A stretch of 64,000 bases of DNA from a virus (lineage: Duplodnaviria > Caudoviricetes). Of the stretch, positions 1-64,000 are shown in pieces. Each line of letters opens with the position of its first letter. Positions within the stretch are counted from its first letter, which is position 1. The stretch spans positions 1,224 through 65,223 of the IMG/VR virus record IMGVR_UViG_3300036835_000480. The stretch is one strand, 5' to 3'. The position numbers and the translations under genes were made by a program. The notes beneath the pieces were generated by a model that saw nothing but the letters and a program-made list of their open reading frames with translations, ran no database searches and was not told where the DNA came from.

Positions 1-40
1 TGCCCTGCACCACGTCGGCGCCGGTGACCTTGACGGGCAC
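1..40 (-). CDS. 5' fragment of a probable HK97 gp10-like tail-component gene (runs off the window)
   Basis: GTG start reads VPVKVTGADVVQG; follows the head-closure genes. Confidence 0.4.
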   Translation of the reverse strand, partial: MPVKVTGADVVQG

Positions 41-41
41 G

Positions 42-203
42 CTAGCTCTCCTTGCGCTTGCTCTTGCCCTTCGGCGCCTCGTCGTCCTCCGCGGGCCCGA
101 CGACCTCCGCGCCGGGGTTGTCTTTCAGGTACGCCTGGACCTGGTCGGCGCTGACGTGCACGACCGTATTGCCGTGCTTGATGGCAACGGTCTCCTCGGC
201 CAT
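42..203 (-). CDS. small hypothetical virion-module protein (53 aa)
   Basis: MAEETVAIKHGNTVVHVS...KRKES* with GGAGG RBS; below the ORF-track cutoff. Confidence 0.65.
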   Translation of the reverse strand: MAEETVAIKHGNTVVHVSADQVQAYLKDNPGAEVVGPAEDDEAPKGKSKRKES

Positions 204-212
204 CACTGCCTC

Positions 213-554
213 CTAGCGGATGCCACTGGTGCGCACTTCGAGCAGCGGCGCCTCGGCGGCCTGGCCGAAGGCGTCGACCTTCAGCCGCCGATCGCCCTGG
301 CTGGTGACGGTGATCCGCCAGTCCACGGCGAGCACCGTTGCGCGGCTGAACCAGACCGTCGGGCTCTGCACCGTCGGCGCGGCGCCCGGCGTCGTGATCA
401 CCGCGCCCGTGTCGCGGCCGAGGCGGCAGGGCACGTCCGCCGCGGCGACGGCGAAGCCGCCGGGCGCGCTGCGATCGGGCCGCTCCAGGGTGGCGCGGTC
501 GACCAGCCAGCGCTCGGCGAAGGCGACGCCCAGCGGGACGCCGGGCAGGACCAC
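213..554 (-). CDS. putative head-closure/head-tail adaptor protein
   Basis: 113 aa, beta-rich, directly after the connector gene, GGAGG RBS. Confidence 0.55.
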   Translation of the reverse strand: MVLPGVPLGVAFAERWLVDRATLERPDRSAPGGFAVAAADVPCRLGRDTGAVITTPGAAPTVQSPTVWFSRATVLAVDWRITVTSQGDRRLKVDAFGQAAEAPLLEVRTSGIR

Positions 555-565
555 GGGACCTCCTT

Positions 566-1210
566 TCAGGCCAGGACGATCGGCGCGTCGCGCAGCGGGT
601 CGAGCAGGCGCCGCGCCTCGGGCGGCACCGCGGCCTCGCCGCCGTCGCGTAGCTTGACGCTGAGCTGGCCGGTGATGGTGAACGCCTCGACAGCAGACGT
701 GATCCCCGCGAGCTGCGGCCCGAGCGCATCGGCGGCGATCATCGTCGCGGCCTGCTCCACGCTGGCCGGCAGGCTGGTCCCGGGCGTGTAGTCCACCACC
801 AGCCAGGGCTCCGAACCGCCGTAGGGCGTCGGCCAGCGGTAGGCGCTCCAGCCGCCGCCGTAGCCGCAGTAGCCGTAGGGCTGCGTGAGCAGGCGCCCGT
901 GCGCGGCGTCGACCAGCTCGTAGTCCTGGCCGGCCACGAGCGGCGCGCCGCCGCGGTCGAACGGCCAGCGCAAGGTGACGGCCTCGACGGAGAGCACCGG
1001 GATGGCGCGCAGGTAGGCCGTCGGGCGGGCGGGCAGGATCTGCTCGCCGAGGATCGGCCCCGTCAGCCAGGTATGGCCGGTGTAGTCGTCGATCGTCTGC
1101 TCGACCGCGGGCAGCAGCGCCTCGACGGCCGCGGCCTGGGCCGGCGTGAGCGGGACGCCGAGGTAGACGCCGACGGCATCGCTGGTGGTGTAGCCCTTCG
1201 CGTCAGCCAT
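566..1210 (-). CDS. head-tail connector protein (gp6/gp15-like)
   Basis: N-terminal YTT..V..YLG, IDDYTG, LPASVEQAATMIAA, C-terminal VPPEARRLLDPLR; position after the capsid gene. Confidence 0.75.
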   Translation of the reverse strand: MADAKGYTTSDAVGVYLGVPLTPAQAAAVEALLPAVEQTIDDYTGHTWLTGPILGEQILPARPTAYLRAIPVLSVEAVTLRWPFDRGGAPLVAGQDYELVDAAHGRLLTQPYGYCGYGGGWSAYRWPTPYGGSEPWLVVDYTPGTSLPASVEQAATMIAADALGPQLAGITSAVEAFTITGQLSVKLRDGGEAAVPPEARRLLDPLRDAPIVLA

Positions 1211-1385
1211 CGCGCCGCTCCTTGGTCGCGTAGTCGCGGTCGGGAGCCTGCGCCATGTCCGCGTAGTAGGGCGGGTGGGGCGGCGCGGGCCGCCCCGGCG
1301 CGGGGTCCGGCGGCCCGCGTCTGGGCCGCGCGAGCCACCAGGCCCAGCGCCAGGGTCGCAGCGCGTTAGTCAGGCGGGCTTTCAT
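1203..1385 (-). CDS. small hypothetical protein
   Basis: overlaps both neighbours; RBS-like GGAG upstream. Confidence 0.5.
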   Translation of the reverse strand: MKARLTNALRPWRWAWWLARPRRGPPDPAPGRPAPPHPPYYADMAQAPDRDYATKERRDG

Positions 1386-2280
1386 CGGCGGCTCCGTTCA
1401 GCGCCGCGAGCTGGGCGCGGAGAGCCATGACCTGGGCCTCGGCTGCGGCGAGGCGCTCGTTTAGTCGCTCCTTCGCCTTGCGCCGATCGTCGCCAGTCTT
1501 CGAGCGATGAGCCGCCCGTGAGAGCAGTTGCAGGTTGTCTAGGCCATTCTGGTCCCTTACTCCGTTGATGTGGTCGACCTCTTCGTAGGATTCCAGCGCG
1601 CGCCCCTTGGCGTTCGACATGACCAGGCGGTGCTCCAGAACCCAGCCGCTCGGCTTCGCGTTGGGATGGTCCGGCTGCCAGACCAGGACGTAGCCGAGCC
1701 CGTCGTAGCGCGCGGGCTTGCCGTTGTGGAGGCGCGGTAGCGTGTTCTTGAAGCGCGCCTGCGTGCTGCAAGTGCGCGAGCAGTATTTCTTGTCGCGATG
1801 GGCCGGGAGTAACGCCATCTGCCGGCCGCAGGTCGCACAGGCCCGCTCGATCCGCGGCGCGCGTTTGGCCACGACCGTACACGCTTTGGAGCAATAGATG
1901 GTGACGCGCTGGCGCCGCCGCCCCGGCGTCGAGTAGACAAGCGTTCCACAGGTCGCGCAGGGACGCTCGTCGCCGGTCCGGACGTGAGCGGTCTCCGAGG
2001 TCGGGCGACCGCACGCGCGCGAGCAGTACCAGGGCTGGTCGTAGTTGGCCTCGGTCACGTAGCGCTCGCGGGTCGACGCGCCGCAGCGCGCGCACGTCCG
2101 CGACTCGCGCAGACCACGGAAGCGATTGCGGTCCCAGCGAGCGGAGAGCGCGCCCCGCGCGTGGCGTAGATAGGCCGCACAAGAGCGGCTGCAAGTCCAG
2201 AACGCCCAGACCTCGCCGGGCTTTCGGTAGCGTGTCGCGAGCGTGCCACAGCGTTCGCATGGACGGGTTTCCAGAGCCAC
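1366..2280 (-). CDS. free-standing HNH homing endonuclease with tandem CxxC...CSxxC zinc repeats
   Basis: GWVLEHRLVM...EEVDHINGVRDQNGLDNLQLL; four Cys-rich repeats. Confidence 0.85.
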   Translation of the reverse strand: MALETRPCERCGTLATRYRKPGEVWAFWTCSRSCAAYLRHARGALSARWDRNRFRGLRESRTCARCGASTRERYVTEANYDQPWYCSRACGRPTSETAHVRTGDERPCATCGTLVYSTPGRRRQRVTIYCSKACTVVAKRAPRIERACATCGRQMALLPAHRDKKYCSRTCSTQARFKNTLPRLHNGKPARYDGLGYVLVWQPDHPNAKPSGWVLEHRLVMSNAKGRALESYEEVDHINGVRDQNGLDNLQLLSRAAHRSKTGDDRRKAKERLNERLAAAEAQVMALRAQLAALNGAADESPPD

Positions 2281-2287
2281 GGACTAC

Positions 2288-2328
2288 CTCCTCACAGGGG
2301 AACTCTGCGCCCCCCTGTGAGGAGTATA
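2288..2328 (-). promoter_or_regulatory. 13-bp RBS-sequestering hairpin overlapped by a TATACT -10 element
   Basis: CTCCTCACAGGGG (2288-2300) pairs with CCCCTGTGAGGAG (2312-2324); the 3' arm holds the GAGGAG RBS of the HNH gene. Confidence 0.75.
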
Positions 2329-2349
2329 GCATATATCTTGTTAGACTTC

Positions 2350-3675
2350 TCACAGCCCTGATACAGAACAGAAGCTGTTTGGTCTGAAGACGGCCAAGTT
2401 TCCTCTCGCCTCAACAAGCAGCGTGGACATATTTCTAACAAACTGGTCGTTAACTAAGCCGCTCCTTAGTACAGCTCCTTCCCTCTCGAAATAAAGCGCT
2501 CCCAGCCGCCAGCTCGCGACGAGGCCCGTGCCGACGGGCATGGCCTGGGAGAGCACCACACGGTAGCCCCAGAGCGTGTCGGCGCCGGCGAGCGCGGGCG
2601 GACCCATCAGGTAGCCGCCGATGAAGCCGGAGCCGCTGCCCTCGCGGGCGAGGCGGATGGTCTGCCAGTCGAGGGGATGCAGGATGATGTTCTCGGGCGG
2701 GCTCTGCCCCGTCACGGCGACCTGCACGGCGGCCTTGTAGAGGGCGTCCTGCTGCGTGTCGGTGCCCCGCCCGCGGGTCTGGATGCCGGCGTTGAGCACG
2801 CCGAGCATGTTCTCGCCGGCCCCGTTACCGCTGAGGATCTGGCTCTCGATGGTCTGCTCCAGCATGACCATCAACCGCTGGTCGATCACGCCGCGGATGG
2901 CCGGCGCGTCGGCGAGCATGTTGTTCGTGACGGGGATCCAGGTCGCCGCCGTGCGGATCGGGAGGGTCTGGCGGCTAAAGGCGATCGCCGACTCGGGCTT
3001 GAGGCCCGACGTACCGGTGCTGGCCGTGGCCTCGGGCACCATCGCGGCGTTGTTGGTGAACGTGTCCTCCCGCACGTAGGAGATCGTGTTCGAGGTCGTC
3101 GGCGTCGTGGGCACCACGTCCAGGACGGTCAGCGGTCGCTGGAGGAGCTGGATCACGCCCGGCTGATAGTCCGGGGTGACGAACGCGCCGCCGACGCCGG
3201 AGCCGGAGTAGACGAGCGCCTTGGAGCTGCGCGGGTTTTTGATGCGGTCGATGATCGACGCCTTGCGACCGAGATCGACGGAGAAGTTCACCACGTTGTT
3301 CGGCGAGTCGAACACGCCGCTCTGGAGTAGGCGGGTGTACTCGTCGTCGTCGGTGAGGATGCGCCCGATCGACTTCATGTCTTTTTCGTCGAGGCCGCCC
3401 TCGCCGAACGCCTGCATGCTGTGGCCGCCGTTGCCGCGGGCGCCCGGCTGGCGCAGGCTAGTGAGCGAGCGATTGATGCGGTCGAGGTCTAGCTCGGCGT
3501 CCTGGAGCGCGAGGCTCTGCCGCTCGAAGTCGCTGCCCTCGGCCATCAGCCGCTTCACTTCGGCCTGGTCCGCGGGGTCGGTAGGCGCGCTGCCGTCGTA
3601 CTTGGCGAAGATCGCCCGCGCCGCCTCGAAGCGGGTGAGGGCCTCGTGGTTCAGCTCAGCTACGGTCGGCATCAT
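2350..3675 (-). CDS. major capsid protein, HK97 family
   Basis: N-terminal delta-domain coiled coil, GGAFVTPDY, ATWIPVTNNMLADAP, QILSGNG, FVRNMSTLLVEAR. Confidence 0.95.
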   Translation of the reverse strand: MMPTVAELNHEALTRFEAARAIFAKYDGSAPTDPADQAEVKRLMAEGSDFERQSLALQDAELDLDRINRSLTSLRQPGARGNGGHSMQAFGEGGLDEKDMKSIGRILTDDDEYTRLLQSGVFDSPNNVVNFSVDLGRKASIIDRIKNPRSSKALVYSGSGVGGAFVTPDYQPGVIQLLQRPLTVLDVVPTTPTTSNTISYVREDTFTNNAAMVPEATASTGTSGLKPESAIAFSRQTLPIRTAATWIPVTNNMLADAPAIRGVIDQRLMVMLEQTIESQILSGNGAGENMLGVLNAGIQTRGRGTDTQQDALYKAAVQVAVTGQSPPENIILHPLDWQTIRLAREGSGSGFIGGYLMGPPALAGADTLWGYRVVLSQAMPVGTGLVASWRLGALYFEREGAVLRSGLVNDQFVRNMSTLLVEARGNLAVFRPNSFCSVSGL

Positions 3676-4798
3676 CGGTCCCTTCCGCGGCGAGGAGGCC
3701 GCGCAGGCGCAGGCGGGATTCCAGCGCCCGAAACTCGATCCATTCCAGCCAGCCCTTGGCGGGGGGTGGGGCGGGCTCGGTGTCAGCGAGGAGCTGCTCG
3801 ATCACGTCGAAGGCGGCGGTCAGCGCGCCGCGGGCATCGAGCACCTGGCGGAGCTTCTGGCGGGTGGACTCGGAGAGCGTGCGGCCCTCCTTCGCGGCGA
3901 AGCGGGACTGGGCGAGGGCGCGCAGATGGAACGCCTCGACCTGGCCGTAGGCGCCCTGGAGCGCCTCCAACACGCGGCCCAGGTGCTCGTCCCAGGCGTC
4001 GCGGCTAGCGAGGAGTACGTCGTCGGCGGCACGGAGCAGGGGGTCGGCGTCGGCCTTGCCCTCTGAGGCGGGCTCGAAGGAGGCGCCGTCGTGGCTATCG
4101 CAGTGAGCGCGGGCCGCGTCGACAGTCCAGGTGTCGGTGGGGTAGCGGTAGGATTGCTCCGTCATGGCATCCGCCCCTTTGAGGCGGCCCATGATGATCG
4201 CGTACTCCTTGCCCTCGTGGGTGCGCGTAGTGCGGCGGAAGGAGTCGGCCTCGAACAGCGATGGGTCCTTGAGCCTGCACGCGCTTTCGTTGGGGAAGGG
4301 TTTGAGGTCGCGGGCCTTGACCTCCGCTACGCGGGCGGCGTCGTCCGCCGGTAGCAACACGAGGCTGACCTCGACCAACGACACCTCTTGCAGTAGACGT
4401 GTGCCGTTAGGCCCGGATGCGGACTTGACGGGGTAATACCCGATGGAGAGCCCCATCCGTTTACCGGCAGCCAGGCGCTCCTGCGTGATCTGGCGCGCCT
4501 CCTGTGCGGCCGCGGTGCCGTGGAAGGTGGCCTCGATCCAGAGGCCGTGATCGTCCTCCCGAGCGGCAGTAGGGTAGGCGACCGGGATACGGTCGTCATG
4601 GCTCCAGCCAATGAAGCCATCACTGAGAAACTTGGGGATCGTATCGGCATAGGCGCCCGGTACGATCGTGTCCCCGTAGGCGTCAACCCCCGAGAACACG
4701 CTGGCATGGCCCGCAAAGGAGCCAGTCGAGGCGTCAAATGCCAGATCGAGGAGAGAAACCTGCTTGCGTTCGAGCGTCGGCGCGGGTGGAGCGGGCAT
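3656..4798 (-). CDS. HK97-family prohead protease with C-terminal extension
   Basis: FAGHASVFSGVDAYGDTIVPGAY, WSHD, GLSIGY, LVEVSLV..PA. Confidence 0.9.
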   Translation of the reverse strand: MPAPPAPTLERKQVSLLDLAFDASTGSFAGHASVFSGVDAYGDTIVPGAYADTIPKFLSDGFIGWSHDDRIPVAYPTAAREDDHGLWIEATFHGTAAAQEARQITQERLAAGKRMGLSIGYYPVKSASGPNGTRLLQEVSLVEVSLVLLPADDAARVAEVKARDLKPFPNESACRLKDPSLFEADSFRRTTRTHEGKEYAIIMGRLKGADAMTEQSYRYPTDTWTVDAARAHCDSHDGASFEPASEGKADADPLLRAADDVLLASRDAWDEHLGRVLEALQGAYGQVEAFHLRALAQSRFAAKEGRTLSESTRQKLRQVLDARGALTAAFDVIEQLLADTEPAPPPAKGWLEWIEFRALESRLRLRGLLAAEGTDDADRS

Positions 4799-4805
4799 AA
4801 ACAAA

Positions 4806-4919
4806 GCCCTACTAGCAGCCGCGCTCTTGCGCACTGGCTAGTAGGGCACCATGCCCGATCAGAGATGTGGGGCATTCCCCACGGACGCTAGATTATCACT
4901 GCGTATTTGGGCATGTCAA
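4806..4919 (-). promoter_or_regulatory. putative promoter and hairpin leader for the protease/capsid genes
   Basis: TTGACA (4919-4914)-16 bp-GATAAT; 11-bp inverted repeat 4806-4816/4837-4847 next to the start codon. Confidence 0.5.
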
Positions 4920-4923
4920 GAGC

Positions 4924-5118
4924 TTAGCGATAGCGCAGGGGATCGGGGCGCCGGGAGGATGGCGCCCGACGATCTCTGCGCGGATCGCTCGCATCCCCCG
5001 TCTGGAGCAGCTTCCCGGTCCGACAGCCATTACACCGGGGCACGCGAATGACGTAGCCCGGCGGAGCATCGGTCTCGGCGAGATGCCGGCCGCAGTCCGG
5101 GCAAGCGAGCTTCCGCAC
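4924..5118 (-). CDS. Com-like (Mu com family) zinc-ribbon protein, copy 1
   Basis: LACPDCGRHLAE...VPRCNGC. Confidence 0.6.
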   Translation of the reverse strand: MRKLACPDCGRHLAETDAPPGYVIRVPRCNGCRTGKLLQTGDASDPRRDRRAPSSRRPDPLRYR

Positions 5119-5278
5119 CGCGTCGCCTCCAACTACCGCCCGGCAGGAGACGCCAGGGGGCGCTGAGCCGTGGGCGTATAGCTACCACCCCGAATCATCC
5201 CAGCGCCGGCTAGCGTAGCACGGGTGCCGGCCGCTCTGCAAGCGCGGGCGATAATCGGCCCGCGGATGGGAGGGCAGG

Positions 5279-5524
5279 ATGCGGCAGGCGGCGCGGATCG
5301 CGGAGCTGGAGGCGGAGCCTCTAAGTCTCGTTCTGCGGAACGAGACGGCTTGCTGCGCAATGCTCGGCGCGCTCGTGGGGACGCTGGAGCACTACCCGCG
5401 GACGCACGAGGTCGCCGTCATCGCCGCGCTAGCCGTGGCGGCGAAGGTGCTCGGGCGGCGCAAGGTAGAGCAGGCGACCGGGCGCGCGCTGATCGAGGTG
5501 CTCGCCGAGCTGGAGCGGGACTAG
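5279..5524 (+). CDS. hypothetical protein
   Basis: GGAGG RBS, helical 81-aa ORF. Confidence 0.55.
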   Translation: MRQAARIAELEAEPLSLVLRNETACCAMLGALVGTLEHYPRTHEVAVIAALAVAAKVLGRRKVEQATGRALIEVLAELERD

Positions 5525-5564
5525 GCAATTCCGAAAACTGCTCGCTGTTTGGGCTCGAAACTGC

Positions 5565-5593
5565 TTGCATTTATCATTGGATAGGTGTACTAT
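5565..5593 (+). promoter_or_regulatory. conserved cassette promoter P1
   Basis: TTGCAT-17-TACTAT, spacer TTATCATTGGATAGGTG. Confidence 0.8.
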
Positions 5594-5632
5594 ATTGGTA
5601 GGAACAGGAACGCACGAGCGAAGGAGAGCGAG

Positions 5633-6229
5633 ATGACGAACCAGTGCCCAGGCAGCAAGCAGACCCCGATCGAGACCATCCAGGCCGTGGACGCGACGAC
5701 CGCCGCGCCGCCGGTCTGCCCCGAGTGCCTCCAGCCGGTGAAGCTGCTCAAGAGCGGCCGCGTGGCCGTCCACAAGGCGCTCGCGCCGCAGGGCGGCTAC
5801 CCGGTCCTCCGCGGCGACTGGGGCCAGGAGCGCGGCTGGATCGACCTCACCAGCGACGCGAGCTGCGACAAGTGTGGCCGCGACAACCACGTCGAGGCGG
5901 CCATCTACAGCCACCCGACCTGCCCGCTAATGCTCTGCCAGGAAGACGCCGCGGAGTGGGAGCGCGGCCAGCAGCCCGAGGACGAGGCGCCCGCCGACAA
6001 CGGCAGCGAGGGCGAGCAGGCTCCCGACGAGGCGCCGAGCGGGATCGACGTAGCGATCCGCCTGGCCGAGCGCGCGGCGCTCCAGACGGCGCTCCGCAAG
6101 GTGCCCGCCGACGACCTCAAGGCGCGGCTGCTCCGCCTGGTGGAGATCACAACGATGCCCCGTACCCTGACCGAGATCAAGAACCTGATCGTCGACGCCG
6201 AGCTACCGCTGCCCGCGGTCGCCGGCTAG
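5633..6229 (+). CDS. Cys-rich hypothetical protein
   Basis: AAGGAG RBS after P1; CPGS...CPEC...H and CDKC motifs. Confidence 0.7.
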   Translation: MTNQCPGSKQTPIETIQAVDATTAAPPVCPECLQPVKLLKSGRVAVHKALAPQGGYPVLRGDWGQERGWIDLTSDASCDKCGRDNHVEAAIYSHPTCPLMLCQEDAAEWERGQQPEDEAPADNGSEGEQAPDEAPSGIDVAIRLAERAALQTALRKVPADDLKARLLRLVEITTMPRTLTEIKNLIVDAELPLPAVAG

Positions 6230-6251
6230 ACGCGGACGAGAGGAGCCGACG

Positions 6252-6557
6252 ATGACCAGCCGCGAAGCCCGCCGCGCCGCCGAGGCCGCCGCCTCGGCGG
6301 CCAAGGCGACCCAGGCCGACGCCGACGCGCTGGCCACTCGCCTGGTCGCTACCAGCGGCCGCCCGCGCGCGAAGGTCCGCATCCTGGCCGCAGACGCGAC
6401 CGCGCTCACGACCAGCGCGGCCGGCTACTGGGACCACCACGGCCTCGGCGCCGCGGGAACGCTGGCCGACGGGCGGACCTGGCGGCTGGAGTGCCTGAAC
6501 CCCTGGAGCGGCTACCACCTGGTGATTCCGCGAACCACCCCAGGAGAACGACGATGA
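6252..6557 (+). CDS. hypothetical protein
   Basis: GAGGAG RBS; ATGA overlap with the next ORF (6554-6691). Confidence 0.65.
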   Translation: MTSREARRAAEAAASAAKATQADADALATRLVATSGRPRAKVRILAADATALTTSAAGYWDHHGLGAAGTLADGRTWRLECLNPWSGYHLVIPRTTPGERR

Positions 6558-6743
6558 GTGGCAGCAATCACCGGTCCCCGCGAGTCGAGCCCGAGGATGA
6601 CGGCTGGGACAGCGCCGAGACCGCGGCCTACTACCGGGCGCAGCGCGAGCGCGGCCCGAACCCCTGCGTCTGCGGGCGCCAGGCGCAGTGATCCTACTGG
6701 GAGAGCCCCTGCCCGTACCGCTACGCGGAGCCCGACTAAGTGC

Positions 6744-6772
6744 TTGCATTTATTATCGTACTACTGTACTAT
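6744..6772 (+). promoter_or_regulatory. conserved cassette promoter P2
   Basis: TTGCAT-17-TACTAT, spacer TTATTATCGTACTACTG. Confidence 0.8.
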
Positions 6773-6823
6773 TAGATTGTAGGGCGCGGGCGCGCAAAGG
6801 CGCCGGCCGACGAGGAGCCCCCG

Positions 6824-7039
6824 ATGAGCCGCTACACCACCCACCCGGCGCTGAAGGCCCAGGACCGCTACGCGCGCGCCTGCGCGAACTTCGACCGCCG
6901 CCTCGACGGCTACCTGCGGGTCCGCGAACACGCGACCCGCGATAGCGCCCCCGCCCAGGCCGCGCTCGCCGCCCTCCAGTCGGCCAAGGCGCTCCGCCTG
7001 GCGACCTGGAACGCCTGGCAGGGCTGGTGCCATGCCTAG
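6824..7039 (+). CDS. hypothetical protein
   Basis: GAGGAG RBS downstream of P2. Confidence 0.65.
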   Translation: MSRYTTHPALKAQDRYARACANFDRRLDGYLRVREHATRDSAPAQAALAALQSAKALRLATWNAWQGWCHA

Positions 7040-7104
7040 CGTCCCCGTCCCGCGGTGATGCTCCGCGGCTGACGAGCCCCAGCAGGGCGAAACGGGGAGG
7101 CAGG

Positions 7105-7260
7105 ATGCGCTACACGCTCTACGCCAGCGGCGGCCTGGACTGGCACGACCGCACCTATTACCGAGTGATGGCGGGTGGGCTCTTCTGCGGCCCACGGTTC
7201 CCGACCAAGGCCGCGGCGCACGCCTGGGCTCAGGCCCAGGGCTGGGAGCCCGAGCCATGA
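7105..7260 (+). CDS. small hypothetical protein
   Basis: GGAGG RBS; MRYTLYASGG...FPTKAAAHAWA. Confidence 0.55.
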   Translation: MRYTLYASGGLDWHDRTYYRVMAGGLFCGPRFPTKAAAHAWAQAQGWEPEP

Positions 7261-7637
7261 TCGGCTGGCGCTGCCACGGCCCCGCACACGACCACCGCGG
7301 CTGCGACGACCGCGCCTGCGCCTGTCCCTGCCACCAGCCCTGCCGCATCTGCCACCAGCCACGGCACAGCCACGACGGGCTCGCGCACGCCCTGGCCTGG
7401 CTCGGGCTCCCACCGATCGCCGGCGGCGCGCTCGACGCCAACGGCTGGCACCGCGCTGACTGCAAGAAACGCTATCAGTGTGCCCGTTGCCCGAACTGGC
7501 CCGAGTGGGGCTGGTGGCGCGACGGGGAGATCATCTGCAACGCCTGCCACGGCGACCCGCCCGACGCGCTGACCGCCTACGACCGGCGACTGCCCGTCGA
7601 GGTCCAGACTAGCGCGGGCAGGGGCGATTGCGACTAG
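7257..7637 (+). CDS. Cys/His-rich hypothetical protein
   Basis: ATGA overlap; CACPCH and several CxxC motifs. Confidence 0.6.
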   Translation: MIGWRCHGPAHDHRGCDDRACACPCHQPCRICHQPRHSHDGLAHALAWLGLPPIAGGALDANGWHRADCKKRYQCARCPNWPEWGWWRDGEIICNACHGDPPDALTAYDRRLPVEVQTSAGRGDCD

Positions 7638-7743
7638 GACGCGATCTGCGGGCGCTCCGCAGCACGCAGGTCGGGAAATACCTGATCGCCCCCCGGACGG
7701 CACGATACGCCGTCCTGGGGGCAATACGGGGGTACCGGGCGAG

Positions 7744-7926
7744 CTAGCGGTAGCGCAGCGGATCGGGCCGCCGCCCCTCAGGCTGGCTCGCCGCCCGCTT
7801 GCCGTCGGCGGTCCGCAGCACGCGCTCCTGGCGGCAGCGGGGGCACCGCTGGAGGATCGTGTAGCCAGGGGGGCAATCCGTCTCGGAGAGGTGGCGGCCG
7901 CAGACCGGGCAGACGAGCTTACGCAT
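7744..7926 (-). CDS. Com-like zinc-ribbon protein, copy 2
   Basis: MRKLVCPVCGRHLSETDCPPGY...RCPRC...RRPDPLRYR; clear paralogue of 4924-5118. Confidence 0.65.
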   Translation of the reverse strand: MRKLVCPVCGRHLSETDCPPGYTILQRCPRCRQERVLRTADGKRAASQPEGRRPDPLRYR

Positions 7927-8215
7927 CGGGTAGCCTCCCGCCCCCGCCCAACCGCGGCGCCACCCCGCGCCGTAGCGTCCCGACCATCTCCAGCCGGCGC
8001 AGCGCCGCCTCGCAGTCTGCGCGGTAGGTGCTGATCTCCGCGAGTACTGGCCCCTCGATGTAGTCGCGCTGGCAGGCCGCTTCGAGCCGCCGCGCACCGG
8101 TCACGAGGTCGCGCTGGATCGCCACCAGCTCGGCGTCCGAGTGCGCCTCGCAGACCGCGCGCAGCATCATCCCCTGGAGCACCCGCAGCCCCTCGTGCGC
8201 CTGCCGCGCGTTCAC
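7919..8215 (-). CDS. hypothetical protein
   Basis: GTGA overlap with the upstream glycosyltransferase stop. Confidence 0.55.
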   Translation of the reverse strand: MNARQAHEGLRVLQGMMLRAVCEAHSDAELVAIQRDLVTGARRLEAACQRDYIEGPVLAEISTYRADCEAALRRLEMVGTLRRGVAPRLGGGGRLPDA

Positions 8216-9300
8216 GCCGGCACCGCCCGCGCCGCCTCGCGGATCGCTTGCCAGGCCGCCGGCCAGCGGGCGAGCTGCCCCGCCAGGCTGAACTCCCGCT
8301 CCACCCGCCGCCCCCAGGCGCGCACGAGCCGTCGCCGTAGGGCCGCGTCCTCGACCAGCCGCGCCAGCGCCGCCTCCCACTCGTCCGCCGTCTCGGCAAT
8401 CAGCCCGTCGCGCCCGTCGCGCAGGGTGCCGCCGTAGACCGTCGGGGAGGCGACCACAGCGGCCTCGGCGGCACCGTATTCTAGTATCTTGCAGGTCGAT
8501 TTCATGTGGTTGAACGGCTTGTCCTCCAGCGGCGCGCAGCCGATGTCCCACCCCGCGTAGGCCCGCGGATAGACCGCCACCGGCAGCCAGTCGCACGCGG
8601 CCAGCCGCTCCCGCGGCACCGCCTCCAGCAGACACGGCGCCAGCCAACCAGCAACCACGAAGCAGGTCTCGGGATAGCGCGCGGCGATCCGCCGCCAGGC
8701 CGCCGCCAGCGGCAGCAGGTCGCCCGCCTCGCGCTTGCCGCCCGCCCAGCCGATCACGACCGCGCCGTGCTCGCGCGCGAACGGCGGGCGCGTCTGGGCC
8801 CACGGCCCGCGGAAGCCCTCCCAGTCGATCGCGTTCGGCACCACCAGCACCGGCCGATCGGTATAGCTGCGGATCAGCGTCGCCAGGCGCGGCGTCGAGA
8901 CGACGACGCCATCACACGCCTGCAGCGTCTTCCGCCGGTAGCGCGCGTCTTCGCGGAGCAGGGCGGCCGGGCGATCGGGCGCCATCACGCGCGCCTGGGC
9001 GAGGAAGGCGTCGGAGAAGATATCGTCGTCCGTCTCGTAGATCAGCGTATTGCCCTGCGCGCGGCGCTGCGCCAGCCAGCGGAGCCCACCCAGCCAGTCG
9101 CCGGGCTGGTAGCCGAAGCGCGTCATGACGACGACCTCGGACTGGCGGGCGATGACCTCGGCGCGGTCGTCCTCGATGTTCATCCAGAGCACGGGATAGC
9201 CGCGCGCGAAGAGCATCTGGCAGGGCGCCGCCACCCGCCAGTAGAAGCAGCCGTCCTGCTGGCGGTAGAGATACAGCGTCCGCGGCAGCGCCTCAGCCAT
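8212..9300 (-). CDS. GT-B fold glycosyltransferase (GT4-like)
   Basis: GCFYWR, YETDDD, DGVVVSTPRL, VVPNAID, IGWAGG, DIGCAPLEDKPFNHMKSTCKILEY. Confidence 0.9.
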   Translation of the reverse strand: MAEALPRTLYLYRQQDGCFYWRVAAPCQMLFARGYPVLWMNIEDDRAEVIARQSEVVVMTRFGYQPGDWLGGLRWLAQRRAQGNTLIYETDDDIFSDAFLAQARVMAPDRPAALLREDARYRRKTLQACDGVVVSTPRLATLIRSYTDRPVLVVPNAIDWEGFRGPWAQTRPPFAREHGAVVIGWAGGKREAGDLLPLAAAWRRIAARYPETCFVVAGWLAPCLLEAVPRERLAACDWLPVAVYPRAYAGWDIGCAPLEDKPFNHMKSTCKILEYGAAEAAVVASPTVYGGTLRDGRDGLIAETADEWEAALARLVEDAALRRRLVRAWGRRVEREFSLAGQLARWPAAWQAIREAARAVPA

Positions 9301-9931
9301 CGGATCGCCGCAAGTAGCCCCCGTTATTCCACGTCAAGCCTAGTCGCTCACACGAACGATCCACATCGAACCCCAGGTGTTGCTCCCCCAGCCATTGCTC
9401 GACCGCCTCCGCGGGACCAGGGCCGAAGTCGGGGATAACTTCGCGCCCCAAGTTGCAGTCCTCGCAGATTAAATAGCTGCCGCGCGTGACCAGCGGTGCG
9501 TACAGACGCAGTTCGGCGAGGACGTGCGGCGCGGCGTGGTCGCTGTCCAGGATCACCAGGCGTGGGCCGGGCGCGCGGGCCACGCGCTGCACGACCGCCT
9601 CCGCGGTGGCCGGATCGGCGCTATCCCCGAGCAGGTAGTGGATACCCGCGTGGACCGGGCGCGCGGCGTTGTACTCGATGTCGATCGAGATGACCTCGCA
9701 CTCGAAGCCGGCCAGAGCCGCAATGCTCGCCAGGTAGAGCGCCGAGCCGCCCAGCCAGCTACCAGTTTCAATAATCCAACGGGGGCGGATGTCCCAGAGG
9801 AGCTGCTGATACAGCCATAGGTCGCAGGGGTTCTTGAGCAGCGGCACCCCGAGCCAGGTCATAGTCTTCCAGGTCTCGGTTTCGGCGCCGTACCACTCCC
9901 GATTGAACGCCTGGACAATGTCGGCGTCCAT
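9293..9931 (-). CDS. CmcI-family (rhamnosyl O-methyltransferase/cephalosporin hydroxylase) methyltransferase
   Basis: WLGVPLLKNPCDLWLYQQLLWDIRP, IIETGSWLGGSA, VILDSDH, GSYLICED. Confidence 0.9.
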   Translation of the reverse strand: MDADIVQAFNREWYGAETETWKTMTWLGVPLLKNPCDLWLYQQLLWDIRPRWIIETGSWLGGSALYLASIAALAGFECEVISIDIEYNAARPVHAGIHYLLGDSADPATAEAVVQRVARAPGPRLVILDSDHAAPHVLAELRLYAPLVTRGSYLICEDCNLGREVIPDFGPGPAEAVEQWLGEQHLGFDVDRSCERLGLTWNNGGYLRRSDG

Positions 9932-10542
9932 CACTCGCCTCCATGCGGCCCCGTCGGGCGAACGGACAACAGGAACGGCTCGAAGACGATCTGCCCCTCC
10001 CAGCGGGCCACGGTCTCGCGGATAAAATCCCAATCCCCAGCATAGTGAGGCGCCCAGGCCCCCAGGCGCGACGGATCGTTCGGAATCGCGATCCCGTCAG
10101 CATCACAATCCCCGTAGGCCAGGCGCGGCTCGCGCCAGACCGTGCCGCCGTAGCGGGTCTCCACACGGAAGAGCCGCGGGCCGGGCGGCGCCGCGGCGAT
10201 CGACGCCTGGAGCGCCGCGATCGCGCCCGGCGCGAGCACCTGATCATCCTGGCTCCACAGCAGCCACTCACCGCGCGCGAGCGCCAGTCCGTGCTGCCGC
10301 TGCGGCTGCCCCCACGCATGGAGCCCGCCATCGTAGGGGGCATAGCCGGCCTGGTACTGGGCACAGAGCCCCGGCACGGGGACGAGCGCCGCGGCGTGGG
10401 TGCCGGCGTGCGTATCGCCGACGACCAGGATCTCGCAGACCGCCGGCCCGGCCTGGCCGCGGATGGCGCCGAGCGTGTGGACGAGCCCCCGCCGCCCGCA
10501 GGTCGGGACGATCACCGAGACGAGCGGCGCTACTCGATCCAC
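9931..10542 (-). CDS. GT-A fold glycosyltransferase (GT2-like)
   Basis: VSVIVPTCGR, EILVVGD, ARGEWLLWSQDD, YAGDWDF. Confidence 0.85.
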   Translation of the reverse strand: MDRVAPLVSVIVPTCGRRGLVHTLGAIRGQAGPAVCEILVVGDTHAGTHAAALVPVPGLCAQYQAGYAPYDGGLHAWGQPQRQHGLALARGEWLLWSQDDQVLAPGAIAALQASIAAAPPGPRLFRVETRYGGTVWREPRLAYGDCDADGIAIPNDPSRLGAWAPHYAGDWDFIRETVARWEGQIVFEPFLLSVRPTGPHGGE

Positions 10543-10631
10543 GGCCAGCCGCCTTTCACGACCGCGACCAGATAGACCGCCACCAGCAGGCACACGATAA
10601 GCTCCAGGATGGCCAGCAGGTCAATCAGCAC
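10530..10631 (-). CDS. small single-TM membrane protein
   Basis: LIDLLAILELIVCLLVAVYLVAVV hydrophobic stretch. Confidence 0.45.
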   Translation of the reverse strand: MLIDLLAILELIVCLLVAVYLVAVVKGGWPWIE

Positions 10632-10649
10632 GGGGCACTCCGACGATTC

Positions 10650-10746
10650 TGGCGTGATTGCGCCAGTTTTGGCTATAATTGGGCACGCCAAATGCCCGCG
10701 TGCCGCTAGGGACGGCCGCGGGCGTAGCACCGAAGGAGATGCTTCG
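10650..10746 (+). promoter_or_regulatory. endonuclease-cassette palindrome/-10 plus leader hairpin
   Basis: TGGCGTgattGCGCCA-8-TATAAT; hairpin 10693-10724. Confidence 0.75.
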
Positions 10747-11817
10747 ATGCCTCGTCAGGCTAGCACACGCCAGCCCCCGGTGACGCTTTCGTGCGCCCAG
10801 TGCGGCACGCCGTTTTGGCGTCACGTCTCGGAGGTCCGCAAGAACCCACCAGGGAGCCCCGCCTACTGCTCGCGGGCTTGCTGGCGCCGCGCCATACACG
10901 CCCAGCCCCAGGTCACCTGTACCTGTGAGCACTGCGGCGTGACATTCCAGCGCTGGGCCGCCATCGTCGAGAGTGGCCGAGGCCGCTTCTGTAGCCGGGC
11001 CTGCACCAACGATGGCCGTGATTCGCGGATTGCGCTGACGTGTGAACAGTGTGGTATTACGGTCTACCGCTGGCCCGCCGAACTGCGCCGCTCCCGCGCA
11101 TCCCAACATACCTACTGCTCGCGGGCCTGCGCTACCGAGGCCAAGCGCTCGTCGCTCCCTCGCATGGCCGTGTATGCCATCGTCCATCTGGCGAGTGGCC
11201 GGCTCTACATCGGGGCCACCACGCACCTCGTGCGCCGCTGGGGCAGCCACCGCTGGAAACTCGGCAACGGGTCGCACGAGAACCCCGTCCTGCAAGCGGC
11301 CTGGACGCGCGAAGGTGCCACCGCATTCGAGTTTCGCGTGTTGGAGACGGTGAGTGATCCAACCCAGTTGCCGGTCCGGGAACAAGCGTGGCTGGACGGC
11401 TCCCATAGTGCCGAGCCGGCACAGGGCTTTAATATCCACCCCCAAGCGGAGAGCCCGCGCGGGCGCAAACAGCGACCCGAGGTCATCGCTCGGATGGCCG
11501 AGCGACAGCGAGGGCGCCCCCACTCGGCCGCGACGCGGGCACGTATATCGGCGAGCGCGATGGGGAACCAGCGCGGCGTCGCGACCTTGAGACGGTATAC
11601 CGCACAGGCCCGTGCCTTGTCGGATACGCAAGTGGCCGCGATTAAACAGGCTCTCGCCGCTGGCGACTACGTCGCCGCCATCGCCAGACGGGCAGGGATC
11701 GCGACGTATGCAGTTGAACATATCGCCAGAGGGGACACCTATCGCCATGTCTTGCCCGAATTGGATGCGGCCCTGCGGCAGCGGGCCGATGGGCGCAAGC
11801 GCCGGCGGGGCTCTTAG
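10747..11817 (+). CDS. free-standing GIY-YIG homing endonuclease with zinc repeats and NUMOD3-like motifs
   Basis: AVYAIVHLASGRLYIGAT...RWGSH...HENPVLQAAW...REQAWLD...GFN; HSAATRARIS. Confidence 0.88.
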   Translation: MPRQASTRQPPVTLSCAQCGTPFWRHVSEVRKNPPGSPAYCSRACWRRAIHAQPQVTCTCEHCGVTFQRWAAIVESGRGRFCSRACTNDGRDSRIALTCEQCGITVYRWPAELRRSRASQHTYCSRACATEAKRSSLPRMAVYAIVHLASGRLYIGATTHLVRRWGSHRWKLGNGSHENPVLQAAWTREGATAFEFRVLETVSDPTQLPVREQAWLDGSHSAEPAQGFNIHPQAESPRGRKQRPEVIARMAERQRGRPHSAATRARISASAMGNQRGVATLRRYTAQARALSDTQVAAIKQALAAGDYVAAIARRAGIATYAVEHIARGDTYRHVLPELDAALRQRADGRKRRRGS

Positions 11818-11828
11818 AGCCAGGCCGT

Positions 11829-12359
11829 TCATGCCTCCACCGCCTCTCCCGCAGGGATAATGTCAATGGAACATTGACAATTTCCTAGTCAGGTTCTAGA
11901 GCCCACTTCGGGCAGAGTCCCCACCGGGACGGGGCCGCGATCGGTTAACTCCTGACATTCATCGCAGCTAGCCGCCGATTCACTCAAGACGTTCTGCTCC
12001 ATCGCATCTTCCGGAGCATCTCTGCGGATCACACCGCTATAGGTACCGCGAACCGCACCGCCGTACATGCTCAATCTTTGCATCGCCTGGGGCCCAAAAT
12101 CGCCTGGCGCCGTATCTAAACCTAGTACACTCAAATACGAGTACTGCTGTCTAAGCCGACTCCCCACAAACCCCCGCGTCGAGGCATCCATCTGGTCCCA
12201 GCCGCCCCTGGCCAGCGCCGCCGACGTGACGTGCGCATTCTTGAGGGTTTGTTGAACCCCGAGCCGCCAGGAAAGCGTGTCGAGCCCCTCCGCGCGCCGC
12301 TGGCCCCAGACGGCGAGCTCGGCTTTTGTGGCCGCTACCAGGTCGTCGAGGTTACTCAC
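11829..12359 (-). CDS. minor capsid/head morphogenesis (MuF-like) protein with an in-frame TGA at 11889-11891
   Basis: CDEC...LPEVGSRT[TGA]LGNCQCSIDII; frame continues 19 codons past the TGA; located after the portal gene. Confidence 0.7.
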
Positions 12360-12592
12360 GCCCCGCCTCCGAACTCGGCGCGCAGCGCCGCGGGGTCGAG
12401 GTCGAGCGCCGCGCAGGTGCGGCCGATGGCCCCCTGCGCGCGGACCAGGAAGGCGCGCTGCTCGGGCGCCAGCTCGGTCGCCACGCTGAGCACCAGCGCG
12501 CAGTAGCTCTGCGTGGCGATCAGCAGCGTCACCAGGTCGTAGACCGTGCTAAGCACGGCCACCGTCTGGGCCTCTTGTTCGAGCTGCCCCAT
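12356..12592 (-). CDS. hypothetical protein
   Basis: GTGA overlap with the minor capsid gene. Confidence 0.6.
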   Translation of the reverse strand: MGQLEQEAQTVAVLSTVYDLVTLLIATQSYCALVLSVATELAPEQRAFLVRAQGAIGRTCAALDLDPAALRAEFGGGA

Positions 12593-13003
12593 AGAACGTG
12601 CGGCAGGGGACTGTCGCCTTCAGGCGACAGAGGAATGCCGTCAGCCCGCAGGCTGAGCGCGTCCTCGTCCCCGCCTCACTCCTTCCGTTTATTGGCGTCG
12701 TTACGCCAAATCTCGTATACTACTAGGAGTCGGCTCTCCCTTGCGGACGGCGCCTCCGGGATGCCTCCAACCGCGTAAACGGTGACCCGACATGACCGGG
12801 GTAGCATGGCGAGCCGTGAGGCTCCCGGCGGGCAATCAGCGTACTGCCGTCCGCCCCGGCCGGGCTGCCCTAGGCCCTCGGGCCTAGCTCTCTCGCTAAG
12901 AGCATCACCCAGCCCAACGTAGGGGAGCGGGTGTCGCGAGTCCGGTGTCACGGGTCGAACGCTCCACTTACAAGCCGTTCGCCTTTAGGCGACGGTCGGT
13001 GAT
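12593..13003 (+). mobile_element. non-autonomous, ORF-less IS200/IS605-type element (411 bp)
   Basis: left hairpin CTGTCGCC-TTCA-GGCGACAG; right end CAAGCCGTTCGCCTTTAGGCGACGGTCGGTGAT; removal restores a TGATG stop/start overlap. Confidence 0.8.
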
Positions 13004-13023
13004 CAGCGCACCTGCCAGTTATC
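12726..13023 (+). ncRNA. candidate TnpB omegaRNA-like structured RNA with flank-derived guide
   Basis: downstream of TATACT (12716-12721); several hairpins (GAGCC-GTGA-GGCTC, CTAGGCC-CTCG-GGCCTAG); ends in the IS605 right-end hairpin. Confidence 0.5.
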
Positions 13024-13194
13024 CAGCCGCGGGTTCGGTCGCGGTGCGGGTACGGGCGGGCGCGCTGCGTTCCAGATGGTCGCGCGCGCGATCGCCTTGT
13101 AGGTCACCGCGTAGCCGTTGCCCGTGCCCCCGGCCTTCCCGCTCAGGCGCCAGGCCCAATCGGGGAGATCCCGCCGCGGCGTGCGGGCGCTCAT
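13003..13194 (-). CDS. hypothetical protein
   Basis: TGATG overlap with the upstream ORF. Confidence 0.55.
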   Translation of the reverse strand: MSARTPRRDLPDWAWRLSGKAGGTGNGYAVTYKAIARATIWNAARPPVPAPRPNPRLDNWQVR

Positions 13195-13403
13195 CAGCAC
13201 TGCCGCTGGTACCGCTGCGCCCACTCCCCCGCGAGCGTCAGCAGTCGCGCGAGATAGGGGCTCGCCAGCCACTCGGTCGGCTCGTCGTTGCCCGCTGCCC
13301 GCCGCGCGGCCCACTCGCGTTCGGTCGCCAGGAGCAAGGCCGACTGGAGCGGCTCCGGGTACCGCTCGATCGGCACGCCCCAAACGGACGCCAGGTCACT
13401 CAC
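13194..13403 (-). CDS. hypothetical protein
   Basis: overlaps the portal stop codon. Confidence 0.55.
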   Translation of the reverse strand: MSDLASVWGVPIERYPEPLQSALLLATEREWAARRAAGNDEPTEWLASPYLARLLTLAGEWAQRYQRQC

Positions 13404-14958
13404 GGTGCCGCCCGTTCGCGTGCCCGTTGCGCCGCGCCTTGCCGCTCCCGGCCAGCGCCGCCTCTAGGTCGGGCAGGCCCAACCCCGCGACCCACTCCTG
13501 GGCGCGGGCGATATCCGCAGCGGTGATCCGCACCGGCGGCGGCTCGGCCTTCACCAGCACCTCCCAGCCGCTCGCGGCCTGGAGCGCCGAGGGCTCTAGC
13601 TCGGGGATCGTGTCGCTCGCGCCCGGCTCGGGCGTGGCGGCCGGCGCCGCGGGCTCCTCCGCGGGCACGGGCTCCGGGGCCGGCGGCGGCTGGAGCTGAT
13701 CGGACGGCAGGGCCACGACGGCGACGGGAACGAACAGCACGTCGCCGTCACTGAGCGCCGGCCGCCCGAGGTCGGCGCGCGCCTCATTCACCGTCAAGAA
13801 TGGGCCGCCCACCGCTTCTTTGAGCCGCGCGTATTTCTGCGTCTCGTCCTCGGCGAAGGCGCGCAGGTCGGAGAGGTCGCGAGCGATGCGGATCGTCGGG
13901 TCGTCGGTGAAGTCGGGCAGGAGCTGCGCCTGCAGCTTGGCGTCGTCCTGCGCCCAGAGCCCGACCAGGGTGGCCTCGGTGAAGTACTCGCGCGCCTGGC
14001 GGGCGTTGGCGTAGGTCGCCGCGTCGAGGCCGGCGCCCAGGCCGGCGATGATCGCGGGCACGCGCAAGACGGCGCTGATCCTTTCCTCTGGCACAGAATG
14101 GATGTCACGCAGGAGCATCTGCTCGGGCGAGAAGCCGACCTGGGCCATCGTGGCGTCGCCGCCGATCACGCCGACCCGCCCGCGGCGCTCCTCGCTGTAG
14201 AGCCACTGCGCCGTCTCGGCGAGCTGGCGCGCCTGCTGCTCGGTCAGCGCGTTCTTAGTCGTGATCATCATCCCCGGCAGGGCGTAGTTGCCGAGCAGGG
14301 TATCCGTCCAGCGCGCGGCCCGCTCGTCGGTGGTCACGGCGCGGACCAGGCGCGCCAGCGGCGAGAGGCCGCGGCGGGGGTCGCGGTCGTCGAGGCCGAG
14401 GCGGAAGTGGATCACGTCGCGCGGGTCGAGGTCCTCGAACTGGCCCGAGGCGTAGAACCAGCGGTAGTAGCTGATGAAGTCATTGCCGGTGCTGAAAATC
14501 TGGACCCGCGTCGGGCTCATCGGCCAGAGGCGCACGACCGCGCCGCGCTTCGACGTGCGCTCCTTGCGGACGAAAGCATTGCCGTCAAGGTGGTAGGCCC
14601 AGGTCGCCCAGCCCCATAGCTCCAGCGCGGTGATAAACGGGTTGGGGTTGTCGAGCAGGAGCTGGCAGGGATGGTCGGGCAGCCATGCGCGCTCCTCGTC
14701 GGCGTCGATCTGCCACACCTTGAGCGGCGGCTCGCAGTAGGAGGTGCCGAGCGCGGCCAGGCAGGCGAAGACGGCGCTATTGCCGTCGCCATAGGCCACC
14801 GCGCCGGCGGCCGGCACCGCGGCGGCGCTGCCGCCGTAGGGCGCGAGCCCGTCGGGGTAGACGGGCAGCAGGTCGAGCGCCGCCTTCTGCGCGGGCGCGG
14901 GCGCCGCGGCGCGGGCCAGGAGCGGCGGGCCGAAGCGCAGCCAGTTAGGCACGGGCAC
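13396..14958 (-). CDS. portal protein, HK97 family
   Basis: NSAVFAC, LLDNPNPF, LDGNAF, VIHFR...GLSPL, ATYANA, LTVNEARADLG. Confidence 0.95.
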   Translation of the reverse strand: MPVPNWLRFGPPLLARAAAPAPAQKAALDLLPVYPDGLAPYGGSAAAVPAAGAVAYGDGNSAVFACLAALGTSYCEPPLKVWQIDADEERAWLPDHPCQLLLDNPNPFITALELWGWATWAYHLDGNAFVRKERTSKRGAVVRLWPMSPTRVQIFSTGNDFISYYRWFYASGQFEDLDPRDVIHFRLGLDDRDPRRGLSPLARLVRAVTTDERAARWTDTLLGNYALPGMMITTKNALTEQQARQLAETAQWLYSEERRGRVGVIGGDATMAQVGFSPEQMLLRDIHSVPEERISAVLRVPAIIAGLGAGLDAATYANARQAREYFTEATLVGLWAQDDAKLQAQLLPDFTDDPTIRIARDLSDLRAFAEDETQKYARLKEAVGGPFLTVNEARADLGRPALSDGDVLFVPVAVVALPSDQLQPPPAPEPVPAEEPAAPAATPEPGASDTIPELEPSALQAASGWEVLVKAEPPPVRITAADIARAQEWVAGLGLPDLEAALAGSGKARRNGHANGRHRE

Positions 14959-15133
14959 GACGAGCCTCCTTCCACTCCCAGAGGTCGAGCTGACGGGCGA
15001 TCAGCAGCGGGCCACGCCCGCGGCGCGGCCGCTCGATCTGGTAGACCACGCCGCACTGCGGGCAGCGAATCTCGATGCCGGCCGGCGAGATGCGCGGCAG
15101 GGCGAAGGCGGTGCGGCACTCCCAGCAGGTCAA
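14945..15133 (-). CDS. Com-like zinc-ribbon protein, copy 3
   Basis: TCWECRTAF...IEIRCPQCG; TTG start after GGAG. Confidence 0.55.
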   Translation of the reverse strand: MTCWECRTAFALPRISPAGIEIRCPQCGVVYQIERPRRGRGPLLIARQLDLWEWKEARRARA

Positions 15134-15172
15134 CGAGTTTTCTCCGTATCCGCTGTCTGGTCCCAAAACCCC

Positions 15173-15201
15173 TTGTATTTATCATCAGATAGGTGTACTA
15201 T
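15173..15201 (+). promoter_or_regulatory. conserved cassette promoter P3
   Basis: TTGTAT-17-TACTAT, spacer TTATCATCAGATAGGTG. Confidence 0.8.
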
Positions 15202-15239
15202 AAGAGTAGGATAGGAACGCAGCACGAAGGAGACGCCCG

Positions 15240-15758
15240 ATGACCGAGACCATGACCGCCGCCCAGTCCGTCGCGATCTTCAACGACCTGATCGCCAGGC
15301 AGGCCGCCCGCGTGCGGGGCTACGGCGAGAGCATCGCCACCATCGCCGCCGACCTCGACCCCGCCAGCATCGAGCAACTCGAAACGCTCCAGATGATGAA
15401 GGACGGCCTGGGCCGCGAGCTGGGCCGCCTGAACGACCTGATGCGCGACGCCGCGGCCCGCCGCGCGGAGGCCGCCCGCGAAGCCGCCGCGGCGAAGGCG
15501 CCGCTGGATCTCCAGCGCGCGGCGCTCGACCTGGCCAGCAAGCTGCACGCCGTCCGCGGCGAGCGGCACGACGGGATCCTGCTCTGGAACCGCGCGCTGC
15601 GCGCCAGCCTGAAGAAGGCCATCGACGGGCTGGTCAGCAAGGACCTGCGCCAGATGCGCGAGGCCGTTCAGATCACCCGCGGCTGCCTCTACGCCACGAG
15701 TATGGACCACCAGCCGCTCCGCGAGCAGGCGAACGCCCTGGCCGAGCGGCTGGGCTAG
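15240..15758 (+). CDS. coiled-coil hypothetical protein
   Basis: AAGGAG RBS, strong GC3 codon bias. Confidence 0.75.
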   Translation: MTETMTAAQSVAIFNDLIARQAARVRGYGESIATIAADLDPASIEQLETLQMMKDGLGRELGRLNDLMRDAAARRAEAAREAAAAKAPLDLQRAALDLASKLHAVRGERHDGILLWNRALRASLKKAIDGLVSKDLRQMREAVQITRGCLYATSMDHQPLREQANALAERLG

Positions 15759-15770
15759 CAGGAGAGAACG

Positions 15771-16094
15771 ATGGACACCCCGATCATCATGCACGGTCCC
15801 GGTATCACCGTCGAGGACCACGGCGCGATCCGCCTGGTCCGCACCCTTACCGAGACGCTCCTGGCGCGTACCGACCGCCCGAATGGCCGCGCCTTCCGCG
15901 TGGCCCGCCGCGGCGACGACGACGCCTGGTGGATCTGGGAGCACCACCCCACCGAGGCCCAGCGCTGGGCACGCGGTCGGGCGCACGCGGGCTGTAACCA
16001 GGAGCGCTGCCGCCTCGGCCCGCTGGGCGGGCACCAGGAGCGCGAGCGCACCGAGTTCTGGGCGCGCTACCTGCTCAGCGACCAGGCCCGCTAG
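15771..16094 (+). CDS. hypothetical protein
   Basis: AGGAG RBS. Confidence 0.65.
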   Translation: MDTPIIMHGPGITVEDHGAIRLVRTLTETLLARTDRPNGRAFRVARRGDDDAWWIWEHHPTEAQRWARGRAHAGCNQERCRLGPLGGHQERERTEFWARYLLSDQAR

Positions 16095-16099
16095 ATAAT

Positions 16100-16128
16100 T
16101 TGCAACTATCGCTGTACTACTGTACAAT
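16100..16128 (+). promoter_or_regulatory. conserved cassette promoter P4
   Basis: TTGCAA-17-TACAAT, spacer CTATCGCTGTACTACTG. Confidence 0.8.
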
Positions 16129-16169
16129 GTGATTAGGTCAGGTATAGCGACGCGAAGGGAGTACATCAA

Positions 16170-17252
16170 GTGGCACACGAGATCCTGGGTAAGCGCTTCG
16201 GCCAGGTCGAGGGGCGCCGCCCCGCCTGGCACGGCATCCAGGGCGCGACGTTCGCGGTCGGCACGTCGGCCACCGCGGCGGCCGAGGCCATCGGCGCGCT
16301 CTACGAGGTCAGCAAGGAACAAGCCTACGTCCAGGTCGACGGCGTCTGGACGCCGATCCCCGACCAGTACGCCCTGGTCCGCCCCGACTTCGGCGGCAGC
16401 GAGGCCGGCGACGCGGGGCGCGTCATGCCGCAGGTCGTCAGCGGCAGCTACGAGCTGATCCAGCACCGCGACTTCGCCAGCATCCTCGATCCGCTCAGCG
16501 AGCGCTGGCAGGTCGAGACCGCCGGCGTCCTCTCTAACGGCGGCCAGCTCTTCTTCTGCTTCGCCGCCGGCCAGTACGTCGTCAACCAGGACGCAATCAA
16601 GCTCTACTGGATCGCCTCCGACTTCAAGAACGGCCGCGCCGCGCGCCTCTTCTCGGCGCACACCCGCGTCGTCTGCAATAACACGTTCATCATCGCCGAG
16701 AGCGGCGCCATCGCTAGCCTCAAGTTTCCCCACACCCGCGGCGTCGCCGCCGAGCTGGAGTTCGCCGTCGCGGCGCTCGCCGCCGCCGAGGCGCAGCAAG
16801 CGCAGGTCGCCGCGCAGCTCGAAGCGATGGGCCGCCATCCCCTCACCACCCAGGAGCTGCACACGCTGCTCGCCGCCACCTACCCGATGCCCCAGGCCCC
16901 CCGCCGCGTGCGCACCGTCGAGGCGCTGGAGCGCGGGCGCGCCTTCCTCGCCGAGCACGCCCCGCTGGCCGCCTACTCCGCGGACATCGCGCGGCTCGAC
17001 GAGGTCCACGCCCACAACCGCCAGCGCGTCGAGGAGCTGCGCGCGGCCACCCTGGAACGCTACCACGTCTTCGGCGCCGAGCGCTCCGACTACCGCGACA
17101 CGGCCTGGGCCGCCTGGAATGCGATCACCGAGGTGAGCAACCACCGCCAGGGGCGCAACGCGGCGACCGAGGGCGAGATGGTCCTCTTCGGCTACCGCGG
17201 CGACGAGATGCGCCGCGCCTGGCGCGAGCTGACTAGCCTGGCCGGCTGCTAG
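16170..17252 (+). CDS. DUF932-like phage/plasmid protein
   Basis: MAHEI...PAWHG, ETAGVL..G..LF, RVVCNNT, HT, TAWAAWNAITE..NH. Confidence 0.8.
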   Translation: MAHEILGKRFGQVEGRRPAWHGIQGATFAVGTSATAAAEAIGALYEVSKEQAYVQVDGVWTPIPDQYALVRPDFGGSEAGDAGRVMPQVVSGSYELIQHRDFASILDPLSERWQVETAGVLSNGGQLFFCFAAGQYVVNQDAIKLYWIASDFKNGRAARLFSAHTRVVCNNTFIIAESGAIASLKFPHTRGVAAELEFAVAALAAAEAQQAQVAAQLEAMGRHPLTTQELHTLLAATYPMPQAPRRVRTVEALERGRAFLAEHAPLAAYSADIARLDEVHAHNRQRVEELRAATLERYHVFGAERSDYRDTAWAAWNAITEVSNHRQGRNAATEGEMVLFGYRGDEMRRAWRELTSLAGC

Positions 17253-17343
17253 CCCGCGCGCGATGCAGCGGGGCGGCGCGGCCACGCGCCGCCCTCGCGC
17301 TGTCTGTCCGCCCGTCGCCCCCAGCGCCCGCACGGCGGTCTCC

Positions 17344-18816
17344 TCAGAACACGTAGAGCTGCGCCAGCGGCGCGGCGTAGTAGGCTAGCAGGAGCGCGTC
17401 CGCGTCGTCCGGGGAGCGCTTGAGCCGCTTCCGCGTCGCCTCCTTGGGCTCGATCTTGATGCGGTTCGCGCTGTCCCGCTGGTAGGTCGGCGCGACGAGC
17501 TGGCCCACCGTCACGTCGTCCACCGCCCGCAGATCCCAGGCGTGTGCCCGCGACAGCTCCCGCCCTACGTCCCACCAGAGGGCGTCGCGCAGCTTGTAGA
17601 AGCGCGTCGGGTCCGGCGCCGCCTCGCCGACGTTCACGCCGATCACCTGCGCGCCGTGCATGCCTTGCTCGCCTAGCTCGGCGAGCCGTCCGACGACGCC
17701 CCAGCCGATGCCGATCGTGTCGACCTTCACGCAGGTCGCGCCGGTCGCGCGGATCGCGTCGAGCACGAGATTCACCGCGTCGGCCCAGTCCGGCGTGCGC
17801 TTGCGCCAGGCGCGCCCGGCCACGGCGCCGCGGCGCTCGCGGATCGCCGTCTCGTCGCCGCCGGCGCCCACGTCCACGCCCAGCTCGACGGGGAGCTGCT
17901 GCTCGGCCGTCCACTCGGTATCGAGCGCCTGGCAGGCGCGCACCCAGCTCAGCGGGACGACCCCGTCAGCCACGTCGGCCGCGAACTGGCCGCGCACCTT
18001 CGCCAGGTAGACCGGGCTCTCCTCGCCGACCTCGGCGGCCAGCTCCGCAGCGTAGGTCGGCGAGATAAGCTGCTCGCGCAGCGCCTGCGGCAGCGTCGCG
18101 CCCTCGGCCGTGAAGTTAGGCGTCTCGTAGGCGTCGACCCCGATCGTCGTCCAGCCGCTCCCGGGCTGGCAGATCTGGGCGAAGTACGACTGCGGGTCGT
18201 CCGGGTTACCGATCGCCAGGATCCGCGAGTGCTCGTTCGCGGCGAGGCCGGCCGCGGCGCGGTAGATCGTCTCCGGTACGCCCGCCGCCTCGTCGATGAC
18301 CACCAGCACGTAGCGCGCGTGGATGCCCTGGAAGGCGTCGGGGTCGTAGTCGCTCGGCTTGCGGCCGAGCGCGACCATCTCGTCGTGCAGCCACCACTCG
18401 GTCTGGTTCACGCGGCCCGGCAGCGCGCCCTGGCGGTGCGCCCGCCCGATCTCGCGCCAGAGGATGGCGCGGACCTGGGCCCCCGTGGTCGCCGTGGTCA
18501 CGGCGAAGGCCTCGCCTGGCGTGTGGTTCGTCAGCCACCAGGCGACTAGCCGCGCGGCGAGCCAGGACTTGCCCGAGGCCCAGCAGGAATGGACGGCGAC
18601 GCGCCGCTGGGTCGCCACGGCCGCGGCGATCGCCCGCTGCTTGGACCAGACCGTCGCGCCGAGACGCTCGGTCATCCAGGCGCAGGGGTCCACGACCGCG
18701 ACGGCCGTGGCGGGCTGCTGCGCCGCGAGCAGGTTGTGGATCGCCTGCTGGACGATCGGATGGGCGCGCGCCAGGCGCGCTTCCGCCGCCTGCCGCTGTT
18801 CAGTCGCGGTGGGCAC
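17344..18816 (-). CDS. terL: terminase large subunit
   Basis: Walker A variant SCWASGKS, VVIDEAAG, AIGNP, LGVDVGAGGDET, SPDDADAL. Confidence 0.93.
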   Translation of the reverse strand: MPTATEQRQAAEARLARAHPIVQQAIHNLLAAQQPATAVAVVDPCAWMTERLGATVWSKQRAIAAAVATQRRVAVHSCWASGKSWLAARLVAWWLTNHTPGEAFAVTTATTGAQVRAILWREIGRAHRQGALPGRVNQTEWWLHDEMVALGRKPSDYDPDAFQGIHARYVLVVIDEAAGVPETIYRAAAGLAANEHSRILAIGNPDDPQSYFAQICQPGSGWTTIGVDAYETPNFTAEGATLPQALREQLISPTYAAELAAEVGEESPVYLAKVRGQFAADVADGVVPLSWVRACQALDTEWTAEQQLPVELGVDVGAGGDETAIRERRGAVAGRAWRKRTPDWADAVNLVLDAIRATGATCVKVDTIGIGWGVVGRLAELGEQGMHGAQVIGVNVGEAAPDPTRFYKLRDALWWDVGRELSRAHAWDLRAVDDVTVGQLVAPTYQRDSANRIKIEPKEATRKRLKRSPDDADALLLAYYAAPLAQLYVF

Positions 18817-19210
18817 GGGCCGCCTCCCGCAGCAGCCGCTGCGTCTCGCGCACGGCGGCGCGCCGCTCCAGGCCCAGCGCGTCGGCCAGCTCCTCGGCCT
18901 CGCCGCGCAGGGCCAGCTCCAGGCGATCGACGCGCCCGTAGTCCTGCGGCCGCCGCCGCTCCAGCCACCAGGCCGCGGCCTGCCAGGTCGTCGGCATCAC
19001 GTTGCGGACGTGCGCGACGGCTTCCGCCTCGGCGTCGGCCTGGGCTTTTTCGATCGCTGCCGAGAACTCCTGGTCACGCCGCTTGCAGACGCGATACGTA
19101 TCGTAGGCGACGCCGGCGTAAGCAGCCGCGTTCGTCTCCGTATTGCCCGCGCGGAGGGCGCGCAGGATCAGCTCCTGAATCCCAGGCGTCATCTTGGTCG
19201 GCCGCGCCAT
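18800..19210 (-). CDS. terS: terminase small subunit
   Basis: MARPTKMTP...AAAYAGV...WQAAAWWLERR; directly upstream of terL. Confidence 0.8.
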   Translation of the reverse strand: MARPTKMTPGIQELILRALRAGNTETNAAAYAGVAYDTYRVCKRRDQEFSAAIEKAQADAEAEAVAHVRNVMPTTWQAAAWWLERRRPQDYGRVDRLELALRGEAEELADALGLERRAAVRETQRLLREAARAHRD

Positions 19211-19722
19211 TAGGCGACTCCCGCCACGGCCTGCTCGACGGTCGGGTCGAAGCGCCGCCCCTGCATGATCGTCCAGGCCGCCTGCGGGCGCGCCAGCGGC
19301 GCGGGTACGTCGTAGACCAGCGCCACGTAGTAGGCGCCACCGCCGAGCCGCGGGTCGCGGCTGACTTTGTGCGGCGAATGCGAGTCCAGCAGGTAGAACG
19401 TACCGGCCGCCATCGGCGGCACCGTCGGATCGTCGGCCAGGCCGTGGACGCGCCAGCCGTCGTTGCGCACGATCCACTGGTAGGAGTAGCGCGTCGAGCC
19501 CGGATCCCAGTGCAGCGGTAGGCCGCCACGGACCCCGATCCAGTGCACCGTCTGGGCGTCGTGGCCCCAGGTCTGAATCCGCCGCGACGTGCCCGTGCCG
19601 AAACGCGGCGCGAGGACGCCGTCATCGGCGCGCGGCACCGGCTGGGCCGGCAGGTGGGCGCGCCAGAGAATCGCCTCGCGGACTTGATCGGGGCGGAGGA
19701 CCACGTCCGGCGGCAGGTTCAT
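19210..19722 (-). CDS. putative cupin/2OG-Fe(II) oxygenase-like protein
   Basis: PLHWD (HxD) and distal FYLLDSHSPHKV His motif. Confidence 0.5.
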   Translation of the reverse strand: MNLPPDVVLRPDQVREAILWRAHLPAQPVPRADDGVLAPRFGTGTSRRIQTWGHDAQTVHWIGVRGGLPLHWDPGSTRYSYQWIVRNDGWRVHGLADDPTVPPMAAGTFYLLDSHSPHKVSRDPRLGGGAYYVALVYDVPAPLARPQAAWTIMQGRRFDPTVEQAVAGVA

Positions 19723-20387
19723 GGCGCGCCTCCTAGCGGCGAGCGCCCGGCCTGGCGGGCGATCGCGATCTGGCTCTGGGTCACCCAGGCGCGGTGGTAC
19801 TCGCGGTCGGCAAAGAGCTTGGAGAAGCCGGTGATGTGCTTGAGGCGGAGCAGCTCCTCGGGCTCCAGCCCCAGCTCGTTGCAGATCGCCGCGTCGGTCA
19901 TCCCCTGATCGAGCATGCGGAAGACCATGTTCGCCATGCCGTCGACCGAGTGCTTGCCGCGGGCGCGGTTATGGCGCACCGTCGAGGCCATACGGTCGTT
20001 GATATCCTTGTCGATCACGACACAGGGTAAGCAGCCCCCACAGCGCGCCCGGATGGCATCATCCTGGCGCATCACGTAGTAGCGGTGGAAGCCGTCCACG
20101 ATGCAGTAGCGGTCGCGCGCCGCATCGTAGACCGTGACTACCGGCTGAGTATATCCGTCGTGCTCGATCGAGAGCCGCAGGAGATTCATCTCGATGCGCG
20201 CCACGCTATTCGGGTTATAGTCGTTCGGCTCGACCTGCTCGAGGGGAATCCACTGCACGGCGTCGACCGGCTGATCGGCGCGCGGGCTCAGGCGATGCAG
20301 CAGCGCGCGCACCGCGGCGATGGCGGCCAGCGGCTCGGGCGCCGCGGTAATCGCCGCCTCCAGGCGCTCAAGCAGAGCGGCGTCCAC
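19719..20387 (-). CDS. IbrB-like ParB/Srx domain protein
   Basis: PNDYNPNSVA, DGYTQPVV, IVDGFHRY, RMASTVRHNRARGKH. Confidence 0.9.
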   Translation of the reverse strand: MDAALLERLEAAITAAPEPLAAIAAVRALLHRLSPRADQPVDAVQWIPLEQVEPNDYNPNSVARIEMNLLRLSIEHDGYTQPVVTVYDAARDRYCIVDGFHRYYVMRQDDAIRARCGGCLPCVVIDKDINDRMASTVRHNRARGKHSVDGMANMVFRMLDQGMTDAAICNELGLEPEELLRLKHITGFSKLFADREYHRAWVTQSQIAIARQAGRSPLGGAP

Positions 20388-21480
20388 TGATCCTCCCGCG
20401 GTTCTTGAAGGCGTAACCGTGGCTGGCGTGGAAATTGGCCGTCTTCGTGCCGTGGTGATCGTTCACCAGCAGCATCGCGATCTCCATGCGGATCAGCTCC
20501 GCCTGGACGGCGTCGATGAACAGCTCCTGCTGCTGGGCGAAGTGCTTGCGGTACCACGCCTGGTGGGCGGGATCGACGATCAGGTGCTCGACCAGGTAGT
20601 CGCGGTACTCGCGCCAGTCGGCGAACATCGGCGGCAGCTCTTTCGGACCCTGCCAGGCGCGGCCGAGGATGCCCGCGGTCTGCACGCCGGCCAGGCGCGC
20701 CGTAACGCGGTCCCAGGTCTCCGGCTCGACCTCCTGCAGGAAGTAGAGCGTGCGCACGGCGGTCTCATGGTGCACGTTGCTGACGCGCATCTCGCGCGTG
20801 GGGATGCCGTACTGGTACATCAGGTCGTAGAGGCGGCAGTAGGCCCAGCGGTGGTCGTGGATGGCCTTCCAGATGTCCAGGTAGGACCAGTCGTAGAGCG
20901 GGTAGAACGTGTAGTGCCCGCGCGCCTTCGAGCTGACGCGGCCCCAGGTCACGCCGCCGTAGGTCTCGTAGGACGTAAGTCCCTGGAAGCGGCCGGGGCT
21001 CTCCTCGCAGCGCACGCCGGCCAGGTAGACCGCCGGCGTCGTCGGGTAGTCGTGGGCGAAGATCGCCTCGAACAGCGCCGTAAAACGATCGGTGCCGTAG
21101 ACGTTGGCCTGGATGCTGGTCGGCTCCTTCGCGCGGATCCAGGGCGCGCCCTCCTGCCAGCAGTAGAGCCAGGGCTCGCGCGCCGAGGTGGCGTTGAACA
21201 GCTTGATCGGCACCTGGTACCAGCGCGGCGCGACCCGCGGATCGGCCATCACCGCGCGCACGTAGTCGATGACGCAGTCCCACTCCGCTTCCTGGTCGAT
21301 GAACGTCACCGGCAGCGGCAGGCGGCCGCGCTCGGCGGCGACCTGCATCGCCAGGTTCAGCAGCACCGTCGAGTCCTTGCCGCCCGAGAAATTGACGTGG
21401 ACGTGCTCGAACTCGTCGAACAGCCAACGCATCCGCGCCAGCGCCGCCTCGTAGACGTTCTCCCGTAGAAAGATTTTCAC
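20368..21480 (-). CDS. IbrA-like PAPS-reductase-family (PP-loop) protein
   Basis: NVYEAALARMRWLFDEF, FSGGKDST, FIDQEAE, GVRCEES, YPLYDW..DIW, MRVS. Confidence 0.9.
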   Translation of the reverse strand: MKIFLRENVYEAALARMRWLFDEFEHVHVNFSGGKDSTVLLNLAMQVAAERGRLPLPVTFIDQEAEWDCVIDYVRAVMADPRVAPRWYQVPIKLFNATSAREPWLYCWQEGAPWIRAKEPTSIQANVYGTDRFTALFEAIFAHDYPTTPAVYLAGVRCEESPGRFQGLTSYETYGGVTWGRVSSKARGHYTFYPLYDWSYLDIWKAIHDHRWAYCRLYDLMYQYGIPTREMRVSNVHHETAVRTLYFLQEVEPETWDRVTARLAGVQTAGILGRAWQGPKELPPMFADWREYRDYLVEHLIVDPAHQAWYRKHFAQQQELFIDAVQAELIRMEIAMLLVNDHHGTKTANFHASHGYAFKNRGRISGRRSA

Positions 21481-22277
21481 GCGCCGCCCTCCCAGCAGTC
21501 GAAGTCGCCGAGGCGCCGCGGCGCGCCCGCGAGCGGCAGCGGCGTATGCCGGTGCGGCACGGGGATGCCGCTGCGCTGGTAGGTGACGGGGACGTAGCCC
21601 GGCGCGTAGGCCATCGCCAGGTAGCGGCCGCCGGGCGCGCAGAGCGCGGGCAGGCGCGCGACCTCGGCGTCGCTGAGGTAGCTGGCGCTCCCGAAGAGGG
21701 CGAGCACGCGGTCGAAGGCGCCGTCGACGAAGGCGCTGAGCGGCGTGTAGACGGTGTGCGCGGCGGGATGCTTGGCGGCCAGGCGCGCCAGCATCGCGCG
21801 CGAGGGGTCGATCCCCGTATAGGCGCCGACCGCAGCGTGGTCGAGTAGCCAGCCCGTGCCGCAGCCCACGTCGAGCACGCGGTAGGGCGTCAGGTCGCCG
21901 AGGAGCGCCAGGACGGCGTGATCGAGGCGCTGATCCGCCGGCTCGCGGAAGAGCGTGTCGTAGACCGGCGCGATGGCGTCGTAGGGCGCCGCCGTCGCAC
22001 GCGCCTTGCGGTTGATTAGCAGCGTCCGTAGCAGCGGCCCCGGCATCGTCCAGTAGGTGTGCGCGTTCACGTCGAGCTGGGTATAGGGGCGCCCCTGGAA
22101 GCGCGTCGGGTAGCCGTGGTCGCGGATATACTGGGCGACGGCGAGGAACAAGGCGTCGTCGGCCCACTCGCGGCGCAAGGTGTACTCGTGCGGGTTAGCC
22201 GGCATCGTCTTAGCGAAGATCCAGCGCCCCTGCGCGAGCGCCCGCCCCACGGCCGGCAGGTCAAGCGTCGCGATCAA
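21477..22277 (-). CDS. class I SAM methyltransferase fused to an N-terminal FAKTMP-PHEY domain
   Basis: VLDVGCGTG, GIDPS..ML; TTG start after GAGGAG. Confidence 0.8.
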   Translation of the reverse strand: MIATLDLPAVGRALAQGRWIFAKTMPANPHEYTLRREWADDALFLAVAQYIRDHGYPTRFQGRPYTQLDVNAHTYWTMPGPLLRTLLINRKARATAAPYDAIAPVYDTLFREPADQRLDHAVLALLGDLTPYRVLDVGCGTGWLLDHAAVGAYTGIDPSRAMLARLAAKHPAAHTVYTPLSAFVDGAFDRVLALFGSASYLSDAEVARLPALCAPGGRYLAMAYAPGYVPVTYQRSGIPVPHRHTPLPLAGAPRRLGDFDCWEGGA

Positions 22278-22857
22278 GGTAGAACTCCTCGCCGCAGTGC
22301 GGGCACATGACCGCCTGCTGAGCGCGCGCGCCCTGGTACTGCGTCTCCAGGCGGGTCTCCGCGGCGGCGAGGGCGGCATCATCGACCGCGCGCGGCGGCT
22401 CCAGCGGCGGCGTGTAGTTCGGCTCGAACGGCCGCGCCCGCGTCGCCAGATCGGACATCAAGTCCTGGAGCGCCTGCTCGTTCGTCTGTACGTCGGCCAT
22501 CAGGCTATCGAGCGCGTCGCGGTCGAGCACGGCCAGGGCGGCGATGGGGTCGAAGGTAGCGAGGACCAGGCCCTCTTTCGCGGGCTCCACGTCGATGTCC
22601 AGCACGGGCACGGCGGCCATCCCGGCGGAGAGCGCCTCCTCGACGCGAGCGTGGCCGTCGAGCAAGTGGCCGGTCTGGACGTTCTGCAGCAGCGGGGCGA
22701 TCCAGCCGACCGCGCGCAGGGAGGCGCGCAGCGTCTCGCGCTGGCTGGCGGGATGACGGCGGGGATTGTGCGGATGGGCGAGCAACTGATCGGGCGGGAC
22801 GAGGCGGTAGCCGACGATCCGCACGTCGGTAAGCAGCGCGTCGGGCGTGGACATCAC
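22261..22857 (-). CDS. ParB N-terminal-like domain protein with C-terminal CPHCG
   Basis: HPHNPRRHP, LLDGHARV. Confidence 0.8.
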   Translation of the reverse strand: MMSTPDALLTDVRIVGYRLVPPDQLLAHPHNPRRHPASQRETLRASLRAVGWIAPLLQNVQTGHLLDGHARVEEALSAGMAAVPVLDIDVEPAKEGLVLATFDPIAALAVLDRDALDSLMADVQTNEQALQDLMSDLATRARPFEPNYTPPLEPPRAVDDAALAAAETRLETQYQGARAQQAVMCPHCGEEFYLDRDA

Positions 22858-22916
22858 TTATCCTCGCAAGTGCAGCCTGCACCGTTGGGCAGCATAGCAC
22901 GTCTCGCGCCCGCTGG

Positions 22917-23189
22917 CTACTCCGCGCCGCGCACCTGCTGCGCCAGCGCCAGGTAGAGCCGCGCGAAGGCGTGGACGAGATGATCCTCCGGCAGCGGCGC
23001 CACGGCGCCGTCTCCCCAGCGCGCCAGATGATCGGCGGCGTGCGCGACGTGCTCGGCGGCCGGGATCCCCTGCCAGCTATAGACCAGGTCGCCCGCCGGC
23101 GGGTAGGCGCGGTGAGCGACGACGAGCCGCGCCCCGAGCAGCGCCAGGACGCGCCGATCGAGCTGCACCGCCGCGCGCTCAGGCGTCAT
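22917..23189 (-). CDS. putative dATP/dGTP diphosphohydrolase (DUF5664-like)
   Basis: WQGIP..EHVAHAADHLARW.DG...EDHLVHAFARL. Confidence 0.6.
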   Translation of the reverse strand: MTPERAAVQLDRRVLALLGARLVVAHRAYPPAGDLVYSWQGIPAAEHVAHAADHLARWGDGAVAPLPEDHLVHAFARLYLALAQQVRGAE

Positions 23190-23559
23190 CGGCTCCCTCC
23201 GGGAGCGCCAGCGGCGTCGGCCGCGGCTCCCGCTCCCAGGCGTAGGCCGCCACGGCGGCGAGCAGGATCCGCTCGTGGCGCAGGTGCCGCGGCTTCGGCG
23301 TACCGCCCTCGCCGGCCTCGGCATCGGCCCAGGCCAGCGCGGCGCCGACGATCGTCTCCGCCGCGGTGAGGGCGACTAGGATATCGCCCGCCCAGCGGGC
23401 CGGGCAGGTCGTCTGCTCGGCGAGCCGCGGCTGGGCGGGCGGCCAGTGGTAGCACTCATGGCGCAGGAGCCACGGCGCGCCGCAGGCGCAAACACCGTAG
23501 TCGCGCTCCGCCGGCAGCGCCGCGGCGAGTCGCGCCGGCGCCGCCTTCGCGCGGGGCAT
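23179..23559 (-). CDS. hypothetical protein
   Basis: overlapping operon gene. Confidence 0.5.
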   Translation of the reverse strand: MPRAKAAPARLAAALPAERDYGVCACGAPWLLRHECYHWPPAQPRLAEQTTCPARWAGDILVALTAAETIVGAALAWADAEAGEGGTPKPRHLRHERILLAAVAAYAWEREPRPTPLALPEGADDA

Positions 23560-23822
23560 CAGCGGCTCCCGTAGGCGCTGTGGTGCCAGCAGTAGGGGCC
23601 GGGAATGTCAATCCGCCGCCAACACTCGGGGTCCGCACACAGCCGCATCCCGTCGGCGCGCGGCCCGGGCCCGACGGCCTCGACGGCATCCAGCGCGGCA
23701 TAGAGCTGGGTGAGCGGCGCCGACGGCACCGGCGTCTGGCCGAGCGCGGCCGGCAACGGCGCCGCCGCGCGGACACTCCTTGCCGCGTTCGCAATCGCGG
23801 TCAAGGCTTCGAGATAGGTCAC
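23559..23822 (-). CDS. hypothetical protein with C-terminal Cys/His motif
   Basis: GTGA and TGATG overlaps; CADPEC...CWHH. Confidence 0.5.
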   Translation of the reverse strand: MTYLEALTAIANAARSVRAAAPLPAALGQTPVPSAPLTQLYAALDAVEAVGPGPRADGMRLCADPECWRRIDIPGPYCWHHSAYGSR

Positions 23823-24151
23823 CGCAGGACCTCGACCGCCGCGTAGTTGCCGTAGACCTGGGCGATCTCGGCGCGCCCGGCGGCGACGGTCGGCACCCAT
23901 ACGTCGAGGTGGGAGGGACCAAGGCGCCCGCGATCCTCACAGGTCACGATCCGGCCATCGGCGAAACGGAAGCGGGTGCCGATCTCCCAGCCGTAGGAGC
24001 AGGCCGCCACCCCCGCCCGAGCTTGCGTGCCCGAGGCGGTAGTGCCGCGATCGACGTAGAAAGTTACCCGTACGGTAGCCGTCTCCTGCGCTTGGGCGAT
24101 ACCGGATAGCAATACAGCGCCAAGGATCGCCAGCGGTAAGCCACGTGCCAC
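23819..24151 (-). CDS. secreted 3D-domain (lytic transglycosylase-like) protein
   Basis: signal peptide; VTFY...TASG...VAAC...GT...CEDRG...HLDVW. Confidence 0.75.
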   Translation of the reverse strand: MARGLPLAILGAVLLSGIAQAQETATVRVTFYVDRGTTASGTQARAGVAACSYGWEIGTRFRFADGRIVTCEDRGRLGPSHLDVWVPTVAAGRAEIAQVYGNYAAVEVLR

Positions 24152-24173
24152 GCGTCCAACCTCCTGCTAAGCC

Positions 24174-24533
24174 CTAGGCGAGGAGCTGCTCGATCTCGGA
24201 CCACTGCGCGGGCCGCCAGACGTAGGCCTCGCAGCCGGCACAGGTCCCGAGCACGTCCAGCCACGCCCGCTGCGCGGGCAAGACCGTCCCGGTGTCGGTC
24301 TTCAGCTCGGCAAAGATGCAGCGCCCGGCCCGGCCCTCCCGACCGGGCCGAGCGAGCACCAGATCCGGGAACCCGGCCGCGCTATGGTCCGAGCGCCAGG
24401 TGTGATAGACGACCCAGTGGTGGAGCTGCGCGAGCGCCACGACCTGCGCCTGAAAGCGCTTCTCGGATAGCCGCAAGCGCTGCACGCGCGACGGCCCGCG
24501 CGGGAGCGTGGCGTCCCGCCAGAAAGTCGCCAC
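24174..24533 (-). CDS. VRR-NUC domain nuclease
   Basis: SEKRFQ, GFPDLVL, FAELK, Q.AWL, VWRP. Confidence 0.85.
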   Translation of the reverse strand: MATFWRDATLPRGPSRVQRLRLSEKRFQAQVVALAQLHHWVVYHTWRSDHSAAGFPDLVLARPGREGRAGRCIFAELKTDTGTVLPAQRAWLDVLGTCAGCEAYVWRPAQWSEIEQLLA

Positions 24534-24998
24534 CTAGGCCTCCGTCGGCTCCTGGAGCGGGGCATCTCCCTCCTCGAGCTCGTCGTCGGGCTCCTCCTCG
24601 TCGTCGTCCTCGGGCGGTCGCTCGTCCAGGATGCTGGCGGACGCGATCATGCTGCTCTCCCCTCGTGCGGTATCGACCCGCGGCACATCCGCGAGCCGCT
24701 GATAAATCTCCAGCCCCAGCGCCCGCGCCCAGCCGGCCTCGCGGTCGGCGCCGGGGCTGGAGCCGATCCAGTAGAGCGCGTCACAGGCGCCGAGCCACTC
24801 CCGACACCAGCCCATCCACCAGGCGTAGCCGAGACGCTCGGTGGGATCCCAGTAGTGGCTCAGGTGCGGGAGGAAGGGATGCCATCCGCGCTCGGCGAGC
24901 GCCGTAGCCACCGCGATCGCCCGCCGCACGTTGCGCAGCCGCAGCGCCGGCGAGGGCGCCGACAGCGGCCCGGCGACGTAGATCCGCAGCGCGGTCAA
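24534..24998 (-). CDS. nucleoside 2-deoxyribosyltransferase-like (DUF4406-type) protein
   Basis: IYVAGP, PFLPHL, CDAL, SPGADRE. Confidence 0.75.
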   Translation of the reverse strand: MTALRIYVAGPLSAPSPALRLRNVRRAIAVATALAERGWHPFLPHLSHYWDPTERLGYAWWMGWCREWLGACDALYWIGSSPGADREAGWARALGLEIYQRLADVPRVDTARGESSMIASASILDERPPEDDDEEEPDDELEEGDAPLQEPTEA

Positions 24999-25687
24999 CG
25001 CTCGACCTCACGCTGCCAGTGGTAGCAGTGGAGATAGGCGCGGAAGGCGCCGAAATCGCGCGCCTGGTGGGCCGCGGCGAACTCGTGGACGTAGAGGCTG
25101 CCCGGCTGCGTGCGCGGGGTCTGGACGACGAGCCGCCGCGCCGGGTACTCGCCGTGGCTCTCGGCGTAGGCCTCCGCATAAGCGGCGAGCTGGAGGCGCC
25201 AGGCGGGATCGGGCGCGGGATTGCCGCGCGGGTGGGCGCTGCCGCTCTTCCAATCGACGATCGCCAGCCCACGGCCCTCGGTAAGCCGCGCGACGAGGTC
25301 CGCCGTGCCCGCGTAGCCGTGCTGGTGCGAGACGAGGAACAACTCAGCGCCGATCACGCGCGCGACGTGGCTATGCCACCAGCCGAGGAAGGCTTCGGCG
25401 AAGGGCTCCAGGTCGGGATCCAGCGACGGCGCCCAATGGCCCGCGGTCGGGTTCGTGGCGAACGCCTGGAAGCCCGCGTGGAGCCGCCGCCCGAAGGTCG
25501 CGCCCAGGTGCATGCGCTCGTCGGCGGCCTCGTTGCCGACGCTACCACGCCACTGCTCCAGCGATTCTTTGCGGATCATGTTCGTGATCGTCGAGACGCG
25601 GACGTAGGGGAAGCCGTCCACGAGATAGTGCGTCCCCTGGTCGGGATCGTCGCGCGGGAGGTACTGCGGGCGCGGCTGCTGGATCAT
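24995..25687 (-). CDS. PD-(D/E)xK exonuclease
   Basis: RVSTI, G.RLH, E.FL...YAGTADL...IVDWKS, QLAAYAEA. Confidence 0.85.
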   Translation of the reverse strand: MIQQPRPQYLPRDDPDQGTHYLVDGFPYVRVSTITNMIRKESLEQWRGSVGNEAADERMHLGATFGRRLHAGFQAFATNPTAGHWAPSLDPDLEPFAEAFLGWWHSHVARVIGAELFLVSHQHGYAGTADLVARLTEGRGLAIVDWKSGSAHPRGNPAPDPAWRLQLAAYAEAYAESHGEYPARRLVVQTPRTQPGSLYVHEFAAAHQARDFGAFRAYLHCYHWQREVER

Positions 25688-25743
25688 GCGACCTCCGCGC
25701 AGGCCCAGACCACGGCGTAGCGCTGGCTCTGCGTGCGGCGGCG
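25684..25743 (-). pseudogene. orphaned original 3' end of the winged-helix gene at 26578-26874
   Basis: translates RRRTQSQRYAVVWACAEVA*, matching RRRTQSKRYAVVW at 26605-26643; its TGA overlaps the next ATG. Confidence 0.85.
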
Positions 25744-25744
25744 G

Positions 25745-26482
25745 CTATTCGAGATGACGCCAGGACCTGCGGTGCTCGATCGCCCGTATCCCTTGCGGCG
25801 TGAGTCCATAGCGCCTCCCGAGTACTACCGATGACACCCCGGCGGCGCGTGCCGCACGTATGGCGCGCACGTCCGCTGCGGTGAGCTTCGCCCGACGGTT
25901 GTCCTCGCCGTAACGGCTGAGCGTCCGTCGAGTCGGGCCGCCCGCCTCCGCCCAGATATGCCCGCGCACGAGCGCCGTCAGCGTGCTATCGCTCAAGCCA
26001 AAGGCATGGCCCAGAGCGGCGAGCGACTCGCCTGCAGCATGGCGCTCGCGAATTGTCGCTGCCTGCTCCGCCGTGATCTTGGCGGCCGTATTGCGCTCAC
26101 CCAGCGGCAGCCTGCCATGTCGCCGCTTGTCGCCCTCGTTCTCTTCCCAGGTCGCCCAGCGCAGATTCCCCAGGTGGTTGTTCGTAGGATCGCCGTCGTA
26201 GTGCGCGACGACATGGCGCGGCGATGGACGCGATCCCAGGAACGCCTTAGCGACCTCGACATGGACCGCGTGCTGGGTCCGAACGTTATTGGCACTAAGG
26301 GTAACGAGCGGATAGCCGGCAGGAGCGGGGGTTTGCTTCAGCACGAGGCGGCGCGCGAAAGTCGTCTTGCCGTTGCGGAAGCGGATCGACGCAATCTGCC
26401 CGTCGGTAGAGACCTCGTAGAGCCCCTCGAAACCAACGACGGGGCGCCACTCGACGGAGGGCGTAGTACACTGGGGATACAT
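25745..26482 (-). CDS. free-standing NUMOD4-HNH homing endonuclease
   Basis: EWRPVVGFEGLYEVSTDG, VHVEVAKAF, HYDGDPTNNHLGNLRWAT..EN; two GE.N..AKLT HTH repeats. Confidence 0.9.
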   Translation of the reverse strand: MYPQCTTPSVEWRPVVGFEGLYEVSTDGQIASIRFRNGKTTFARRLVLKQTPAPAGYPLVTLSANNVRTQHAVHVEVAKAFLGSRPSPRHVVAHYDGDPTNNHLGNLRWATWEENEGDKRRHGRLPLGERNTAAKITAEQAATIRERHAAGESLAALGHAFGLSDSTLTALVRGHIWAEAGGPTRRTLSRYGEDNRRAKLTAADVRAIRAARAAGVSSVVLGRRYGLTPQGIRAIEHRRSWRHLE

Positions 26483-26585
26483 GGGAGTCAACTCCTTCCA
26501 TGTCGGCCCCCGGGGTGTTGGTAGCACCGCCGGGGGTACTCTATGCGGTTGCCTAAAGTATAGCGTTTCTGGCGTCATTACGCCG
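26483..26585 (-). promoter_or_regulatory. endonuclease-cassette palindrome/-10 plus leader hairpin
   Basis: CGGCGTaatgACGCCA-7-TATACT; hairpin 26507-26536. Confidence 0.75.
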
Positions 26586-26874
26586 ATTCCTGGCCCGCCA
26601 CGGTCCATACGACCGCGTAGCGTTTACTTTGCGTCCGGCGCCGCCGACCGCTATCCACGACGAGTCCCTCTCGACGCAGCTCGATCAAACGGGGGCGCGT
26701 TGAATTCTGCTCGATCCCCAGGATGATGCTGATCTGCTCCGCGGTCAGCCCGCCGTGCGCGTAGAGCGTCGCGTAGACCTGCTGCCGCTGGGCCGGCGCG
26801 CTATGGCGAACGGACTGGGCGGCGGCGTAGGACGTATCGGAGTGGGGGGCGTAGGGGGGATGGTCATCGATCAT
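26578..26874 (-). CDS. winged-helix DNA-binding protein
   Basis: DTSYAAA, GLTAEQI..LG...STRPRLIEL...GLVVDSG.RR.T....AVVW. Confidence 0.8.
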   Translation of the reverse strand: MIDDHPPYAPHSDTSYAAAQSVRHSAPAQRQQVYATLYAHGGLTAEQISIILGIEQNSTRPRLIELRREGLVVDSGRRRRTQSKRYAVVWTVAGQESA

Positions 26875-27446
26875 CCGAGAGCCTCCAGTAACGCGACCAG
26901 TTGCTCTGCGGTAAGGCGACGACGGAGGTAGGCCGCAAGAGTCACCATGTCGTCGAGCGGGACGGTCGCGGTCGGACGGCGGAAGCCTGCCTCGATCATG
27001 GCCGCGTGCGGGGAGCATTCGCCGGCGAGGACGCGGGCATGCAGATCAGGACGGTCGGATCGGAGCTTACGAAGGGCGTGCTGCGCTGTATTGCCATCTG
27101 GCCGCACAACTTCGTTTACATTGTAAACAAGGTCAGTGCGCTCACCTTGCCGCCCCATCGTTGCCTGATCAATCAGATCCAACACATCCAGGTAATCCCG
27201 ACACCAGCGCTTGAGTGAGCCGATATCCGTTCCTAGCCCCTCGGGCGGTCCACTCTGCACGAAACGGACGAACTCATCGAAGCGCACCACCTCACGCGTG
27301 CGTCGCACCTCGCGCTCGATCCAGCACTGCTCGATGATCACCCGCCGCAGCAGATCAGGGATCGCCTCCAGCCGTTGTCCACCATGAGCGACAGCCTCCT
27401 GGAGCGCCATCACGACGGAGTCATTAGCAGCGAGCGTATTCAGCAC
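26871..27446 (-). CDS. conserved-looking hypothetical phage protein
   Basis: PPEGLG, QGERTDL, LRKLRSDRPDLHARVLAGE.SPHAAM.EAGFR. Confidence 0.7.
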   Translation of the reverse strand: MLNTLAANDSVVMALQEAVAHGGQRLEAIPDLLRRVIIEQCWIEREVRRTREVVRFDEFVRFVQSGPPEGLGTDIGSLKRWCRDYLDVLDLIDQATMGRQGERTDLVYNVNEVVRPDGNTAQHALRKLRSDRPDLHARVLAGECSPHAAMIEAGFRRPTATVPLDDMVTLAAYLRRRLTAEQLVALLEALG

Positions 27447-29403
27447 GCGCCGCCTCCAGCCACCCCTCGTAGTCGGTCGGCGCCCAGGGATCTTGCGTGC
27501 GCGCCAGTAGCTCCTTCATCAGGCGCTCGCGAGCCTCGATCTGGGCCAGCGTGATCCGGTTACCCTGGAGCCAGGCGCCATCAAGACTAGCCTGGAGTCT
27601 ATAGACCTGAGCATGCGTCAGCCCTGTTGTCGCTACGAAACGGCTCGTAAGTCGACTCAGCGGCTGCTTCGCCTTGCGTAGCGCATCCTCGGGCGCGACT
27701 GCCGCAGATCCGGACGTAGGCAGCGATATCGCGGATACCGCGCCCCCATCGAGCTGAGCATTTAGCCGCAGGCAACGAGCGAGGAATGGAGCCGAGACGC
27801 TTGCAGTACCGGCGAGCCCGAGAATCAGCTCAGCGCGGGCAATCTCCTGCCGCGTATAGAGATCATGATCAAAAAAGACATCATCAGCTTCTGCGGTGGC
27901 ACCGATCGTCACCGCTAGATTGCTCTGCCGCGGCTTATCTGGATCGAGCGTAGCCGTGCAAGTGTGCTCCTGCTGCTCGGCCTCGTCGAGGGCGTGCTCG
28001 CGCTGCTCCTTGATCCGCTGCACGTACGCGACGAGCAGCGGTTCTCGCGGGATAAACCACCAGCCAGCCTCACCGTCGAGTAGCTCACCGCTTTCGGCGA
28101 TCAGCCGTACTAGGCGACCGACAGCCTGGCGGAAATACATCTCGGTCAAGACGTTGGTGGCGTAGACGCCAACGAACAGCCGGGGAATATCGATCCCCTC
28201 GCTGACCATCCGCACCGCGACGATCCAGCGTTCTTGCCCCTGGCGGAAAGCCTCGATCACGTCTCCCGCGTTGGGATCATCAGAGAGCGCGACGGACGGA
28301 TGCTCACCAGTAATCTCGTGTAGTAGGTCTGCAACACTACGAGCGTGGACCTGATCCATCGCAATCACGAGTCCCGCCGCTCGCGAGTAGACGGATTCAC
28401 GCACGTCGCGCAGTCGTGCATCCGCATCGCGGAGGACCGTCGGCAGCCAATCGGCCTGGGTTGAGAGGGCCGTCCGCAATCGCTGCATGCTCTCTTGCTC
28501 GTCCAACTCATCACGGAAGGTCGCTTCGCGCTGCCCATCTCGCGCTGAAAACCATTTCATCTGGCCTTCGTAGCTCGGGAAGTAAACCGGGCGCACAACC
28601 CCATCGCGCAGCGCGTCGCCATAGGTGTAAGTAAAGTGTGCTCGGCACTTCCCGTCGATGTAGCGCACGAACGGGATCGGATGATTATCGCTACGGAAGG
28701 GTGTCCCGGTAATCAGCAACCGCTGCTGAGCGTGCTCGAACGCATGTTGAAGCGCATCGCCCCATAGTAGTGAGTCGCCCATATGATGCGGCTCGTCGAA
28801 GATTACGAGCGTTGCGCGGCGGCACTGCCGGCGAAATACATCAGGGTTCGAGGCAACCTGGGCATAAGTCACCACTACGCCGTGAAACTGAGCATGCTCG
28901 TGATCATGCTCGTTCAGGAATTGGTGGCTCAGGCTGATCCCAACGGCAGCCCCCGCCTTTGCCCATTGACGGCGCAAGGCCGTAGTGGGGACGACGATGA
29001 CTACGCGCACCACTCGGCCGGTATAGAGGGCATCGTGGGCACAATACAATCCGAACCGAGTCTTACCCGCTCCGGGCGTGCCGTCGATCAGTACATCAGA
29101 GTCTAGCGAGCGCTGATACTCCTGAAATGCTTCGAGCGCCCATCGTCGGAGCAGTAGTCCCTCAGGCCAAGGCGTCTGAAGCGTCCCCAAGTCTCTTTCC
29201 CCCTTTACGTGATTGCACCGTGGACAGAGAGCCTGCCCGTTCCAGACATCCGTAGCGCCGCCTCGGGAATAGGCAGTAACGTGATCAGCGTGCCAATCAG
29301 GCGGGAGCGGCGCACCACAGCGTTCGCAATAGCCATCACTCTCGACGAGTAGTGCCCAGCGCTGGCGTCCTGAGAATCGCCGCGCCTGGCGCCGACGCAC
29401 CAT
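27424..29403 (-). CDS. HNH nuclease fused to a superfamily-2 (DExH) helicase
   Basis: CERCG..WHADH..GG.T...NGQALC..CN..K; TPGAGKT, IFDEPHH, TGTPFRSD, MVSEGIDIP, QAVGRLVR. Confidence 0.88.
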   Translation of the reverse strand: MVRRRQARRFSGRQRWALLVESDGYCERCGAPLPPDWHADHVTAYSRGGATDVWNGQALCPRCNHVKGERDLGTLQTPWPEGLLLRRWALEAFQEYQRSLDSDVLIDGTPGAGKTRFGLYCAHDALYTGRVVRVVIVVPTTALRRQWAKAGAAVGISLSHQFLNEHDHEHAQFHGVVVTYAQVASNPDVFRRQCRRATLVIFDEPHHMGDSLLWGDALQHAFEHAQQRLLITGTPFRSDNHPIPFVRYIDGKCRAHFTYTYGDALRDGVVRPVYFPSYEGQMKWFSARDGQREATFRDELDEQESMQRLRTALSTQADWLPTVLRDADARLRDVRESVYSRAAGLVIAMDQVHARSVADLLHEITGEHPSVALSDDPNAGDVIEAFRQGQERWIVAVRMVSEGIDIPRLFVGVYATNVLTEMYFRQAVGRLVRLIAESGELLDGEAGWWFIPREPLLVAYVQRIKEQREHALDEAEQQEHTCTATLDPDKPRQSNLAVTIGATAEADDVFFDHDLYTRQEIARAELILGLAGTASVSAPFLARCLRLNAQLDGGAVSAISLPTSGSAAVAPEDALRKAKQPLSRLTSRFVATTGLTHAQVYRLQASLDGAWLQGNRITLAQIEARERLMKELLARTQDPWAPTDYEGWLEAARAEYARC

Positions 29404-29410
29404 CGCCCAC

Positions 29411-29629
29411 CTACGCCTCCCTCCCCGCGCGGCGCTGGGCGGGGCGTGTAGCAGCGGCCCGGCGCTTGACCGCGAGCGCCTCCACGTCGCCGCGGCGGAT
29501 GAGGTGGCCGAGGCCCGTCGGGGTCGCGGGTAATTCCCCACGGCGGATCAGGTTGAGCACGGTCTGCGCGGAGCAACCGAGCACATGCCCCGCCTCGGTG
29601 GCGCCCAGCAGATCGTCAGCCGTCGTCAT
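29411..29629 (-). CDS. excisionase-like HTH DNA-binding protein
   Basis: LLGATEAGHVLGCSAQTV..LIRRGELPA. Confidence 0.8.
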   Translation of the reverse strand: MTTADDLLGATEAGHVLGCSAQTVLNLIRRGELPATPTGLGHLIRRGDVEALAVKRRAAATRPAQRRAGREA

Positions 29630-29677
29630 TATTCCCAAACTCGCATAGAAATCCGCCCACACTTGATGATAGCGTAG

Positions 29678-29706
29678 ACAGTACACCCGTCGGGACCGCT
29701 TGTCAA
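29678..29706 (-). promoter_or_regulatory. sigma70-type promoter
   Basis: TTGACA-17-TACTGT. Confidence 0.65.
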
Positions 29707-29715
29707 TAGGGCCAG

Positions 29716-30006
29716 CTAGCCGCTCTCGCCCGCGAGCGCCGCGGCGAGGTGCGCCGCGAGCAGGTTCGCGCCGTTCTGGTCGGTCTGCGCCTGGGCCACC
29801 CACCCCGGCTGGCCGCCCGGCCGGTCCGCGACGGCGGTGATCGTGAATACCGCGCTCGCCCCGTCCGGCCCGAGCCGACACGCCCAGCGGTCGCCCACCA
29901 CCGGCGCTCGCTGCGCCCCGTCCGCGAGCAGGAGCGGCCCGTCGGACTCCAGTTCGGCGCTCGTCGGCGAGGTCAGGGTCAATGCGACGCCGCAGAGATC
30001 ATCCAT
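29716..30006 (-). CDS. hypothetical protein
   Basis: GGAGG RBS. Confidence 0.55.
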   Translation of the reverse strand: MDDLCGVALTLTSPTSAELESDGPLLLADGAQRAPVVGDRWACRLGPDGASAVFTITAVADRPGGQPGWVAQAQTDQNGANLLAAHLAAALAGESG

Positions 30007-30229
30007 GCGCGTCCTCCCACTCGGGCAGTTCGCCCGCCGCGAGTCGCGGGAGCGACTGACTCCCGCGCCCCGGCACCCGCTGCGGCCAGCAGTAGGGGCA
30101 CGGCCACCAGCGGCCCGCCTCAGCCGCCTCCCGCGTCCGCTCGCGGGGCTTGCCGCGCACCTTGCCGCGGTAAGCGCAATCGGCGTCGCGGTGATACCGG
30201 CCACGGTCGCTCCAGGTGTAGACGGTCAC
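29999..30229 (-). CDS. small Cys/His metal-binding protein
   Basis: YHRDADC...WPCPYC. Confidence 0.55.
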   Translation of the reverse strand: MTVYTWSDRGRYHRDADCAYRGKVRGKPRERTREAAEAGRWWPCPYCWPQRVPGRGSQSLPRLAAGELPEWEDAHG

Positions 30230-30615
30230 TGGATGCCCCATTCGACGGGGAGCTGGGTCAGGTGCAACGTATTCGGGTGCAGGTTGACATAGTCCCGCGC
30301 ACGGGGCAGGATCATCGCCACGTCCACGTCGTCGGGGAAAAAGGCATCGCGCACCTGATGGACGGTCTCCCAGGTGGGCAGATGGGTCGGGTAGGCGACT
30401 GAGACGTGCAGTAACGTCCCGTGCTGACCCGTATCCGACGACACGATCACCTGCAAGCCCAGGAGCCCCGCAAAGGCCTGCCATTCAGCTATGCCCGGCT
30501 CCGCCCACGGAGCCCGAAGCGCGACCGGGCGCAGGATCTGGCCCCCACGCAGCGTGACCGGCGCGTGCGGGACCGCGAGTACACGCGGTGAATAGCGGAC
30601 GACATCATCGCTCAT
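30226..30615 (-). CDS. conserved phage protein
   Basis: LHVSV...PTWE...VRDAFF...PRARDYVNLHPNTLHL. Confidence 0.7.
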   Translation of the reverse strand: MSDDVVRYSPRVLAVPHAPVTLRGGQILRPVALRAPWAEPGIAEWQAFAGLLGLQVIVSSDTGQHGTLLHVSVAYPTHLPTWETVHQVRDAFFPDDVDVAMILPRARDYVNLHPNTLHLTQLPVEWGIQ

Positions 30616-30941
30616 GGGCCCTCCCTCTCCGCGGCCAGCCAGCGCTCCCACGCGCGCTGACACGCCACCCAATCCTCCAGCCACTCCGCCGTCCGCGCCT
30701 CCCGCTCCAGGGCGCGTAGGCGGGGCGTGGTGAGGTCCGGCCGCCGGCCGTCGGCGAAGACGTGCGCGCGCAGGCTGCGCTCTAGCGCGATCGCCTCGGC
30801 CTGGCTAGCGATCGTCCAGGTGCCGCGGGCGGCGGGGCGGAAGGCGACGACGGGCGCGGGCTCGGGTGGCGCTTCCTGCACCCAGGCCGCGACGCGGGCG
30901 AGCCAGTCATCGTCGAGGGGCGCGGGTTGCTGTAGCGCCAT
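30612..30941 (-). CDS. hypothetical protein
   Basis: TAATG and ATGA overlaps. Confidence 0.55.
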   Translation of the reverse strand: MALQQPAPLDDDWLARVAAWVQEAPPEPAPVVAFRPAARGTWTIASQAEAIALERSLRAHVFADGRRPDLTTPRLRALEREARTAEWLEDWVACQRAWERWLAAEREGP

Positions 30942-32017
30942 TACACCCCTCGCTCGCGCAGATTGCGCCCGCGTAGCTCTAACACGTCGCAGCACTCCAG
31001 AATGCGCCAGACGAGGCGTTTCCCCTCACGTAGGTCGTCATCCCCAGCGAGGCGTACAGCGATCTCCCCCGGGCTGTAGTTGCTCGTGACGATCGTCACG
31101 AGATCGTGGGTATCGCGGTGATTCAGGATCGCGAACAACCGATCCCGTCCCCAGCGAGTCAGGTATTCGGCGCCCAGGTCGTCGAGGACGAGAAAGGGCG
31201 TCGTCTGCACCTTCGCCATAATGCTGTCTGTCGTCTCCGCACTCTGACGGTCGTATGTCCGACGCACCCAGTCGAGGAACGCCGAGACGGTCACGAACAG
31301 GCACGGGCGGCGCGTCAGGATCCTGGCATTGAGCGCGGCGCAGGCCAGTCCGGTCTTCCCGACACCAAAGTCTCCCCAGAGATAAGCACCGCGCCTTGGC
31401 TCACGCGCGATGCTCAACTCTGCGAGGTGCTGGACGACGACGGCCTTCTCCAGCTCGAAGGGGAACGTCTCGAATGTGGCTTCGCGGTAATGTGGCGGGA
31501 TATTCGCGCGCTCCTGCCGATCTTGCGTCTCGTGCCGCTCGCGGGCCGCAGACTCGATCGCGACCTGCGCCTGCCGCTCGACTTCGGCGACCGCGGCGGC
31601 GCGCTCATACTCAGCCTCACGGGCGAGCCCCTCGGGACAAGTGCACCAACGCTGGTCGAGCAGGACGCCCATCCCGAGACAACGGCAGTCTGGCGGGCGG
31701 GCCGCTTGCAAGGCGTCGCGCTCCGTCGCCAGCGCCAGCTCATCATTGGCCGCCGTGAGCCGCGCCTCGTGCTGTCGAAGCGCCGCGGCGTGTTGCGCTT
31801 TCGCCATGGCACGGCTGCTCGGACTGAGCAGGCAGGACGGCTCATCCAGAGCCAGGATCGCCGTACGCCACCGCGCGATCTGCGCAAGCAGCAGATCGCG
31901 GTGTTCCAGGAGCGTGGCTGTATCGGTCAAACTCGCTAACATCCGCAGCCGTGGCGGTCCGGCCGGTAACCCGTCGCGGGCCATGAGTCGTGTGAGAGTC
32001 TCCCTGAGGGGTTCCAT
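30941..32017 (-). CDS. DnaC/IstB-like helicase loader ATPase
   Basis: GDFGVGKT, LVLDDLGAE, TIVTSN. Confidence 0.9.
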   Translation of the reverse strand: MEPLRETLTRLMARDGLPAGPPRLRMLASLTDTATLLEHRDLLLAQIARWRTAILALDEPSCLLSPSSRAMAKAQHAAALRQHEARLTAANDELALATERDALQAARPPDCRCLGMGVLLDQRWCTCPEGLAREAEYERAAAVAEVERQAQVAIESAARERHETQDRQERANIPPHYREATFETFPFELEKAVVVQHLAELSIAREPRRGAYLWGDFGVGKTGLACAALNARILTRRPCLFVTVSAFLDWVRRTYDRQSAETTDSIMAKVQTTPFLVLDDLGAEYLTRWGRDRLFAILNHRDTHDLVTIVTSNYSPGEIAVRLAGDDDLREGKRLVWRILECCDVLELRGRNLRERGV

Positions 32018-32744
32018 TCGGTCTATCCTTCTCGCGCTTGAGCCACTTGAGCATGAAGAGCACCGAGCACTGACGCTGCGCGCGGCGCTGCTTCGGCTCT
32101 TGCAGCCAACTCGCCATCTTGATCGCCTCTTCCTCCACGTCCAATCCATTCGCCGCGTACTGAGTGACTCGCGTAAAAAACGCGGCGGTGGGTTGGTAGC
32201 CGGGGAGACCGTCCAATACCGCGTGGAAAGCAGACAGCTCTGCGGGCGCCGCCGCCGCCGGCGCGCGCGCCTGCGCGCCTCCTCCGGCGGCTACCGGGAT
32301 TACCGGGGTAAGAGGATTACCGGTAGTACTCGTTAAGTGAGGTACGTTCGGGTAAAGCCGGTTTACTTCACTAGTAAACGTGGTTGACTTCACTCGGGTC
32401 TCTAAGTCAACGTGCTTTACTTCACCGTCGGTCGTGTCGTCAACGTGCTTTACTTCACCTGGGGGTGACGTAAACGTGGTTGACTTCACTCGGTAGAGGT
32501 TCGCCTGCGTCTTACCGCGCCGCTGGCGCTCGACGAGTCCGGCGCCGACCAGCTCATCGATCGCCTTGATCACCGTCGGACGACTCCAGCCGCTTTCCTC
32601 AGCCAACGTCGGCAGACTCGGCCAGCACTCCCCTTGCTCGTTGAGACGCGACGCCATCAACGTATAGACGAGCTTCGCCTGCCCGCTTAATCCGTGGGCA
32701 TGCAAAACGGCGCGCGCGACCCTGGCGAAGCCAGGCGCTGCCAT
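31842..32744 (-). CDS. replication initiator with N-terminal HTH
   Basis: LSGQAKLVY...CWPSLPTLAEESGWSRPTVIKAIDELV..GLV; internal DNA repeats; precedes the DnaC-like gene. Confidence 0.85.
   Translation of the reverse strand: MAAPGFARVARAVLHAHGLSGQAKLVYTLMASRLNEQGECWPSLPTLAEESGWSRPTVIKAIDELVGAGLVERQRRGKTQANLYRVKSTTFTSPPGEVKHVDDTTDGEVKHVDLETRVKSTTFTSEVNRLYPNVPHLTSTTGNPLTPVIPVAAGGGAQARAPAAAAPAELSAFHAVLDGLPGYQPTAAFFTRVTQYAANGLDVEEEAIKMASWLQEPKQRRAQRQCSVLFMLKWLKREKDRPNGTPQGDSHTTHGPRRVTGRTATAADVSEFDRYSHAPGTPRSAACADRAVAYGDPGSG
32352..32492. repeat. iterons / putative replication origin
   Basis: five copies of GT(A/C)AACGTG(G/C)TT(G/T)ACTTCAC-like units at 32352, 32374, 32406, 32439, 32470. Confidence 0.85.
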
Positions 32745-32748
32745 CGCC

Positions 32749-34026
32749 CTACTCCGTCGCGCTCAGCCGCCCCGGTACCGCCTCGTCGCGCCGCACCTTG
32801 CCCTCGATCACCGCCCAGACACGGTCGAGGCAGTCCGCGTCGCCCTTCCAGCCCTGGCTCGTGGCGTAGGCGCTGACGCTGCCGCCCAGTGCCCGCTCCA
32901 CGTCCGCCTGGGAGCACTCCAGCTCGTCCAGCGCCGCGGCCATCAGCGCCCGCAGCCCCGCGCCGGTGAACGGGAAGCGCACCGTCGTCGCCGCAGCGAG
33001 CGCCGCCTCGAAGCCGGCCAGGTCCTCCTCCGGCGTGCGCGTCGGACCCGGCGCGTCGGTCAGGACCGGCCGCGGCGGCGGGCGCTCGCCGTTCGACCAC
33101 GCCTTGCTGTCGGGACAGCTCGCCCAGTGCGTCTGGTCCGTCGCCTTGCCGTCGACCACGTCGTAGGGCATCGCCTTGCCGTTCTTGCTCTTCTCCCAGA
33201 CGATCGGGGCGTGGCAGGAGCGGCACTGCTCGAAGCTAGGCGCCGCGGCCCCCGGCGCGCCCACCCCGGCGGCCGCCAAATCCGCGGCGTGATCATCACG
33301 ACTTTGGGCAGGTTGCACAGGTCGCGGTGGGGCAGGCACTCCCTGCCCCAACCAATCCCGTAGAGCAGCGGCGAACTCGGCGCCCGGCCGCGCGATCACC
33401 GCATCGGTTAGCGCGGGGCAGCGCGACTTCGTGATGACCAGGTTGTGCTCGTGATCAAGATCGCCGCAGGCGTCGAACTCGAAGTCCATGTCTTGCCGTT
33501 GGATCGGTGCCAGCCCTATTTTACGGACAGTGGTTTTACCTGTCCGCTCATCCTTCTCCTGCACGTACTCCGTCTTCGCGCGCATCGTGGCGATGATGTG
33601 GCAGGTGCTGCCGAGCATCGCGTCGACCATCGCGTTGTGCTGGGGCGTGACCTTGCGCCAGGCACCGAAAGAGTTACCGCGCTCGCGCGTCGCCTCGCGG
33701 TCGACCATTTCCAGCGCGCCCTCTTTGCCGGTCCAGGCGTGGCTGAGGCTGTCGATAATCAATACGTCGTAGCCCGAAGCCTCGGCGGCCTGGATCGCCT
33801 CGACGTAGGTCGCTGGCGCGAACGTGGTCAGCTCCAACACGTCGAAGGTGAAGTCGCCAGCATACTTCGAGGCGCTACCGCGCTCGGTGTCGATCACCGC
33901 GACCCGCTCACCGAGCGCGGTAGCAACCTTAAGAGCGGTCATCGTCTTCCCCGAGCCAGCCGGTCCGACGAGCCCGAGCCGCAATCGTCCTTGTTGTTGG
34001 GTCGCGCGGCGGAACGTGAAAGCCAT
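32749..34026 (-). CDS. AAA-family ATPase (Sak4-like recombination protein)
   Basis: GPAGSGKT, IDTE, LIIDSLSHAW, HIIATMRAK, FEFD. Confidence 0.85.
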   Translation of the reverse strand: MAFTFRRATQQQGRLRLGLVGPAGSGKTMTALKVATALGERVAVIDTERGSASKYAGDFTFDVLELTTFAPATYVEAIQAAEASGYDVLIIDSLSHAWTGKEGALEMVDREATRERGNSFGAWRKVTPQHNAMVDAMLGSTCHIIATMRAKTEYVQEKDERTGKTTVRKIGLAPIQRQDMDFEFDACGDLDHEHNLVITKSRCPALTDAVIARPGAEFAAALRDWLGQGVPAPPRPVQPAQSRDDHAADLAAAGVGAPGAAAPSFEQCRSCHAPIVWEKSKNGKAMPYDVVDGKATDQTHWASCPDSKAWSNGERPPPRPVLTDAPGPTRTPEEDLAGFEAALAAATTVRFPFTGAGLRALMAAALDELECSQADVERALGGSVSAYATSQGWKGDADCLDRVWAVIEGKVRRDEAVPGRLSATE

Positions 34027-34712
34027 TAGCCCTTCTCCTTCCAGGTCTTGCCTCGTAGAACGTGGCTAATCGTTTGCTGGCAGACGCCGAAGTCGAGGGC
34101 CAGTAGACGTTGAGAGTCCCCGCGGCGGGCGCGGATAGCGCGGACCGCTTCCCAGTTCAATCGCGCGTTCGGGTGGTCCTCGCCGGCCATTGGCGAGAGC
34201 GCGGCGTGGTGACGGCGATGCACGCTTCGCGTCAGTACCTGGAGATTCGCCGGGTCGTTATTGGCCTCATCGCCGTCGATGTGGTGCACGATCTCGCTGT
34301 CGAGCAACGGGCGCCCCAGCACACCCGCCGCGACCGCACGGTGCTGGGCAACATAATGGCTTACGCGATTACCGGGCTGGCGCACGTAGCGGTACCCGCG
34401 GCTCTGAACGACCCCGCCTTTCCAGTGAGGGTTATCTGCCCCAAGGCGCTGCGTTGAGAGCACCGCGCCGAGGCAGGTGGGTGAGCAATAGGCGCGGGTC
34501 TGGCGTCCAATCGCCAGATCGCGCGCCTGCAAGCGATTTGGGCGAAAGGTCGTCCCGCACCCGTCGCAGGCGCGTGGCTCACGCGGATACTGGACCTGGG
34601 CAGCGTAGCCACAGGCGCGCCCGCAATACCTGCCGCGCTTGGGGTCCGTCGAGATCACCCGCGCGGTAAACGGTGCGCCGCAGTGCTGGCATAGGCGGGT
34701 CTCGGTCTTCAT
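34026..34712 (-). CDS. free-standing HNH homing endonuclease
   Basis: NPHWKGG, HRAVA...IVHHIDGDEANNDPANLQVL; GEDHPNARL HTH. Confidence 0.88.
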   Translation of the reverse strand: MKTETRLCQHCGAPFTARVISTDPKRGRYCGRACGYAAQVQYPREPRACDGCGTTFRPNRLQARDLAIGRQTRAYCSPTCLGAVLSTQRLGADNPHWKGGVVQSRGYRYVRQPGNRVSHYVAQHRAVAAGVLGRPLLDSEIVHHIDGDEANNDPANLQVLTRSVHRRHHAALSPMAGEDHPNARLNWEAVRAIRARRGDSQRLLALDFGVCQQTISHVLRGKTWKEKG

Positions 34713-34960
34713 GCCGCCACCGCCAGGTAGCGCAGAAACGCGTTTACGAGCGCCGCGTGAGAGCAGCGCGCGCCGTGGGTGCCGGCCATGCACGAGCAGG
34801 CGATCCGCCCGTTGGGGTTGGCGTAGACCTGGTGCGGCGCGCCGCCCGAGGCGCTGGAGACGGTGAAGCGCCGGCCGTCCACGCTGAGGATGCGCGGGCG
34901 ATCGGGTCGATCGAGCAGCGCGCGGTCGTGCGAGTCGAGGTGTAGGGTGGCCATGCTCAT
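34709..34960 (-). CDS. small SWIM-type zinc-finger protein
   Basis: FTVSS.S...H.V...CSC......CSH; AAGGAG RBS. Confidence 0.65.
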   Translation of the reverse strand: MSMATLHLDSHDRALLDRPDRPRILSVDGRRFTVSSASGGAPHQVYANPNGRIACSCMAGTHGARCSHAALVNAFLRYLAVAA

Positions 34961-34974
34961 CTCCTTGCGTAGTA

Positions 34975-35040
34975 GGATAGTTGTCTACTAGTACAATTGT
35001 AGCATAGACTGTAAAACAATGGCTCTGTGGTACAATGGGC
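34975..35040. promoter_or_regulatory. AT-rich divergent promoter region with palindrome
   Basis: GTCTA..TACAATTGTA..TAGAC and TGGTACAAT between divergent genes. Confidence 0.6.
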
Positions 35041-35056
35041 TATGTGTGGAGGAGCA

Positions 35057-35248
35057 ATGGTCACGGTGAAAGAAGTCCTGGCCGAGTTTCCCATGTCCCG
35101 CGCCAATCTTTACCGTCTAATCAAGACGAAGAAAATCCCCGCTCACGTCGAGCGCCAGCCCTGGCATGATCGGCAGCACTATCGCTTCTGCCTCGATGAG
35201 GTTCGCGCGGCCTTCGAGGCGTTGAAGCAGGAGCGCCCACCCTGCTAG
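35057..35248 (+). CDS. AlpA/excisionase-like HTH regulator
   Basis: MVTVKEV...MSRANLYRLIK...IPA; GGAGGAG RBS. Confidence 0.75.
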   Translation: MVTVKEVLAEFPMSRANLYRLIKTKKIPAHVERQPWHDRQHYRFCLDEVRAAFEALKQERPPC

Positions 35249-35481
35249 CCCCGCTCCTCCTCGAACCCCTCCAGCGGCAACTGCCCCCGCTTACCGCGCC
35301 GCCGCCGGCGCGCCCGCGGCTCCCCCGCGGCGCCCTCTGCCGCGGGCTGCTTCTCTAGTCGCTGCAGCACCGCCTCAGCGTCGGCCTCGCTCCGGTAGAA
35401 TCCGTACTCCAGCGGCGTCCCGCCCGGGGTCTCGACGAGCACGCGCCAGCCGAGCGCGGTCAGCTCACGCCGTCCCGCCAT
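35245..35481 (-). CDS. hypothetical protein
   Basis: GGAGG RBS. Confidence 0.5.
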   Translation of the reverse strand: MAGRRELTALGWRVLVETPGGTPLEYGFYRSEADAEAVLQRLEKQPAAEGAAGEPRARRRRRGKRGQLPLEGFEEERG

Positions 35482-35761
35482 GCTCCCTCCGCGCTACTAG
35501 CCGGGCATCCGCCGCCAGCGCCGCCAGCCACACCGGCGCGTAGCCGGCGGCCAGCGCCAGCCGCTCCCGGTCGCGCGGCTCCAGCCCCAGCGCTGCGGCG
35601 AGCCCGTCGACCACCTCTCGCCGCGGCGGCGCCCGGTCGGCGCGCTCCAGCCGCGAGACGTAGGTCGGGTCGATCCCCGCCGCCCGCGCCAGAGCGTGCT
35701 GCGTCAGCCCCGCGGCCAGGCGGTAGCGCTGGAGCAGTTCGGCGAAGGGGTAACTGCTCAT
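35465..35761 (-). CDS. XRE-family HTH protein
   Basis: GLTQHALARAAGIDPTYVSRLER. Confidence 0.85.
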   Translation of the reverse strand: MSSYPFAELLQRYRLAAGLTQHALARAAGIDPTYVSRLERADRAPPRREVVDGLAAALGLEPRDRERLALAAGYAPVWLAALAADARLVARREHGGTA

Positions 35762-36549
35762 GCGGCCGCCCGCCCGCGGCGATACGTTTCCAGGTCGCGG
35801 GCGCGCACGGCCCAGGCGACGCCGCGGCGACTCGCGGTCGGCTGGCGGACCGCCGGCAGTCGCCCCGCGCGGATCGCCCGCCAGAGCTGATGTCGGCTAA
35901 GGCCGCTATACGCGCTGGCCAGCGGGATCGACAGCCAGTGGTCCCGCCGCTGCGCGGCGACTACGATGGCCCGGTAGGGACTCGGCGGCATCAGCGCGGG
36001 GTTGAGCTGCGCGGCGTGCTCGTCGCAGAAGCGCCGGAGCGTCGCCGGGGGCACAGCCCAGGGCGCGTTGCGCGGGCGCTGTGCGCTCCACGCCGGCAGA
36101 CGCAGCCAGCCGCGTGCGCACCACAAGTGCGGCGTGCGCCCGGCCACGCCACAGTAGGCGGCCACCTGCGCGCACGTCAGGAGATTGGCCACCAGCGCCG
36201 AGGCGCCGTGTTTCTTGAGGCGCGACCGCACGGCGCTTTCGGTGCGCACGATGCCGAAGGCGGCTGAGAGCTGCGCGGCCAACACGGGGAGGGGCCACCG
36301 GCCGCTGTGCGCGTCCAGCCAGGCGTCGTGCTCGGCCGTCCAGGCCGTCCACAGTTTGGCCGGCAGCAACCAGCCCTCGCGGATCAGCAGGCGCCGCACG
36401 CGCGCGGGGACCGCTGCCCGGCCCGTTTCCCACCAGCCGATGGCGCTTTTCGAGACGCCGAACAGCGCGCCGGCTTCGGTGCCGGTATAGCCCGCGGCAT
36501 GGCGCCAGGCCCTCAGCGCCGTAGCCGGGTCACGAGCGGGCACTTGCAC
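35758..36549 (-). CDS. multi-HTH DNA-binding protein
   Basis: XRE HTH (FGVSKSAIGWWETG) plus WT..D and excisionase-like HTH segments. Confidence 0.7.
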   Translation of the reverse strand: MQVPARDPATALRAWRHAAGYTGTEAGALFGVSKSAIGWWETGRAAVPARVRRLLIREGWLLPAKLWTAWTAEHDAWLDAHSGRWPLPVLAAQLSAAFGIVRTESAVRSRLKKHGASALVANLLTCAQVAAYCGVAGRTPHLWCARGWLRLPAWSAQRPRNAPWAVPPATLRRFCDEHAAQLNPALMPPSPYRAIVVAAQRRDHWLSIPLASAYSGLSRHQLWRAIRAGRLPAVRQPTASRRGVAWAVRARDLETYRRGRAAA

Positions 36550-36664
36550 AGCAGTCCCTCTCCAGGCTAGTTCTAACGAGCCGACGGGTTACTCCCGTGT
36601 TACACTGAGAGCAGCCCTCTCGGCTCGGTCCCGTCCGGTCGCCACCCGGACGGGACCATCCCCT

Positions 36665-36856
36665 TTAGTCAGCTCCGAGCGCCGCGTCCAGGGCGCGCGC
36701 GAAGGCGCGCTCGGCGGCGCGGTAGGTCGCCCGCGCGAGCGACTCGTAGCCCTCGGCGCGGAGCAGCCGCGCGTAGGCGTAGAGCGTCGCGGCATCGGCG
36801 TAGAGCGCCTCCGTTGTCGGGCTCACGATCTCCACCGCTCCCTCCGCTACCGCCAC
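36665..36856 (-). CDS. hypothetical protein
   Basis: short helical ORF in the early operon. Confidence 0.45.
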   Translation of the reverse strand: MAVAEGAVEIVSPTTEALYADAATLYAYARLLRAEGYESLARATYRAAERAFARALDAALGAD

Positions 36857-36920
36857 CAGACGGCGGCGAGCAGCAGGACCAGGATCGCCAGGTAGCAGGC
36901 CACGTCCTCGCAGTAGCGGA

Positions 36921-37166
36921 TCATCGCGCCGCCGCCTTGCCGCGCGCGGCTCTCATCCGTGCACAATGCACCCACTGCAGGGCGGCCACGCGCGCGGCGC
37001 GCTCGGGCGGCGTGAGCCGCTCGCCGCGCGCCGCCGCGGCGGCGTCGACCTCGCGCTCCCAGCGGGCGCGCTGGCCGGCACGGGCGCGGGCGGCGACCTG
37101 CCGCGCGCCCTGGGTGATCATGGTCATCCGCCCGCCGATCTGGCCGCGCGCTTGCGCAGCGTTCAC
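36921..37166 (-). CDS. hypothetical protein
   Basis: GTGA overlap with the Cro-like gene. Confidence 0.55.
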   Translation of the reverse strand: MNAAQARGQIGGRMTMITQGARQVAARARAGQRARWEREVDAAAAARGERLTPPERAARVAALQWVHCARMRAARGKAAAR

Positions 37167-37408
37167 GCTGCCTCCTCGGGCTCGATCGGGCTAATGAGGG
37201 CGTCGATATCCGCCTGGGGAAAGAGCCGGCGGACGTTCGCGTAGAAGCGCAGGGACGGCTTCACCTCGCCGCTGCGGATGCGGCTGATCGTCGCGCCGCT
37301 GTAGCGCAGGCGGGCGGCGAGCTGCTCGTCGGTCCAGCCGAGCTGCGCCACCAGGGCAAAAATCCCGCGCACGTCCCAGCGAATCTCGGGACCTAAAACC
37401 GCAGACAT
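37163..37408 (-). CDS. Cro-like HTH protein
   Basis: GWTDEQLAARLRYSGATISRIRSGEVKPS; divergent from the repressor. Confidence 0.75.
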   Translation of the reverse strand: MSAVLGPEIRWDVRGIFALVAQLGWTDEQLAARLRYSGATISRIRSGEVKPSLRFYANVRRLFPQADIDALISPIEPEEAA

Positions 37409-37663
37409 TCTCTGCACCTCTGCAAACTCGCCGCCGAGGTATATAGTACGCCCCGGGCGCCAACTGTGCAAGGAGCGCTCCCGCGTTTGGTCGGATTGCA
37501 ACCGTGCAGCGCCGCGCGCGGTGGAGCTGGCGTCACAATGCGGTAAAGTTTCGCTCGGATATGCAAGATTGCAATAATACTGTGTTAGGATAGGGAGGGT
37601 CGCCGGCACGGCGGTCGCCGCGAGGGGAGTCGCATGCTCGCTACTGCGAATGGTGGGGCACAG

Positions 37664-38050
37664 GTGGAGACGCTGGGCCACTTCCTACGCCGCCGCCGGC
37701 GCGCGCTACACCCGCCGCTCTCTCAGGAGGACGTGGGCCGCCTGGCCGGCCTCTCGGGCTCGACCATCTCGCGGCTGGAGAACGACCAGGCGCCGCGCCC
37801 CCCGTTCGAGACGCTGGCCCGCGTGGCGCACTACTACGGCGTGCCGGTGCTGGAGCTGTGGACCCGCGCGGGCTACCTCGCCGCGGCCGACGCTGACAGC
37901 CTGCGCGCGCTGCTCGGCGAGATCGCGCCGCTCACGCTCCTCGCCTACGCCCTCGACGCCCTGCCGCTGGACCCTATCGCGCGCAACCTCATCGCGCAAC
38001 TCGTACGGGCCGCGCTGGAGCGGCCGGACGCTCTCCCTCCCACGTCCTGA
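37664..38050 (+). CDS. immunity repressor-like XRE HTH protein
   Basis: LSQEDVGRLAGLSGSTISRLEN...TLARVA...GVP..EL...AGY. Confidence 0.8.
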   Translation: METLGHFLRRRRRALHPPLSQEDVGRLAGLSGSTISRLENDQAPRPPFETLARVAHYYGVPVLELWTRAGYLAAADADSLRALLGEIAPLTLLAYALDALPLDPIARNLIAQLVRAALERPDALPPTS

Positions 38051-38370
38051 TCACCTCCCCGCTCCCGTCGCGGGCCTCGCCCCACTCGCCGCCGCAGGCG
38101 CGGCAGACGTAGCGTACGACGCCGTAGAGGCACGCCCCGGGCGGGGCGTCGTAGGTCCAGTGAATACGAGTGGTGCAGCGGGGGCAGATGGCCGTCGTGG
38201 CTGGTGGCGTATAGCGGTCGGTGCTCACTCTGTGTGCTCCCCGGGCGCAGGACCTCGCAGGACCTGCGTACTCCACGCTCCAGAGTCAAGGGGATCGGCC
38301 GGGGCCCACCCGCACCCCACCGGCCTGAAGTAGAGTATCTATCCTAGCACACCTATCCGCCGGCGCGGCG

Positions 38371-39297
38371 CTACAGATCGTCGCCGGGAGCCAGTCTTTT
38401 ATGCGCGGCGATCGCGCGCTCCTGGGCGACCGAGGCGCCGTAGCGGTCCAATTGAGCGCGCTGGCTCCACCCCGCCAAGCGCATCAGCTCGCCCTCGGAG
38501 CCGCCTTTCTCGAGATAGCGGTGGGCGAAGCTGTGCCGCAGCATGTGCGGCCAGATCGGGCCCAGCCCGGCGCGCTCGGCGCGGGCGCGCAGGCGCCCGT
38601 AGAGCCCGCTGCCCGAGAGCGGGCCGCGGCTACCCAGCCAGAGCGCCGCCTCGCCGGCGCGGGGGTGCCGCTCGCGGGCGCGGCGGTAGCGATCCAGCGC
38701 TAGCGCCGTCTTGTGCCCGAAGTGGACGAGGCGCTCTCGCGGGCCGCGCCGGCCGCGCCCCTTGCCGCGGATGCGGATCGTATCCTCCGCCCAGTCCACG
38801 TCCGCGAGGGCGATCCCGACCAGCTCGCCGCGGCGCAGGCCGGTATCGACGAGCAGGCGCAGGATCGCCTGGTCGCGGCGGTCGTCGAAGCTCGCTCCCT
38901 CGCAGGTGCGCAGCAGCGCGCGGAGCTGGGCGGCGCTCAGGACCGGCGTCGTCACCTCCTCGGGCCGCGGCGGGGTGATCCGCGCGCAGGGATTGTCGGG
39001 CCGCTCGCCCTCGTCGACCAGCCAGGCGAACCAGAGGCGCGCGGCGGTAAAGTACAAGCTACAGGTAGCACCCCTCCGTCCCGCCGTGCGCAGGTCGCCG
39101 AGCCAGACCTCGACGTGCTCGCGGGTGAGCACGGTTGGGTCGGCCGGCAGCCCGCGCTGCTGGATGGTGGCGGCGAGCGAGCGCAGGGCGGCGCGGTAGA
39201 CGCGGCGGCTGCCGGCCGGGGCGCCGCTCGCGCGCAGCGAGAGGTCCCAGCTCTGGGCCAGCGTGTCGAAGAGCGCGCGGCGCGTGGCGGTCGGCAT
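38371..39297 (-). CDS. int: tyrosine integrase/recombinase
   Basis: [32 protein letters not shown]. Confidence 0.93.
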
Positions 39298-39660
39298 GGC
39301 CCTCCCCCTCGGACAGTAGTTCGTGGCGGCAACTACCGCTAGTTAATGCGTCAAACGTTTGTAGAGCGTACTCCAGACAGTATATCCGAGCGCAAGTTTG
39401 GCGCCGGTGCTGGGCAAACGGCACGCGGGCGGCGCGCGCGCTCAGACGTAAACAGGGCGTTAACGGCCCCAGTCTTGTAGAAACGACGCCAGAAACCGCG
39501 TGTTCTGCGCTCTTGTAGAGCGCCCTCTTTACGGCTGAACGCCGGCGCGTTAAGCGGGACGTTTCGTCCGGTCCTGTGACGCGATTGTGATCCGTGGCGG
39601 GACCGGCCGGGACAGCGCGCGCCGGCCGGTCGACCAAACGCGCAGGGCTAGCATTTCGGG
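39298..39660. other. candidate attP/regulatory intergenic region
   Basis: non-coding gap next to the integrase; TTGTAGA repeats at 39359, 39475, 39513. Confidence 0.4.
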
Positions 39661-39661
39661 C

Positions 39662-39690
39662 TTGCAATTATTATTGGACTACTGTAGAAT
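39662..39690 (+). promoter_or_regulatory. conserved cassette promoter P5
   Basis: TTGCAA-17-TAGAAT, spacer TTATTATTGGACTACTG. Confidence 0.8.
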
Positions 39691-39731
39691 GAGAGTGTAG
39701 AAACCAAGCGCGCAAGGGAAGGAGCCCGAGA

Positions 39732-40136
39732 ATGCAGACCGAGATCACCCGCTACCACCGCACGGTGACCCAGTTAATCCCGCGCTACCGCGGGCGCTGG
39801 CTGGTGCCCGCGTCGAGCGGCAAGGCGGCCTACCAGATCGACGCCGCGGCGCGTACCTGCACCTGCCCCGACTATCAGCACCGCGGCGTCCGCTGCAAGC
39901 ACCGACTCTCGGTGAGCGTCGCCCTGCTCCTGGAGCGCGCCGAGGTCGAGGCGCTCGACCCGACGCCGCTGCCGATAGCCGGCGGCGCCGACGACGCCGA
40001 TTGGCAGGAGCAGGCGCCGCAGGGCGCCCCCGTCCAGGCCGACGCCCCCATCCCGCTCGAACTAACCGCTCGCGGCCTGCTCGCGGTCCTGCTCCCCGGC
40101 GCGGCCGTCGCGCCGCTGGGGGTGCGCCGTGGGTAA
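39732..40136 (+). CDS. SWIM zinc-finger protein
   Basis: CTCPDYQHRGVRCKH. Confidence 0.8.
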   Translation: MQTEITRYHRTVTQLIPRYRGRWLVPASSGKAAYQIDAAARTCTCPDYQHRGVRCKHRLSVSVALLLERAEVEALDPTPLPIAGGADDADWQEQAPQGAPVQADAPIPLELTARGLLAVLLPGAAVAPLGVRRG

Positions 40137-40248
40137 CAGCTTCTGGCTCTGGTTCGCCGTGATGCTCTTCTGGTCGATCGTCATCGGTTGGACGATTTTC
40201 AGCTTCACGCACGCCGTCGTCGCACGGCTGCCGTTCTAGGAGGACAGA

Positions 40249-41483
40249 ATGATCGAGCGTGAGCCGATCCTGCACCTGGACCGCGCCGCCGTCGCGCGCG
40301 TCGCCGACGACCTGGCGGCGCAGGGCGCCGACCCACGGACCGTGCAGCTTCTCCGCGACCTAGCGGCGCGCGAGGCGCTGCCCGCCGGCTGGAGCTGGGC
40401 GCTCTGCTGCACCCGCTGCCACACCCTGAGCATCGACGTAGCGCCCCGCTGGACGGCCCAGTACCGCCGCGCGCTCCCGCTCTGCGAGGGCTGCGCGACG
40501 ATCCTGAGCCAGACGGCGGGCTGGTAGGAGGCGGCAATGATCCCTGAGCTGCGCGCCCTGATCGCGCACTTTCACGAGATCGGAGACGAGACGATGACTC
40601 GCTTTCACGACACGCCCGATTGGGACACCAGCAATGCCCGCGGCATCGCCGAGGCGCTGCGCGACGAGATCGCTGCGGACTGGCGCTGGATGCAGCAGTG
40701 CCGCAAGGTGCTGCGCCTGCACGAGGCGCAGCCCGTCGATCCACAAGGCTACGACGTGGTGAGCGCGCGCCAGAGGGCCGACCGCGCCGAGCGGCGCCTG
40801 CTGCGGCTGATCGCGATTAGACGTGAAGGGATGGGCCGCCGTCCCCTGGGGCAGTATTACGAGCTGCCATCGGGGCAACCGAAAGCGCGCGAGGAGATCG
40901 CCCGATGAACGAGCAGCCCGATTGGGTCCGTGAGGCGCTCGCCGCCGCTGAGGCGCGCGACGCCCAGCAGGCCGCGCTTCAGCACGACCGCGAAGCCCAG
41001 GAGGTCGCGGACGACCGCCATCGCCTGGAGCGGCAACTGGAGCGCTGCGGCGTGCCGCTGGAGCGCGCGACGCTCACCTACCAGCGGGAGATCGAGCAGT
41101 GGTACGCCGCCGTCGACGGCCACCTGTTCACCTACCAAAACCGCGGCCTCGTGCGCCTGATCCCCTGCCCTGCTTGCGCGCGGCTCCTGCCGACCGTGCA
41201 CAGCGCGCAGGTGCTCGGCGCCGACATGGGCGCCCTGCTCCGCGCCGAGCAGGTCGAGTACCACCGCTGCTACGGGCGCCCGACGACCGATGCCGACTTC
41301 GACGAGAACGGCGACCTGCTCCCGGACTGCGACGACTGCCGTGCGATCCGCATGCTGTGCAGTATGCACTATCAGCGGCGCAGCCAGCCTATGCCGCAGC
41401 CGCCATCGACCCGCGAGGCGCTGCTGCTGGCGCTGGATGCCTACGTCGAGGAGCGGCTCGCCGGTAGCCTGAGAGACGATTAG
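40249..41483 (+). CDS. run of three hypothetical genes (40249-40527, 40537-40908, 40905-41483)
   Basis: each has an RBS or ATGA overlap; CxxC motifs in the first and third. Confidence 0.6.
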
Positions 41484-41611
41484 CGCGCCTCGCGCCTGGA
41501 GTGGATCATCGCGGGCTCGCTACCCGCCAGGCGCGCCGCGGGCCGGGAGCCCGAACCTCCCGACCCGCTCGCCGGCAGGCCCGCTAAAGGGGCCGCGGCA
41601 GGAGTAGTCTA

Positions 41612-41902
41612 ATGCGCACGCACCTCTCGCGCCTAGTCCTCGGCGGGATCGCCGCCGCCGCGCTCGCCGTCGGGATCGCCGGCACCGCGCCGCAGAGCGC
41701 GGCCGCGGCGCCCGACGAGCAGTACGTCACCTACTGGCCAACCGGCCTGAGCGGCGGCTGGTACTACGGCGGCTACGGGCTCGACCCCGTGGCCTACACG
41801 CCGACCATCAGCTACGGCTACTCGTACAGCCTGCCGTACCGCGGCGGCTACGTCCACCACGGCTACCGCCACTACTACCACGGGCACCGCCACTGGCGCT
41901 AA
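41612..41902 (+). CDS. secreted Gly/Tyr/His-rich small protein
   Basis: signal peptide then Y/G-rich region and YVHHGYRHYYHGHRHWR. Confidence 0.7.
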   Translation: MRTHLSRLVLGGIAAAALAVGIAGTAPQSAAAAPDEQYVTYWPTGLSGGWYYGGYGLDPVAYTPTISYGYSYSLPYRGGYVHHGYRHYYHGHRHWR

Positions 41903-41919
41903 GCCCCGCATCCCACGGC

Positions 41920-41952
41920 AGAGCCCCCGGTGCGACAACGCGCCGGGGGCTC
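41920..41952. terminator. GC-rich hairpin between convergent genes
   Basis: GAGCCCCCGG...CCGGGGGCTC. Confidence 0.55.
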
Positions 41953-41973
41953 CGCGGTCTCCCGCGCCCGCGC

Positions 41974-42255
41974 TCAGGCGGGGATCGGGTCGCTGGCCGC
42001 AGGATCGGGCGAGCTGCGCGCCGCCCCGCGCCCACGCCAGGAGCGCTTGACGGTGGGATGGTTGCGGCGGTAGTAGGCCGCAGCGTTGCAGTTCGGGCCG
42101 CAGTAGAGCTGGCGCGCCTGGGCCGGAAACTCGGTGCCGCAGACGGCGCAGCGCCGCGGACTCCGCTTGCGGCGGCTGGCGTTCTGCTTCATCGCCGCGA
42201 CGTAGCGCGCGGCATCCGCGGGATCCGCAAGGTCGTACTTCCGGGGGCGAGGCAT
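41974..42255 (-). CDS. small zinc-finger DNA-binding-like protein
   Basis: MPRPRK...CAVCG.EF......YCGPNC; AAGGAG RBS. Confidence 0.7.
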   Translation of the reverse strand: MPRPRKYDLADPADAARYVAAMKQNASRRKRSPRRCAVCGTEFPAQARQLYCGPNCNAAAYYRRNHPTVKRSWRGRGAARSSPDPAASDPIPA

Positions 42256-42357
42256 CGGCCACTCCTTAGTAATTCTCATGGTACTATAGCACATCCGTAC
42301 TAATCCGCAGCAAGGGGGCACGTCATCTGATACCGCGCAAGTCTCGCTCCCGCCTAT

Positions 42358-42386
42358 TTGCATTTATTATCGCACTACTGTACAAT
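42358..42386 (+). promoter_or_regulatory. conserved cassette promoter P6
   Basis: TTGCAT-17-TACAAT, spacer TTATTATCGCACTACTG. Confidence 0.8.
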
Positions 42387-42419
42387 GAGTGTAGAACGAG
42401 AGCACGAAGGAGGCCTACT

Positions 42420-42737
42420 GTGATCGAGCAGACGCTTAGCCCGGAGCGCGAGATGCTCGCCGCGTGGGCGCGGGCGATGACGGCGTATGATGTCGCCGCT
42501 GAAGCGGCAGGCACGCTGATACAGCCTTATTGCTGCATCGGGGGCTACCGCTGGGATGCCCCCGCCTACGTTGCGCCGCTGGACGAGCTGCTGTGCAGCC
42601 TCCTGATCCCACCGGCGCCGCACTACAGCAAGCTCGGCCCGCCGCCCCTGGCGAAGTCGTGGACCAAGGTTCGGAAATTGGAGCGCCTGACGGCCCAGAT
42701 CGTCGCCGCGACGCAAGCCGCCCAGAGGGGGGAGTGA
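42420..42737 (+). CDS. hypothetical protein
   Basis: AAGGAGG RBS after P6. Confidence 0.65.
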   Translation: MIEQTLSPEREMLAAWARAMTAYDVAAEAAGTLIQPYCCIGGYRWDAPAYVAPLDELLCSLLIPPAPHYSKLGPPPLAKSWTKVRKLERLTAQIVAATQAAQRGE

Positions 42738-42739
42738 GA

Positions 42740-43279
42740 ATGTCCCGCGCAATGCTGCTCATTGGCCTGATCATACTGGGCCTCGGCACCTTCGTCTGGG
42801 CCGCCACGCGCGGCGCACCACCGCCGCCCGTAGATACGCTCGCCGGCCTGACCGCGGCGGAGAAGGCCGCCGCCTACCAGGCGCAGCTCGACGCGATGCG
42901 GCCCACGCCCGAGCTACAGCCGACCGAGGCGCCCTGGACCGAGCGCGCGATCCACGGCGCGCCGCCCGCCGAGCGTACGCCAGTCGCCGTCGCCATGTGT
43001 GGCCCGGAGGCCCTCCAGGCAGCGCGCGCCTACCGTGCGCCGGGCGCGAGCGCTCCGATCGACCAGACCGTGATCCACAATCTTCAGCGCGGGCATAAGC
43101 CGCTGGGCGCCGTGCGGGACTGGAAGATCGCCGAGCGCTCGCGGGATACCTGCAGCATCGGGCTCCATGTGGTCTACGGCAACGAGCTGCTGATGCTCTC
43201 CTGGGTCTGGCGCCCGGCGACGGGCACGCTGCAGGTGAGCGGGCCGGATTGGGAGACGAAATACTACTCCGGCTGGTAA
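42740..43279 (+). CDS. membrane-anchored hypothetical protein
   Basis: N-terminal TM helix MLLIGLIILGLGTFVWAA. Confidence 0.65.
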   Translation: MSRAMLLIGLIILGLGTFVWAATRGAPPPPVDTLAGLTAAEKAAAYQAQLDAMRPTPELQPTEAPWTERAIHGAPPAERTPVAVAMCGPEALQAARAYRAPGASAPIDQTVIHNLQRGHKPLGAVRDWKIAERSRDTCSIGLHVVYGNELLMLSWVWRPATGTLQVSGPDWETKYYSGW

Positions 43280-43286
43280 TCCCCGC

Positions 43287-43315
43287 TGGTTGTTAGCATC
43301 GGGCTACTGTACAAT
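43287..43315 (+). promoter_or_regulatory. conserved cassette promoter P7 (degenerate -35)
   Basis: spacer TTAGCATCGGGCTACTG then TACAAT. Confidence 0.65.
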
Positions 43316-43345
43316 GAGAACAGAGACGCGCAAGGAGGAGCCCTG

Positions 43346-45440
43346 ATGCCTGAGCCGCCCACGCATCTCACCGTCGCCATCCGCCGGCTACCCTGGCCGA
43401 CGTTCCATCTGGTGCTCGCCAGCGGCGGGCCGGCCGACGGCAGCCTCTACGGCTTCACGACGCTCTGCGGTCGCCCGATCCGCGATCTTGATGGCTGGCA
43501 GGAGCGCCCGAATCAGCCTGGTACCTGCCGCGTCTGCTGCCGCGCGCTCGCCGCGGCCGACGCTCGACTCAAAGGAGGCATCGCCCATGCCTGAGACCTG
43601 CGTCCACTGCCACGCGCGCCCCGTGCAGCTCCACTACGGCGCCCCGATCTGCTATCTCTGCTACTGCAACGCCACGGGCTACGGCCCCGAGGAGCTGGCC
43701 GAGCAGCTCGCCACCAGCGAGGCCGACTACACCGCCCGCCTCACCGCGCTCCGCGCCGAGCTGGTCCCGCTCCTGCTCGCCGAGCCGAACGGTCGGGCCT
43801 ACTGGCGCGACAAGGGTTACGCATGGGCGCAGGAGGCGACCGATGACTGACTCCGACGAGATTCGCGTCGAGTCGCTCTACGGCGCGCGCACCGACGCGC
43901 CGCTGGTGAAGCTGATCGCTGGCCCGCACGAATGGATCATGCCTCCTGCCAAGGCACAAGCCATCGCCGGTATGCTGTTGGAAGCGGCTGAGGCCAGCAT
44001 TTCGGACGCTTTCCTGGTGCGCTGGATCATGAAAACGGTCGGCGCTCCGCGTGAGGCAACGGCCCCGGTCCTACGCGAGTTCCGCCAGTTCCGCGAGTTG
44101 TCCCGCCGCCAGGGCCGCGAGCAGGAAGAAGCCGATCAGGCGGAGTGGGAGGCGCGCGATGAATAAGCCGGGCTGGCAGTGTCCCCTATGCGGGCGCGTC
44201 TCCTACCATCCCGAGGATGCGGCCAATCGCTACTGCTCGTGCTGTGGTGGGCCGTACTTGCCGAAGCAGTGTCCGCACCAGCACGAGGCCAGGTGGGAGG
44301 AGCGCGATGATCAGTGACCTGGCAACGACGGAGGGGCAGAGATGACGCCGGAGCAATTACAGGATTTGCAGGCGGACTGTGTCGAACTGCGCGACCACGG
44401 GTGCGACCCCGGCGGGTTCGCGCCGCGCTGTCTGGAGTTGCTCGCCGCGTACGATGCCCAGACCACCCAGCTCGCCACCGCCGAGCAGGCGCGGGACGAT
44501 GCGCTGGAGCGGATAGCGACGCTCGAAGCAGTCATGAAGAGTGACGCCACCATGAACCGCATCCAGGCCGACAGTGCTCAGTTGCGGCGTGTCAATCTGG
44601 ACCTCGTACAGCGGGTGCACCGCCTGGCCGCCCTGGCGCAGGCCGCGCGGGACTACCTGGACCGCAACAAGTTTCACGATGCGGCGATTGAGGCGGCCGT
44701 CGCGGCGCTCGACGCGGCACCCGCGGCCGATGAGAGCGGTCAGCTTGCGTAAAGGAGCTAGAGGAAAGGGTAAATAGGATTGGACCACCCCGGGAGGCGC
44801 ACAATGCATGACCTCGGCCGCCACCCGCTCCTAGATGCGCTGTGGGAGAGTCTCCCGCCGGCCGGCAGCCCGTGGCCGCTCGCGGAGCAGGAGGCGTGGC
44901 TGGCGGTCGCCCGCGCGGTGCTGCCGCTGGTGTATCCGAGTGGGGAGCCGGCCTGATGGTCTACCAGCTCGACCTGACGCGCGATGCCACCTGTTATATC
45001 TGCGACAAGGCGATGTACGCCGGCGACCCGTGCTACGCCACCGGCCGCGGCGGGAGTCGCCGCCTCTACTGCTCGTCCTGGTGCGCCGACCCGCGGCCCT
45101 GTACCGGCTGCCGGCACCCCCAGCGGTATCACGCGGCGTGGGGCTGCTTCGCGCCGGTGGTCGATCGGTACGGGAACGAGGGCGCCTGTTCATGTCGCAT
45201 AGGACGAGTGGACTAACAATGAGCGAATCCGAGCCACTCGCCCGCGGCGACGTGATCCAGCTCGACCCCGCCCACGACACGACGTTTGGGGGCTGCCTGT
45301 TCATCGTCACCGCGGTCAAGACGTGGGGCGTGCAGGCCGTCTGCATCATGCCGCACACGGAGGGCCCCCGGCAGGCGTACTACCGCGCGCCGTGGGGCCG
45401 CTTCGCGCGCGTGGGCGCCGCGCCCTGGCCGCTGGAGTAG
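43346..45440 (+). CDS. operon of short hypothetical genes (43346-43594, 43587-43850, 43843-44166, 44159-44317, 44342-44752, 44956-45216, 45219-45440)
   Basis: overlapping starts/stops, GGAGG-type RBSs, several CxxC motifs. Confidence 0.6.
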
Positions 45441-45960
45441 GAGGCCCGCCGTGACGCGCCGCCTGACCGCCGCGCAGACGACCTGGCGCGCCGCCCGCCG
45501 CGCCTGGGGCGGCTTACTCTGCTACTACCTCCGCGCCTACCTGGCGCGCCGGGAGGCCGCCTGCCCGAGCGCCCCCGCTCCTACCACCCGGGCAACCACC
45601 GCCCTCGGCCTACGCGCCGACGCCCCAGCCGAGGAGCACCCCCAGGAGCGCGACGAGCAGCAGCGCCAGCGCGACCAGGACGGCGCGGAGCAGTAGCGCG
45701 CGCGGCGTCACCCCAGCCCCCTCCCCCCGTTGCCCCTGCGCGGCGTTCTCGGCCGTCGGGGGTGCTAACTACCTACGCGAACCCCGGACCGCCCCTACGG
45801 CCGTCCTGGTGCGAATACGGGCCTACCGGTGGCCCCGCCGCGGGGCACGGGCGCTCCTAGCTCGGCGCCAGCCAGAGCAGCAGGTTCACCAGCGCCAGGA
45901 CCGCGCCCAGCAGCGCCATGTCGCTCCAGGTCCAGTGCTCGGTCATGCGCGACTGCTTTC

Positions 45961-46058
45961 TGGCGTCGTTACGCCAATTCTGCTAGAATTGTAGACCGCA
46001 AAAGGCCGGGCGCTGTTAGAGCAGCCCCGACCGTGACGCCGAGCGCTGGAGACGCCCG
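45961..46058 (+). promoter_or_regulatory. endonuclease-cassette palindrome/-10 plus leader hairpin
   Basis: TGGCGTcgttACGCCA-7-TAGAAT; hairpin 46004-46032. Confidence 0.78.
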
Positions 46059-46763
46059 ATGCCTCATCAGTCTACCAAGCTCCTCCGAGCCTGTGAATAC
46101 TGCGGTAGTTCGTTTTCTATCTACCCCGCCTGGCTTAGACTTGGTGCAGGCCGGCATTGTTCCAACGTATGCGCGGGCCGGTCACGCCGACGCTCATTAG
46201 CCGATCGCCTCTGGGCGCGCGTGGTGAAGACTCCCACTTGCTGGCTCGTAAGCGGCCATCTGCTGCCTAGCGGGTATGCGCGAGTTATGCGTGGCGATGG
46301 CGATCGGACTAGTATCAGCGCACATCGGGCAGCCTGGATGCTCGCCAGCGGAGCCACGATCCCGCCTGGATACTCGGTGCTCCATACTTGTGACAATCGC
46401 GCCTGCGTCCGCAATGATGAGCCCGGTATCTATATCATCCACGGCGTTGAATATCAGCGGTGGGGGCACCTGTTTCTCGGGACCCAGCAACAGAATATCC
46501 ACGATATGTATTCCAAAGGACGCGGCTACAGTCGGACCGAGTGGCATCGGGAGAGCGCCAGGGCGCATCTCGCCGAGGTGCGTAACCGCGCTCGTGGAGA
46601 AGCACATCATCGGGCTCGGCTGACGGAAGCACAAGTCTTAGCCATCAGGGCCGAGTATCTACCCTTCAAGATGACTGCTCGCATGCTTGCCGCTCGCTAC
46701 GGGGTCAGCATCCCAACTATCAGGTTTATCCTACGGCGACGTATCTGGCAGCATCTGCCCTAA
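46059..46763 (+). CDS. free-standing HNH homing endonuclease
   Basis: CWL...GY...AHRAAW...VLHTCDNRACV...HLFLGT.QQN..DM..KGR; GE.H.RARLT HTH. Confidence 0.9.
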   Translation: MPHQSTKLLRACEYCGSSFSIYPAWLRLGAGRHCSNVCAGRSRRRSLADRLWARVVKTPTCWLVSGHLLPSGYARVMRGDGDRTSISAHRAAWMLASGATIPPGYSVLHTCDNRACVRNDEPGIYIIHGVEYQRWGHLFLGTQQQNIHDMYSKGRGYSRTEWHRESARAHLAEVRNRARGEAHHRARLTEAQVLAIRAEYLPFKMTARMLAARYGVSIPTIRFILRRRIWQHLP

Positions 46764-47431
46764 TGCCCAACACCGCGCACGGTATTGATAACCGCCTGTC
46801 CCGACTGTGCTGCTGCCCCAAATCCTTCTTGATCCGTAGCAAGGTGCGTATTCACCATGCTATCCAGCGCGCTCTGCATCGCGTCCATGCAATCGCCCTG
46901 GATATACCCCAACTGGTTGATCAGGGCTTCGACTTCGGCGCTGCTCACATCGTCCTCCTCGTAGGGCATGACAACCATCGAGAATGGACCCAGGCCCTCG
47001 AACTGGGCGCGGCTCATCGCCTGTCCGACGCCCTTCCAGCCAGGCGCACTATTCGCCAGCGCCAGCGTGCCGTCCGCATTGATTCCGCGGCAGCCGCACC
47101 AGTGGTACCAGCCGCGGCCCCCGAGCAGGACCGGATACGTCCCGGCTAGCGCCAGCACGTTCTCCCACGTCGCATAGGCGATATTCGCCGCGGGTACCGC
47201 GTAGTGCTCCTGGATGTACTGCACGAGCCCAGCGCCCGAGGCGTCGAGCAGCCCGACCGCCGGGTCTACCGGCCACGGCGACATGTCCGCCACCAGGGCA
47301 GCTTTATCCACCTCGTAGCCCAGACTCGTGAGCCCCCACCAGGTCGAACAGATCGAGCACGTCCAGTCGGTCATCTGGAGATGCACCGGCGCGCTCGCAT
47401 CGTACGGCTCGGGCGCGATCCCGTCACTCAT
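46760..47431 (-). CDS. putative endolysin, C39-like cysteine peptidase
   Basis: Q..DWTCS (Cys), WYHW (His), LANSAPG (Asn); follows tail genes and a holin-like gene. Confidence 0.7.
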   Translation of the reverse strand: MSDGIAPEPYDASAPVHLQMTDWTCSICSTWWGLTSLGYEVDKAALVADMSPWPVDPAVGLLDASGAGLVQYIQEHYAVPAANIAYATWENVLALAGTYPVLLGGRGWYHWCGCRGINADGTLALANSAPGWKGVGQAMSRAQFEGLGPFSMVVMPYEEDDVSSAEVEALINQLGYIQGDCMDAMQSALDSMVNTHLATDQEGFGAAAQSGQAVINTVRGVGH

Positions 47432-47435
47432 CCCC

Positions 47436-47636
47436 TTACGCCTCGCGCTCCCGGCCCAGCGCTTCGCGCATCGTCGCGCGATACTGCGCCGCTTCCTCCG
47501 TCAGGCGCTCGATCTGGGCGCTCATCATCTTGCTGTAGGCGAACCAGAGCGCGCTGATCGCTCCCGCCAGCGCGACGAGCAGCGCGGTGATCACAGTGAT
47601 CTCCCCGCCCGAGAAGCAGACCGGCCCGCTCTCCAC
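47436..47636 (-). CDS. putative holin-like TM protein
   Basis: one TM helix plus charged coiled-coil, directly upstream of the endolysin. Confidence 0.55.
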   Translation of the reverse strand: MESGPVCFSGGEITVITALLVALAGAISALWFAYSKMMSAQIERLTEEAAQYRATMREALGREREA

Positions 47637-47684
47637 CGCCCCCTCCCTACGCCGCGCCCCGCGCGCCGCGCATCGCCGCCCGCC

Positions 47685-47978
47685 TTAATTCGGCGCCCCG
47701 GCGTAGGCGTTGAACAGGCTGATGACGACGAACTCCAGGTCGTTGTCCGGGCTGTCCGCCGTGATTACCGGGTTCGTGGCCACCCCCAGCGCCATATTCA
47801 TGCCGTGGACCTCCGGCTGGAGTAGGCACTGGTTGGCGTACGCCGTGCGCTCGTCGTGGTGCAGCGTCGTGCGGTCCTCGGCCATTACGTCGATAGACAC
47901 TTTCGTTAGCGCCATCGTCACTCGCTGCTGAAAGACCGGATCGTTCGCCAGCGCGTAGCCCTCCTGAAAGCTGCTCAT
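47685..47978 (-). CDS. hypothetical tail-module protein
   Basis: ATGA overlap, 97 aa. Confidence 0.65.
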   Translation of the reverse strand: MSSFQEGYALANDPVFQQRVTMALTKVSIDVMAEDRTTLHHDERTAYANQCLLQPEVHGMNMALGVATNPVITADSPDNDLEFVVISLFNAYAGAPN

Positions 47979-48271
47979 GGCGGACTCGCAATCTGGCGCT
48001 CTTGCGCGAGCGCCGCCTTCGCCGCTAACCGCTCGTCGAGCGTCGGCGTGGGTGGTCTCGTCGGGTCGTGCGCCGCGACGACGGCATCGACCTCAGCCAC
48101 CGGCGTCGCCTCCGGCCAGGTGATCTGTACGAACGTCGCGTCCCCCTCGACGCTATAGTGCGCCGTCCGCTCCCCGGCCGCGTTCGTCGTCGTCCACGCC
48201 GGGAATGCCGCGGCTAGCTCCTCCGTGAGCTTGGGTAGGCGCACTGGCGTGTCATAGCGTTTCGTCGTCAT
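47975..48271 (-). CDS. hypothetical tail-module protein (possible fibre chaperone)
   Basis: LTEEL...VVAAHDP; follows the fibre gene. Confidence 0.6.
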   Translation of the reverse strand: MTTKRYDTPVRLPKLTEELAAAFPAWTTTNAAGERTAHYSVEGDATFVQITWPEATPVAEVDAVVAAHDPTRPPTPTLDERLAAKAALAQERQIASPP

Positions 48272-49644
48272 TGGCTGCTCAGTCGCACACAGGCAAAGTA
48301 CGACTCTGCCGCACCGACGGTGATCGCGCCGCCGCTGTTTTGATAGAAATCGACGTTGACCCAGGCCCCCACGTTCAGGCGCGCCAGTCCCACGATGCCC
48401 ATCCGCGGGTAGGCCGACGCTGACGGCGCCACCGCATTGCCCCCAATGACGAGCCCGCTATCCGTCACGAACCGCCCCAGGCGGGTGCCCACCGCGCTGA
48501 GATTGTTGATCTGGAGCAGCGCCGTAAACAGATACAGCCCCCCGAGTCCGGTCGGGATCGTAATCCGATCATTGTTCGTCGCATTGTCATGGAACGCATC
48601 CGTATCGCTAAACTCCGTATTCCAGGTAATCGGCGTAAAGACCGAATCGTTCACGCTCTGATCGCCGCCGCTCTTCGCCACGATCGCGTAGGGGCTGCGC
48701 GGCAGATCGCCGAGCGCGATCGCCGCCAGCGCGTGCGCGTGGTCGCGCCGCGCGGCGACGCCCGCGCTCCCGACGGCGCCCGCGCCGCCGTAGGCCAGCG
48801 CCGGCGGCAGCGTGGCGTCGAAGAGCGGCAGCGTGGCATCCGATCGCAGCAGCGTCGGCGCACTGCCGGGCGCCGCGGCGGTGCCGAAGACGAGCGCCGG
48901 CGTGGCGAACGCCTCGCGCCCGTGTTTATGGTCGCTCCGCGCTACCGTCGTCGCGCTACCCGCCGCGGCGGCATCCCCGACCGCGCTGGTGCCGGGCGTC
49001 CCGAAGGCTTCGCGCCCGTGCTTATGATCGGCGCGCGCCAGCGTCGTCGCGGTGCCGTCCGCCGCCGCATCGCCGACCGCACTGCTCCCCGGGCTGCCGT
49101 AGCCCGGCATGGGGTTCGCCGGCATCCCGTGCTTGTGATCCGAGCGCGCATCCGTCGTCGCCGTCCCTGCCGCCGGACTATCCCCGAACGCCGCGGTGCC
49201 GGGCGTGCCATAGCCTTCCCGCCCGTGGACGTGGTCGCTGCGCGCCAGCGTCCCCGCCGTCCCGGCGCTCGCGCTATCCCCGACCGCGGAGTTACCGGGC
49301 GTCCCAAACGCCTCGCGCCCGTGCCGGTGGTCGCTGCGCGCGAGGCTCGCTGCCGCCCCCGCCGCGGCGCTGTCCCCCGGTGCGGAGCCGCCGGGCGTGC
49401 CGAACGCCTCCCGCCCGTGCGTGTGCTGGCGCCGCGCCGCGAACCCGTCCGCCGCGCCGGCCGCCGCCGCATCACCGGGCGCCGAGGTCGAGGGCAGCGT
49501 CGTGTCGTCGAAGGCCACGCCTGGATCGCCCGGGGGGCCCTGTGGGCCGGTAGGGCCGGGGGCGCCGGGGCTTCCCGCCGGGCCCGTGGCCCCATCTGCC
49601 CCAGGCGGACCCGCGATGTTACCCGTAAGCGTCCAGACCATCAA
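48268..49644 (-). CDS. tail fibre protein with collagen start, DHxH repeats and C1q-like tip
   Basis: ARSDHxHGREAFGTPG repeats; ITWNTEFSDTDAFH...RITIPTG.GGLY. Confidence 0.8.
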   Translation of the reverse strand: MMVWTLTGNIAGPPGADGATGPAGSPGAPGPTGPQGPPGDPGVAFDDTTLPSTSAPGDAAAAGAADGFAARRQHTHGREAFGTPGGSAPGDSAAAGAAASLARSDHRHGREAFGTPGNSAVGDSASAGTAGTLARSDHVHGREGYGTPGTAAFGDSPAAGTATTDARSDHKHGMPANPMPGYGSPGSSAVGDAAADGTATTLARADHKHGREAFGTPGTSAVGDAAAAGSATTVARSDHKHGREAFATPALVFGTAAAPGSAPTLLRSDATLPLFDATLPPALAYGGAGAVGSAGVAARRDHAHALAAIALGDLPRSPYAIVAKSGGDQSVNDSVFTPITWNTEFSDTDAFHDNATNNDRITIPTGLGGLYLFTALLQINNLSAVGTRLGRFVTDSGLVIGGNAVAPSASAYPRMGIVGLARLNVGAWVNVDFYQNSGGAITVGAAESYFACVRLSSQ

Positions 49645-49648
49645 AAAC

Positions 49649-49748
49649 TCCCGTCTGGACGCCGAATTCGGGTATACTGTAAATACCTGAATAGCCCCGC
49701 GGCGCTAGAGACGCCCGGGGCCGCGGCACCCCAACGTTGGAGGTTAGG
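49649..49748 (+). promoter_or_regulatory. endonuclease-cassette (partial) palindrome/-10 plus leader hairpin
   Basis: TCCCGTctggACGCCG-8-TATACT; hairpin 49694-49721. Confidence 0.68.
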
Positions 49749-50342
49749 ATGCTTCCGCAGTCTACCACGCCCCATCATTGCGCGGTCCCCACCTGCACGC
49801 GCGCGCCTCGTGGCGGTCGCCAGTATTGCTCCTTGCATTACGGTCGGCTGCGAGCCGGCCGCCCCCTCGACGCGCCGGTACGGGCCTGGTCGCATACGAA
49901 AGTCCCTTGCCTCGTGGCGGGCTGCGCTACTCCCGGTCGCATCAATGGGTTGTGTCCGACTCACGCCAGTCGCCAGTGGCGTGGGGCCCCCTTGGAAGGA
50001 CCGATCCAACAAAAGCTGCGTGGCACGTTGGAGGAACGGATTGCGGCCTACTCGCATCGCGAGCCATCTGGTTGCTGGATCTGGGATGGCACACTGAACG
50101 AGCATGGCTACGGCGTCATCGGATACCGTGGGCGGATGCGGCGCGTCCACCGCATTACCTACCGCCTCGCTTATGGCGACGATGCGTTGCCTGAGGGCTG
50201 GCATATCGATCATTTTGTCTGCCGTACGCCTCGCTGTATCGAGCCCGAACACCTACGTGCACTCCCACAGAGCGGTCATAGCCGGCATCATTACGGTGAA
50301 CGCCTGATCGGTCCCGACGGTCGACTCCTGCCTAAGACTTAA
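49749..50342 (+). CDS. free-standing HNH homing endonuclease
   Basis: two C..P.C...C..H repeats; GCWIWDG...GYG...VHR..Y...IDHFVCRTPRCIEPEHL. Confidence 0.88.
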   Translation: MLPQSTTPHHCAVPTCTRAPRGGRQYCSLHYGRLRAGRPLDAPVRAWSHTKVPCLVAGCATPGRINGLCPTHASRQWRGAPLEGPIQQKLRGTLEERIAAYSHREPSGCWIWDGTLNEHGYGVIGYRGRMRRVHRITYRLAYGDDALPEGWHIDHFVCRTPRCIEPEHLRALPQSGHSRHHYGERLIGPDGRLLPKT

Positions 50343-51717
50343 GGTACGTATTTCCCGTATCCACATCTACGTATGAATCGCCGACGTGGCCCAGACTATC
50401 TGACGGAACGCCAGATCCCGATAACATCGCTGCACCCGCCGGCCCGGCTGGGCCTGGTGGTCCCGGTGGCCCAGGGCTCCCGCCGCCATCACCGCCGCCG
50501 CCCTGCGCCAGCAGGTCCCAGCTCTCGGGGTGTAGATCGGGCGGCGCGTTCTCGCTGATCGCCGTCGCCACGTAGGAGCTGCCGTTATAGGCGACGGCAT
50601 CGGGCGGCTGGTAGCGTATCGCGGCGCTCCAGTCGCCGCGCCAGACCAGCCCTGGCGGGCCGGGAACGCCGGCGCCGCCGCCCCCACCGCCGACGATGGC
50701 GACGCTACCGGGGGGGCCGGGCCGGCCCTCTGGGCCTCGCGGGCCCGGGCTGCCCGTCTCGCCGCGGGGTCCTTGCGGACCAGCCACGCCCGGCGCTCCA
50801 TCACGTCCTACAGGGCCCGGTGCACCATCGCGTCCAGCGGGCCCGCGGCTCCCCCGGGCGCCTGGCGCGCCGTCCTGTCCGTCCCGCCCCGGGGCGCCAT
50901 CCCGCCCGTCCTGGCCGTCCTTACCGGGGAGACCCCGCGGGCCACGCGGCCCGACCGGACCGACCTCGCCCGGCGCGGCGACGAGGTCCCAGGCGCTCGG
51001 CGTCTCGGTGGGCGGCTCGCCGCGCGTCGGCCGGCGCGCCACCCAGGCGCCGCCGCCGTAGCCGACGATATCGCCCGCGGCGTAGGGGGCGTCCGGCCGC
51101 CAGGCGCCGGCCCAGCGCACGGCCGACCCTCCCGCGAGGCCAGCCGGGCCGATCCTGCCTGGCGGCCCAGGGGGACCAGCAGGCCCGACCACACCCCGCG
51201 GGAGGGTCAGCGCGAGAATCGCCGCGTGCGGCGTGCCAACGTTGCGGACCGCGGCATCGCTGCCCGGCGGCCCGGTCGTCGTCGTCCCGACCTCGATGGT
51301 CGCCGCTTTCCCCGCCGCGCCATCCTGCCCCGGACTCCCATCCCGGCCCGCCGGGCCACTGGGCCCCGGCGGCGGGAGCGGCTGGAACGGTGGCAGCAGC
51401 GGCGGCGCGAGGAGCGAGGGGACCGCCGCGCGCTCGGCCGGCCCCATACGGGCCACCACGCGCGCGTAGCCGGGGAGCCCCGTACGCGCGATGGCGAGGC
51501 GGCTAGCGAGCTGGAGCAGCGCGGGCTCGTAGGGCTCCGCAGCCAGCGCCTCGGCGGCCGCGGCCTGCTCCAGCCCGGCGAGCAGGTGCCCGCTGGCCTC
51601 CGCCCAGCGGTCCGGGGCGAGGAGCCCCGCGGCCAGTTGATCGGTGAGGCTGCGGAGCGCGCCGCGCGTGCGGTCGATCTGCGCGGCGACCGCGCGCGCC
51701 CCGATGCAGACGGCCAT
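50332..51717 (-). CDS. collagen-like fibre protein with carbohydrate-binding-like repeats
   Basis: long Gly-X-Y tracts; W.G.W....Y..GD.V.Y.G..Y/W modules. Confidence 0.8.
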
Positions 51718-51736
51718 CGGCCGGCCCTCCCGCGCG

Positions 51737-52006
51737 CTATGATACCACGGGCGCCGGGTCGCCCGCGTCTGGGTGCGCCCCGTTCGCCGCCGCCGGGGGC
51801 GCCAGCCGCGCGTCGAGCTGGCGCCCGAGCGTCGCCAGCGTCCCGAGCGGCAGCTCGGGCCCGAGCGGCGGCAACCCGCTCGGCGCGCCGGCCTGCTCCA
51901 GCAACGTCTGGAGCCCGCAGGCCAGCCCGCACCAGGCCGCGGCGAGCTGCTGCGCGTGCGCCTTCTCGTGCAAGACCTGGATGACGAACTGGTCGCGGCT
52001 ATCCAT
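51737..52006 (-). CDS. hypothetical protein
   Basis: GAGGAGG RBS. Confidence 0.6.
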   Translation of the reverse strand: MDSRDQFVIQVLHEKAHAQQLAAAWCGLACGLQTLLEQAGAPSGLPPLGPELPLGTLATLGRQLDARLAPPAAANGAHPDAGDPAPVVS

Positions 52007-52018
52007 CGTCGCGCCTCC

Positions 52019-52987
52019 TCAGGCGTAGAGAAACTGGTCGCCGCCGCACAGGTCGGTCGCCACGCCGCTCGGCGGGTAGCTCGCTAGCAACACCGCCCAG
52101 GTCGTCGAGGTGTAGACCTCCAGCGAGCCCGTGAGCAGCCCGTCGCCGAGGGTCGCGATACTGATCGCCGCGCTGCCGCCGCTCTGCGTCGCGCTCGATG
52201 CGAGGAGCGTATGGCTCGCGTCGAACAGCCGCCAGGCTTGCGCCCCCGTGAGCCCGTTCACCGTGATCTGGTGGTCGCTGCTCACCAGCACCCAGTCCCA
52301 GAGGACGCTCCCGCCGCCGTAGGCCATCAGACCAGGATAGCCCGCCGCCGTCGGGCCGAGCGTGGGAGCGAACGGGACGGCCAGCGTCCCCAGCGCGGTC
52401 GTCGCGCTGTGGTCGAACCAGATCACGAACTGGCGCGTGCCCGTATAGCGGGCCTTCGCCGTGTGAAAGCTGCTGTTCATCGTACAGGTGAGGGTCCCGA
52501 CGCGCGCGTCGCTCGTCCCCGGCAGGGCGTGGTAGGCCAGCCACTTGTCCCCGTTGTTGGCGTCGAGATCGAGGTGCCAGTCGTTGCTGGCGTCGGCGGC
52601 GAGCAGGCGGAGCATCGCGTAGCGGCCGCCGGGCACCTGGAAGCGCGCCTCGTAGACGCCGCTGGTCCGCGCGGCGATGCCCGTCTGGCGGTTGCGGTCG
52701 AAGTTCCCGCCGCTGGTATTCGTGGCGAAGCCGCTGACGATCGCCCAGGTCCCCACGTCGTCGACCCAGCCGTTGTCGCCGCCGAGCGGGCGGTCGGAGC
52801 GACTGAAGTCGTCGTAGAAGACGATCCCCGACTGGGTGCGCGTCAGCGTCGCCGGCGGTGGGGCGCCCGGCAGGCCGAGCGCGCAGTCCGCGAGGTGCAG
52901 CCCGCGCGCGCCGCGCCGCCCGCGGTAGCCCCAGCGCGGGTACTTCAGCCGGTCGAGCGTCTGCGACTGGCCGCTCTTCCAGCTCAC
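52019..52987 (-). CDS. putative minor tail protein (lectin/beta-sandwich-like)
   Basis: FYDDFSRSD..LG...W....GTWAI motif. Confidence 0.6.
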   Translation of the reverse strand: MSWKSGQSQTLDRLKYPRWGYRGRRGARGLHLADCALGLPGAPPPATLTRTQSGIVFYDDFSRSDRPLGGDNGWVDDVGTWAIVSGFATNTSGGNFDRNRQTGIAARTSGVYEARFQVPGGRYAMLRLLAADASNDWHLDLDANNGDKWLAYHALPGTSDARVGTLTCTMNSSFHTAKARYTGTRQFVIWFDHSATTALGTLAVPFAPTLGPTAAGYPGLMAYGGGSVLWDWVLVSSDHQITVNGLTGAQAWRLFDASHTLLASSATQSGGSAAISIATLGDGLLTGSLEVYTSTTWAVLLASYPPSGVATDLCGGDQFLYA

Positions 52988-53310
52988 GAGCAATCCAGAG
53001 CGTCGGCGATGCAGATCAGCCCCGCCCCACTCGCGGCAAAGTAGAGCTTATCCGTCGGCTGCATCGGGAAGACCGGCAGGGCAACCAGGTCGTTCGCCCC
53101 GAGGGTGGCGTCGTAGGCGCGGTACTGGGCATCGACGGCCGCGGCGTCGGCGTACGCCTGGCGCACCCGAAAGGTGAGCGCGGCGCCGGTCTTGTTCGCC
53201 ACCCAGACGCGCGTCTCCCAGACATGGCTGGCCGGCACCGCGCCGCCAACGGCGACCTCCGCGCTGCTGCTCGGGGCGACGTGCCCGAGGTGGATCAGCG
53301 TTTGCGGCAT
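52984..53310 (-). CDS. hypothetical tail-module protein
   Basis: TGATG and GTGA overlaps. Confidence 0.65.
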   Translation of the reverse strand: MPQTLIHLGHVAPSSSAEVAVGGAVPASHVWETRVWVANKTGAALTFRVRQAYADAAAVDAQYRAYDATLGANDLVALPVFPMQPTDKLYFAASGAGLICIADALDCS

Positions 53311-54719
53311 CAGTACCCCCCATACCAGAGCGCGGTCTGTTGATCGGGGATCAGCGTTACCACGCTGGCGTTCGCCCCGCTATCGTCGGTCACCGTTACC
53401 AACGGGCCGACGAAGTTCAGCGCCGCCCGCGCCGGCAGCGGCGTGCCCTCGTCCCAGATGACGTGCCCCGGCTGCGGGCTTACTCCCCAGAGCGCATCGG
53501 TCCCGTTTGACTGGAGCACCTGCCCGCTCGGGCCCAGGCCCAGCCGCGTCGTCCCGCTGGCCCCGCGCACGATCAGGTCGCCGCGCGTGGTCATCGGGTC
53601 GGCAAAGCCGCTGGCGCTCGCCATCCACTTCACGGCATGGTCCGCCGGATCGACGCTCAGTACCTGCCCGTCGAGCCCCTTCCCGAGGCGCGCCGTGACG
53701 TTGCTGCCGTTGCGGTAGATCAGGTCGTAGGCGGTGGTCATCGGATCGGCGAAGCCGCCGCCGCCACCCGTCGGCGCCGCCCAGGCCGGCGCGCCGGCGA
53801 CCACCGTCAGGACCTGCCCCGCGGCGCCGATGCCCAGCCGGCCCGGCGCGCCGCCGGTCCCCGCGACGATTAGATCCGCAAGCGTCGTCATCGGGTTCGT
53901 CATGCCCGTGGGCGGGGCGGCCCAGGTAAGCAGCGAGCCCGTCACGTTGTCGTCCCCGTGCGCGGTGAGCACCTGCCCCGCGCTGCCGGGCACGAGCGTC
54001 TGAAAGTCCGAGCCGTTGTACTGGATGAGCGCGCCGACGCGCAGCCCGGTGGGGGCGATGATGCCGCTGCCCGGCGGGGTCGACGGCACCGCCGCCCAGG
54101 CCGGCACCGCACCGCTGCCGTTCGCCGTGAGGACGAACCCCGTCGTGCCGGGCGCGAGGTAGCTCCAGGTCGCCGTCGCATCCTTGAGCAGGACGGCCCC
54201 GACCGGTGCCCCGTGCGGATCGGCGATATAGTCCGGCGTCAGCCAGGCCGGCAGCCCGTTGCTGATCCCGAGCACTTGCCCCGCCAGCCCGATGCCGAGC
54301 CGCGCGGTGACGTTGGTGCCGTCACGATAGATCAGATCGCCCGGCGTGGTCGTCGGGTCAATGAGCGCGCCGGCCGCCCCGGGCGCCCAGGCTGGCAGGC
54401 CGCCAACCACGGTGAGCACCTGCCCGGCCGTGCCGATGCCGAGGCGGTCGGTTACGTTACTCGCGTTCCGTAGCAGCAGGTCGCCGGCCGTCGTCAGGGG
54501 GTCCGTTAGCGGGTCAAGCGCCTCCAGCGCTTTGAGCCGTCCTTCGACGCTCGGCGTCGCGGCCGGGTCGCTATCCGGCCCCACCTTGATCTCGATCCGC
54601 GCCAGCAAGTCGTACACCCAGTTGAGGTCGGCGGCCTCGACGATCGTACCCACGGTGCCGCTACCGTCGTCGTCGACCTCGTGCGCCCGCGTCTCGACGG
54701 GGCCCGTCGGCCAGGGCAT
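53310..54719 (-). CDS. tail fibre-like repeat protein
   Basis: repeats of DPMTT.GDLI.R....RLG.G..GQVL....G.PAW. Confidence 0.8.
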   Translation of the reverse strand: MPWPTGPVETRAHEVDDDGSGTVGTIVEAADLNWVYDLLARIEIKVGPDSDPAATPSVEGRLKALEALDPLTDPLTTAGDLLLRNASNVTDRLGIGTAGQVLTVVGGLPAWAPGAAGALIDPTTTPGDLIYRDGTNVTARLGIGLAGQVLGISNGLPAWLTPDYIADPHGAPVGAVLLKDATATWSYLAPGTTGFVLTANGSGAVPAWAAVPSTPPGSGIIAPTGLRVGALIQYNGSDFQTLVPGSAGQVLTAHGDDNVTGSLLTWAAPPTGMTNPMTTLADLIVAGTGGAPGRLGIGAAGQVLTVVAGAPAWAAPTGGGGGFADPMTTAYDLIYRNGSNVTARLGKGLDGQVLSVDPADHAVKWMASASGFADPMTTRGDLIVRGASGTTRLGLGPSGQVLQSNGTDALWGVSPQPGHVIWDEGTPLPARAALNFVGPLVTVTDDSGANASVVTLIPDQQTALWYGGY

Positions 54720-54728
54720 CGCCGCCTC

Positions 54729-56384
54729 CTATCCCGCCGGTCGAATAAAGCCCGCCGGCCGGTACTGGCGCTCGTCGCGCGCCTGCCAGCCGGCGGGGAC
54801 GGGCGTCCACGACTGGCCGGCATCGGCGCTGTAATAGGTTGGGCTATCCGCGAAGCCGAGGCGCAGCAACAACGCGCTCAACTCGCGATCCCAGGCGAGC
54901 AGTTGGAGAAAGGCGCCCCCGGTGCCGAGTCCGGCGGGAAAGGGCGTCCAGGTGTTCCCGTCGTCGCTACTCTGGCCCCAGAGCGGCGTCTGCGCTGCCG
55001 CTGCATCCTGCCAGGCCGCGATCAGGCGCACGCTGTCGCTGCCGCCCGGCCCGGCCGCCATCAAACTCACGTTGCGCGGCGCGAGCCCCTGGGGGATGCG
55101 CCGCACCGTCCGCTCCGACACGATCGCCAGGGCGGGCACGTTCGGCGGCGGCGGCGGCGGCGGCGCCAGCGTCGGGTAGCCGTCGAACCAGGGCCCCTCC
55201 AGCGGCGGGCCGAATGGCGCGACCGGACGGTGCTCTGAGTTGGCATCCATCCCCAGGCGCAAGGCGAGCGCTCCGGGCGCGGCGCTACTCAGTTCGCCGG
55301 CCTGCCAGGTCCAGAGGAAGCAGCCCGAGGGGTTCGCGTAGATATCCCCGCCACTGGTATCCTGGTAGCCGTCCGCGTGGCCGGTACCGCCCGGCTCGCT
55401 GGCGGACCAGCTCCAGCGCTGCGTCGTCGTATCGTAGCTCTGGACGCTGGCCAGGTCGCTCCGTCCCCCCGCGACCAGGGCGACGAAGTCAAAGAAGCTC
55501 ACCCGCTGCTCGGTGGTCTCGAAGTCGATCATCTGGCCCGGGGGGTCGCCGATCAGCGTCGTATGTTTGTGACTCTGGAGCCGGACGGTCGTGTAGCGCT
55601 CTCGCTGGACGAGCGCACCGCTCTGGCCGGGCGTCGGGTCGATCCAGAGCCAGTTATCCCCTGCCCCGAGCACCGCGCTCGCCGTCCGGGTCCACGGGGC
55701 GGTCGGGTCCGCCGCCGGGCCGTAGGCCTCCAGGGTCTGTCCGGCCCCGGCGAGCCAGATCTGCCCGAGGCCATCCACGCCGACGAGGAGCTGATGGTTG
55801 CGCCCGACGAGGAGGAGCTGGGGCCGCTCATCGGCGACGGGCGGCCAGGAGAGGCGGTAGATCGAGGGCGTGAGCTTCGCGCCCGGCCCGACCCCCTCCG
55901 CGGTGAGCACCTGGTAGTAGAAGTACGCCCCGCCGGGCACCTTGATCCAGGGCGGGCCGTCGTCCACCGGCCCGACCGCCAGCCGCGTTCCCTCCGGCGG
56001 GAGCTGCACGGGAAAATGGACCGGGTACACGTCGTGTAGCGTCGGGCGGTTCGGGCCGTAGAGCACGCCCGTGACCGGCTCGTCGATGCCCGCGATGGCA
56101 ACGGTGCAGGTCTTGCCCGTGATCGCCAGCACCTCGCCGGGCAGGACGCGGCGCACCCACGGCAGCGCGCCCCACTTCTGACGCCAGTAGCGGTCGTAGG
56201 CGTCCCAGAAGGCCTCCGTCAGCGGGCCGGCTGCCTCGACGGGCGTCTCGCCCGCCTCGATCGCCGCCACCAGCGCGTCGGCCACCTCGGGCACGACCAG
56301 CGCGGTCGTGACCGCATCGAAGGCGCGCGGCGGATCACCGACCAGGTCGGCGTAGGTGACGGGCTTCTCTACGGGCTCGGCCAC
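54729..56384 (-). CDS. minor tail/baseplate protein with Asp-box motifs
   Basis: SSDDGNTW, SADAGQSW. Confidence 0.65.
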   Translation of the reverse strand: MAEPVEKPVTYADLVGDPPRAFDAVTTALVVPEVADALVAAIEAGETPVEAAGPLTEAFWDAYDRYWRQKWGALPWVRRVLPGEVLAITGKTCTVAIAGIDEPVTGVLYGPNRPTLHDVYPVHFPVQLPPEGTRLAVGPVDDGPPWIKVPGGAYFYYQVLTAEGVGPGAKLTPSIYRLSWPPVADERPQLLLVGRNHQLLVGVDGLGQIWLAGAGQTLEAYGPAADPTAPWTRTASAVLGAGDNWLWIDPTPGQSGALVQRERYTTVRLQSHKHTTLIGDPPGQMIDFETTEQRVSFFDFVALVAGGRSDLASVQSYDTTTQRWSWSASEPGGTGHADGYQDTSGGDIYANPSGCFLWTWQAGELSSAAPGALALRLGMDANSEHRPVAPFGPPLEGPWFDGYPTLAPPPPPPPNVPALAIVSERTVRRIPQGLAPRNVSLMAAGPGGSDSVRLIAAWQDAAAAQTPLWGQSSDDGNTWTPFPAGLGTGGAFLQLLAWDRELSALLLRLGFADSPTYYSADAGQSWTPVPAGWQARDERQYRPAGFIRPAG

Positions 56385-56387
56385 GCC

Positions 56388-56744
56388 TCACTCCAGCACG
56401 TCGTCGATCCACATCGTCTTGGTCTCGTCGTCGATGAACACGCGCACCCGTTTGCCGACGATCTGCGCCGGGCTCCAGCTCTTGCGCCCCCAGGCCGCGC
56501 GGGTGCCCGGCTGCGCCACGCCCTGCGGGAAGGGATCGAGATTGACCGTCGCCGTCTTGCCCGCGGTGTTCAGCCCCGTGCAGGTGCCCAGCCAGGGCCG
56601 CGCCTGGGGACGGTATTTTTTGAATAATTCATCCGTGTAATCTTTCAAACTCTGAATATATTGCTCCACCGCCGCCTGGATGCGCGCGCGGTGCCCCTCG
56701 ACGCTGGCATCCTCCGGGAGGGGGCGGTCCGGCATGTCCGCCAC
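56388..56744 (-). CDS. hypothetical tail-module protein (OB-fold-like C-terminus)
   Basis: TAGTG overlap; GTCTGL...ATVNL...VGKRVRV. Confidence 0.6.
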   Translation of the reverse strand: MADMPDRPLPEDASVEGHRARIQAAVEQYIQSLKDYTDELFKKYRPQARPWLGTCTGLNTAGKTATVNLDPFPQGVAQPGTRAAWGRKSWSPAQIVGKRVRVFIDDETKTMWIDDVLE

Positions 56745-58267
56745 TAGCCGTCTCCATCCGCGACCCACTCCGCGCTGAGCGTCCCCACGCTCTCGTCGAG
56801 CGGCTGGGAGACCCCCGTGAGTCGGTACCACCCATTGACGATGGCGCCATCAGCAATTCGGACCTCGTCCCCCAGGTCATAAAAGGGTACCGCTGAGTCG
56901 GCGGTGATACTCAGCGTATCCGCGGCGCCGAGTTCCGTCGCCAGCAGATAGGCGGCGTAGGCGTTCGCCGTACCGAACGGCGCGGTGCTGGTACCCGGCT
57001 GTCGGTCCGTAATCTGCTGCGTCTTCGTCACCCCCGGGCGGTGCGGGTTCACGCTCGACGCCGAGACGGCGAGCCCGCCGTAATCGACGGTCATGGGGAA
57101 TCCGCCCACGGGTAGCCCCACGGCGTCGGAGCGATTCTCGATGCCTCTCCCCGAGAACATTCTGCGGCTGCCTGGTAGCTCGGGGAACCCCCCGCCCCCC
57201 GCGCCGGCATCTTGCCCCGTCGGGTCGTTCGCCACCATCTGGTAGTGGACGGCGGTAAAGCTGGCATCGCGCACCGCGCGGCTGAGCTGCTCCCAGGGTA
57301 GCGCCAGCAGCCCGCCGACGGCCGGATCGCGGCTCACCACCCACGGCCCCGCCCGCCGCAGGAGCCCCGGGCGGAGCGCCGGCCGTCCCTGGCTGTCGTA
57401 GGTGATGCGGAACGGCTCGTAGTTCCACAGGTAGTCGAACAGGTCGCCCCAGGTGGCCGGCTGGCCGGCGTTGGTGATCAGCACGGGTACGTCACCGAAT
57501 AGCCCCGGGTGCCCCCCGGGTAATTCAGGGATATCGCGCGCGCCACCGTCCGCCGGCGGCGTGGGTGCCACGGGCGCGCCGCGCAGGTCGACGCCGGCCC
57601 AGGCGGGGTCGATCACCAACCCCAGCGCGCCCTTGTCCCAGAGCTGGGCGGCGATGTAGGTGGCGACCGTATCCGGCCCGCCGATCGGCGGCATGCCGCG
57701 GCCGATCTGAAAGGCCGCGTCGCTCTGCAGGCGGCCCCAGGACATGTAGCCGGAGGCGCTGTACTCGGCGCGGTAGACGTGCGTCAGCCAGTCCACGGCG
57801 GTATGCGTGAGCGGGTTGCCGCCCAGCGCGTCGTCGTCGCGGCTCGGGCAGCTATCGTTGACGTAGACCGGGCTCTGCCAGGTGAGCGGCCCGCCGCCGG
57901 CGCTCTCGACCGTCCAGACCACGCGCAGCGCGTTGCTCAGCGCCACGTAGCCGGCCAGCGGCCCGCCGGGCAGATAGCCCGCCGGATCGTTCAGCACCAA
58001 CCGCAGCGTCTCCTGCTGATAGCGGCGGTTGACCAGTTGCGCCTCGCGGCGCGAGCCGACGCCGACGCTGGGGAGCGCCGTCAGGTTCGAGTAGTCGCTG
58101 ATCTCGACCTGGTAGACCGTCGTCGTGGCGGCCCGCCAGGGCATGGTGAACGCGCCCAGCCAGGGCGCCGGCCCGCTGAACACCGCGCGCGTCTCGTCCA
58201 TCCCCGGCGGGAGCTGCCAGGGCCCGTAGTAAGGGCTGCCGTAGCGCACACTGCCGTAGACCGGCAC
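56744..58267 (-). CDS. tail hub/baseplate-type protein
   Basis: second gene after the tape measure; YDLGDEVRI...WYRLTGVS C-terminus. Confidence 0.65.
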   Translation of the reverse strand: MPVYGSVRYGSPYYGPWQLPPGMDETRAVFSGPAPWLGAFTMPWRAATTTVYQVEISDYSNLTALPSVGVGSRREAQLVNRRYQQETLRLVLNDPAGYLPGGPLAGYVALSNALRVVWTVESAGGGPLTWQSPVYVNDSCPSRDDDALGGNPLTHTAVDWLTHVYRAEYSASGYMSWGRLQSDAAFQIGRGMPPIGGPDTVATYIAAQLWDKGALGLVIDPAWAGVDLRGAPVAPTPPADGGARDIPELPGGHPGLFGDVPVLITNAGQPATWGDLFDYLWNYEPFRITYDSQGRPALRPGLLRRAGPWVVSRDPAVGGLLALPWEQLSRAVRDASFTAVHYQMVANDPTGQDAGAGGGGFPELPGSRRMFSGRGIENRSDAVGLPVGGFPMTVDYGGLAVSASSVNPHRPGVTKTQQITDRQPGTSTAPFGTANAYAAYLLATELGAADTLSITADSAVPFYDLGDEVRIADGAIVNGWYRLTGVSQPLDESVGTLSAEWVADGDG

Positions 58268-58269
58268 GG

Positions 58270-58644
58270 CTAGACCTCCGCCAGCGTGGCGCTGAGCATG
58301 AAATACCCCGAGAAATCCTGTTCGCCGAGCCCCTGGCTGGTATCGAAGATGACGTTGAGGATCTCGCGGTGGGTATAGAGTACGTAGGGACCGCGCTGCT
58401 CGTAGGCGTTGCGGATCACGTTCAGGCGCGCCTCCAGGTCAACCCCCCAGGGCACGTACATCACGATCGGGAGGGTGCGCTTGGCGAGCGGATCGCCGCG
58501 CGTGATCAGCGTCGGCGGACCCCCGTTCGGGTCGTCGGCCTTGCGCGCGCGCGCCGGCCGCTGCCACTGCGGATCGCCCGTGACGTAGACCGTTACGTCC
58601 ACGCCGAGCGCGCCGGAGCCAAAGCGCCAGGGAACGGGGGTCAT
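58270..58644 (-). CDS. distal tail-like protein
   Basis: ATGA overlap with the tape measure; ends LSATLAEV. Confidence 0.55.
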   Translation of the reverse strand: MTPVPWRFGSGALGVDVTVYVTGDPQWQRPARARKADDPNGGPPTLITRGDPLAKRTLPIVMYVPWGVDLEARLNVIRNAYEQRGPYVLYTHREILNVIFDTSQGLGEQDFSGYFMLSATLAEV

Positions 58645-61600
58645 ACGCGCAGCCGCGCTTTCGCCACGTCGGCGGCCTTGCTGAGCATGTCTTTGCTGGT
58701 CTCGAGTATGTTCGTCTGGCCCAGCGTCACCGACGGGCCGGCGGCCTTCTCCACCGCCCGGCGGATAGCGCGCAGGTTTTCGAGCTGCTCGTCGAGGTTC
58801 TTCTTCTGCTCCTGGAAATCGCGCTCGGCCTTCGCCTGCTCGCGGCGCCGCTGCGCTTCCTGCTCGTCGAACTGCACTTCCGCCGCTGTGCGCCCCTGCT
58901 GTTTGGGGTCGCGCGCGCGCTCCTCGGCCTCCTTGATTAGCGCATCCCAGTATTTCTGGCGCGCCGCCGCTTCCTGCTCGTCCAGCTTCTTCTGGCGCGC
59001 GGCGTTGTCCTCGATCGCCTTCTCCTGGGCAGCGCCGAACTGCTGGGTCGTCTTCCCCTGCGCGGCGGCCCCGTCGCGGATCGCCTTCTCCAGCGCGTCG
59101 TCGGCCGTCTTCACGCGGGTATCGCGCTCCTTCGCGGCCTGGGCGACCTGCTGGTTGTACGTCGCGATCAGCTTGCCGACCTGCTCGTTGAGCTTGTTCA
59201 TTTGGTCGGCAGCCTTCTCCGTCGCTTTCTGGAGCTGCTGGTTGCTGCTCTGGAGCGTCTGGTTGAGCTGGTTAGCCTGGCTCTGCTGGTTCAGGGCGTC
59301 GGTCCCCTGCTGCTGGATCTCGGCCAGCCGCCGCGCGGACTCCTTGCTCTGGGCATCGGTAAACCCGAAGGCGTCGAGCGCGGCATTTTGCTGGCGGATC
59401 GAGATTGCGTTGGCCTGCTGCCGCTGCTGATCGTTGAACGCCTCCATCGCCTGGGCCTGCGCCCGCAGCCCCTGCGCGGCGGCCTCGCCGATCTGCTTGA
59501 CGATGTCGGCCATCTGCTGGCCGACGCCCTGCAGCCCCTGCGTGAGCGTCTGCTGGGCGCTGGTGACGGCGTCGCGGTACTGCTGCTGTGCATCCCGGAT
59601 CGCCGCGGCGTGCTGCGTGATCGCGGCCTGGATCGCCTGATCGGTTTGGATAGTCGCGTCGTTCGCCGCGCGGCTCGCGGTCGCAATGTCGCGCCCGACC
59701 TGCTGGCTCGACGCCGTGCGCGCCGCGTCGATCTCGCGCAGGCTGTTGCGGAAATCCGTCTGCACCTCGTCGCGAGTCCGCTGCGCGTCGACCTGCTGCA
59801 CCGCAAATTGGCGCTGCGCCTGGTCCTCGGCGCGCGCGCGCTCGGCCTGGCCCTCCTGGAAATTGCGCTGGAGCTTGCCGAGCGCGTCCTCGGTCTTCTG
59901 AATGTCCACGTCGATCTTGAGGGTGAGCTGGCCGTTCTGGCGCACGAACGTCGTGAGCGCGCTGATCTGCTCGCGCGCGTCCTGCGCCGCGGTGCCCCCG
60001 GCCTCCAGATCGCGCACGAGCCGGTCGGTGAGCCCGCCCGCGCCGAGCGCCGTCAGCAGCGTACGGTATGCCTCGGTGCTCTGCCCGGTCGCCGCCAGGA
60101 ACTTCGCCTGCGCCGCAGTCGCGCTATCGGTCGCCTCGGCGAGCGCGGTCATTCCCCCGCCGAGCCGCGCCCGCTGCTCCTCCTCCAGGAAGCCCGCGAA
60201 GCCCTTGGCCAGCGCGCCGACCTGGTCCACGATGAGCTTGAGCTGCTGCTGGGTAAGCTGCGTCACGTCGCCGAACTGGCCCAGGTCGATACCGGCCTGC
60301 CGCGCCGCCTCGGCCATCGCTGCATACGGGCCTTCTGTCGCCTTGACCGCTTCGACGTTGGCGATCTGCTGCGCCGTGAGCGCGGGATAGACCGCGCTGG
60401 CGAGATCATTCAGCGGCTTCGCCAGCGCGCTCGCACTCGCCGCCGCCGCGGCCGCGCTCTTGGCCTGCGCGTCGAGCGCGGCCGCCGCCAGGTCGCCGGC
60501 CTGCTTCTGGAGCGCCAGCGCCTCGGCCAGGTCGGTGCTCTTGGCCGCCGCGTCACGGAGCGCGATCACCTGCGCGGCGATCGTCTTGTCGTGGATCTCG
60601 AAGACCTGGCTGGACTCCTCGGTCGCCTCCTTCGCCTTGAGGATCCCCTCGACCAGCGCGCCGCTGGTGACGCCCGAGAGGTTCTTCACGGGATCGAGGG
60701 CCTTCACCAGCTCGGCATTCCAGTCGACCTGGACGCCGATGGCGGCGGCAAGGCCCGCCGCCAGCCGTTCTTGCGCGGTTTTCTGCAGCTCGATCTGTTG
60801 TGCCTGCGCGGCCGCCGCCGCGGCCGCCTTCTGCTGCGCCTCGGTCAGCCCCTCTTGAGCGCTCGTGCCCGCCTCGATGGAGCGCTGGAGGTCGGCGTGG
60901 GATTCGGCGAGGAGCGCGTTGGCCAGGGTGGCGTCCCTGGTCTCCTTCTCGTTCGCGATGATCATCGCGTTCAGATCGTCGATCACGTTCGTGGTGTTCG
61001 CGATCCTGGCGATATCCGCGTCGGAGGCTGCGGTGCTGACCTTGAGCGGCCCCTGCGGCACGCCCTCCGCGGGCTTGAGCTGCCCCGTGCCGGGATCGAC
61101 GCCGGTGGCCGGCGCCGGCGAGCCCGGCAGCGGCTGGCCGCCGAGCGCCTGGATCAGCCGCGCCGCCTCGCGCGTCCGCGGATCGGCGAGAAACTTGTCG
61201 ATCGCCTCCCCGACCTTGCCCATTCCCGTAACAAAGCCGCTGAGCGCGGTGACGACCTCGGTCAGGGTCGGGAGCAGCGTATCGCCGAGCTGGCCCGCGA
61301 GCGCCGTGACCGACTGCTCGAAGCGCTTCGTCGCGGAGACGGCGGTATCGGCCATCGTGTTGTAGGCGTCGCTCGTGCTGCCCGCCTGCTCCTGGTTCGT
61401 GCGCAGCGCCTCGCGGACCGTATCGAGCTGGTTCAGCAGCACCTGCGCCGCCTGCCGCGCCTGCAGATCGGGGAAGAGCTGCTGTAAGACGTTCGCCTTC
61501 TGGGCTTCGCTCAGCCCCTCTAGACGGCGCCGCAGGGCATCGAGGATCTCGATCGGCGCTGCCAGCTTCCCGTTCGCGTCGGCGACGGCAATCCCCAGGT

Positions 61601-62477
61601 CTTTGAAATCCTGCGTGGTCTCTTTCGTGACCAGCTTGAGCAGGAGATTGTTCAGGTTGTTCAGGTTCTGCGCCGCATCGCCGCCTTCCTTCGTTACGCC
61701 GACGATGAGCGCGCCCATCTCTTCGAGGGAGACGCCGGCGGCCTTCGCGCTGGCGGTGATCGGGCCTAGCCCGGCGGCAAGCTGCTGGCCGGTGACGACG
61801 CCATCGCGCACGGTGTTAAAGAACACGTCCGCGACGTGCGTGGCGTCAGTAGTCGCGAGCTTATAGGCGTTCAGGATGCCGACGATCGCCGTCCCGAAGG
61901 TCGAGGCGTCGGTCTGCGCGGCGACGGCGCCCTGGGCGAACGTGCGCAGCAGCTCGATCGCTTGCTGCTGGGGCACGTTGATCGAGGAGAAGAGGTTGTA
62001 CAGCCCCTTCGCCAGGGAGTCGGCGGACTGGCCGGTCTCGGCGGCGAGCTGGCGGAGCGAGGCCGTCGCCGCGGTGGTATCCAGGTCCAGCTTGATCGAT
62101 TTGACCGCGGCGACCTGAAATTGCAGATCGGCGGCGACCTTCGCTGCCGCGGCCAGGCCGGCGATCAGCCCCGTGACCGCCGCGCCGAGCGCCGCGACCC
62201 CGGCGGTCGCCCCGCCGATCCCGAGGAGCGTCTGGGTCGCCTGCGGGGCGAGCCCCGACACCTGGCCTAACTCGGTGACGACGCCGCCTAGCGCGCCCTT
62301 GACCTGGGTCAGGTCCTGCGTGAGCTTATCCGCTTGCAGCCGCGGCTCGGGCACCTTGATCGAGCCGAAGAGCTGGTTGACGCGCGTGATCTCCTGGGCC
62401 AACTGGTTCGTCGCCGTGTTGACCTGAGAGATATCTAATAATGCTTCGGCGGTTATAGTTCCTGCTGAGATGGCCAC
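58641..62477 (-). CDS. tape measure protein (TP901 family core)
   Basis: 1278 aa Ala/Gln-rich; LAKGLY, ILNAY, VADVFFNTVRDG, AAGVSLEE. Confidence 0.92.
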   Translation of the reverse strand: MAISAGTITAEALLDISQVNTATNQLAQEITRVNQLFGSIKVPEPRLQADKLTQDLTQVKGALGGVVTELGQVSGLAPQATQTLLGIGGATAGVAALGAAVTGLIAGLAAAAKVAADLQFQVAAVKSIKLDLDTTAATASLRQLAAETGQSADSLAKGLYNLFSSINVPQQQAIELLRTFAQGAVAAQTDASTFGTAIVGILNAYKLATTDATHVADVFFNTVRDGVVTGQQLAAGLGPITASAKAAGVSLEEMGALIVGVTKEGGDAAQNLNNLNNLLLKLVTKETTQDFKDLGIAVADANGKLAAPIEILDALRRRLEGLSEAQKANVLQQLFPDLQARQAAQVLLNQLDTVREALRTNQEQAGSTSDAYNTMADTAVSATKRFEQSVTALAGQLGDTLLPTLTEVVTALSGFVTGMGKVGEAIDKFLADPRTREAARLIQALGGQPLPGSPAPATGVDPGTGQLKPAEGVPQGPLKVSTAASDADIARIANTTNVIDDLNAMIIANEKETRDATLANALLAESHADLQRSIEAGTSAQEGLTEAQQKAAAAAAAQAQQIELQKTAQERLAAGLAAAIGVQVDWNAELVKALDPVKNLSGVTSGALVEGILKAKEATEESSQVFEIHDKTIAAQVIALRDAAAKSTDLAEALALQKQAGDLAAAALDAQAKSAAAAAASASALAKPLNDLASAVYPALTAQQIANVEAVKATEGPYAAMAEAARQAGIDLGQFGDVTQLTQQQLKLIVDQVGALAKGFAGFLEEEQRARLGGGMTALAEATDSATAAQAKFLAATGQSTEAYRTLLTALGAGGLTDRLVRDLEAGGTAAQDAREQISALTTFVRQNGQLTLKIDVDIQKTEDALGKLQRNFQEGQAERARAEDQAQRQFAVQQVDAQRTRDEVQTDFRNSLREIDAARTASSQQVGRDIATASRAANDATIQTDQAIQAAITQHAAAIRDAQQQYRDAVTSAQQTLTQGLQGVGQQMADIVKQIGEAAAQGLRAQAQAMEAFNDQQRQQANAISIRQQNAALDAFGFTDAQSKESARRLAEIQQQGTDALNQQSQANQLNQTLQSSNQQLQKATEKAADQMNKLNEQVGKLIATYNQQVAQAAKERDTRVKTADDALEKAIRDGAAAQGKTTQQFGAAQEKAIEDNAARQKKLDEQEAAARQKYWDALIKEAEERARDPKQQGRTAAEVQFDEQEAQRRREQAKAERDFQEQKKNLDEQLENLRAIRRAVEKAAGPSVTLGQTNILETSKDMLSKAADVAKARLRV

Positions 62478-62480
62478 CGC

Positions 62481-62795
62481 TTAGCCCTCTCGTATCACGC
62501 GGCGCCACTGACCATCCGGCCCCTGTTCGACCCAGGGGATCGGCTGGTTCGGCTGGGCCCAGCGTACCTCGGTCCCGCTAATCGTGCCCACTGCCGGCAG
62601 CCCCGGCGGGGTCGGCGGGGCGACCGCCGGGGTCCGCCCCGCCTCCAGCGCCTCCCGCTCCGCCTGGCGGCGATGTGCCGCTAGATGCAGGGCTGCCTCG
62701 TCCAGCCACCAGCGGAGGTAGGCCGGCGCTCGCGGGATCAGAATGCTGCTCGGCCGCTGATGATACTCCTCCGCCATCACGCTTAGCGTGTGCAT
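62481..62795 (-). CDS. tail assembly chaperone, downstream (T-like) ORF
   Basis: MAEEYHQRPS...WWLDEAA; directly before the tape measure. Confidence 0.6.
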   Translation of the reverse strand: MHTLSVMAEEYHQRPSSILIPRAPAYLRWWLDEAALHLAAHRRQAEREALEAGRTPAVAPPTPPGLPAVGTISGTEVRWAQPNQPIPWVEQGPDGQWRRVIREG

Positions 62796-63333
62796 GCGGG
62801 TCGGGCGCCCGACGAACGCTTTTGAGCGCCTCCGCGCCGTTGTAGAAGAAGTCTGTCAGTCGGCGGCGCTGATCCGCGGTGAAGGCGCTGTACCAGAGAT
62901 GCCCCGCCGGGGGGCGACCGTCACGCACTCCCGCGGCGTAGGGTGGTGCGACGATCACGGCCGCCAGAAACTTGTCCTGGAGGTCGCGCGCTTCGGCCGC
63001 GGCGCGCCCCACGTCGACGATCGGCGGGGTAGGTACGTCCTGCGCGCGGTTCAGATTGCGCTGCGTCAGCGCCTCGTACGCGGCTATCGCGGTCGCAATC
63101 AGCGGATTCGCCACGTCGCCCTGGAAGGCGATCGCGTCGTAGCCGCGCGGGTCGATCAGGATCGGCGGGCGCGCGCCCTCGAAGATGTCGATCCAGATCG
63201 GACTGAGGTACTCCGCGAGCGCCGTGAAATCCTCCGCGCGCCAGGTCGGCGCCCGAAGCTCGGGCGCCGCTCGGGCTCCCAAAGCCCCTGCGCTCGCATC
63301 GGGGCTTTGGGAACCCTGACCGTTGCTGTGCAT
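62578..63333 (-). CDS. tail assembly chaperone (G-like)
   Basis: between the tail tube and tape measure; GAGG RBS. Confidence 0.6.
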   Translation of the reverse strand: MHSNGQGSQSPDASAGALGARAAPELRAPTWRAEDFTALAEYLSPIWIDIFEGARPPILIDPRGYDAIAFQGDVANPLIATAIAAYEALTQRNLNRAQDVPTPPIVDVGRAAAEARDLQDKFLAAVIVAPPYAAGVRDGRPPAGHLWYSAFTADQRRRLTDFFYNGAEALKSVRRAPDPHAHAKRDGGGVSSAAEQHSDPASAGLPPLVAGRGSPASSGTSPPGGAGGAGGGADPGGRPADPAGAAGSGHD

Positions 63334-63345
63334 CTGCGCCCCTCG

Positions 63346-64000
63346 TTACGCGGCGAGCGGCTCGCTGAACTCGCTCATCGGGATCATGCCGCCCGCGGTA
63401 TTCACGTTGCCGACGCTGTAGTGGATCGCCTGCGTCGCGCCGGGGATCGGCAGGCCGTTGATATCCACCGTCGTCGGGTTGGCCGACCAGTTGATCGGCG
63501 TGCCCTGGAGCGTGTTGTTGCCCGCCGTGCCCGGCACGAAGGGGTTCTGGAGCTGCGCCATCCAGATCAGGATGCGCTTGGTCACCGTCTTGTTCATGTC
63601 CGAGCCGTCGAGCGCCACCAAGTTGACGTGCATCTCGCACTGCGGATAGGTGCCCACCTGCGGGTGCATCAGGGAGAGCATGTCCGGCGGGATACCGGTT
63701 GTCTGGATGGGGATACCCATCGCGATCCAGAGCACGTCCTCGGGCCACTTGTTCGCCGTCAGCGTGCCCCGCAGCCCCTGCATGCGGAAGACGTGCTCGA
63801 CCGTGCCGTCGCCGGGGATAGCGATGTCCTGGATGTCCGTATTCGGCGTCCAGTCGGCGGTCTTGAGCACCTGCACGCCCTGGCGAATGAGCAGCGACGC
63901 GCCGCTAGCGTGGATCGCCGGCGTCGTGCCCTCGCGGCCGCGGACGCAGGGCGCCGAGGCGCCGGAGCCGGTGACGTAGATAATCTCGGTGTCGATCTTC
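63346..64000 (-). CDS. major tail (tube) protein, 5'-truncated by the window end
   Basis: frame open to the window end; GVQVL, IPGDG; position before the chaperones and tape measure. Confidence 0.65.
   Translation of the reverse strand, partial: KIDTEIIYVTGSGASAPCVRGREGTTPAIHASGASLLIRQGVQVLKTADWTPNTDIQDIAIPGDGTVEHVFRMQGLRGTLTANKWPEDVLWIAMGIPIQTTGIPPDMLSLMHPQVGTYPQCEMHVNLVALDGSDMNKTVTKRILIWMAQLQNPFVPGTAGNNTLQGTPINWSANPTTVDINGLPIPGATQAIHYSVGNVNTAGGMIPMSEFSEPLAA

What the first reader, a model, noticed from the sequence alone, without database searches (positions are those of the whole stretch)
12593..13023. ORF-less IS200/IS605 mini-element that may express a stand-alone TnpB guide RNA
Seen: 411 bp bounded by IS605-like subterminal hairpins. 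Deleting it joins CCCCAT to CAGCGCA, restoring a TGATG stop/start overlap between two late genes, with no clear target duplication (only a 2-bp AT ambiguity). It holds its own palindrome/-10 promoter, about 170 nt of extra hairpin-rich sequence, and a 3' part resembling TnpB omegaRNA ends. No tnpA or tnpB occurs in the window. Established: TnpB guides derive from the right-end flank and target the empty site next to the TAM. Inference: the RNA (guide about CAGCGCACCTGCCAGTTATC, TAM about CCAT) could borrow a host TnpB to cut element-free sibling phages.
Basis: partly seen in the sequence, partly recalled or inferred. Interest (0 to 1): 0.78.

Follow-up and report, generated by a model that had tools for sequence, protein, structure and literature searches.

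The report
Gene-less IS605 guide-RNA mini-transposon in phage
A 411-base, protein-less miniature of an IS200/IS605 jumping gene sits between two head-module genes of a soil phage, keeps the transposon ends, a promoter and a diverged copy of the guide-RNA scaffold used by TnpB nucleases, and turns up in soil RNA libraries; it is a further example of an already described kind of element, not a new kind.

Summary
Window 12593-13003 is a single-copy, ORF-less IS200/IS605 mini-element, with its top strand on the + strand. It lies right after a CCAT. Removing it in silico restores a TGATG stop/start overlap.

Its left end is 46/51 identical to that of a tnpA+tnpB element in another viral contig, and 41/42 identical to that of a tnpB-only element in a Deinococcus MAG. 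Its right end belongs to that tnpB-only subtype. CCAT precedes 63 of 67 distinct left ends of the family.

BLAST and MAFFT saw nothing in the interior. A covariance model built from 22 tnpB-3'/right-end stretches of the subtype, without the window, matches 12840-13003 over its full length at 37.2 bits. It recovers three helices, two with large loop inserts. Without the right-end hairpin this support is weak (4.6 bits).

The only sigma-70-like promoter in the 1 kb scanned lies at 12692-12721 (+). Contigs from three soil RNA libraries cover 12672/12739/12761 onwards, and one bridges the right end by 149 nt. Their strand is unknown.

The 65-kb record holds no tnpA or tnpB. No empty allele was found. 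Use of a TnpB in trans is inferred.

This is a new member of a known kind: PATE-like elements that carry omegaRNAs. The scan has noted similar phage minis on other DNA.

The parts
12589..12592 (+). Target tetranucleotide CCAT, the putative TAM. On the minus strand it is the ATG+G start of the 78-aa gene.
   Evidence: CCAT precedes 63 of 67 distinct left ends of the family (3 have TCAT, 1 has none). Sequence read.
12593..12641 (+). Left end (LE). It consists of an outer stem GCGGCA/TGCCGT (12600-12605 / 12636-12641), an internal loop GGGGAC/GAGGAA, and the hairpin 12611-12630.
   Evidence: 46/51 identical to L003, a tnpA+tnpB element. 41/42 identical to L010. 81% over 54 nt to the Skermanella tnpB element. 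The outer stem changes on both sides among relatives (sequences).
12642..12691 (+). Spacer between LE and promoter. It includes a CCTCACTCCTTCC box that resembles the CCTCCTTTC box found after the LE in relatives.
   Evidence: Seen by eye against the LE-proximal sequences printed. Not tested statistically.
12692..12721 (+). Sigma-70-like promoter TTGGCG-18-TATACT. The -35 hexamer lies inside the palindrome 12692-12709.
   Evidence: It is the only promoter-like site in 12300-13300; shuffles give a mean of 0.1. Relatives carry a promoter-like TTGACA/TATAMT pair at the same place, between the LE and the first gene. An RNA-library contig starts at 12739.
12728..12839 (+). Unique 5' domain of the predicted RNA, with no relative found. 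A 9-bp long-range helix pairs 12743-12751 with 12846-12854.
   Evidence: No blastn match with E<0.1 in 75 loci. No match in phages, and no match of this part in plasmids. Inverted repeat I11. Covered by RNA-library contigs.
12840..13003 (+). OmegaRNA-like scaffold that ends at the right end (RE).
- H1: 12863-12867 / 12910-12914, with a 40-nt loop insert.
- Linker CAAC: 12915-12918.
- H2: 12919-12929 / 12960-12971.
- H3, the RE hairpin: 12975-12983 / 12988-12995.
- Tail TCGGTGAT, ending at 13003.
   Evidence: Model R1, built from 22 relatives without the window, scores 37.2 bits (E 1.7e-10) over model positions 1-124 of 124. nhmmer profiles match 12905-13002 at E 2e-6 to 5e-6. The H1-4nt-H2 descriptor occurs in 180 of 20,000 shuffles. 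Caveats: the RE alone scores 15.0 bits and H1+H2 alone 4.6 bits.
13004..13019 (+). Putative guide: the flank directly 3' of the RE. It is antisense to the last codons of the 63-aa gene.
   Evidence: Assigned by position only, from the established TnpB rule that the guide is the flank after the RE (Meers et al. preprint, passages read). The exact 16-mer occurs once in the window. The X7 RNA-library contig runs through it.
13003..13194 (-). Upstream phage gene, 63 aa. Its TGA stop uses the last base of the element.
   Evidence: GC3 0.88; TGATG overlap with the 69-aa gene at 13194-13403.
12356..12592 (-). Downstream phage gene, 78 aa. Its ATG abuts the LE, and its former upstream context now lies 411 bp away.
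   Evidence: GC3 0.94. In-silico excision restores the TGATG overlap.

Best explanation
Window 12593-13003 is a non-autonomous, protein-less IS200/IS605-family element (PATE-like). It inserted 3' of a CCAT at the junction of two overlapping head-module genes of a soil phage, antisense to those genes.

What it keeps:
- the left end;
- a sigma-70-like promoter at the position where relatives carry the promoter for tnpA/tnpB;
- a unique stretch of about 110 nt;
- a diverged copy of the three-helix RNA scaffold that overlaps the 3' end of tnpB and the right end in one subtype of the family.

Proposed working:
1. Transcription from about 12728 gives an RNA of about 290 nt or more that runs through the right end into the flank.
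2. In a cell that supplies a compatible TnpB, from the host or from a co-resident element, this RNA would act as an omegaRNA. Its guide (13004 onward) would match the empty site CCAT|CAGCGCACC...
3. Phage genomes that lack or have lost the element would be cut and repaired from an occupied copy. This is homing or retention.
4. Transposition itself would need a TnpA in trans.

Shown here: family membership of both ends, the target site, absence of genes, moderate scaffold similarity, the promoter-like site, and presence in RNA libraries across the right end.

Inferred: RNA strand and ends, TnpB binding, cleavage and homing.
For: Ends and target:
- LE and RE match tnpB- and tnpA+tnpB-bearing elements.
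- CCAT precedes 63 of 67 distinct left ends.
- The RE boundary aligns with the tnpB-only subtype.
- Excision restores TGATG.

Scaffold:
- The relatives' consensus has 21 predicted pairs, 19 of them with compensatory changes.
- Model R1 hits only 12840-13003(+) in 64 kb, at 37.2 bits over its full length. The next best hit scores 5.2 bits.
- This is higher than all 17 elements of other subtypes tested (best 29.7 bits) and lower than 3 held-out close members (83-84 bits).
- Sequence-only profiles reach back to 12905, at E 2e-6.
- The descriptor occurs in 180 of 20,000 shuffles.

Precedent within the family: minis L069 (about 333 bp) and L052 (about 400 bp) keep 61-65 nt of the tnpB-3' region plus the RE.

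Expression:
- Promoter-like site.
- RNA-library contigs X7 12739-13152 (bridges the RE by 149 nt), X8 12761-13016 and X9 12672-13016, all with 0 mismatches.
- In X7 the contig's word depth is 25.5, against 2.8 for the contig at 12455-12682. The tool warns that contig depth is a poor measure of expression.

Literature: PATEs 'often encode omegaRNAs' to be acted on in trans (Meers et al. preprint PMC10055086, passages read).
Against: - The interior is not alignable to relatives by BLAST or MAFFT.
- Without the RE hairpin the scaffold scores only 4.6 bits (E 0.028 in 274 nt). With two base pairs of H2 cut off it is not reported at all. H1 and H2 need inserts of 40 and 25 nt.
- The shuffle descriptor was written after the window had been seen.
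- Folding is not unusual: z -1.6 on the + strand and -1.2 on the - strand.
- No Rfam match. Rfam also has no match to the relatives, so this counts for little.
- No tnpB or tnpA in the 65-kb record, which is estimated 75% complete. No host is known.
- The element is single copy.
- No empty allele was seen in 4 runs (no joints) or in related phages.
- The RNA evidence comes from assembled contigs only. The strand and the ends are unknown, and DNA carry-over is possible.
- The last base of the RE is T, where all 22 aligned relatives have C.
Confidence: 0.6

Rival explanations
1. The element is an inert relic. It is a decayed PATE whose scaffold no longer works. The RNA is an incidental transcript from a leftover promoter, or read-through, with no role for the element or the phage.
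For: - H1 and H2 carry large inserts, and the scaffold scores far below close family members: 37 bits against 83-84.
- H1+H2 alone score 4.6 bits.
- The terminal RE base differs from all 22 relatives.
- The element is single copy.
- No tnpA or tnpB in the record.
- No empty allele found.
Against: - The LE is 41/42 identical to that of an intact tnpB element.
- Helices H1-H3 are still pairable at the consensus spacing.
- The promoter is intact.
- RNA-library contigs in three runs cover exactly the promoter-to-RE part.
Confidence: 0.22
2. The RNA seen in the libraries is minus-strand phage message: the 63-aa gene and its downstream read-through. On this reading the + strand promoter and scaffold are not expressed, and the element is simply tolerated inside a late operon.
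For: - RNA-library contigs also cover 13057-13199 and 13004-13152, that is the 63-aa gene.
- Contigs carry no strand information.
- X9's contig starts at 12672, upstream of the + strand promoter.
Against: - No promoter-like site on the minus strand in 12300-13300.
- The highest-depth contig starts at 12739, 18 nt after the + strand -10 hexamer.
Confidence: 0.12
3. The RNA serves the phage in some other way. It could be an antisense regulator of the 63-aa gene, or a decoy that occupies a host TnpB-family protein. The transposon ends would only be the vehicle that brought it in.
For: - A unique 110-nt 5' domain and loop inserts with no counterpart in relatives.
- Read-through would be antisense to the whole 63-aa gene.
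- The promoter's TATACT hexamer is one of only 7 in the window, and 3 others head HNH cassettes.
Against: - No conservation data for the unique part: no relative was found anywhere.
- TATACT is also a common -10 hexamer in the IS family itself.
Confidence: 0.06

Closest known systems
PATE-like minimal IS200/IS605 elements of Geobacillus stearothermophilus (Meers et al. 2023 preprint, PMC10055086; passages read)
   Same: Both lack protein genes and share their LE and RE with tnpA- and tnpB-bearing elements. They are said to 'often encode omegaRNAs' that must be used in trans by a TnpB encoded elsewhere.
   Different: - This element sits in a phage genome, in a record with no tnpB.
- It is single copy.
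- Its scaffold is strongly diverged, with loop inserts, and it has a unique 110-nt 5' domain.
- The target site is CCAT.
- Contigs from RNA libraries are the only evidence of expression.
tnpB-only element of a Deinococcus MAG (L010/L077) and its relatives L061, L050, L039
   Same: - LE 41/42 identical.
- Same RE subtype, ACAAGC-hairpin-GGTCG(T/G)TGA(C/T).
- Same target, CCAT.
- Three-helix RE-proximal structure.
   Different: Those elements carry a 395-aa TnpB that overlaps the scaffold. The window element has no tnpB remnant, and its scaffold region cannot be aligned to theirs by sequence upstream of about 12905.
IS605-type tnpA+tnpB element in viral contig L003 (IMGVR_UViG_3300047160_026798)
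   Same: It is the closest LE including the junction (46/51). The RE hairpin is 25/26 identical. It also lies in a viral contig, and it shows that a TnpA partner exists for this hairpin type.
   Different: It is about 1.7 kb long with tnpA and a tnpB that carries an in-frame TAA. Its interior is unrelated to the window element.
Mini-elements L069 and L052 of the same IS family
   Same: They are about 333 and about 400 bp long with the layout LE - promoter-like box - unique part - tnpB-3'-like part - RE.
   Different: They belong to the other RE subtype (GAGAAGCC...GTCAC). Their 3' 61-65 nt are still found by BLAST against autonomous elements (75-84% identity). No expression data were examined.
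ISDra2 TnpB-omegaRNA
   Same: The layout is the same: the scaffold ends at the RE, the guide is the flank, and the TAM equals the transposon's target site.
   Different: The TAM (TTGAT, recalled) and the ends differ. In ISDra2 the omegaRNA overlaps an intact tnpB in cis.

Membership tests
IS200/IS605 non-autonomous element (PATE-like) | Subterminal hairpins at both ends in the same orientation, with no terminal inverted repeats | tested here: met
   Hairpins at 12611-12630 and 12975-12995 on the same strand. A 15-nt direct repeat is shared between the ends.
IS200/IS605 non-autonomous element (PATE-like) | Ends homologous to those of elements that carry tnpA and/or tnpB | tested here: met
   Matches to L002 (tnpB), L003 (tnpA+tnpB) and L010 (tnpB), plus many of the 73 further LE-bearing loci.
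IS200/IS605 non-autonomous element (PATE-like) | Insertion 3' of a fixed short target, without target-site duplication | tested here: met
   CCAT at 12589-12592. CCAT precedes 63 of 67 distinct family left ends. There is no duplication, and excision restores TGATG.
IS200/IS605 non-autonomous element (PATE-like) | No protein-coding gene inside | tested here: met
   Internal ORFs lack the GC3 bias of this genome's genes: 0.57-0.72 against 0.88-0.94. There is no TnpA or TnpB similarity.
IS200/IS605 non-autonomous element (PATE-like) | Evidence of mobility: several copies, or an empty site in relatives | tested here: not met
   One copy in the record. No joints in 4 runs. No close phage relative found.
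TnpB omegaRNA (reRNA) | The scaffold ends exactly at the RE boundary and is followed by flank sequence that serves as guide | tested here: met
   The model match ends at 13003, which is the RE boundary.
TnpB omegaRNA (reRNA) | Scaffold homologous in sequence and structure to the tnpB-3'/RE region of related tnpB elements | tested here: inconclusive
   37.2 bits over the full model. nhmmer E 2e-6 back to 12905. Descriptor in 180 of 20,000 shuffles. However, H1+H2 alone score only 4.6 bits, and close members score 83-84 bits.
TnpB omegaRNA (reRNA) | Transcribed on the top strand through the RE | tested here: inconclusive
   Contigs from three runs' RNA libraries cover the region, and one bridges the RE. 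The strand is not given, and DNA carry-over is not excluded.
TnpB omegaRNA (reRNA) | A cognate TnpB is available in the same genome or cell | tested here: not met
   No PF07282 match in the 65,223-bp record, estimated 75% complete. The host is unknown. An RE-like RNA contig of another element occurs in run X7; this shows only that relatives live in that soil.
TnpB omegaRNA (reRNA) | Binds TnpB and directs TAM-dependent DNA cleavage | not testable with these tools
   Needs a bench assay.
Any Rfam family (including HEARO, group I introns and ribozymes) | Match at the family's gathering score | tested here: not met
   0 matches at gathering score in the window. The best match in 12400-13200 has E 0.66, below gathering. 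Rfam also does not match the tnpB relatives.

The most novel reading that the evidence does not exclude
A phage carries a guide-only selfish element. It encodes neither transposase nor nuclease. It is transcribed from its own promoter into an enlarged omegaRNA with an extra 5' domain and expanded loops, and this RNA commandeers a TnpB encoded by the host. The nuclease then destroys or converts co-infecting sibling phages that lack the insertion at the CCAT start-codon junction. In effect this would be an RNA-only gene drive, or a weapon between phages. The non-consensus terminal T, which also supplies the stop codon of the upstream phage gene, may have fixed the element in place.
Probability: 0.2. 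Interest if true: 0.75.

Novelty: new member of a known kind. Interest (0 to 1): 0.45.

Why it matters
If the RNA really programs a TnpB in trans, a phage can carry just the 'address label' of an RNA-guided homing system and borrow the nuclease from the cell it infects. That would bear on how TnpB/omegaRNA modules spread, and on how phages compete.

Practically, the element provides:
- a naturally enlarged scaffold variant;
- a defined 4-nt target (CCAT) for a large, Cas12f-like TnpB clade. One search found 2388 proteins with E<=1e-30 among the 8000 candidates scored, and one search found that the closest solved structures are Cas12f-type.

As it stands, this is an ordinary if tidy example of a PATE with an omegaRNA-like part. 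Its unusual features are its presence in RNA-library contigs and the absence of any tnpB in the record.

Tried and rejected
Known RNA families. Rfam gave nothing at gathering score in the whole window. At E<=10 in 12400-13200 there were four sub-threshold chance hits. No tRNA or tmRNA. A group I intron/IStron reading was considered and dropped: no Rfam signal on either strand, and the element's top strand is antisense to the phage genes.

A protein-coding cargo was rejected on GC3.

BLAST of the element.
- Phages: no match.
- Plasmids: only the LE matched, in Skermanella.
- Interior against 75 fetched loci: nothing with E<0.1.
- Exact interior and RE words in viral contigs: 0 hits each.

MAFFT with four relatives aligned only the last 45 nt or so. 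On that basis I first thought the cargo unrelated to any omegaRNA, and revised this.

Controls on the model.
- With the RE removed and H2 clipped, only the LE hairpin scored, at 9.5 bits.
- With H2 complete, H1+H2 scored 4.6 bits.
- A second alignment without the RE (A3) mis-aligned H2, so no model was built from it.

Search for an empty site.
- A portal search in viral contigs found no close relative.
- A profile search gave 80 loci at 41-49% identity. Only 1 of them holds a homologue of the 156-aa gene, and none holds the 63-, 69- or 78-aa genes.
- No joints in runs X6-X9.

Viral relatives of the L010 TnpB: none.

Host prediction from portal homologues gave no organism names. An identical portal is on record on a 130-kb contig, which I could not fetch.

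Read-laying details that may only be told here.
- In X7 and X8 no contig lay on 13207-13800 (portal, 69-aa gene).
- X8 and X9 contigs both stop at 13016. The DNA run X6 also stops at 13020, so this is not counted as a 3' end.

The idea that the terminal T of the RE is a post-insertion mutation is weakened by L003, whose RE may also end in ...GAT. It is kept only in the novel case.

The idea that the promoter is of a phage-specific class rests on 3 sites sharing ACGCC-N8-10-TATACT and is not established. TATACT is also frequent in the IS family's own promoters.

Supplementary files of papers were not opened. The extended data of Meers et al. on PATEs could bear on how typical this layout is.
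Full report
Setting. The window is bases 1224-65223 of a 65,223-bp IMG/VR virus record with 70% G+C, classed linear and estimated 75% complete. The finding lies in the head module, which is read on the minus strand.
- Portal gene, 13396-14958 (PF04860, E 5e-51).
- A 69-aa gene, 13194-13403.
- A 63-aa gene, 13003-13194.
- The 411-bp interval.
- A 78-aa gene, 12356-12592.
- A 156-aa gene, 11889-12359.

The 126-aa ORF that a mechanical ORF list gives upstream of the interval is not a gene. Its distal half has GC3 0.57. The 63-aa frame has GC3 0.88 and starts in a TGATG overlap with the 69-aa gene.

The observation. The interval carries two similar hairpins in the same orientation: 12611-12630 (CTGTCGCC-TTCA-GGCGACAG) and 12975-12995. 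Joining 12592 to 13004 in silico gives CGC-TGATG-GGG on the minus strand. That is the same stop/start overlap used one gene upstream. There is no target duplication. The interval occurs once in the record.

A six-frame search of the whole record with the TnpB (PF07282) and Y1 transposase (PF01797) families found nothing at E<=1, while the control genomes responded. tblastn with two TnpB proteins found nothing better than E 0.24. Internal ORFs lack the genome's GC3 bias.

Family of the ends. BLAST against plasmids hit only the left 53 nt, in a Skermanella mucosa plasmid. There the match is followed by a 383-aa protein with HTH_OrfB_IS605, OrfB_IS605 and Cas12f1-like_TNB domains, and then by a right-end hairpin like the window's.

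A 30-nt degenerate left-end pattern was then used to scan three collections.
- Viral contigs: one further hit, L003.
- Genome collection: 28 stretches, from Actinomycetota, Alphaproteobacteria, Chloroflexota, Deinococcus and Pyrinomonas.
- Metagenome contigs: 45 stretches, using the window's exact hairpin type.

L003 is a full element with tnpA (132 aa) and a tnpB interrupted by one in-frame TAA. Its left end, including the CCAT junction, is 46/51 identical to the window's, and its right-end hairpin is 25/26 identical. L010, from a Deinococcus MAG, is a 1285-bp tnpB-only element whose left end is 41/42 identical. Many other loci carry tnpA+tnpB or tnpB next to the left end.

Of 76 left-end instances, 7 were duplicates and 2 were too short. 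Of the remaining 67, 63 follow CCAT, 3 follow TCAT and 1 follows neither. The family's target, and hence the expected TAM, is CCAT. The window has CCAT at 12589-12592, which on the other strand is the ATG+G of the 78-aa gene.

Right ends fall into two subtypes.
- GAGAAGCC-hairpin-GGAGnnGTCAC, as in Skermanella and most tnpA-bearing elements.
- ACAAGC-hairpin-GGTCGTTGAC, as in L010, L061, L050 and L039.

The window's ACAAGCC-hairpin-GGTCGGTGAT belongs to the second subtype. Its last base is T where all 22 aligned relatives have C. That T supplies the A of the upstream gene's TGA.

The interior. BLAST with short words and MAFFT found no similarity between 12641-12975 and any of 75 fetched loci, nor with phage or plasmid collections. 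For a while this suggested an unrelated cargo.

I then collected relatives of the L010-type TnpB. That family is large: one search found 2388 proteins with E<=1e-30 among the 8000 candidates scored. Loci therefore came from five genomes reached through my loci, and from 7 of 401 sampled genomes of one phylum.

The last 125 nt of 22 such elements give an RNAalifold consensus of three helices.
- H1: GGCUG...CAGCC.
- A 4-nt linker.
- H2: begins GU and ends AC directly before AAGC.
- H3: the right-end hairpin.

Of the 21 predicted pairs, 19 show compensatory changes.

A covariance model of this alignment, which does not contain the window, finds one significant match in the 64-kb window: 12840-13003 on the + strand. 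It scores 37.2 bits (E about 1.7e-10) and covers model positions 1-124 of 124, with inserts of 40 nt in the H1 loop and 25 nt in the H2 loop. The next hit scores 5.2 bits.

Calibration of that score:
- Three held-out close members score 83-84 bits.
- Seventeen elements of other subtypes score at most 29.7 bits, most of them only 10-19 bits on the hairpin alone.
- The window's right-end hairpin alone gives 15.0 bits.
- H1+H2 alone give 4.6 bits.
- With two H2 pairs clipped, H1+H2 are not reported.
- Sequence-only profiles of the same alignments match 12905-13002 at E 2e-6 to 5e-6. That is about 65 nt beyond the hairpin.
- A consensus-derived descriptor (G-GGNNN...NNNCC, 4 nt, GU-helix closing on AC) occurs in 180 of 20,000 dinucleotide shuffles. 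It was written after the window had been seen.

I read this as real but diverged homology to the tnpB-3'/right-end RNA region of the subtype. It is not proof of a working scaffold.

Two other protein-less minis of the same IS family also keep 61-65 nt of their relatives' tnpB-3' region plus the right end: L069 at about 333 bp and L052 at about 400 bp. Retention of this part in minis is therefore recurrent. The 110 nt from 12728 to 12839 have no counterpart anywhere I searched.

Expression. The only sigma-70-like site in 12300-13300 on either strand is TTGGCG-18-TATACT at 12692-12721(+). It lies where relatives have a promoter-like pair between the left end and the first gene.

The stretch occurs in soil metagenome runs and in soil metatranscriptome runs. 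Four runs, all held as assembled contigs, were laid on 11800-13800.
- X7 (RNA): a 414-nt contig covers 12739-13152 with 0 mismatches and bridges the right end by 149 nt. Its word depth is 25.5, against 2.8 for a contig at 12455-12682.
- X8 (RNA): a contig covers 12761-13016.
- X9 (RNA): a contig covers 12672-13016.
- X6 (DNA): a contig bridges the left junction of the occupied allele.
- No joint that skips the element was seen in any of the four runs.

Contigs give no strand, no ends and no reliable level, and DNA can be present in RNA libraries. The three studies may also be one campaign. This is therefore consistent with, but does not show, a + strand RNA from about 12728 through the right end. 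X7 also holds contigs of other elements with a near-identical left-end hairpin (1 mismatch) and right-end core (2 mismatches in 33 nt), flanked by unlike sequence. Relatives of the same subtype are thus present in that soil's RNA library.

Mechanism. The established model is that TnpB uses an RNA whose scaffold ends at the right end and whose guide is the flank. It cuts the empty site next to the TAM, so that the element is restored by recombination. PATEs 'often encode omegaRNAs' that need a TnpB in trans (Meers et al. preprint PMC10055086, passages read).

Applied here, an RNA from this element would target CCAT|CAGCGCACCTGCCAGT. That is the junction as it would look in a phage genome without the element. 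The occupied allele has GTGAT instead of CCAT before the match and would be spared. The exact 16-mer occurs once in the window. The steps from RNA to cleavage are inferred. No TnpB partner, host or empty allele was found.

Comparison and novelty. The element passes the structural tests for a non-autonomous IS200/IS605 element: ends, target, no duplication, no genes. It fails only the mobility test, being single copy with no empty site found. For 'omegaRNA' it meets the positional criterion. The homology and transcription criteria are inconclusive, and no cognate tnpB lies in the record.

Literature searches gave only the Sternberg-lab preprints, a 2026 review and older IS surveys. Searches returned listings, and one search returned passages of PMC13565253. 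In what I read, none describes phage-borne omegaRNA-only minis.

Earlier notes of this scan report several such minis in other phages and file them as PATE-like. I therefore rate this as a new member of a known kind. It is of moderate interest because of the RNA-library contigs, the absence of any tnpB in the record, and the enlarged scaffold.

Noticed in passing
window 10609-11817 (+): A 402-aa ORF with HNH and GIY-YIG/NUMOD3 homing-endonuclease signatures (phrog_1271 at E 2e-21; PF01541). It lies antisense inside the head module, about 800 bp from the mini-element.
   Followed up: partly
window 2328(-), 12716(+), 26562(-), 49673(+): Only 7 TATACT hexamers occur in the 64-kb window. Four of them sit at the head of selfish cassettes: three HNH_3 endonuclease ORFs (1366-2283-, 25745-26608-, 49737-50342+) and the mini-element. 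Three share ACGCC 8-10 nt upstream. This may be a common promoter class, but TATACT is also a frequent -10 hexamer in the IS family itself.
   Followed up: partly
window 13003-13403 (-): The longest ORF here (126 aa, TTG start) is an artefact. The GC3 profile and a TGATG overlap indicate two small genes of 69 aa (13194-13403) and 63 aa (13003-13194).
   Followed up: yes
L003:5612-7293 (IMGVR_UViG_3300047160_026798): Another viral contig carries a full IS605-type element. Its tnpA is intact and its tnpB has a single in-frame TAA. It is inserted among repeated GCGTCAC-type words that look like iterons.
   Followed up: partly
L069:about 820-1152 and L052:about 1260-1660 (metagenome contigs): Two further protein-less minis of the same IS family, about 333 and about 400 bp long. 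Each has the layout LE, promoter-like box, unique middle, and 61-65 nt of the tnpB-3' region plus the RE of the other RE subtype.
   Followed up: partly
LE of all fetched loci; window 12600-12641: The LE hairpin sits in a conserved internal loop (GGGGAC / GAGGAA). This is closed by an outer stem that changes on both sides between elements (CCGGCT/AGCCGG, GCGGC/GCCGC, GTGGCA/TGCCAC and others). It looks like covariation in a DNA structure presumably read by TnpA.
   Followed up: no
run X7, contigs laid at 12606-12636 and 12970-13002: The same soil RNA library holds contigs of other IS copies with a near-identical LE hairpin and RE core but different flanks. Elements of this subtype are present, and perhaps expressed, in that community.
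   Followed up: no
P0121: A portal protein identical to the window's is on record on 5 contigs, the longest of 130,221 bp. A fuller genome of this phage, or a prophage context, probably exists.
   Followed up: no
L010/L077 TnpB (395 aa): The TnpB clade tied to the window's RE subtype is closest, among solved structures, to Cas12f-type proteins (8j3r at E 1e-27). It is very abundant in metagenomes, and the few source names given are mostly Chloroflexota.
   Followed up: partly

What the first reader, a model, noticed from the sequence alone, without database searches (positions are those of the whole stretch)
25684..26720. Endonuclease insertion that repairs its target gene with a recoded duplicate 3' end
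Seen: the winged-helix gene ends RRRTQSKRYAVVWTVAGQESA*. Right after the HNH stop lies an orphan RRRTQSQRYAVVWACAEVA* in normal GC-rich codons, whose TGA still overlaps the next gene's ATG. Over 13 codons 12 residues match but 9 of 39 nt differ, 7 of them synonymous. Established: fungal mitochondrial homing endonucleases (atp6, rps3) insert with a replacement 3' end. Inference: the same splicing-free strategy operates in a phage, with the insertion boundary preserved at 25744.
Basis: partly seen in the sequence, partly recalled or inferred. Interest (0 to 1): 0.8.

Follow-up and report, generated by a model that had tools for sequence, protein, structure and literature searches.

The report
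Homing endonuclease cassette replacing a gene end
A selfish DNA-cutting-enzyme gene sits between two phage genes, seems to have brought its own copy of the upstream gene's last codons, and left the original end stranded behind it; this trick is known from fungal mitochondria and yeast but I found no published phage case.

Summary
On the minus strand a 98-aa winged-helix gene (26874..26578) is followed by a 95-nt leader and then an intact I-HmuI-like NUMOD4/HNH gene (26482..25745). An untranslated 20-codon copy of the winged-helix 3' end follows (25744..25684). Its TGA overlaps the ATG of a PD-(D/E)XK nuclease gene.

The two copies share 32 of 42 nt. Over 13 codons they differ by 8 synonymous changes and 1 non-synonymous change, so they diverged as working genes.

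The orphan resembles the ends of relatives with no close HNH homologue on a matching contig. The working end terminates inside a palindrome-plus-TATACT leader. That leader seems to travel with related HNH genes.

The best reading is a homing-endonuclease cassette that arrived with a donor gene end, like fungal mORFs and yeast WHO elements.

- **Weak points:** The empty site is inferred from protein ends and matching contig lengths. Cleavage is untested.
- **Earlier notes:** this scan's unchecked AI notes report the same design in other phages (e1-5375210, e1-6031944, e1-5366676).
- **Literature:** six searches found no published phage case.

Confidence is about 0.65 and interest is moderate.

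The parts
26871..27446 (-). Upstream gene A (191 aa, no family match). Its TGA overlaps the winged-helix ATG (ATGA).
   Evidence: No Pfam or PHROG match.
26578..26874 (-). Winged-helix gene (98 aa), the working copy. It ends ...RRRRTQSKRYAVVWTVAGQESA, then TAA.
   Evidence: phrog_1123 at E = 2.4e-21, with weaker MarR-like matches. Pfam matches are all below cut-off. There are 4665 homologues at E <= 1e-3.
26602..26643 (-). Upstream (working) copy of the duplicated block. It encodes RRRTQSKRYAVVWT.
   Evidence: 32 of 42 nt identical to 25702-25743, z about 7. 8 synonymous and 1 non-synonymous differences.
26581..26709 (-). Lower-GC3 tract of the winged-helix gene (codons 57-98). It may be a co-converted donor tract.
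   Evidence: GC3 is 0.69 here against 0.91 for codons 1-56. The change-point permutation gives p = 0.065, so this is only suggestive. The HNH has GC3 0.76. The orphan and the downstream genes have about 0.90.
26571..26584 (-). Palindrome GGCGT-N4-ACGCC. It overlaps the last two winged-helix codons and the TAA stop.
   Evidence: 4 copies in the window against 0.36 expected. The copies at 12694 and 45962 are also followed by a -10-like hexamer. Its ACGCCA arm is readable as the 'TP' at the called N-termini of 3 of 3 close HNH relatives.
26557..26562 (-). TATACT, a -10-like hexamer 8 nt after the palindrome (inferred cassette promoter).
   Evidence: Read. The simple sigma-70 two-hexamer scan called nothing here.
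26483..26577 (-). HNH leader: a hairpin at 26536..26507, AAGGAG at 26497..26492, and a stem that includes the ATG.
   Evidence: RNA fold of -51 kcal/mol, z = -2.73 against 200 shuffles. No Rfam match.
25745..26482 (-). Free-standing HNH homing endonuclease gene (245 aa: NUMOD4, HNH_3 and two HTH repeats). An in-frame ATG at 26578 (TAATG overlap) would give 278 aa.
   Evidence: Pfam NUMOD4 34.2 bits and HNH_3 35.5 bits, both above cut-off. I-HmuI 1U3E at E = 1.2e-8. The C-terminus aligns with the ends of 5 of 6 homologues; the sixth is truncated.
25684..25744 (-). Orphan (resident) winged-helix 3' end: (S)RRRTQSQRYAVVWACAEVA, then TGA. It has no start codon of its own after the HNH stop.
25692..25696 (-). 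GGAGG inside the orphan, 4 nt before the nuclease ATG. This is the probable ribosome-binding site of the downstream gene.
   Evidence: Read. The function is inferred.
24995..25687 (-). PD-(D/E)XK nuclease/exonuclease gene (230 aa). Its ATG overlaps the orphan's TGA.
   Evidence: PDDEXK_1 38.3 bits. phrog_298 exonuclease at E = 2.4e-28. It has 15 extra N-terminal residues compared with 5 of 5 close homologues.

Best explanation
A free-standing, I-HmuI-like NUMOD4/HNH homing-endonuclease cassette has homed into the junction between a phage winged-helix gene and the PD-(D/E)XK nuclease gene that was translationally coupled to it.

The cassette came from a diverged relative together with that relative's version of the winged-helix 3' end. 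That imported end runs into the cassette's own palindrome/-10 leader. The imported end now completes the gene.

The resident last 19-20 codons were pushed behind the HNH stop. There they are no longer translated, but they still supply the GGAGG and the stop/start overlap for the nuclease gene.

Shown here:
- the anatomy of the locus;
- the intact HNH gene;
- a duplication restricted to 42-49 nt;
- synonymous-only divergence between the two copies.

Inferred:
- Cleavage or nicking of an HNH-less allele near the Arg-codon run, at about 25744.
- Repair that copied the donor's end plus the HNH.
- A right-hand join made without homology.
- Immunity of the imported copy through its silent differences.
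For: 1. The HNH gene is intact and of a homing type. NUMOD4 and HNH_3 score above Pfam cut-offs. It matches I-HmuI 1U3E at E = 1.2e-8. H94, N106 and N115 are invariant in 7 of 7 aligned homologues, and its C-terminus lines up with theirs.

2. The two copies differ by 8 synonymous changes and 1 non-synonymous change (pS 0.83, pN 0.034). The chance of 1 or fewer non-synonymous changes among 9 under neutrality is 1e-4. So both copies were under protein-level selection while they diverged.

3. The orphan matches the ends of P0002 (16 of 19) and of P0003 and P0010 (15 of 19 each) better than the working end does (13 of 19). I counted these by eye.

4. P0002 and the nuclease homologue P0135 share a longest contig of 44,747 nt. 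P0011 and P0137 share 8,785 nt. No HNH of 42% identity or more has those contig lengths. The ends ...EIEL with start MNG..., and ...EDLP with start VNG..., are compatible with ATGA and GTGA overlaps. That is the arrangement the orphan keeps.

5. Close HNH homologues sit next to the same neighbours elsewhere. P0018 (63%) and the winged-helix protein P0004 each lie on one NCBI contig of 2,998 nt. P0015 (75%) and the nuclease P0139 each lie on one NCBI contig of 2,656 nt. Nucleases 87-90% identical to P0139 lie on contigs of 18.9, 29.7 and 36.1 kb with no such HNH.

6. The working end terminates inside the palindrome GGCGT-N4-ACGCC. That palindrome is over-represented, with 4 copies against 0.36 expected. 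It heads other cassettes in this phage. The called N-termini of P0015, P0016 and P0018 read through the same leader.

7. GC3 is about 0.90 in the orphan, the downstream genes and winged-helix codons 1-56. It is 0.69-0.76 in winged-helix codons 57-98 and in the HNH.
Against: - No DNA of any close relative was obtained. The 'empty site' and the neighbour relations rest on protein ends and on equal contig lengths and sources, not on alignments.
- The orphan-versus-working-end discrimination rests on 3 residues.
- The GC3 change-point is not significant (p = 0.065). Upstream gene A and the helicase also have low GC3 (0.67), so composition alone does not delimit a cassette.
- The winged-helix protein P0004 (66% identical) and the HNH P0018 (63%) are about equally diverged from the window's proteins. 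That also fits old vertical co-inheritance.
- The window's nuclease gene has 15 N-terminal residues absent from 5 of 5 relatives. The resident junction therefore differs from theirs.
- All four runs laid carry only the HNH-containing form.
- No cleavage data exist.
- The orphan could be retained simply because it holds the downstream ribosome-binding site.
Confidence: 0.65

Rival explanations
1. Ordinary mosaic recombination. Two related phages recombined out of register at the conserved wing-coding block. The HNH gene was carried along as a passenger, and its nuclease played no part.
For: The end of this gene is a mosaic junction in relatives. Near-identical proteins end AVAEIEL, AIAEDLP or AVAEIYERLALHPR. 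No cleavage evidence exists. The GC3 pattern of the region is patchy.
Against: The inserted material is exactly one HNH gene plus its leader. Related HNH genes appear to recur beside the same two neighbour genes and to be absent from near-identical relatives. That pattern is typical of homing.
Confidence: 0.17
2. In-place tandem duplication of the gene end. The HNH later inserted between the copies and the copies drifted apart.
For: It would give the same gross layout.
Against: An unselected orphan should collect mostly non-synonymous changes, yet 8 of 9 differences are synonymous. The orphan resembles the relatives' ends more than its own genome's working end does. The working end runs into the cassette palindrome.
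Confidence: 0.05
3. Purposeful recoding. The silent differences in the working copy were selected in place, either to escape the HNH's own recognition or to prevent deletion by repeat recombination. They were not imported.
For: The silent changes cluster in the block next to the insertion point. The lower-GC3 codons (CAA, AGT, AAA, GTA) are unusual for the neighbouring high-GC3 genes. This scan's note e1-6206539 reports similar tracts beside other nucleases in this genome (unchecked).
Against: pS of 0.83 over 13 codons is saturation-level. That is more simply explained by an allele from a relative of 66-73% protein identity. The low-GC3 tract spans about 42 codons, longer than any plausible recognition site.
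Confidence: 0.1
4. Chance similarity or assembly chimera.
For: The block is short (42 nt) and the DNA is GC-rich.
Against: z is about 7 against shuffles. The pair ranks 2nd of 444 in the tail scan. Contigs in three runs are identical across the junctions, although those runs may be the source samples.
Confidence: 0.03

Closest known systems
Mobile endonuclease ORFs (mORFs) of fungal mitochondria: Allomyces macrogynus atp6; Glomus sp. atp6, atp9, cox2 and nad3 (PMC3630166, passages read)
   Same: An endonuclease ORF lies between an inserted, expressed C-terminal gene part and the native C-terminal part stranded downstream. The native part matches relatives. The two copies differ strongly in DNA but little in protein. 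No splicing is involved.
   Different: The mORFs encode LAGLIDADG or GIY-YIG enzymes, often fused in frame to the host gene, in organelle genomes. Here an HNH (I-HmuI type) sits as a separate gene with its own leader, in a phage. The orphan also doubles as the ribosome-binding region of the next gene.
WHO elements at yeast FBA1 (Coughlan et al. 2020, PMC7282813, abstract and outline read)
   Same: These homing elements replace the 3' end of their target gene each time they integrate, with allele-specific cleavage and no splicing.
   Different: WHO proteins are intein-like LAGLIDADG-zinc-finger proteins in a eukaryotic nucleus, and repeated homing builds clusters. Here I see a single event and a different nuclease family.
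Free-standing homing endonucleases of T4-type phages and intronless homing (seg and mob genes; review PMC2988022, passages read)
   Same: Free-standing HNH or GIY-YIG genes lie between conserved genes. Flanking markers are co-converted. RNA hairpins and dedicated promoters control expression.
   Different: The review places them in intergenic regions, and the word stem 'duplicat' does not occur in its text. No stranded copy of a host gene end is described there.
I-HmuI (PDB 1U3E, listed as 'HNH homing endonuclease')
   Same: Sequence similarity over NUMOD4, HNH and the first helix-turn-helix (query 10-175 against chain 1-159, E = 1.2e-8).
   Different: As I recall, I-HmuI is encoded in a group I intron and nicks one strand. 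Here there is no intron (no Rfam match) and the activity is untested.
mobE embedded in the ribonucleotide reductase gene of phage Aeh1 (seen only as a reference title in PMC2988022; details recalled)
   Same: A phage HNH gene has invaded a coding gene without an intron or intein.
   Different: As I recall, that host gene is split into two expressed pieces. Here the gene is kept whole by a substitute end.

Membership tests
Free-standing HNH homing endonuclease (I-HmuI-like) | NUMOD4 plus HNH_3 domains with C-terminal helix-turn-helix DNA-binding repeats | tested here: met
   NUMOD4 34.2 bits (cut-off 23.4). HNH_3 35.5 bits (cut-off 24.8). HTH_38 is below cut-off. phrog_59 at E = 7.4e-37. 1U3E at E = 1.2e-8.
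Free-standing HNH homing endonuclease (I-HmuI-like) | Conserved catalytic His and Asn residues | tested here: met
   H94, N106 and N115 are invariant in 7 of 7 aligned sequences. The assignment of catalytic roles is recalled, not tested.
Free-standing HNH homing endonuclease (I-HmuI-like) | Sporadic presence at one conserved genomic site among close relatives | tested here: inconclusive
   This is supported only by equal contig lengths and sources of neighbour proteins. HNH is present on the 2,998-nt and 2,656-nt contigs. No close HNH is listed for the 44,747, 8,785, 18,869, 29,725 or 36,118-nt contigs. No DNA was seen.
Free-standing HNH homing endonuclease (I-HmuI-like) | Site-specific cleavage or nicking of the allele that lacks the gene | not testable with these tools
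   This needs purified protein and substrates.
Gene-end-replacing homing element (mORF / WHO type) | The endonuclease gene is bracketed by two copies of the host gene's end, and the upstream copy completes the gene | tested here: met
   The working copy carries the family's conserved ...R.AVVW wing motif and a short tail. Among 123 homologues that matched the motif search, 77 have tails of 9 residues or fewer.
Gene-end-replacing homing element (mORF / WHO type) | The stranded (native) copy is closer to element-free relatives than the inserted copy is | tested here: met
   At protein level only: 16 of 19 and 15 of 19 against 13 of 19. The margin is 3 residues.
Gene-end-replacing homing element (mORF / WHO type) | The copies diverged as functional alleles (mostly silent differences) | tested here: met
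   8 synonymous and 1 non-synonymous differences, P = 1e-4.
Gene-end-replacing homing element (mORF / WHO type) | An uninterrupted allele exists in relatives at the DNA level | tested here: inconclusive
Four runs showed no HNH-less form.
Transposon / insertion sequence with target-site duplication | Short identical direct repeats flanking an element that encodes a transposase | tested here: not met
   The repeats are 42 nt long and 76% identical. The only gene between them is an HNH.
Group I intron or intein carrying a homing endonuclease | A ribozyme fold, or an in-frame protein-splicing domain, around the endonuclease | tested here: not met
   No Rfam match at E <= 1 in 25500-27000. The winged-helix gene ends at a stop codon before the HNH.

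The most novel reading that the evidence does not exclude
The duplicated wing-coding block is itself the HNH's recognition or nick site. The cassette-borne copy would then be an immune allele by virtue of its eight silent changes.

This locus would be one instance of a general phage strategy that I did not find in print. In it, I-HmuI-type free-standing endonuclease genes invade the 3' ends of coding genes by carrying a substitute gene end fused to their own operator-promoter leader.

The 33-nt tail-coding left arm shared by the HNH cassettes of L010-L012 would be a second form of the same strategy. The palindrome over the winged-helix stop might even be an operator for that winged-helix protein.
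Probability: 0.3. Interest if true: 0.7.

Novelty: new variant of a known kind. Interest (0 to 1): 0.5.

Why it matters
Free-standing phage homing endonucleases are usually described as confined to intergenic gaps, because landing in a gene would be lethal without an intron or intein.

A cassette that brings a substitute gene end removes that limit. It creates hybrid genes and leaves datable 'fossil' gene ends. It also marks the likely cleavage site to within a few bases.

If this is common, as this scan's notes from other phages and the L010-L012 cassettes hint, it would matter in several ways:
- It would be an overlooked source of phage gene mosaicism.
- It would cause short orphan ORFs in annotations.
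- It would be a practical way to predict endonuclease target sites from sequence alone.

Tried and rejected
**DNA of close relatives.** The following all failed to give a close relative.
- blastn of 24500-27500 against GenBank phages gave no match.
- tblastn with the winged-helix and nuclease proteins found only relatives of 26-38% identity.
- The search for related loci returned only distant loci (26-46% identity) or nothing. This covered viral contigs with five queries, metagenome contigs and genome contigs.
- L006, L007, L008 and L014 do not share the neighbourhood.

**Sequencing runs.** Six soil-metagenome runs hold the stretch, and five of them may be its source. I laid four of the six. 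They showed only the HNH-bearing form. The three listed joints had sides of 38 nt or less at likeness 80, so I treat them as noise. A missing empty-site form in contigs is no evidence of absence.

**Homology beyond the block.**
- Downstream of the two stops the score is 9, and 185 of 500 shuffles reach it.
- Upstream, a 12-nt match is reached by 21 of 500 shuffles, but it is not collinear with the duplicated block.
- I rejected both.

**Other checks.**
- The GC3 change-point in the winged-helix gene gave p = 0.065. I keep it only as a hint.
- The simple promoter and terminator scan found 0 sites in 25500-27000.
- The Rfam search found 0 matches.
- I considered HNH read-through into the nuclease gene, because the two are in the same frame 60 nt apart. 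I dropped it as a one-in-three coincidence.
- I considered translation of the 41-aa ORF 25809..25684. I dropped it because its start lies inside the HNH gene and nothing supports it.

**Literature.** Six full-text searches and passages of PMC2248197, PMC10448857, PMC3706429, PMC2988022 and PMC12724721 gave no phage case of a stranded gene end beside a homing endonuclease. The library lacks most subscription journals, and I did not ask for supplements, so a published case may exist.
Full report
**What the window is.** The window is 64 kb of a 65,223-bp IMG/VR virus record, which CheckV rates 75% complete. Near-identical DNA occurs in six soil-metagenome runs, five of which may be its source. 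The region of interest is a replication and recombination module on the minus strand. In order it holds:
- an HNH-helicase (29541..27424);
- gene A (27446..26871, no family match);
- a 98-aa winged-helix gene (26874..26578; phrog_1123 at E = 2.4e-21, weaker MarR-like matches);
- an HNH gene (26482..25745);
- a PD-(D/E)XK exonuclease gene (25687..24995);
- a nucleoside deoxyribosyltransferase-like gene;
- a small endonuclease-like gene.

- The winged-helix gene ends ...GRRRRTQSKRYAVVWTVAGQESA, then TAA.
- Directly after the HNH stop (TAG 25747..25745) another frame reads (S)RRRTQSQRYAVVWACAEVA, then TGA.
- That TGA (25686..25684) overlaps the nuclease ATG. Gene A's TGA overlaps the winged-helix ATG in the same way.
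- The nucleotide match is 26643..26602 against 25743..25702, with 32 of 42 identities. It scores 34 against 19.1 +/- 2.1 in 300 shuffles.
- Neither flank is homologous.
- tblastn on the phage's own record finds the orphan at E = 1.5e-4.
- As a control I compared the last 20 residues of all 444 ORFs of 80 aa or more with their downstream 2.4 kb. This pair ranked second. The first-ranked pair is an unrelated repeat near 53.7 and 54.3 kb.
- Contigs of three runs cover the junctions without a difference. These may be the source samples.

**The gene in between is an intact homing-type endonuclease.**
- NUMOD4 and HNH_3 pass Pfam's cut-offs.
- The protein aligns with I-HmuI (1U3E) over residues 10-175 at E = 1.2e-8.
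- H94, N106 and N115 are invariant among seven homologues.
- Its C-terminus (...RRSWRHLE) coincides with the ends of five of the six homologues; the sixth (P0018) is truncated.
- So the ORF is not truncated, and the right edge of the insert lies at or just after the TAG, that is at 25744/25745 within about 2 nt.

**The two copies diverged as working genes.** Over the 13 shared codons there are 8 synonymous differences and 1 non-synonymous difference (pS 0.83, pN 0.034). If changes fell at random, 1 or fewer non-synonymous changes among 9 has P = 1e-4. An orphan that arose by in-place duplication and then drifted would not look like this. Two alleles from diverged phages, brought together recently, would.

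**Which copy is resident?** Three lines of evidence point to the orphan.

*First, the ends of relatives.* The closest winged-helix homologues are 68-73% identical. They come from JGI metagenomes and were seen on up to 58 contigs. They end ...QSQRYAVVWAVAEIEL or ...QSRRYAVVWAIAEDLP.
- The orphan shares 16 of 19 and 15 of 19 residues with these ends.
- It shares 13 of 19 with its own genome's working end (counted by eye).
- The margin is only three residues.

*Second, the stop/start overlap.* Those relatives seem to lack the HNH.
- P0002 and the nuclease homologue P0135 share a longest contig of 44,747 nt.
- P0011 and P0137 share 8,785 nt.
- No HNH of 42% identity or more has those contig lengths.
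- Their protein ends and starts (...EIEL with MNG..., ...EDLP with VNG...) are what ATGA and GTGA stop/start overlaps would give. This is an inference from the genetic code, because the DNA was not seen.
- The orphan keeps just such an overlap. It also keeps a GGAGG 4 nt before the nuclease ATG.

*Third, the working end runs into the cassette's leader.*
- Its last codons and stop lie inside the palindrome GGCGT-N4-ACGCC (26584..26571).
- A TATACT follows 8 nt later.
- After that comes a structured leader (fold z = -2.73) with AAGGAG before the HNH ATG.
- The palindrome occurs 4 times in the window against 0.36 expected.
- Two other copies (12694, 45962) also precede a -10-like hexamer.
- This was a lead from the scan's note e1-6206536. 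I checked it only to this extent.

The gene calls of the three closest HNH homologues (P0015, P0016, P0018) start M(I/V)TP... and read through an equivalent leader. 'TP' is how the ACGCCA arm translates. The last residues of P0004 and the first residues of P0018 can be encoded by one such palindrome in the same register as in the window. This again is inference only.

**The HNH recurs at this site.**
- P0018 (63% identical, C-terminally truncated) and the winged-helix homologue P0004 each occur on a single NCBI contig of 2,998 nt.
- P0015 (75%) and the nuclease homologue P0139 each occur on a single NCBI contig of 2,656 nt.
- Nucleases 87-90% identical to P0139 sit on contigs of 18.9, 29.7 and 36.1 kb, for which no close HNH is listed.

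Presence beside the same neighbours in some relatives, absence in near-identical others, and one decayed copy make up the usual picture of a homing endonuclease gene. Here, however, that picture rests on matching contig lengths and not on alignments.

**Composition.** GC3 is about 0.90 in the orphan, the nuclease gene and the two genes after it. It is 0.91 in winged-helix codons 1-56, 0.69 in codons 57-98, and 0.76 in the HNH. That fits a co-converted donor tract of about 130 nt. However, the change-point gives p = 0.065, and the genes upstream also have low GC3 (0.67). I count this only as a hint.

**Most likely mechanism.**
1. The ancestral arrangement was gene A, the winged-helix gene and the nuclease gene, coupled by 4-nt overlaps.
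2. In a mixed infection, the HNH of a diverged relative nicked or cut the HNH-less allele near the Arg-codon run.
3. The left end invaded the donor's winged-helix gene and copied its end, the leader and the HNH.
4. The new strand was then joined without homology to the right-hand end, which still carried the resident last 19-20 codons.

The result keeps the winged-helix protein whole. It keeps the nuclease gene's ribosome-binding site and start. It also splits the old target. The imported copy differs at 9 of 39 positions, which may protect it from the enzyme and from repeat deletion. Steps 2 to 4 and this protection are inferred.

**Comparison with what is known.**
- The layout matches the mORFs of fungal mitochondria. 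There the inserted C-terminal part is expressed and the native part is stranded downstream. The native part matches relatives, and DNA identity is low with high protein identity (PMC3630166, passages read).
- It also matches the yeast WHO elements, which replace the 3' end of FBA1 on each integration (PMC7282813, abstract read).
- It differs in nuclease family, in being a separate gene with its own leader that overlaps the host gene's stop, in the orphan's second role as a translation-initiation region, and in being in a phage.
- The T4 review places free-standing endonucleases in intergenic regions and never uses the stem 'duplicat'.
- Six full-text searches found no phage case.
- This scan's own unchecked notes report the same design in other phages (e1-5375210, e1-6031944, e1-5366676). 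So it is probably recurrent and not unique to this window.

**A second hint from elsewhere.** Three viral contigs carry HNH genes 37-39% identical to this one (L010-L012).
- They share the 33 nt before the HNH ATG. Further upstream, identity drops to background.
- Those 33 nt encode the last 11 residues (...APAAGDAE[TV]KS) and the overlapping stop of three unrelated upstream genes.
- That looks like a cassette arm that supplies a gene end, though not a copy of the host's own end.

**Limits.**
So there is no nucleotide-level empty site, no donor, and no dated insertion.
- The discrimination between the two ends is small.
- The equal divergence of P0004 and P0018 from the window's proteins would also fit old co-inheritance.
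- The window's nuclease has 15 N-terminal residues that 5 of 5 relatives lack. The resident junction was therefore not identical to theirs.

**Verdict.** The best explanation has confidence of about 0.65. I rate it a new variant of a known kind, of moderate interest.

Noticed in passing
L010:2742-2777, L011:2959-2994, L012:2962-2997: Three viral contigs carry related HNH genes. They share the 33 nt before the HNH ATG and nothing further upstream. That arm encodes the last 11 residues (...APAAGDAE[TV]KS) and the overlapping stop of three unrelated upstream genes.
   Followed up: partly
window 26571-26584, 12694-12707, 45962-45975, 16341-16354: The palindrome GGCGT-N4-ACGCC occurs 4 times against 0.36 expected. 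Three copies are followed 7-8 nt later by a -10-like hexamer (TATACT or TAGAAT). It may be a shared operator-promoter of mobile cassettes, as note e1-6206536 proposes.
   Followed up: partly
window 26576-26578: An ATG overlapping the winged-helix TAA (TAATG) is in frame with the HNH and would give a 278-aa protein. Gene calls of three relatives use the equivalent start. I-HmuI aligns only from residue 10 of the short form.
   Followed up: partly
window 34026-34793 (-): A second free-standing HNH gene has a zinc-finger-like N-terminus and an HTH C-terminus. It is 34% identical to part of the first HNH and abuts the start of a 425-aa ATPase gene. The tail scan found no stranded gene end there.
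   Followed up: partly
window 25643-25687 (-): The PD-(D/E)XK nuclease has 15 N-terminal residues (MIQQPRPQYLPRDDP) that are absent from 5 of 5 close homologues.
   Followed up: no
proteins P0002, P0008, P0003, P0010 (relatives): Near-identical winged-helix proteins differ only after ...AVVWA: VAEIEL, IAEDLP or VAEIYERLALHPR. The gene's last codons therefore look like a recurrent recombination junction in this phage group.
   Followed up: no
window 53344-53718 and about 54268 (+): This was the top hit of the tail scan (score 73). A 20-residue stretch is repeated about 550 nt downstream in a probably non-coding frame, which suggests a DNA repeat in the tail-fibre region.
   Followed up: no
window 27424-29541 (-): The 705-aa helicase carries an N-terminal HNH/endonuclease VII-like domain (residues about 36-144).
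   Followed up: no
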